This document shows, one piece after another, positions 1-11,820 of a DNA stretch of 11,820 nucleotides (within the stretch, counting starts at the first letter, position 1; every line of letters starts with the position of its first letter). The translations under genes were made by a program, and so were the position numbers. The notes under the pieces were generated by a model. The model was not told where the DNA came from, made no database searches, and saw nothing but the letters and a program-made list of their open reading frames with translations. Source of the DNA: Candidatus Methanomethylicia archaeon. Its GTDB lineage: Archaea > Thermoproteota > Methanomethylicia > CALHIW01. Location: contig JAWBQF010000051.1 in assembly GCA_038845975.1 (NCBI GenBank), positions 1 to 11,820 of the forward strand, given 5' to 3'.

Positions 1-88
1 GAACAGTTTCAATATTGAAAACTCTACGAATAAATGATGCTAAAGACCTACACCATAAACATACATCATCAAAAACAATAAAACCCAT
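1..88 (-). CDS. DCC1-like/DUF393 thiol-disulfide oxidoreductase family protein, 5' part only (runs off the left edge; not in ORF track)
   Basis: Manual translation from ATG at 88: MGFIVFDDVCLWCRSLASFIRRVFNIETV..., open to the window edge. The N-terminal hydrophobic strand plus DxxCxxC motif is typical of the DCC family. GGTG SD-like motif just upstream and an ATATATAT TATA-like box about 30 nt upstream. Confidence 0.75.
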   Translation of the reverse strand, partial: MGFIVFDDVCLWCRSLASFIRRVFNIETV

Positions 89-110
89 AAACACCAATAA
101 ATAATAGGAG

Positions 111-155
111 AACCAATATATATATTGCTGTCAAAAATATTCCGGAAGGAATCAA
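111..155 (-). promoter_or_regulatory. Promoter of the DCC-family gene with upstream ATTCC-N4-GGAAT palindrome (139-152)
   Basis: Minus strand reads TTGATTCCTTCCGGAAT-ATTTTTGACAGC-AATATATATA-TTGGTT. The same layout occurs at 10162-10206. Confidence 0.6.
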
Positions 156-1074
156 TGATGTCAAGTATCTTAAGGATGTTATACCTTTCTTATCAACTTT
201 AATGTATAAACCATTAGCTTTAACATATACTAGCACTTAAATATCGGTAACAATATTTACATTAATCTCTCCTTAAAATTTTAGGGAATGTGTAAACATC
301 AAATTATTATGTGGAAATGATAAAACGTTGCTCTTTAGTGTAAGGCTGTTAGCATACTTACTGGAAATTAATGATTTCAAATTTTAATCAGAAATTAATA
401 AGGGTCTAAGTAAGCATCCACAACATTAATAAGTCAGTAACAACCCCTACTAAGGAGTGGATGTATATACTATTTTTTACGTTTCCTCTTGAATGTAATT
501 CATATAGTGAGTTTGTCTAAAACTCCATGATTAATTGATGGTTAACTTATTAACCTAATTAAGTCTTAACAACTTTTAAAAGTTTTCAGATGAGTTCAAT
601 GAATAAATCTATCCTAACAGTATACTTATCAAAATGTCCTTTCTAACATAACCAATAGGATAGTTAATGTCAATTCACTAAATCTATGAATACTTACGTA
701 CTCATAGCTATGATCAATAGCTAGATCTTACTCATCTCTCAAATAATATCTGAAAGTAAGTTATTAAACCTATAAACATGAATAGTATTCCTACTGTCTA
801 AAGAAAACGTAGCTACTAATCGATCTATATGGAATAAGAGTCGTAAAATGAACTTCTAAAGTTGATAGTAACAATTAGTGAAGCTTTTATCTTTGTTCCT
901 AACATTTATAAGGTTTGTATTCTATTGTTGCTGGAGTACTTGTGCTGATGAGTTTTTAAATGCTTACAAGTATGAAGAAGACTTTCAGAAACTATAAATT
1001 CAATATAACCGCAAAATTAACTACATGAAGCGTAAATGTATGACTTCATAAATTATTAAGAACATTAATTGTTA

Positions 1075-1122
1075 AAAACGTTTTTATAAGGGTAGGGGGT
1101 AACTAAGTTAGGGGGGTAACTT
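1075..1122 (+). promoter_or_regulatory. ATPase promoter (A-rich BRE plus TTTTATAA) followed by two tandem TA-G5/6-TAACT operator-like sites
   Basis: TTTTATAA at 1082-1089, AGGGTA-GGGGG-TAACTA at 1089-1105, and AAGTTA-GGGGGG-TAACTT (perfect 6-bp arms) at 1105-1122 overlapping the TTG start. Confidence 0.65.
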
Positions 1123-2173
1123 GTACTTTGATCCGGAGCCGAAGACAAGAATAGAAGATTTCTTTAACATGGAGGAGGAATTAAAATCCTTTACTGAAAG
1201 TCTAAATAAAGAGAAGCTTATAGTAGTTACTGGGCTTAGAAGATATGGAAAAACCTCACTAATTCTTACAGGTCTTAACATTTCCGGTTCGGAATACTTA
1301 TTTCTAGACTGTAGATTACTTCCGTCAGGCATCATATCTATAAGGGATTTCCTTATTCTTCTGGAAGATGAATTGAATAGAAGATCTTGGACTAGAAGAA
1401 TTCTACATGGAGTAGAGGAAGTAAGTATAGGGGATTTTGGGCTTAGAATAAGGAGAATGGAGAGAAATACTTTTCTAAAGTTGGTTGAGCGCCTTAAAGG
1501 AAAGATTTTAGTATTGGATGAAGCTCAGGAACTAAGAAGATCAAACTACAACTTTAACGGTCTTATTGCATACATATATGATCACTTAGACTTAAAAGTA
1601 ATAGTATCCGGCTCTAAAATAGGGCTTCTTTACAACTTCCTGAAAGTTAACGATCCTGAAGCCCCTTTATTTGGAAGACCATACATGGAGGTTAAACTAG
1701 GTAAGCTTAGCCCTCAGAAAGCTAAGGAGTTTCTAGTAAGAGGCTTCGAACAGGAGAAGGTAAAAATCTCAGACGATATTATAGAGGAGGCTGTAAGAAA
1801 GTTTGATGGAGTGATAGGTTGGCTTACATACTTTGGACATTCCTATGCTAGAAGTAGGGAGACAATTAGTATGATAGTAGAGAAAGCTTCAAAACTTTCA
1901 GCAAATGAGGTTAATCATGCCCTAAACATATATGGGATAGGGAGGGAAAGATATGTTAGTATTCTAAAGATAGTAGCAAGTAGTGAGGGTTTAAGATGGA
2001 GTGAAATAAAGAGAGCTTTCGAGGCAAAACATGGAAGAATCCCTAACAATACATTATCTAACATCATAAAAAACCTAGTAAACCAAGGACTCCTAGAGAA
2101 AATAGATGACTACTATGAAGTTACAGATCCTATTCTCAAAATAGGAATATCAAGATATCTTAGCTATAAATAA
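1121..2173 (+). CDS. Archaeal P-loop ATPase (archaeal ATPase / ATPase_2-like family) with C-terminal winged helix-turn-helix
   Basis: N-terminal YFDPEPK..DFFN, Walker A GLRRYGKTS, Walker B ILVLDEAQEL, VIVSGS and PLFGR motifs, and a wHTH-like tail (LRWSEIKR...TLSNIIKNLVNQGLLEK...YEVTDPIL). Confidence 0.9.
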   Translation: MYFDPEPKTRIEDFFNMEEELKSFTESLNKEKLIVVTGLRRYGKTSLILTGLNISGSEYLFLDCRLLPSGIISIRDFLILLEDELNRRSWTRRILHGVEEVSIGDFGLRIRRMERNTFLKLVERLKGKILVLDEAQELRRSNYNFNGLIAYIYDHLDLKVIVSGSKIGLLYNFLKVNDPEAPLFGRPYMEVKLGKLSPQKAKEFLVRGFEQEKVKISDDIIEEAVRKFDGVIGWLTYFGHSYARSRETISMIVEKASKLSANEVNHALNIYGIGRERYVSILKIVASSEGLRWSEIKRAFEAKHGRIPNNTLSNIIKNLVNQGLLEKIDDYYEVTDPILKIGISRYLSYK

Positions 2174-2303
2174 TAAGTGTACGGGTTAGACAATATATTA
2201 AATGTATTCATATGATAAGCATTTACAATTCTTACTTAATTTAGAAGTTAGTGTTAAGTAAGTTCATGGAGCTATTGTTAACTTACATATTTCCAATGTT
2301 TAT

Positions 2304-2318
2304 CGAAAACTTTTTAAC
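2304..2318 (+). promoter_or_regulatory. BRE/TATA promoter of the thiolase operon
   Basis: CGAAAAC-TTTTTAAC about 32 nt upstream of ATG 2350. Confidence 0.55.
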
Positions 2319-2349
2319 TAAGTTTACTTAGCCTTCTTTGGGGTTATGT

Positions 2350-3543
2350 ATGCGTAATGTGGCTATAGTTGGTGTTGGTATTTCTAGATTTGGTGTTAGG
2401 AATGATGTACGTATTGATGAGCTTGCATGGGAGTCTGTTAAGGATGCTTTAAACGATGCTGGTATTGAACAGAAGGATATAGAGTTCTGTAGTGTTGGAA
2501 CATTCGGCTCTTTTAATGCTGAAATTCTACCAGCAGTTGTATGTTGTGATTATTGTAATTTAAGATTTAAAGGTACTTTAAGAACGGAGGCTGCATGCGC
2601 AACTGGTAGTGCAGCTTTCTTTACAGGCTTCAATGCTGTTGCTTCAGGATTTGCTGATGTTGTTCTAGTATTAGGTGTTGAAAAAATGTGTGAGTCCCCT
2701 ACGCCTGTTGCCGTCGAGTTTATTGGTAGATCTGCAAACTACTTCTGGGAGTTTGAAAACTTCGGTGTAACGTTTCCAGGATATTATGCTCTCCACGCTA
2801 CAGCCTACATGAACAAGTATGGAGCTAGAGAGGAGGATCTTGCTAGGGTTGCTGTTAAGAATCATTACTACGGTTCTCTAAATCCTAAAGCCCACTTTAG
2901 AAATAGGATTACTCTTGAAGATGCTGTAAAGTCAAAATATGTTGCATGGCCTCTTAAACTCTATGATTGCTGCCCTATTAGTGATGGTTCAGCAGCTATC
3001 ATTCTAGCTTCAAGTGAAACTGCAAGAAAGCTTACTGATACACCTATATGGGTTAGGGGAATTGGTGTTTCAAACGATAGTGCTAATATGAGTAGGAGAG
3101 GGGAATTTACAAGTCTTGCTGCAGCTGTAGATGCTGCTAGAAAAGCTTATAGAATGGCCGGTATCGAGTATGATAATCCGTTAAAATATATTGATGTAGC
3201 TAATGTTCATGACTGCTTTACAATAGCTGAAATACTAGCCTATGAAGATCTAAACTTCGCTAAGAGGGGGGAGGGATACCTACTCTTACGTGAGGAACAA
3301 ACATATATAGGAGGTAAAATACCTGTAAACGTTGATGGAGGACTTAAAGCTAAGGGACATCCACTAGGCGCTACAGGTGTAGGTATGATTGTTGAGCTTA
3401 CGAAACAGCTTAGAAAACAAGTTGAAAACGAGAGACAGGCACCTATAGTTAAGGGTAATGCGTTAGCACATAATGTTGGAGGTACAGGACACTACTGCTA
3501 CGTAACAATACTCTCACTAGAAAAGCCTCAGTGGGGTGATTAA
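2350..3543 (+). CDS. Thiolase (acetyl-CoA C-acyltransferase family, archaeal/SCP2-like type)
   Basis: MRNVAIVGVG start (ATG 2350 with GGGG upstream is preferred to TTG 2338), catalytic EAACATG, GVEKM, VHDCFT, GGLKAKGHPLGATG and HNVGG motifs. Confidence 0.93.
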   Translation: MRNVAIVGVGISRFGVRNDVRIDELAWESVKDALNDAGIEQKDIEFCSVGTFGSFNAEILPAVVCCDYCNLRFKGTLRTEAACATGSAAFFTGFNAVASGFADVVLVLGVEKMCESPTPVAVEFIGRSANYFWEFENFGVTFPGYYALHATAYMNKYGAREEDLARVAVKNHYYGSLNPKAHFRNRITLEDAVKSKYVAWPLKLYDCCPISDGSAAIILASSETARKLTDTPIWVRGIGVSNDSANMSRRGEFTSLAAAVDAARKAYRMAGIEYDNPLKYIDVANVHDCFTIAEILAYEDLNFAKRGEGYLLLREEQTYIGGKIPVNVDGGLKAKGHPLGATGVGMIVELTKQLRKQVENERQAPIVKGNALAHNVGGTGHYCYVTILSLEKPQWGD

Positions 3544-3544
3544 C

Positions 3545-4018
3545 ATGTCTAAAATCGAGGGTTTACCAATAATTATAGATCAGAAAACCAAACTACCAAT
3601 CTATACAAGCCTACGTGAATTAAGAATTAATTACCAGTTTGGCGTAAGTAAAGTACAGAAGTTCTTTGATGGATTAAGAGAGGGGATAATCTATGCCTCT
3701 AAATGTAGGAATTGCGGTGAAATATATTTTCCACCACAAGCAGACTGTTCAAAATGTAAGAGTTCAGATATTGAGTTATTTAAGCTTTCAGGAGAAGCTG
3801 AGCTTGAAACATACACCATAATAAATATAAAACCATCAACATTTGCTCATTACAAAGACTATATTGTTGCTATTGGAAAACTTAAAGAAGGAGTTAAAGC
3901 TCTTGCATGGCTTGAAGTAGACGATCCAAGTAAGCTAAAAATAGGGATGAAGCTTAAACTTGAAGTTACTAAAAGGGAACCTGAAGGAATATATACCTAT
4001 GTTTTCAGACCATTATAA
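3545..4018 (+). CDS. DUF35 Zn-ribbon/OB-fold protein, thiolase partner
   Basis: CRNCG-x4-PP-x3-CSKC zinc ribbon followed by an OB fold (ETYTII...YIVAIGKL...LKIGMKL). ATG 3545 has a GGGGTGA SD and begins 1 nt after the thiolase stop. Confidence 0.92.
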   Translation: MSKIEGLPIIIDQKTKLPIYTSLRELRINYQFGVSKVQKFFDGLREGIIYASKCRNCGEIYFPPQADCSKCKSSDIELFKLSGEAELETYTIINIKPSTFAHYKDYIVAIGKLKEGVKALAWLEVDDPSKLKIGMKLKLEVTKREPEGIYTYVFRPL

Positions 4019-4031
4019 CTAGAGTGAAACT

Positions 4032-4679
4032 ATGCTTAGTGAAGATTTAAGAAAAATACTTTATGGAATACCTACAGCTACATTAAGTGATGTACTGGAT
4101 ACTATGGGCTTCCAGGGGTGTATGAGTTACGATATTAGACCTATAGTTGAGGGAAAAATAGTTGGACCAGCATTAACTGTAAGTATTAAAAAATCAACAA
4201 TAAGAGAAACACCATTAAAAACTCTTCAACTAATAGATGAAGCAACTCCAGGCAGCATTATTGTTATTGGAGCTAATGGATATGATGCAAGAGATGCATC
4301 TCTCCTTGGAGGTCTTATGGCAACAGCCGCTAAGACACGGGGAGTAGAAGGATTCGTACTTGATGGCGGAGTACGAGACGTAGATGAAATTAAAAGCTTA
4401 AAACTACCAGTATATGCTAGAAGCATTATACCAGCAACAATTATTGGTAGATTTATTGTTGAAGATGTAAATAAACCCATAGTTTGTAGTGGCGTTCAAG
4501 TTAAGCCAGGCGATATTGTAGTTGGAGACTATGATGGAGTTGTTGTAATACCTATAGAGATCCTTAGTAAAGTAATAGAGAAAGCTATTGAAATAGATAG
4601 AATTGAAAAACTTGAAGCTGAGGAATTAAAACAGGGAAAATCAATTATTGAAACAATTAAAAAGTATACTCGTATTTAA
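4032..4679 (+). CDS. RraA-like / 4-hydroxy-4-methyl-2-oxoglutarate (HMG) aldolase family protein
   Basis: TATLSDVLD, GPALTV, GGLMATAAKTRG, DGGVRD and PGDIVVGDYDGVVVIP motifs. GAGTGA SD, 13 nt after the DUF35 gene. Confidence 0.9.
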   Translation: MLSEDLRKILYGIPTATLSDVLDTMGFQGCMSYDIRPIVEGKIVGPALTVSIKKSTIRETPLKTLQLIDEATPGSIIVIGANGYDARDASLLGGLMATAAKTRGVEGFVLDGGVRDVDEIKSLKLPVYARSIIPATIIGRFIVEDVNKPIVCSGVQVKPGDIVVGDYDGVVVIPIEILSKVIEKAIEIDRIEKLEAEELKQGKSIIETIKKYTRI

Positions 4680-4721
4680 CAATAACATTTTTATACTTAC
4701 CATATATTACTACTGATTATC

Positions 4722-5549
4722 TTGCTGGAGATTATTTTAGCCTCTATAATTTGGGGAAGTATAGGTATTGCTGGAAAGATTGCTTATGGATTAGGTGTGG
4801 ATCCATTAACATTAATACTCTACAGAACACTACTCATAATTCCTCTAGCAATCTATATTGCTAGAGGAATTACTAGCTTTAAAGCTATGATTAAACTATT
4901 TATTCTAGGTATTTTCATAATACCCTTCTTCTACCTTACATATTTCTACGCTGTAAAGATAATTGAAGCATCAACAGCCTCTCTACTACTCTACATAGCT
5001 CCCATACTTGTCAACATAATTTCCAGAATCGTATTTAACGAGAAGCTAACAAAACCTAAAATCTACGCATTGCTTTTAGCTATTACAGGCGTTATAGTAC
5101 TTAACTATGGTGATATTAACTTTAACCCCATAGGCTTAATACTTGGATTAGCTTCAGCTTTCAACTATGCTATATTCATAATTATAAGCAAATACATGCT
5201 TAGCAAAGGAATAACTCCAGAACAGATTGCTATAGTTCCCCCAGCATTCTCCTCAGTAACAGTATTTATTGTTTCATTAATTGGTGGTGTTAACCTCCTC
5301 AATATTACTCCAAGCATCTTAATAATAAGTATTTATCTATCATATGTTGCAACAGGATTTGCATATTACCTATTTAATAATGGCTTAAAACATGTTGAGG
5401 CAAGCAGAGCAAGCATAGGTATTTTAGTTGAACCTGTTTCTGCAGTTATACTCTCATCAATAATCCTATATGAACCATTAACAATCCAGAAAATATTAGG
5501 TGGAGGAATAATTCTAACTGCAGTTTACATTACCTCTAAGAATAGATAA
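4722..5549 (+). CDS. EamA/DMT family transporter
   Basis: About 10 hydrophobic helices in two repeats, with IIWG, YR, ASLLLYIAP..V, FNEKLT and EASRAS...EPV motifs. TTTATACT at about 4690-4697 suggests its own near-leaderless promoter. Confidence 0.92.
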   Translation: MLEIILASIIWGSIGIAGKIAYGLGVDPLTLILYRTLLIIPLAIYIARGITSFKAMIKLFILGIFIIPFFYLTYFYAVKIIEASTASLLLYIAPILVNIISRIVFNEKLTKPKIYALLLAITGVIVLNYGDINFNPIGLILGLASAFNYAIFIIISKYMLSKGITPEQIAIVPPAFSSVTVFIVSLIGGVNLLNITPSILIISIYLSYVATGFAYYLFNNGLKHVEASRASIGILVEPVSAVILSSIILYEPLTIQKILGGGIILTAVYITSKNR

Positions 5550-5772
5550 TTTTACTTTAGTAAGCGTTAACAATCATTAATAAGAAGATAAAACCTAATA
5601 ATGGACAAGGAAAACAATAGTATAGCTAAACGAAACATGGATTAACAGGAAAATAAAAGCTAAGGAATTCATAGAAGATACAATACCAAAATAGAGGTAA
5701 TAAAATATGATTAAGTTAACAAAGCTCATCCCATTATGGTAAGTCTTAAATGCAAGTCTATTTAGAATTATT

Positions 5773-6057
5773 ATGGTTAGACTGAATAGTAAGGGTTTGG
5801 AGTTGAAGAAGCTTAAGATACATCAATCCAGAGGAGATATTAATATAGGTAGGAGAGGAGTTACTGATAATCTTATTAGTGAAGTTAAAAAACATTTAAA
5901 AACTCATAAATGCCTGAAAATTAAGGTTTTAAAGAGTGCTAGGGAATTTATTAGTGATGACGATATTCAAAACATAGCTAAAGCTGTAAGTGCAGCTATT
6001 ATTGATAGGAGAGGGTTTACATACATTCTTATAGATAAGAAATATATAGTTAGCTAG
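5773..6057 (+). CDS. yhbY: YhbY/CRM-domain RNA-binding protein
   Basis: INIGRRGVTDNLISEVKKHL..HKCLKIKVL and IDRRGFTYIL match the CRM pattern; small and basic. CTTAAAT box about 22 nt upstream. Confidence 0.85.
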   Translation: MVRLNSKGLELKKLKIHQSRGDINIGRRGVTDNLISEVKKHLKTHKCLKIKVLKSAREFISDDDIQNIAKAVSAAIIDRRGFTYILIDKKYIVS

Positions 6058-6223
6058 TAGAGGACTGATTAAGCTTTAACTTCATCTCCCTAATTTCCTC
6101 TAGGAATCGCTGTATAGTTCTAGGTAGATGCTCCTCCTGAACTCTTAATATTTCACATGCCCTCCTTAATATTTCCTCTTTCTCCTTAAGCTTAACCCAA
6201 TACTCAGTACTTAGAGAATTCAT
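6050..6223 (-). CDS. Unannotated 57-aa protein, a stand-alone paralogue of the AlaRS helix-loop-helix zipper segment
   Basis: Manual translation MNSLSTEYWVKLKEKEEILRRACEILRVQEEHLPRTIQRFLEEIREMKLKLNQSSTS*. ATG lies 4 nt after the alaS stop, with a GAGGT SD overlapping the last alaS codons. 17/39 ungapped identity to AlaRS residues 741-779. Confidence 0.85.
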   Translation of the reverse strand: MNSLSTEYWVKLKEKEEILRRACEILRVQEEHLPRTIQRFLEEIREMKLKLNQSSTS

Positions 6224-6227
6224 AGTA

Positions 6228-8570
6228 TTACCTCTTAAACTTCTTTTTTAACATTTTCCACTCATTGAATATTTCCTCTACTCTTCTAGGAACATCTTCA
6301 TCTGGAACATTAAGTATTTCCGCTGCCCTCCTCAATATACTCCACTTATCCTCTAAATACTTAATAGCAGCTTTACCTGAGCAGAACTCAATTCTAACAA
6401 TTCCATCCTGTATTCTCTTCGTCCTCATAATAGTTATAAATCCCACTTCTCCTGTTGATTTGCAATGTATTCCTCCACATGCTTCAACATCAACACCAGG
6501 AATCTCAACTATTCTAACCTCTCTACTTGGTACTGCTCCACCCTGATAAATAATGAATCCATACTTTAACTCAGCTTCTCTTCTTGGAATTGTTTGAATA
6601 ATAACTGGATAATTCTCCAATACTATCTGGTTTGCAGCTTCCTCAATTCTTTTAATCTGATTATCTGTTAATGCTTGGTAATGTGTTATGTCTAACCTTG
6701 CCTTCTCAGGTGTTTTCTCAGCTCCATGCTGCCAAACCCATGAACCCAAAACCATGCGTGAAGCAGCATTAACTATATGTGTAGCTGTATGATGTCTTCT
6801 TAAAGCTTCCCTCCTCTCCCTATCAATAACTCCATGTACAGTAACGCCCTCACTAAAGCTTAAGGGATTTTCAACCCTATGGAGAATAACATTACCTATT
6901 TTTACTACTTCAAATACTCTTTTACCGTTAATCAATCCTTCATCATGTAGCTGCCCACCAGCTGTAGGATAAAATAGAGTTTGGTCAAGTACAATGTATT
7001 CTCCAATAATCTTAATGATTTTAGCATCAAAATCATAGGAGTATGGATACTCATAGAAGAGATTTCTTGTTGCAGGAATACCCTCTACAGGTATCTGTTT
7101 GGTCTCTTCATGCCTTAACGGCTCATTCCTCCTAGTAATCATATTGTAAAAGTCTGGAGGAATCTCTATATTAGGTATCTTCATTCTTACTAACTCAGGG
7201 GTTATACCTTCAGATTCGTAAAGCATTATAAGAGTTTTAGTATCTAGCAGCTTACCAGACTTAGCTATCCTATCAATAACTCTAGTTGCACGATCCTTTG
7301 CAGCTTTAAACCTACTAGTCTCTACATCTAGAATTTCCTGTATCTCATTTAAATGCTCCTCCAATTCGGGAGCTAGAGGTTTAAGCTGTTTTGCATGCAT
7401 CTCCACAACATCAATAAGCTGAAAGCTCCAGTTAAAACTCTCAATAAAGCTTAATGCTCTACGTAGAACTACACGTAGATTATATCCTCCACCTATATTA
7501 CTAGGTATCATACCGTCAGCTATAGCGAAAGCTAATGTACGTGTATGATCACATATAGAGTAGAGAGCTTGAAGAGGCTCAATCACTTTTAGAAGCTCCC
7601 CATAATTGGATCCAAGATTTTCAGCTATAATCTTCCTTATAGTACTAATATCTTTAACCTCATCTATATTTAACATACCGGCAAGCCTATAGTAATCTAG
7701 AAGAAGCTTCTCATCAATCCTAACTCCACACATATCCTTCAGTCTTTCAAGAGTAGGCTGAAAGACAACATCATAGCTTGTAGGTGTACCATGTAGTAGC
7801 CATGGAAACCTTTCAAGGCCAGCACCCATATCCACTACTTTATAGGGCATATGTTTAAATCCATCTGGAGCTATTAGAAACTCTGTAAATACAGCATTAC
7901 CTAGCTCTAATCCACGAATAAAATACTCTAAAGAATAACCGAAAGCACCTGTTCCAACCCATAAATCCTCCAAGAAAACAACTTCCTCCGGCCTTATTTT
8001 AAAAACCTCTGTTAACATTTTATAATCCAGCTCTATACATCTATCCTTCCAATAGCCTTCCCTACCATTATATAGACTATGCTGCCCAATCATAACGAAG
8101 CATGTATAATGCTTACCAGTAACTCCTACGTTAGATATATCGTTAAAACGTAAACAGAACTGAGGAATAATTAAAGGGTTTGCTGGAAACTCGAAAACCA
8201 CGGTTCCATCTTCAAGCCTATAGAAGTCAACAATACTTGCAGCTGTAAAGAATAATGGTGGATACCACCTTGATACTACAGGATATCTACCTATACTTTC
8301 ATGTCCATGTTTAACAAAGAAATCCTCAATAGCCTTCCATACCCCAACATAATCAAGCCTTATACTAGTAGGAGAATTACCGATAAACTCATAGTAGCTA
8401 CATGGCTGATCTGGACATACATTTCTATTCTCATCTATAGTCCAAAATCCCCTACCACACTTTACACATGTTCTACGTTTAAACCCTAAATCCACTAGGA
8501 AATCAACTCTATAATACTTATCCCAATTCCTAGAGAAATACTCTCTTAAACCCTCCTTATTAACCATCAT
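6228..8570 (-). CDS. alaS: Alanine--tRNA ligase, archaeal type, lacking the C-terminal globular (DHHA1/C-Ala) subdomain
   Basis: N-terminal CxxC..CxxxxC, YPVVSRW, CLRFNDISNVG, DMGAGLER, DHTR, PSN.GGGYNLR, TLFYPTAGGQ, editing motifs HHTATH and ACGGIH, YQGGAVP, RIQDGIVRIEF. Start could be TTG 8576, ATG 8570 or ATG 8567. Confidence 0.97.
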   Translation of the reverse strand: MMVNKEGLREYFSRNWDKYYRVDFLVDLGFKRRTCVKCGRGFWTIDENRNVCPDQPCSYYEFIGNSPTSIRLDYVGVWKAIEDFFVKHGHESIGRYPVVSRWYPPLFFTAASIVDFYRLEDGTVVFEFPANPLIIPQFCLRFNDISNVGVTGKHYTCFVMIGQHSLYNGREGYWKDRCIELDYKMLTEVFKIRPEEVVFLEDLWVGTGAFGYSLEYFIRGLELGNAVFTEFLIAPDGFKHMPYKVVDMGAGLERFPWLLHGTPTSYDVVFQPTLERLKDMCGVRIDEKLLLDYYRLAGMLNIDEVKDISTIRKIIAENLGSNYGELLKVIEPLQALYSICDHTRTLAFAIADGMIPSNIGGGYNLRVVLRRALSFIESFNWSFQLIDVVEMHAKQLKPLAPELEEHLNEIQEILDVETSRFKAAKDRATRVIDRIAKSGKLLDTKTLIMLYESEGITPELVRMKIPNIEIPPDFYNMITRRNEPLRHEETKQIPVEGIPATRNLFYEYPYSYDFDAKIIKIIGEYIVLDQTLFYPTAGGQLHDEGLINGKRVFEVVKIGNVILHRVENPLSFSEGVTVHGVIDRERREALRRHHTATHIVNAASRMVLGSWVWQHGAEKTPEKARLDITHYQALTDNQIKRIEEAANQIVLENYPVIIQTIPRREAELKYGFIIYQGGAVPSREVRIVEIPGVDVEACGGIHCKSTGEVGFITIMRTKRIQDGIVRIEFCSGKAAIKYLEDKWSILRRAAEILNVPDEDVPRRVEEIFNEWKMLKKKFKR

Positions 8571-8601
8571 AATCAATCAGCCTAACTAAATATATATCAC
8601 A

Positions 8602-8609
8602 AATATAAA
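8602..8609 (-). promoter_or_regulatory. TATA box of alaS
   Basis: TTTATATT on the minus strand, 25-31 nt upstream of the first two candidate starts. Confidence 0.5.
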
Positions 8610-8780
8610 CTATACTTAAATATTTAATGTTAAACTATGCTAGCAACTATAAATTCATCTTGTTAGTAAGCCATTAGAAACTAAATGCTAAGAATCCTAT
8701 ATGAAGCTAACTCTATGTATTTCATATGAAATATATTTTAATGATTTAAGTCTGCAAAGATATGAGGCTATCAGTTAAGC

Positions 8781-8788
8781 TTTTATAC
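8781..8788 (+). promoter_or_regulatory. TATA box of marC (leaderless)
   Basis: AAGC-TTTTATAC about 20 nt upstream of ATG 8808; no SD. Confidence 0.45.
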
Positions 8789-8807
8789 GTTATATTACTT
8801 AGATGTT

Positions 8808-9392
8808 ATGTTACCTGATATTATTCAACCAATAGTTACACTATTCATAGTTTTAGACCCAATATCGAATTCCCCATACTTCTACATACTCACAAAGAAT
8901 ATGGATGGTAAAGAGAGAAATAAAATAATTATTGAAAGCGTATTTATTGCCTCACTAATTCTTCTATTCTTTGTTTTCGGTGGAGACGTAATCATGGAGA
9001 TGATGGGAGTAACTGTAGACGATTTTAGAATTGCTGGCGGAATGATATTATTAATCTATTCAATACTAGGACTACTGGAAATATTGAAACTACCAAAGTT
9101 TGAGGGGAGAAATATATCTGCAGTTCCAATGGCAACACCTCTACTAGCAGGACCGGGAGCAGTAACTATGGTTATATACATAAAGTATTCATGGGGGCTA
9201 CCAATAGGTATAATAAGCATACTAGTGAATAGCTTAATATCTCTACCAATATTATTAATTGGTAAACAAGCATTAGGAATTCTTGGAGAAAATGGAACAG
9301 TAATACTTGACAAGATAATGTCAATGCTTATGGCTGCTTATGGAGTATCAATAGTAAGAGAAGGAATAATAAACATGTTAAGACTAATTTGA
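8808..9392 (+). CDS. marC: MarC family integral membrane protein
   Basis: LFIVLDPISN.P, FRIAGGMILL, VPMATPLLAGPGA and LGENG..ILDKIM motifs; about 6 TM helices. Confidence 0.93.
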   Translation: MLPDIIQPIVTLFIVLDPISNSPYFYILTKNMDGKERNKIIIESVFIASLILLFFVFGGDVIMEMMGVTVDDFRIAGGMILLIYSILGLLEILKLPKFEGRNISAVPMATPLLAGPGAVTMVIYIKYSWGLPIGIISILVNSLISLPILLIGKQALGILGENGTVILDKIMSMLMAAYGVSIVREGIINMLRLI

Positions 9393-9807
9393 ATAGCTGT
9401 AAACAATACGTAATAATGAGTTTACTCCATAATTTAAAGGTATATGAACATAATAGTTAAATGTTGACTTAACATATCTTAAAAGCAGTAACTGTTTAGC
9501 ATAGTTTAGTAGTTAATGGTAACAAAGGAATATATTGTTAATGATTCTTATCATTGTGTTCTGTCAACTTTAGAAGTTTTATCACCTCTCTTATAATAGT
9601 ATTTAATTTTTCATTTCCTATCCACTATATGCATTAGTCATTTTCTAAATTCTCATTGGATTTCTCAAGAATCCTACATTTACTAACCTGATAACGTTTT
9701 AATATTCACGGTTATACTTTAGGGTTAAGAGTGAGATTAATGGGAGGCTAGTATGGTTATTGATTTTGAGCTGGTTAAGATTGCTGTGAAGTTATATAGC
9801 TATTAGG

Positions 9808-9825
9808 TATTCTACTAGTAGAATA
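9808..9825. repeat. Perfect 18-bp palindrome TATTCTACTAGTAGAATA
   Basis: Read directly; the sequence is its own reverse complement. Confidence 0.9.
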
Positions 9826-10067
9826 AGGATGTAGTAGCTTAAACTCTAAGATTATTCTATATTCACTATGCTTGTTGATGTATTATGACTGATTTTATTA
9901 TTGCTAAGTCATATTAAATACTAAAATTAATTGAATACATAGATGAAATAAAGGCTGCTATTCATTTAAATTTCAATCTAACTGATATCCTGTGGGCCTA
10001 TGGAAAGTATTATAATTGAAACTCCAATAACTATCATAATATGTAGTTATCATTCCCTATCCTGTGG

Positions 10068-10146
10068 ATAAGTAGGTTTAATCAAGCCGATTTTAAGATA
10101 TCATCCAACTCTAAAATATGAAGACAGCTTAACTAAGCCTACTTAT
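10068..10146. repeat. 79-bp element with 22-bp imperfect terminal inverted repeats
   Basis: ATAAGTAGGTTTAATCAAGCCG (10068-10089) versus the reverse complement of 10125-10146, ATAAGTAGGCTTAGTTAAGCTG: 18/22 match. Confidence 0.75.
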
Positions 10147-10161
10147 AACATTTATGATGTC

Positions 10162-10206
10162 TTGATTCCTATCGGAATTTTTTCAAAAAGATTTATATAA
10201 TTGGTT
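10162..10206 (+). promoter_or_regulatory. Promoter of the secreted-protein gene: ATTCC-N4-GGAAT palindrome (10165-10178), BRE CAAAAAG, TATA TTTATATA
   Basis: Canonical BRE-TATA about 30 nt upstream of ATG 10229, GGGG SD, and a palindrome shared with 139-152. Confidence 0.7.
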
Positions 10207-10228
10207 AGTATATTTATTCTGGGGCTCT

Positions 10229-11587
10229 ATGAGGTGGATTATTTCTATCCTTATAGTATTCCTCCTCTTAGCCTCCTTAACATATGCTTTAGGATTGAAT
10301 AGTAGAAGGGGTGTATTTATACTTTTTACTGATGAGTATGGTGGTTTGTTGAGTAATGCTAATATTATAGCGCAGATAGAAGGGTTCCCACTAGATAAGC
10401 CTTTTACAACCATTATTTATCGCGGTAGAGTTAATGGGAGTTCAATATTTATAGATTATGAGTTGATGAGGGATGTTGTGGAGAGCTGGATTAAAACATA
10501 TCCAAGCGATGAGGAGTCGAAGACAGCACTTCTTATCTCACTATGGATTGTTAGAGATGGTAAAGTATACAGCTTCCCACTAATAACAGTAAGCTACAAT
10601 CCATTAGAGGTTTCAAGAGGATTAGTAGGAAAAACAATAATCCTAGACTTCAAGTCAAATCTATGCATAACCAGAGAAGACCTAGAGGATAAGATAGGAG
10701 TAATGCAAGAATGCGTTATAGTATGGGATCCAGTTCCAGAACTATCATGGGAAACGTCAAGCTACATAGAAACACCAATACTAGTAATAAACAATCAAAA
10801 CTCATATAGTGGAGTAATAAATACTGGTATAAGCATAGTCGCAAACCAAATATCCGAATACAAAATAACACTAGTATTATGCAATAACCTCTCAGCCAAA
10901 CTATACCAGGGACAAATACCAAACATAAACCCAACAATATCAGGAACAAGCAAAAGCGGATACTACTACTATGGAAATAGTCGATATGTATATCCCCAGC
11001 AATCATATTATTTCTATGTTAAGGCCAGGATTGGTCATGCTCATTATAAGGAGGCTATATATTGTGGAGGATATCCATACTATACGGGTAAGGAGAAGAC
11101 TGAGGATTACGTTAAAGACATACAGACAAGTGGAAGCCAAATAATTGGTGGAGTAAAGCAGGGACTACCAGCATGCATAAATGAGATTCTAGATGGAAGC
11201 CAAGAGGAACAATGCATCATATCAAACACAGTATTAAGCGATGGAGACCTAGATGTTAATGAATTAATCTACCTTGGCCAAATCTTTGACTGGTATGATG
11301 TTTACGACCAGGATTTCGAGATAGGAATACCTGTAGGAGCAATACTATCTTATTACTTCGGTATAAGTGGTGCTGTAAAAGCATTCATGAATAGACTTAC
11401 AGTCACATTTTCATCAGGCCACTCAGCAGCAATATTCATAGTTGGATGGTTAGAAAATCTTGGGCAGGAGCAAGGCTCAGGATACAATATCTATGAGCTT
11501 ACATACATAAGAATTAGTAAGTATAGGTATGCTGCACCTCAAGGAACATTTAAAGTTCCTACAGGAGTATACTTTAAATGCGTTTAA
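10229..11587 (+). CDS. Secreted hypothetical protein (452 aa)
   Basis: Signal peptide-like start MRWIISILIVFLLLASLTYA, Tyr/Ser/Gly/Ile-rich body suggesting beta structure, several cysteines, clear promoter and SD. No family recognised. Confidence 0.8.
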   Translation: MRWIISILIVFLLLASLTYALGLNSRRGVFILFTDEYGGLLSNANIIAQIEGFPLDKPFTTIIYRGRVNGSSIFIDYELMRDVVESWIKTYPSDEESKTALLISLWIVRDGKVYSFPLITVSYNPLEVSRGLVGKTIILDFKSNLCITREDLEDKIGVMQECVIVWDPVPELSWETSSYIETPILVINNQNSYSGVINTGISIVANQISEYKITLVLCNNLSAKLYQGQIPNINPTISGTSKSGYYYYGNSRYVYPQQSYYFYVKARIGHAHYKEAIYCGGYPYYTGKEKTEDYVKDIQTSGSQIIGGVKQGLPACINEILDGSQEEQCIISNTVLSDGDLDVNELIYLGQIFDWYDVYDQDFEIGIPVGAILSYYFGISGAVKAFMNRLTVTFSSGHSAAIFIVGWLENLGQEQGSGYNIYELTYIRISKYRYAAPQGTFKVPTGVYFKCV

Positions 11588-11620
11588 CAATAATTTAATC
11601 TATTTATAGTGAATTAATCC

Positions 11621-11671
11621 TGTAGGCTTATCTTCCTAAGTTAGGACTGGCAACTTAAGAAGGAGGCTACA
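11621..11671 (+). repeat. Long imperfect hairpin downstream of the secreted-protein gene
   Basis: TGTAG/CTACA outer stem and TCTTCCTAAGTT/AACTTAAGAAGG inner stem (one G-U, one mismatch) around a 9-nt loop AGGACTGGC. Confidence 0.55.
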
Positions 11672-11779
11672 ATATGTTAAGCTGCTACATCTCTAGGCTG
11701 GATTATCTAATTGTTATGCTTATGTTATGGCTGAGTTATATTGCTTTTGATGGTTAGGATTTGTTGTGGGGTTATGTAG

Positions 11780-11820
11780 TTACTTCATTGTTTTTAAATC
11801 TTTTAGGATGTCTTCAGTTT
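11780..11820 (-). CDS. Possible 3' end of a minus-strand gene entering from the right edge
   Basis: Minus strand reads ...TEDILKDLKTMK* with A/C-rich codons like other gene 3' ends here. Too short to confirm. Confidence 0.3.
   Translation of the reverse strand, partial: TEDILKDLKTMK

Follow-up and report, generated by a model that had tools for sequence, protein, structure and literature searches.

In the accessible parts of the literature (PMC10036535; PMC8583063), alanyl-tRNA synthetase (AlaRS) has repeatedly been described as the only synthetase to retain a prototype architecture of four modules in all forms of life, with few exceptions. According to the available sections of PMC8583063, the helical subdomain of Archaeoglobus fulgidus AlaRS mediates dimerisation through a helix-loop-helix (HLH) zipper, and prokaryotic AlaRS are said there to need C-Ala-mediated dimerisation for charging. 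A trans-encoded helical partner is not described, in the accessible portions of PMC10036535, PMC8887476 and bioRxiv 10.1101/2023.05.29.542759, for the C-Ala-less variants known from Tupanvirus (mini-AlaRS), Caenorhabditis elegans mitochondria and the small-AlaRS class of CPR, DPANN and Asgard lineages. The window analysed here, an 11,820-nucleotide stretch of DNA from a Candidatus Methanomethylicia archaeon, carries an AlaRS gene (product P0001) of similarly reduced C-terminus, immediately followed by a microprotein gene (product P0002) that resembles the dimerisation element itself (Table 1).

Table 1. Positions of the features discussed, numbered along the window.
Feature	Position	Strand	Description
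alaS	6228..8576	-	782 codons and TAA stop; archaeal-type alanine--tRNA ligase
HLH1, AlaRS residues 738-782	6231..6365	-	resembled by the microprotein (741-782); predicted contact 738-780
GAGGT, Shine-Dalgarno-like	6230..6234	-	6 nt before the microprotein ATG; shares its final T with the start of the alaS stop codon; read directly
Microprotein gene (HLH2)	6050..6223	-	57 codons and TAA stop, ATG start; homologous to the AlaRS dimerisation HLH but free-standing
Conserved microprotein core, residues 8-51	6071..6202	-	helix, short loop, helix; near-invariant in close relatives; predicted interface
Convergent YhbY/CRM-domain gene	5773..6057	+	PF01985, 8.7e-13; same convergent neighbour in L033-L037

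The alaS product, whose TTG start was set mechanically (ATG occurs at codons 3-4) and whose TAA stop occupies 6230-6228 of the minus strand, comprises catalytic, tRNA-recognition and editing domains and a single C-terminal helix-loop-helix, HLH1. The Pfam scan matched tRNA-synt_2c (PF01411, 1.1e-82) and tRNA_SAD (PF07973, 5.6e-14) and detected neither DHHA1 nor a globular C-Ala in P0001, which therein departs from the prototype archaeal architecture. The protein passes the archaeal alanine--tRNA ligase model TIGR03683 (834.8 bits, cut-off 744.7) over model positions 3-782 of 902, and it aligns with 3wqy_A in one continuous stretch covering residues 5-785 of 906; the same-class relatives listed extend 123-141 residues beyond its end in complete frames. 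Small-AlaRS are defined by the lack of the cradle-loop barrel and of C-Ala and by bacteria-type insertions, as far as the accessible part of bioRxiv 10.1101/2023.05.29.542759 states. Assignment of P0001 to that class was rejected on the basis of the continuous 3wqy_A alignment, the archaeal equivalog passed and a score of 153 bits against the NF002436 cut-off of 529. Residues L741, L748, F770 and W773 of HLH1 are invariant across 21 truncated AlaRS. On other contigs of the same genome, four DHHA1 matches lie in frames of 188-485 aa.

Four bases (TACT) separate the alaS stop from the ATG of the microprotein gene, which is the first start codon in a stop-to-stop frame of 65 aa; the position of this 57-aa ORF and its Shine-Dalgarno-like motif, both read from the bare sequence in an earlier note, were confirmed. 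In relatives the junction is tighter still, with an ATGA stop/start overlap in L034 and L035 and a 20-nt overlap in L036/L037. On the other side, the microprotein gene and the YhbY gene overlap by 8 nt at their 3' ends; the convergent YhbY gene bounds the alaS-microprotein unit and rules out a further alaS remnant downstream. The earlier note had interpreted the ORF as a free-standing copy of the AlaRS zipper (17/39 identical residues), which stands on broader evidence now. BLASTP places residues 12-53 of the ORF on AlaRS 741-782 without gaps (17/42 identical, E 2e-8), and these 17 identities are the best of any gapless 42-residue window along the whole AlaRS, compared with a maximum of 12 and a mean of 9.3 in 200 peptide shuffles. 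A profile built from seven close homologues finds 2zvf_A residues 11-45 (E 1.4e-4) and 3wqy_A 746-780, and the microprotein matches TIGR03683 at positions 741-784 (E 1.5e-5). The earlier claim that the two HLH copies have drifted apart in DNA sequence without loss of the open frame also holds: they share 71 of 126 nucleotides and 19 of 42 third codon positions. No Pfam or NCBIfam model names the microprotein family, and among the families listed in a Pfam scan of 36 members (E<=1) none was matched by more than six. The name UPF0147, given to P0008 by JGI, was rejected, since P0002 has no Pfam match at E<=0.01 and UPF0147 is not among the 25 listed of the 70 families retrieved by the 36 members at E<=1.

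The microprotein is well conserved among close relatives. All seven candidates retrieved from 5.8 billion proteins are 55-60 aa long and 70-100% identical, with a near-invariant core and variable ends, and in the alignment of close homologues the 34 invariant columns all fall inside residues 8-51 except the initiator Met. Five metagenome loci, one identical (L033, 73 kb) and four diverged, share the order MarC - alaS (782-788 aa) - ORF - convergent YhbY. In a sample of 57 codons and four lineages, dN/dS of the whole ORF is 0.25-0.36 at dS 0.59-0.86, with no frameshifting indels across lineages, and that of the core is 0.14-0.29 (window against L034, L035 and L036; dS 0.49-0.63, binomial p 0.0005-0.027); the YhbY gene gives comparable values (0.23-0.30). 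The dN/dS check named in the earlier note came out in its favour, the ORF being old, open and under purifying selection.

Moreover, the arrangement is not peculiar to the window's genome and represents a widespread DPANN-type family, which the earlier note had missed. Of 151 genomes sampled from the Aenigmatarchaeota phylum, 68 carry short free-standing homologues, in most cases immediately 3' of an equally truncated alaS (this count and the two others given below for that phylum were made by hand). A representative search returned 45 matches at E<=1e-3, 36 of them no longer than 75 aa, and the charge of these 36 members averages +3.7, which makes the family net basic. Of 20 genome loci, 15 titled Aenigmatarchaeota, 17 show the ORF directly after an alaS that ends 0-32 residues past HLH1; the remaining three comprise one fused form, one with the two genes lying two genes apart and one without alaS in view. 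At L054 the microprotein gene is found two genes from alaS, and in G409 and G424 it lies one gene downstream of a full-length AlaRS (913 and 925 aa) with globular C-Ala. The co-occurrence with C-Ala loss considered in the earlier note consequently holds as a tendency and not as a strict tie: where both elements were matched in one Aenigmatarchaeota-phylum genome, 14/16 AlaRS frames measure 773-821 aa, but G409 and G424 pair the microprotein with the full-length enzyme. In genomes of that phylum without a short-frame match, 25/25 AlaRS-sized frames are full length (896-989 aa). The same element also exists in cis. The longer matches of P0030 are in 10/10 cases AlaRS of 833-866 aa (P0054-P0063) with a tandem HLH1-linker-HLH2 and without DHHA1, one of them named Candidatus Woesearchaeota by its source, and the 864-aa AlaRS of L065, a Methanosarcinales-titled MAG, is built likewise. 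Altogether, at least 11 full-length proteins fuse HLH2 to AlaRS, and one other fusion was seen, P0017 (238 aa), in which the element is joined to a body resembling, by eye, a family-4 uracil-DNA glycosylase.

These data bear directly on the possibility that the ORF is a non-functional relic, left open by chance after a tandem duplication or as the 3' end of a displaced native alaS. Its shortness, the missing Pfam family and an RNA run with coverage only at 6519-6731, inside alaS, could be read in this way; the frame, however, has stayed open and free of frameshifting indels at the dS values given above with dN/dS well below 1, homologues persist in another phylum, fused versions are kept in full-length enzymes, and the 3' flank consists of the convergent YhbY gene and not of a decayed C-Ala. 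We consider a relic very unlikely.

The phylogenetic position of the synthetase points outside its host lineage. P0001 shares 45-58% identity with Aenigmatarchaeota AlaRS and 36-43% with same-class AlaRS of 877-962 aa, one of which reaches 49%. In the tree, the window clade is nested in the Aenigmatarchaeota AlaRS clade (SH-aLRT 97-100), apart from 28/29 same-class relatives, and a clade with same-class relatives, chosen for the AU test after the tree had been seen, is rejected with p 0.00018. The nested position indicates that the two-gene unit was probably acquired horizontally. On these sequence comparisons, alaS and the microprotein gene were most likely obtained together from an Aenigmatarchaeota-like donor, the full-length native alaS being replaced. 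A foreign-looking alaS in an assembly of 76 contigs with an estimated contamination of 4.28% might alternatively reflect a misjoin at the junction or a contig (C51) from a co-binned Aenigmatarchaeota genome. This is highly improbable, and the earlier note had likewise argued against an assembly artefact: Logan contigs from three further runs span the junction between alaS stop and ORF start, at 0-1 differences (X11 record 1, 5700-6673; X13 record 5, 5898-6291; X14 record 8, 6012-6303), and metagenome contigs with the same arrangement, L033 included, reach sizes of 73 and 77 kb. In addition, the assembly contains no second AlaRS-length alaS, the neighbouring thiolase shares 59-63% identity with the best same-class copies, and the composition of C51 fits the genome (tetranucleotide r 0.985; GC 34.2% against a mean of 33.7%), a test that is partly circular because bins are themselves built on composition. 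The evidence shows the 57-aa ORF to be a real and conserved gene, neither relic nor artefact.

The earlier note had further proposed that the microprotein pairs with the AlaRS zipper, and structure prediction agrees. The model of microprotein plus AlaRS scores 0.85, a mark attained by 58/80 solved complexes and 2/110 mismatched pairs, although this calibration is only rough because analyst-made alignments were used; the best control scores 0.02, at least 97% of contacts recur between runs and the partner pLDDT is 86. Because the A. fulgidus AlaRS zipper homodimer has been solved, the model may have memorised it, and this may drive the score. In the predicted interface, AlaRS 738-780, numbered 181-223 in the modelled chain, meets ORF residues 8-51 with equivalent residues touching (741-12, 748-19), and the family-invariant L12 and F40 of the microprotein lie inside it together with AlaRS L741, L748, F770 and W773. 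Folded alone, the tandem HLH reaches moderate confidence (pLDDT 70.9, pTM 0.58), and the fused L065 model gives pLDDT 85.3 and pTM 0.72. A pairing is also supported, in the manner of a Rosetta stone, by the sequences of the fused HLH1-HLH2 enzymes. The suggestion that charge differences between the copies would suit heterodimer preference found no support: the two partners each carry a net positive charge, which leaves no obvious electrostatic drive to heterodimers.

On balance, the best and in our judgement probable explanation is that the microprotein gene encodes the HLH2 of a two-gene alaS unit, a fixed small subunit of AlaRS gained by transfer together with its partner. HLH2 would go back to the helical subdomain in the C-terminal dimerisation domain of AlaRS. 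In the unit typical of Aenigmatarchaeota, AlaRS would have dispensed with the globular C-Ala and most of the long second helix, and the missing half of the four-helix zipper would be supplied in trans by the microprotein or, in Woesearchaeota-type and some other AlaRS, in cis by the fused HLH1-linker-HLH2. Translation of HLH2 would keep step with that of AlaRS, presumably by way of the 4-nt gap and Shine-Dalgarno-like motif here and the stop/start overlap in relatives. HLH2 would then pack in register on HLH1, thereby covering the face used by the A. fulgidus homodimer zipper, and the outcome might be a 1:1 AlaRS-microprotein heterodimer, with the microprotein acting as a small structural subunit and not as a switchable inhibitor, and with corresponding effects on dimerisation and tRNA binding.

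Two other roles for a functional microprotein have to be weighed against this subunit. As a regulator, it might compete with the AlaRS-AlaRS zipper and tune the monomer-dimer balance and hence activity or tRNA affinity, in the manner of Id-type HLH proteins, which are dominant-negative partners of bHLH factors. The microprotein is indeed a pairing element alone, predicted on the zipper face, and it is unlinked from alaS in L054; the full-length AlaRS of G409 and G424, with their globular C-Ala, need no replacement, and an obligate replacement subunit does not fit these three cases well. Moreover, archaeal and bacterial AlaRS are described in the accessible part of PMC8583063 as needing dimerisation for charging. 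If dimerisation is essential, however, a constitutive inhibitor of the sole AlaRS would be costly. In addition, the ORF lies 4 nt past the alaS stop or overlaps it in 17/20 genome loci and 5/5 metagenome loci, which implies roughly fixed co-production, and the fused forms lock a 1:1 ratio in cis that a titratable inhibitor would not tolerate. Fusion and translational coupling thus favour a stoichiometric subunit over a dominant-negative regulator, which we regard as unlikely. Rather improbable, too, is a role independent of AlaRS, for instance as a small basic helical nucleic-acid or tRNA binder or as partner of some other protein, where the likeness to HLH1 would record origin only. The mean positive charge of the family, the glycosylase-like fusion of P0017 and the persistence of microproteins unlinked from alaS are compatible with it; against it, alaS is the only strong and recurrent linkage, AlaRS fusions outnumber the single other one, and the conserved hydrophobic positions of the family coincide with the predicted HLH1 interface.

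Beyond the locus, the subunit reading can be extended to a bolder scenario, which we find conceivable though somewhat short of probable. A large archaeal group, to which many Aenigmatarchaeota, Woesearchaeota-type lineages and, through transfer, the hot-spring archaeon of the window would belong, would have rebuilt the AlaRS zipper as a pseudo-dimer in which a fused or separate HLH of 45-75 aa replaces the second protomer; the catalytic chain would be monomeric, with one active site and without the globular tRNA-elbow module, and a DPANN-type synthetase operon would have displaced the native gene of a larger-genomed archaeon. In a set of archaeal lineages without globular C-Ala, the pairing helices occur a second time, often encoded by a microprotein gene of their own. 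Were the microprotein a subunit, the system would exemplify the internalisation of an obligate homodimer interface, offer a natural means to separate the roles of dimerisation and elbow contact in tRNA-Ala charging and editing, and enlarge the short list of archaeal microproteins that have a plausible role by a conserved family whose partner is predicted; if the pseudo-dimer holds, nature would here provide an AlaRS of two subunits and one active site. For gene flow between DPANN and other archaea in shared hot springs, it is relevant that a native alaS has apparently been replaced by a DPANN-type operon.

Compared with described systems, the element is closest to the helical subdomain of A. 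fulgidus C-Ala (PDB 2ZVF, 3WQY), with homology over both helices and the loop and a predicted parallel, in-register pairing with a second HLH. It differs as a separate 57-aa product without catalytic body or globular subdomain and with a short second helix; its short loop implies that the helices probably form a hairpin, and its predicted partner is a non-identical HLH, which would turn the homodimer into a pseudo-dimer. The fused tandem-HLH AlaRS (P0054-P0063, L065) share the same truncated body (PF01411 and PF07973 only), an HLH1 with basic tail and an HLH2 with a conserved R-F in its second helix, but carry both HLHs on a single chain with some 20-35 linker residues between them, whereas the window uses a separate gene. 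With Id-type HLH proteins the likeness is one of analogy, in that only the pairing element of a larger dimeric protein is left; the sequences are unrelated, and the coupled or fused expression suggests a fixed subunit instead of a titratable inhibitor. The absence of the globular C-Ala tRNA-elbow module is shared with Tupanvirus mini-AlaRS, C. elegans mitochondrial AlaRS and the small-AlaRS of CPR, DPANN and Asgard, which, as far as the accessible portions of PMC10036535, PMC8887476 and bioRxiv 10.1101/2023.05.29.542759 describe them, also lack editing or the cradle-loop barrel, while the window AlaRS keeps its editing domain. Finally, the split AlaRS (alpha, beta) of the DPANN archaeon Nanoarchaeum equitans likewise distributes AlaRS function over two gene products; according to the available parts of PMC10036535 and PMC6349945, that split falls inside the tRNA-recognition domain and yields two large subunits, whereas in the window the whole catalytic-to-editing body resides in one protein and the duplicated pairing element alone is separate.

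The window is the complete 11,820-bp contig C51 of an assembly that comprises 2.77 Mb in 76 contigs, is estimated to be about 93% complete and contains a single alanyl-tRNA synthetase (AlaRS) gene, alaS, of AlaRS length, the other match being a 239-aa AlaX-like frame. According to a Pfam scan, the window AlaRS contains the editing (SAD) domain alongside the class II core and has neither a DHHA1 nor a C-Ala domain, the latter being the C-terminal dimerisation domain with its globular tRNA-elbow module. The enzyme passes the archaeal AlaRS equivalog TIGR03683 (834.8 bits versus a cut-off of 744.7), covering only positions 3–782 of 902, and aligns with residues 5–785 of 906 of Archaeoglobus fulgidus AlaRS. 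Since both the coverage and the alignment stop there, it ends shortly past HLH1, the dimerisation domain's first helix-loop-helix (residues 738–782). As read from the sequence, the ATG of the microprotein ORF follows the TAA stop codon of alaS after four bases. The thiolase gene of the window belongs to at least three copies in the genome (the others on contigs C13 and C4) with a mutual identity of ca. 61%, besides further weaker ones. ARAGORN detected no more than 16 tRNAs across the assembly; both tRNA-Ala genes have ordinary 5' halves and, given their length, presumably contain introns.

Coordinates of features in the window and of the tRNA-Ala genes on contigs C21 and C34 of the same assembly
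Feature	Position	Strand	Size	Remark
alaS	6228-8576	minus	782 codons	
Microprotein ORF	6050-6223	minus	57 codons	
GAGGT	6 nt 5' of ORF ATG			last base common with alaS stop codon
YhbY/CRM gene	5773-6057	plus		convergent to ORF; 3' ends overlap by 8 nt
Thiolase gene and ChsH2-like zinc-ribbon/OB gene	2338-4018	plus	401 aa and 160 aa	overlapping genes
ORF	10229-11587	plus	452 aa	no Pfam family at E ≤ 0.01
tRNA-Ala gene	C21:17289-17384		96 nt	
tRNA-Ala gene	C34:312-407		96 nt	

The earlier note had described the microprotein as a free-standing homologue of the AlaRS helix-loop-helix, and this description is borne out. Its residues 12–53 match AlaRS residues 741–782 without gaps (17/42 identical, BLASTP E 2e-8), while 200 shuffled versions of the peptide reached at most 12 identities in the best gapless 42-residue window. 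Two independent profile checks concur: the profile of the close homologues matches residues 11–45 of the A. fulgidus dimerisation domain (2zvf_A, E 1.4e-4) as well as residues 746–780 of 3wqy_A, and the ORF itself matches positions 741–784 of TIGR03683 (E 1.5e-5). These sequence comparisons show the similarity to be real. The duplication of the helix-loop-helix must be old because the DNA copies coding for HLH1 and the ORF share only 71 of 126 nucleotides and 19 of 42 third codon positions; the further claim that the DNA has diverged while the frame stayed open likewise holds. The ORF is kept across the diverged metagenome loci L034–L037. Pfam scans of the ORF and of 36 family members at E ≤ 1 yielded only scattered coiled-coil noise, the short proteins fall under no Pfam or NCBIfam family, and the first match of an ESM Atlas search (0.82) lay under the usable range.

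All seven candidates retrieved by a word-indexed search of 5.8 billion proteins are 55–60 aa long and 70–100% identical to the ORF. Their alignment contains 34 invariant columns, which lie, except for the initiator Met, within residues 8–51, while the ends vary. A metagenome scan yielded five loci, one identical to the window on a 73-kb contig (L033) and the four diverged ones, with the common gene order MarC - alaS (782–788 aa) - ORF - convergent YhbY - EamA - RraA - ChsH2-like - thiolase. At the junction, alaS and the ORF lie 4 nt apart in the window and L033; in the diverged loci they overlap, in L034 and L035 through an ATGA that combines stop and start, and in L036 and L037 by 20 nt. Nei-Gojobori comparisons of the window with L034, L035 and L036, a small sample of 57 codons and four lineages, gave dN/dS ratios of 0.25–0.36 for the whole ORF (dS 0.59–0.86) and 0.14–0.29 for its core, residues 8–51 (dS 0.49–0.63; binomial p 0.0005, 0.0027 and 0.027). 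The corresponding ratios are 0.12–0.15 for alaS, 0.23–0.30 for YhbY and 0.22–0.27 for EamA; comparisons among L034–L036 (0.08–0.62) are noisier. In this check, proposed beforehand in the earlier note, the ORF does not behave neutrally, and that it represents a relic appears very improbable. The alaS/ORF junction is also spanned, with 0–1 differences, by contigs of three further public runs. An artefact as the source of the arrangement is highly unlikely. The microprotein gene is very probably real. The sole RNA run, X16, contains a single identical contig, at 6519–6731 inside alaS, and none over the ORF, and so is silent either way on its expression. Within window positions 6071–6202 (minus strand), about 2 differences from L034 occur in ca. 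62 nt in the middle of the ORF, and the flanking codons carry many synonymous changes; with ca. 12 synonymous sites in this comparison the conservation is not significant, and the sites are too few to speak of constraint at the nucleotide level.

Searching 1.84 billion representatives exhaustively with a profile produced 45 matches at E ≤ 1e-3, of which 36 are 37–75 aa long. Nearly all of these short members begin with Met and follow one pattern, in which a conserved Trp or Phe and a basic stretch precede helix 1, and a short loop leads into helix 2 with its invariant Phe. Three long repeat proteins (P0009, P0043 and P0034), in which weak repeats add up, were judged to be false positives, and the remaining matches are AlaRS C-terminal pieces or fusions. 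Among 301 sampled genomes of the window's own phylum a free-standing copy was found in the window alone; the other matches there sit in long frames, mostly AlaRS frames of 894–914 aa, and the same-genus genome G001 (62% complete) gave an AlaX-like match only, which is uninformative either way. A profile scan of genome contigs with the alignment of close homologues gave no match, and one of the genome collection with a sub-alignment revealed 20 loci, entitled Candidatus Aenigmatarchaeota or Aenigmarchaeota (15), 'uncultured archaeon' (3), Methanosarcinales (1) and 'archaeon' (1). At 17 of them the small ORF lies directly 3' of an alaS of ca. 770–795 aa that stops 0–32 residues past HLH1. At L054 (1–4159) a truncated alaS and the microprotein gene are parted by two ORFs, a 276-aa one on the opposite strand and a 436-aa one in the same orientation, the microprotein being still kept; L065 is a fusion, and at L066 the 691 nt available upstream hold no alaS. 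Beside this linkage has to be set the alternative that the microprotein functions away from AlaRS, which we regard as distinctly unlikely.

We further sampled 151 genomes from the phylum of one of the 20 loci, Aenigmatarchaeota, and counted the frame classes by hand. Matches occurred in 95 genomes, in 68 as a short frame (36–141 aa) and in 27 as a long frame only, the latter measuring 896–989 aa in 25 cases. Where a short frame and the HLH1 of AlaRS were both matched (16 genomes), 14 of the AlaRS frames fall within 773–821 aa, and the remaining two are 913 and 925 aa long. The expected co-occurrence with loss of C-Ala is thus seen in the majority and not in G409 (L097, contig C69, 546–4018) and G424 (L098, contig C2, 381–3936), whose full-length enzymes of 913 and 925 aa, respectively, retain the globular C-Ala. 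In both, the free-standing microprotein is encoded one gene further downstream of AlaRS. These two cases show that the link between the microprotein and the loss of C-Ala is not strict, and they constitute the main support for its being an Id-like regulator, the second role envisaged in the earlier note, which we nevertheless consider unlikely. Judged by sequence, the microprotein is a member of a family residing mostly in another phylum than that of the window.

In some members the two helix-loop-helix elements occur in one chain. The 864-aa AlaRS of locus L065 ends with HLH1, a basic linker and a second helix-loop-helix (HLH2) that aligns with the microprotein, and this tandem recurs in the short database entries P0018, P0030, P0038, P0036 and P0053, which represent C-terminal pieces. 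All ten matches of P0030 among longer proteins are AlaRSs of 833–866 aa with PF01411 and PF07973 only, each ending HLH1-linker-HLH2; one is named alanine--tRNA ligase from Candidatus Woesearchaeota archaeon in its source. By its alignment, the microprotein is a split version of a domain that elsewhere forms part of the same chain as HLH1, and such fusions provide a classical Rosetta-stone hint of an interaction between HLH1 and the microprotein. Three odd forms were also noted. P0017 (238 aa) joins a microprotein-like N-terminus to another body, which to us resembles a family-4 uracil-DNA glycosylase; it may be a true fusion or reflect a lost stop codon. In P0044 (248 aa), an AlaRS C-terminal piece that follows a segment similar to a short-chain dehydrogenase and may stem from a chimeric contig, HLH2 is inserted between the two helices of HLH1 rather than appended. 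P0041 (172 aa), free-standing, consists of a microprotein-like helix-loop-helix followed by a globular C-Ala-like domain; unless it is a gene fragment, it would represent a complete, separately encoded AlaRS dimerisation domain.

The window AlaRS is 45–58% identical to Aenigmatarchaeota enzymes versus 36–43% to those of its own class (877–962 aa, with C-Ala), except for G032 with 49%. In a quick IQ-TREE analysis (LG+G4) of 52 sequences its clade is nested inside the Aenigmatarchaeota clade (SH-aLRT 97 and 100), away from 28 of 29 same-class relatives, the loci concerned being L047–L064 and L068–L096; constraining it to group with its class lowers the log-likelihood by 101 units (p-AU 0.00018), the group having been named after the tree was seen. 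The 909-aa AlaRS of the same-class genome G032 (locus L068 on contig C132; 9% contamination), which has C-Ala, falls inside the Aenigmatarchaeota-type clade with a long branch (0.75), reflecting either an unreliable placement or a second transfer. The window contig itself looks native, with a tetranucleotide correlation to the rest of the genome of 0.985 and a GC content of 34.2% versus a mean of 33.7%; its thiolase is 59–63% identical to the best copies in same-class relatives, a comparison blurred by paralogues. This stretch also occurs in runs that carry the label hot springs metagenome, and a number of the Aenigmatarchaeota loci stem from metagenome-assembled genomes. On the simplest reading of the sequences, the lineage gained alaS together with the microprotein gene and its native alaS disappeared, which looks like a DPANN-type operon replacing a housekeeping synthetase.

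The proposed pairing was modelled with AlaRS residues 558–782 (21-row alignment) and the microprotein (36-row alignment). The predicted heterodimer scored 0.85 (median of three runs) versus 0.02 for the best control. Of 80 solved complexes 58 attain this mark, as do 2 of 110 mismatched pairs, although the use of our own alignments makes this calibration only rough. The runs agree in at least 97% of contacts, with a partner pLDDT of 86. Pairing is thus predicted by the model, but a comparable complex has already been solved, namely the zipper homodimer of A. fulgidus AlaRS, and the model may be reproducing it. The modelled interface comprises AlaRS residues 738–780 (plus 713 and 715) and microprotein residues 8–51, including the family-invariant L12 and F40 of the microprotein and L741, L748, F770 and W773 of AlaRS; equivalent residues touch (741 with 12, 748 with 19), which in the model implies a parallel, in-register pseudo-dimer. 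The fused C-terminus of L065 was predicted by AlphaFold2 with confidence over four helices (177–197, 202–225, 245–256 and 260–284; mean pLDDT 85.3, pTM 0.72), the isolated tandem with moderate confidence (pLDDT 70.9, pTM 0.58). Foldseek matched the fused model to AlaRS and AlaX chains only, covering the editing part and HLH1, so that the packing of HLH2 is not shown. The suggestion that charge differences suit heterodimer preference had to be abandoned, as both partners are net basic (mean charge +3.9 for HLH1 helix 2 plus tail and +3.7 for the microproteins overall) and hence not complementary. One may speculate that, with both elements basic, the bundle itself could touch RNA.

On this basis we propose, as a moderately probable scenario taken as a whole, that the microprotein would act as a stoichiometric small subunit of AlaRS, complete a four-helix bundle with HLH1 in trans and cover the surface through which full-length AlaRS homodimerises. 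The presumed coupling of translation and the existence of fused forms favour a fixed 1:1 ratio.

No account of a microprotein following alaS, or of a tandem-HLH AlaRS, turned up in a search of a collection of open-access articles; supplementary domain tables could bear on this point. AlaRS is presented as having a prototype architecture throughout biology (PMC10036535, PMC8583063), with the split enzyme of N. equitans, the mitochondrial enzyme of C. elegans and the mini-AlaRS of Tupanvirus as stated exceptions (PMC10036535, PMC8887476, PMC8583063), and a preprint adds a bacterial-type 'small-AlaRS' that lacks two domains (10.1101/2023.05.29.542759). The split or tandem arrangement described here matches none of the four. 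What is new is the conserved splitting or tandem arrangement; the enzyme and the pairing element are themselves known, and the role is a predicted one.
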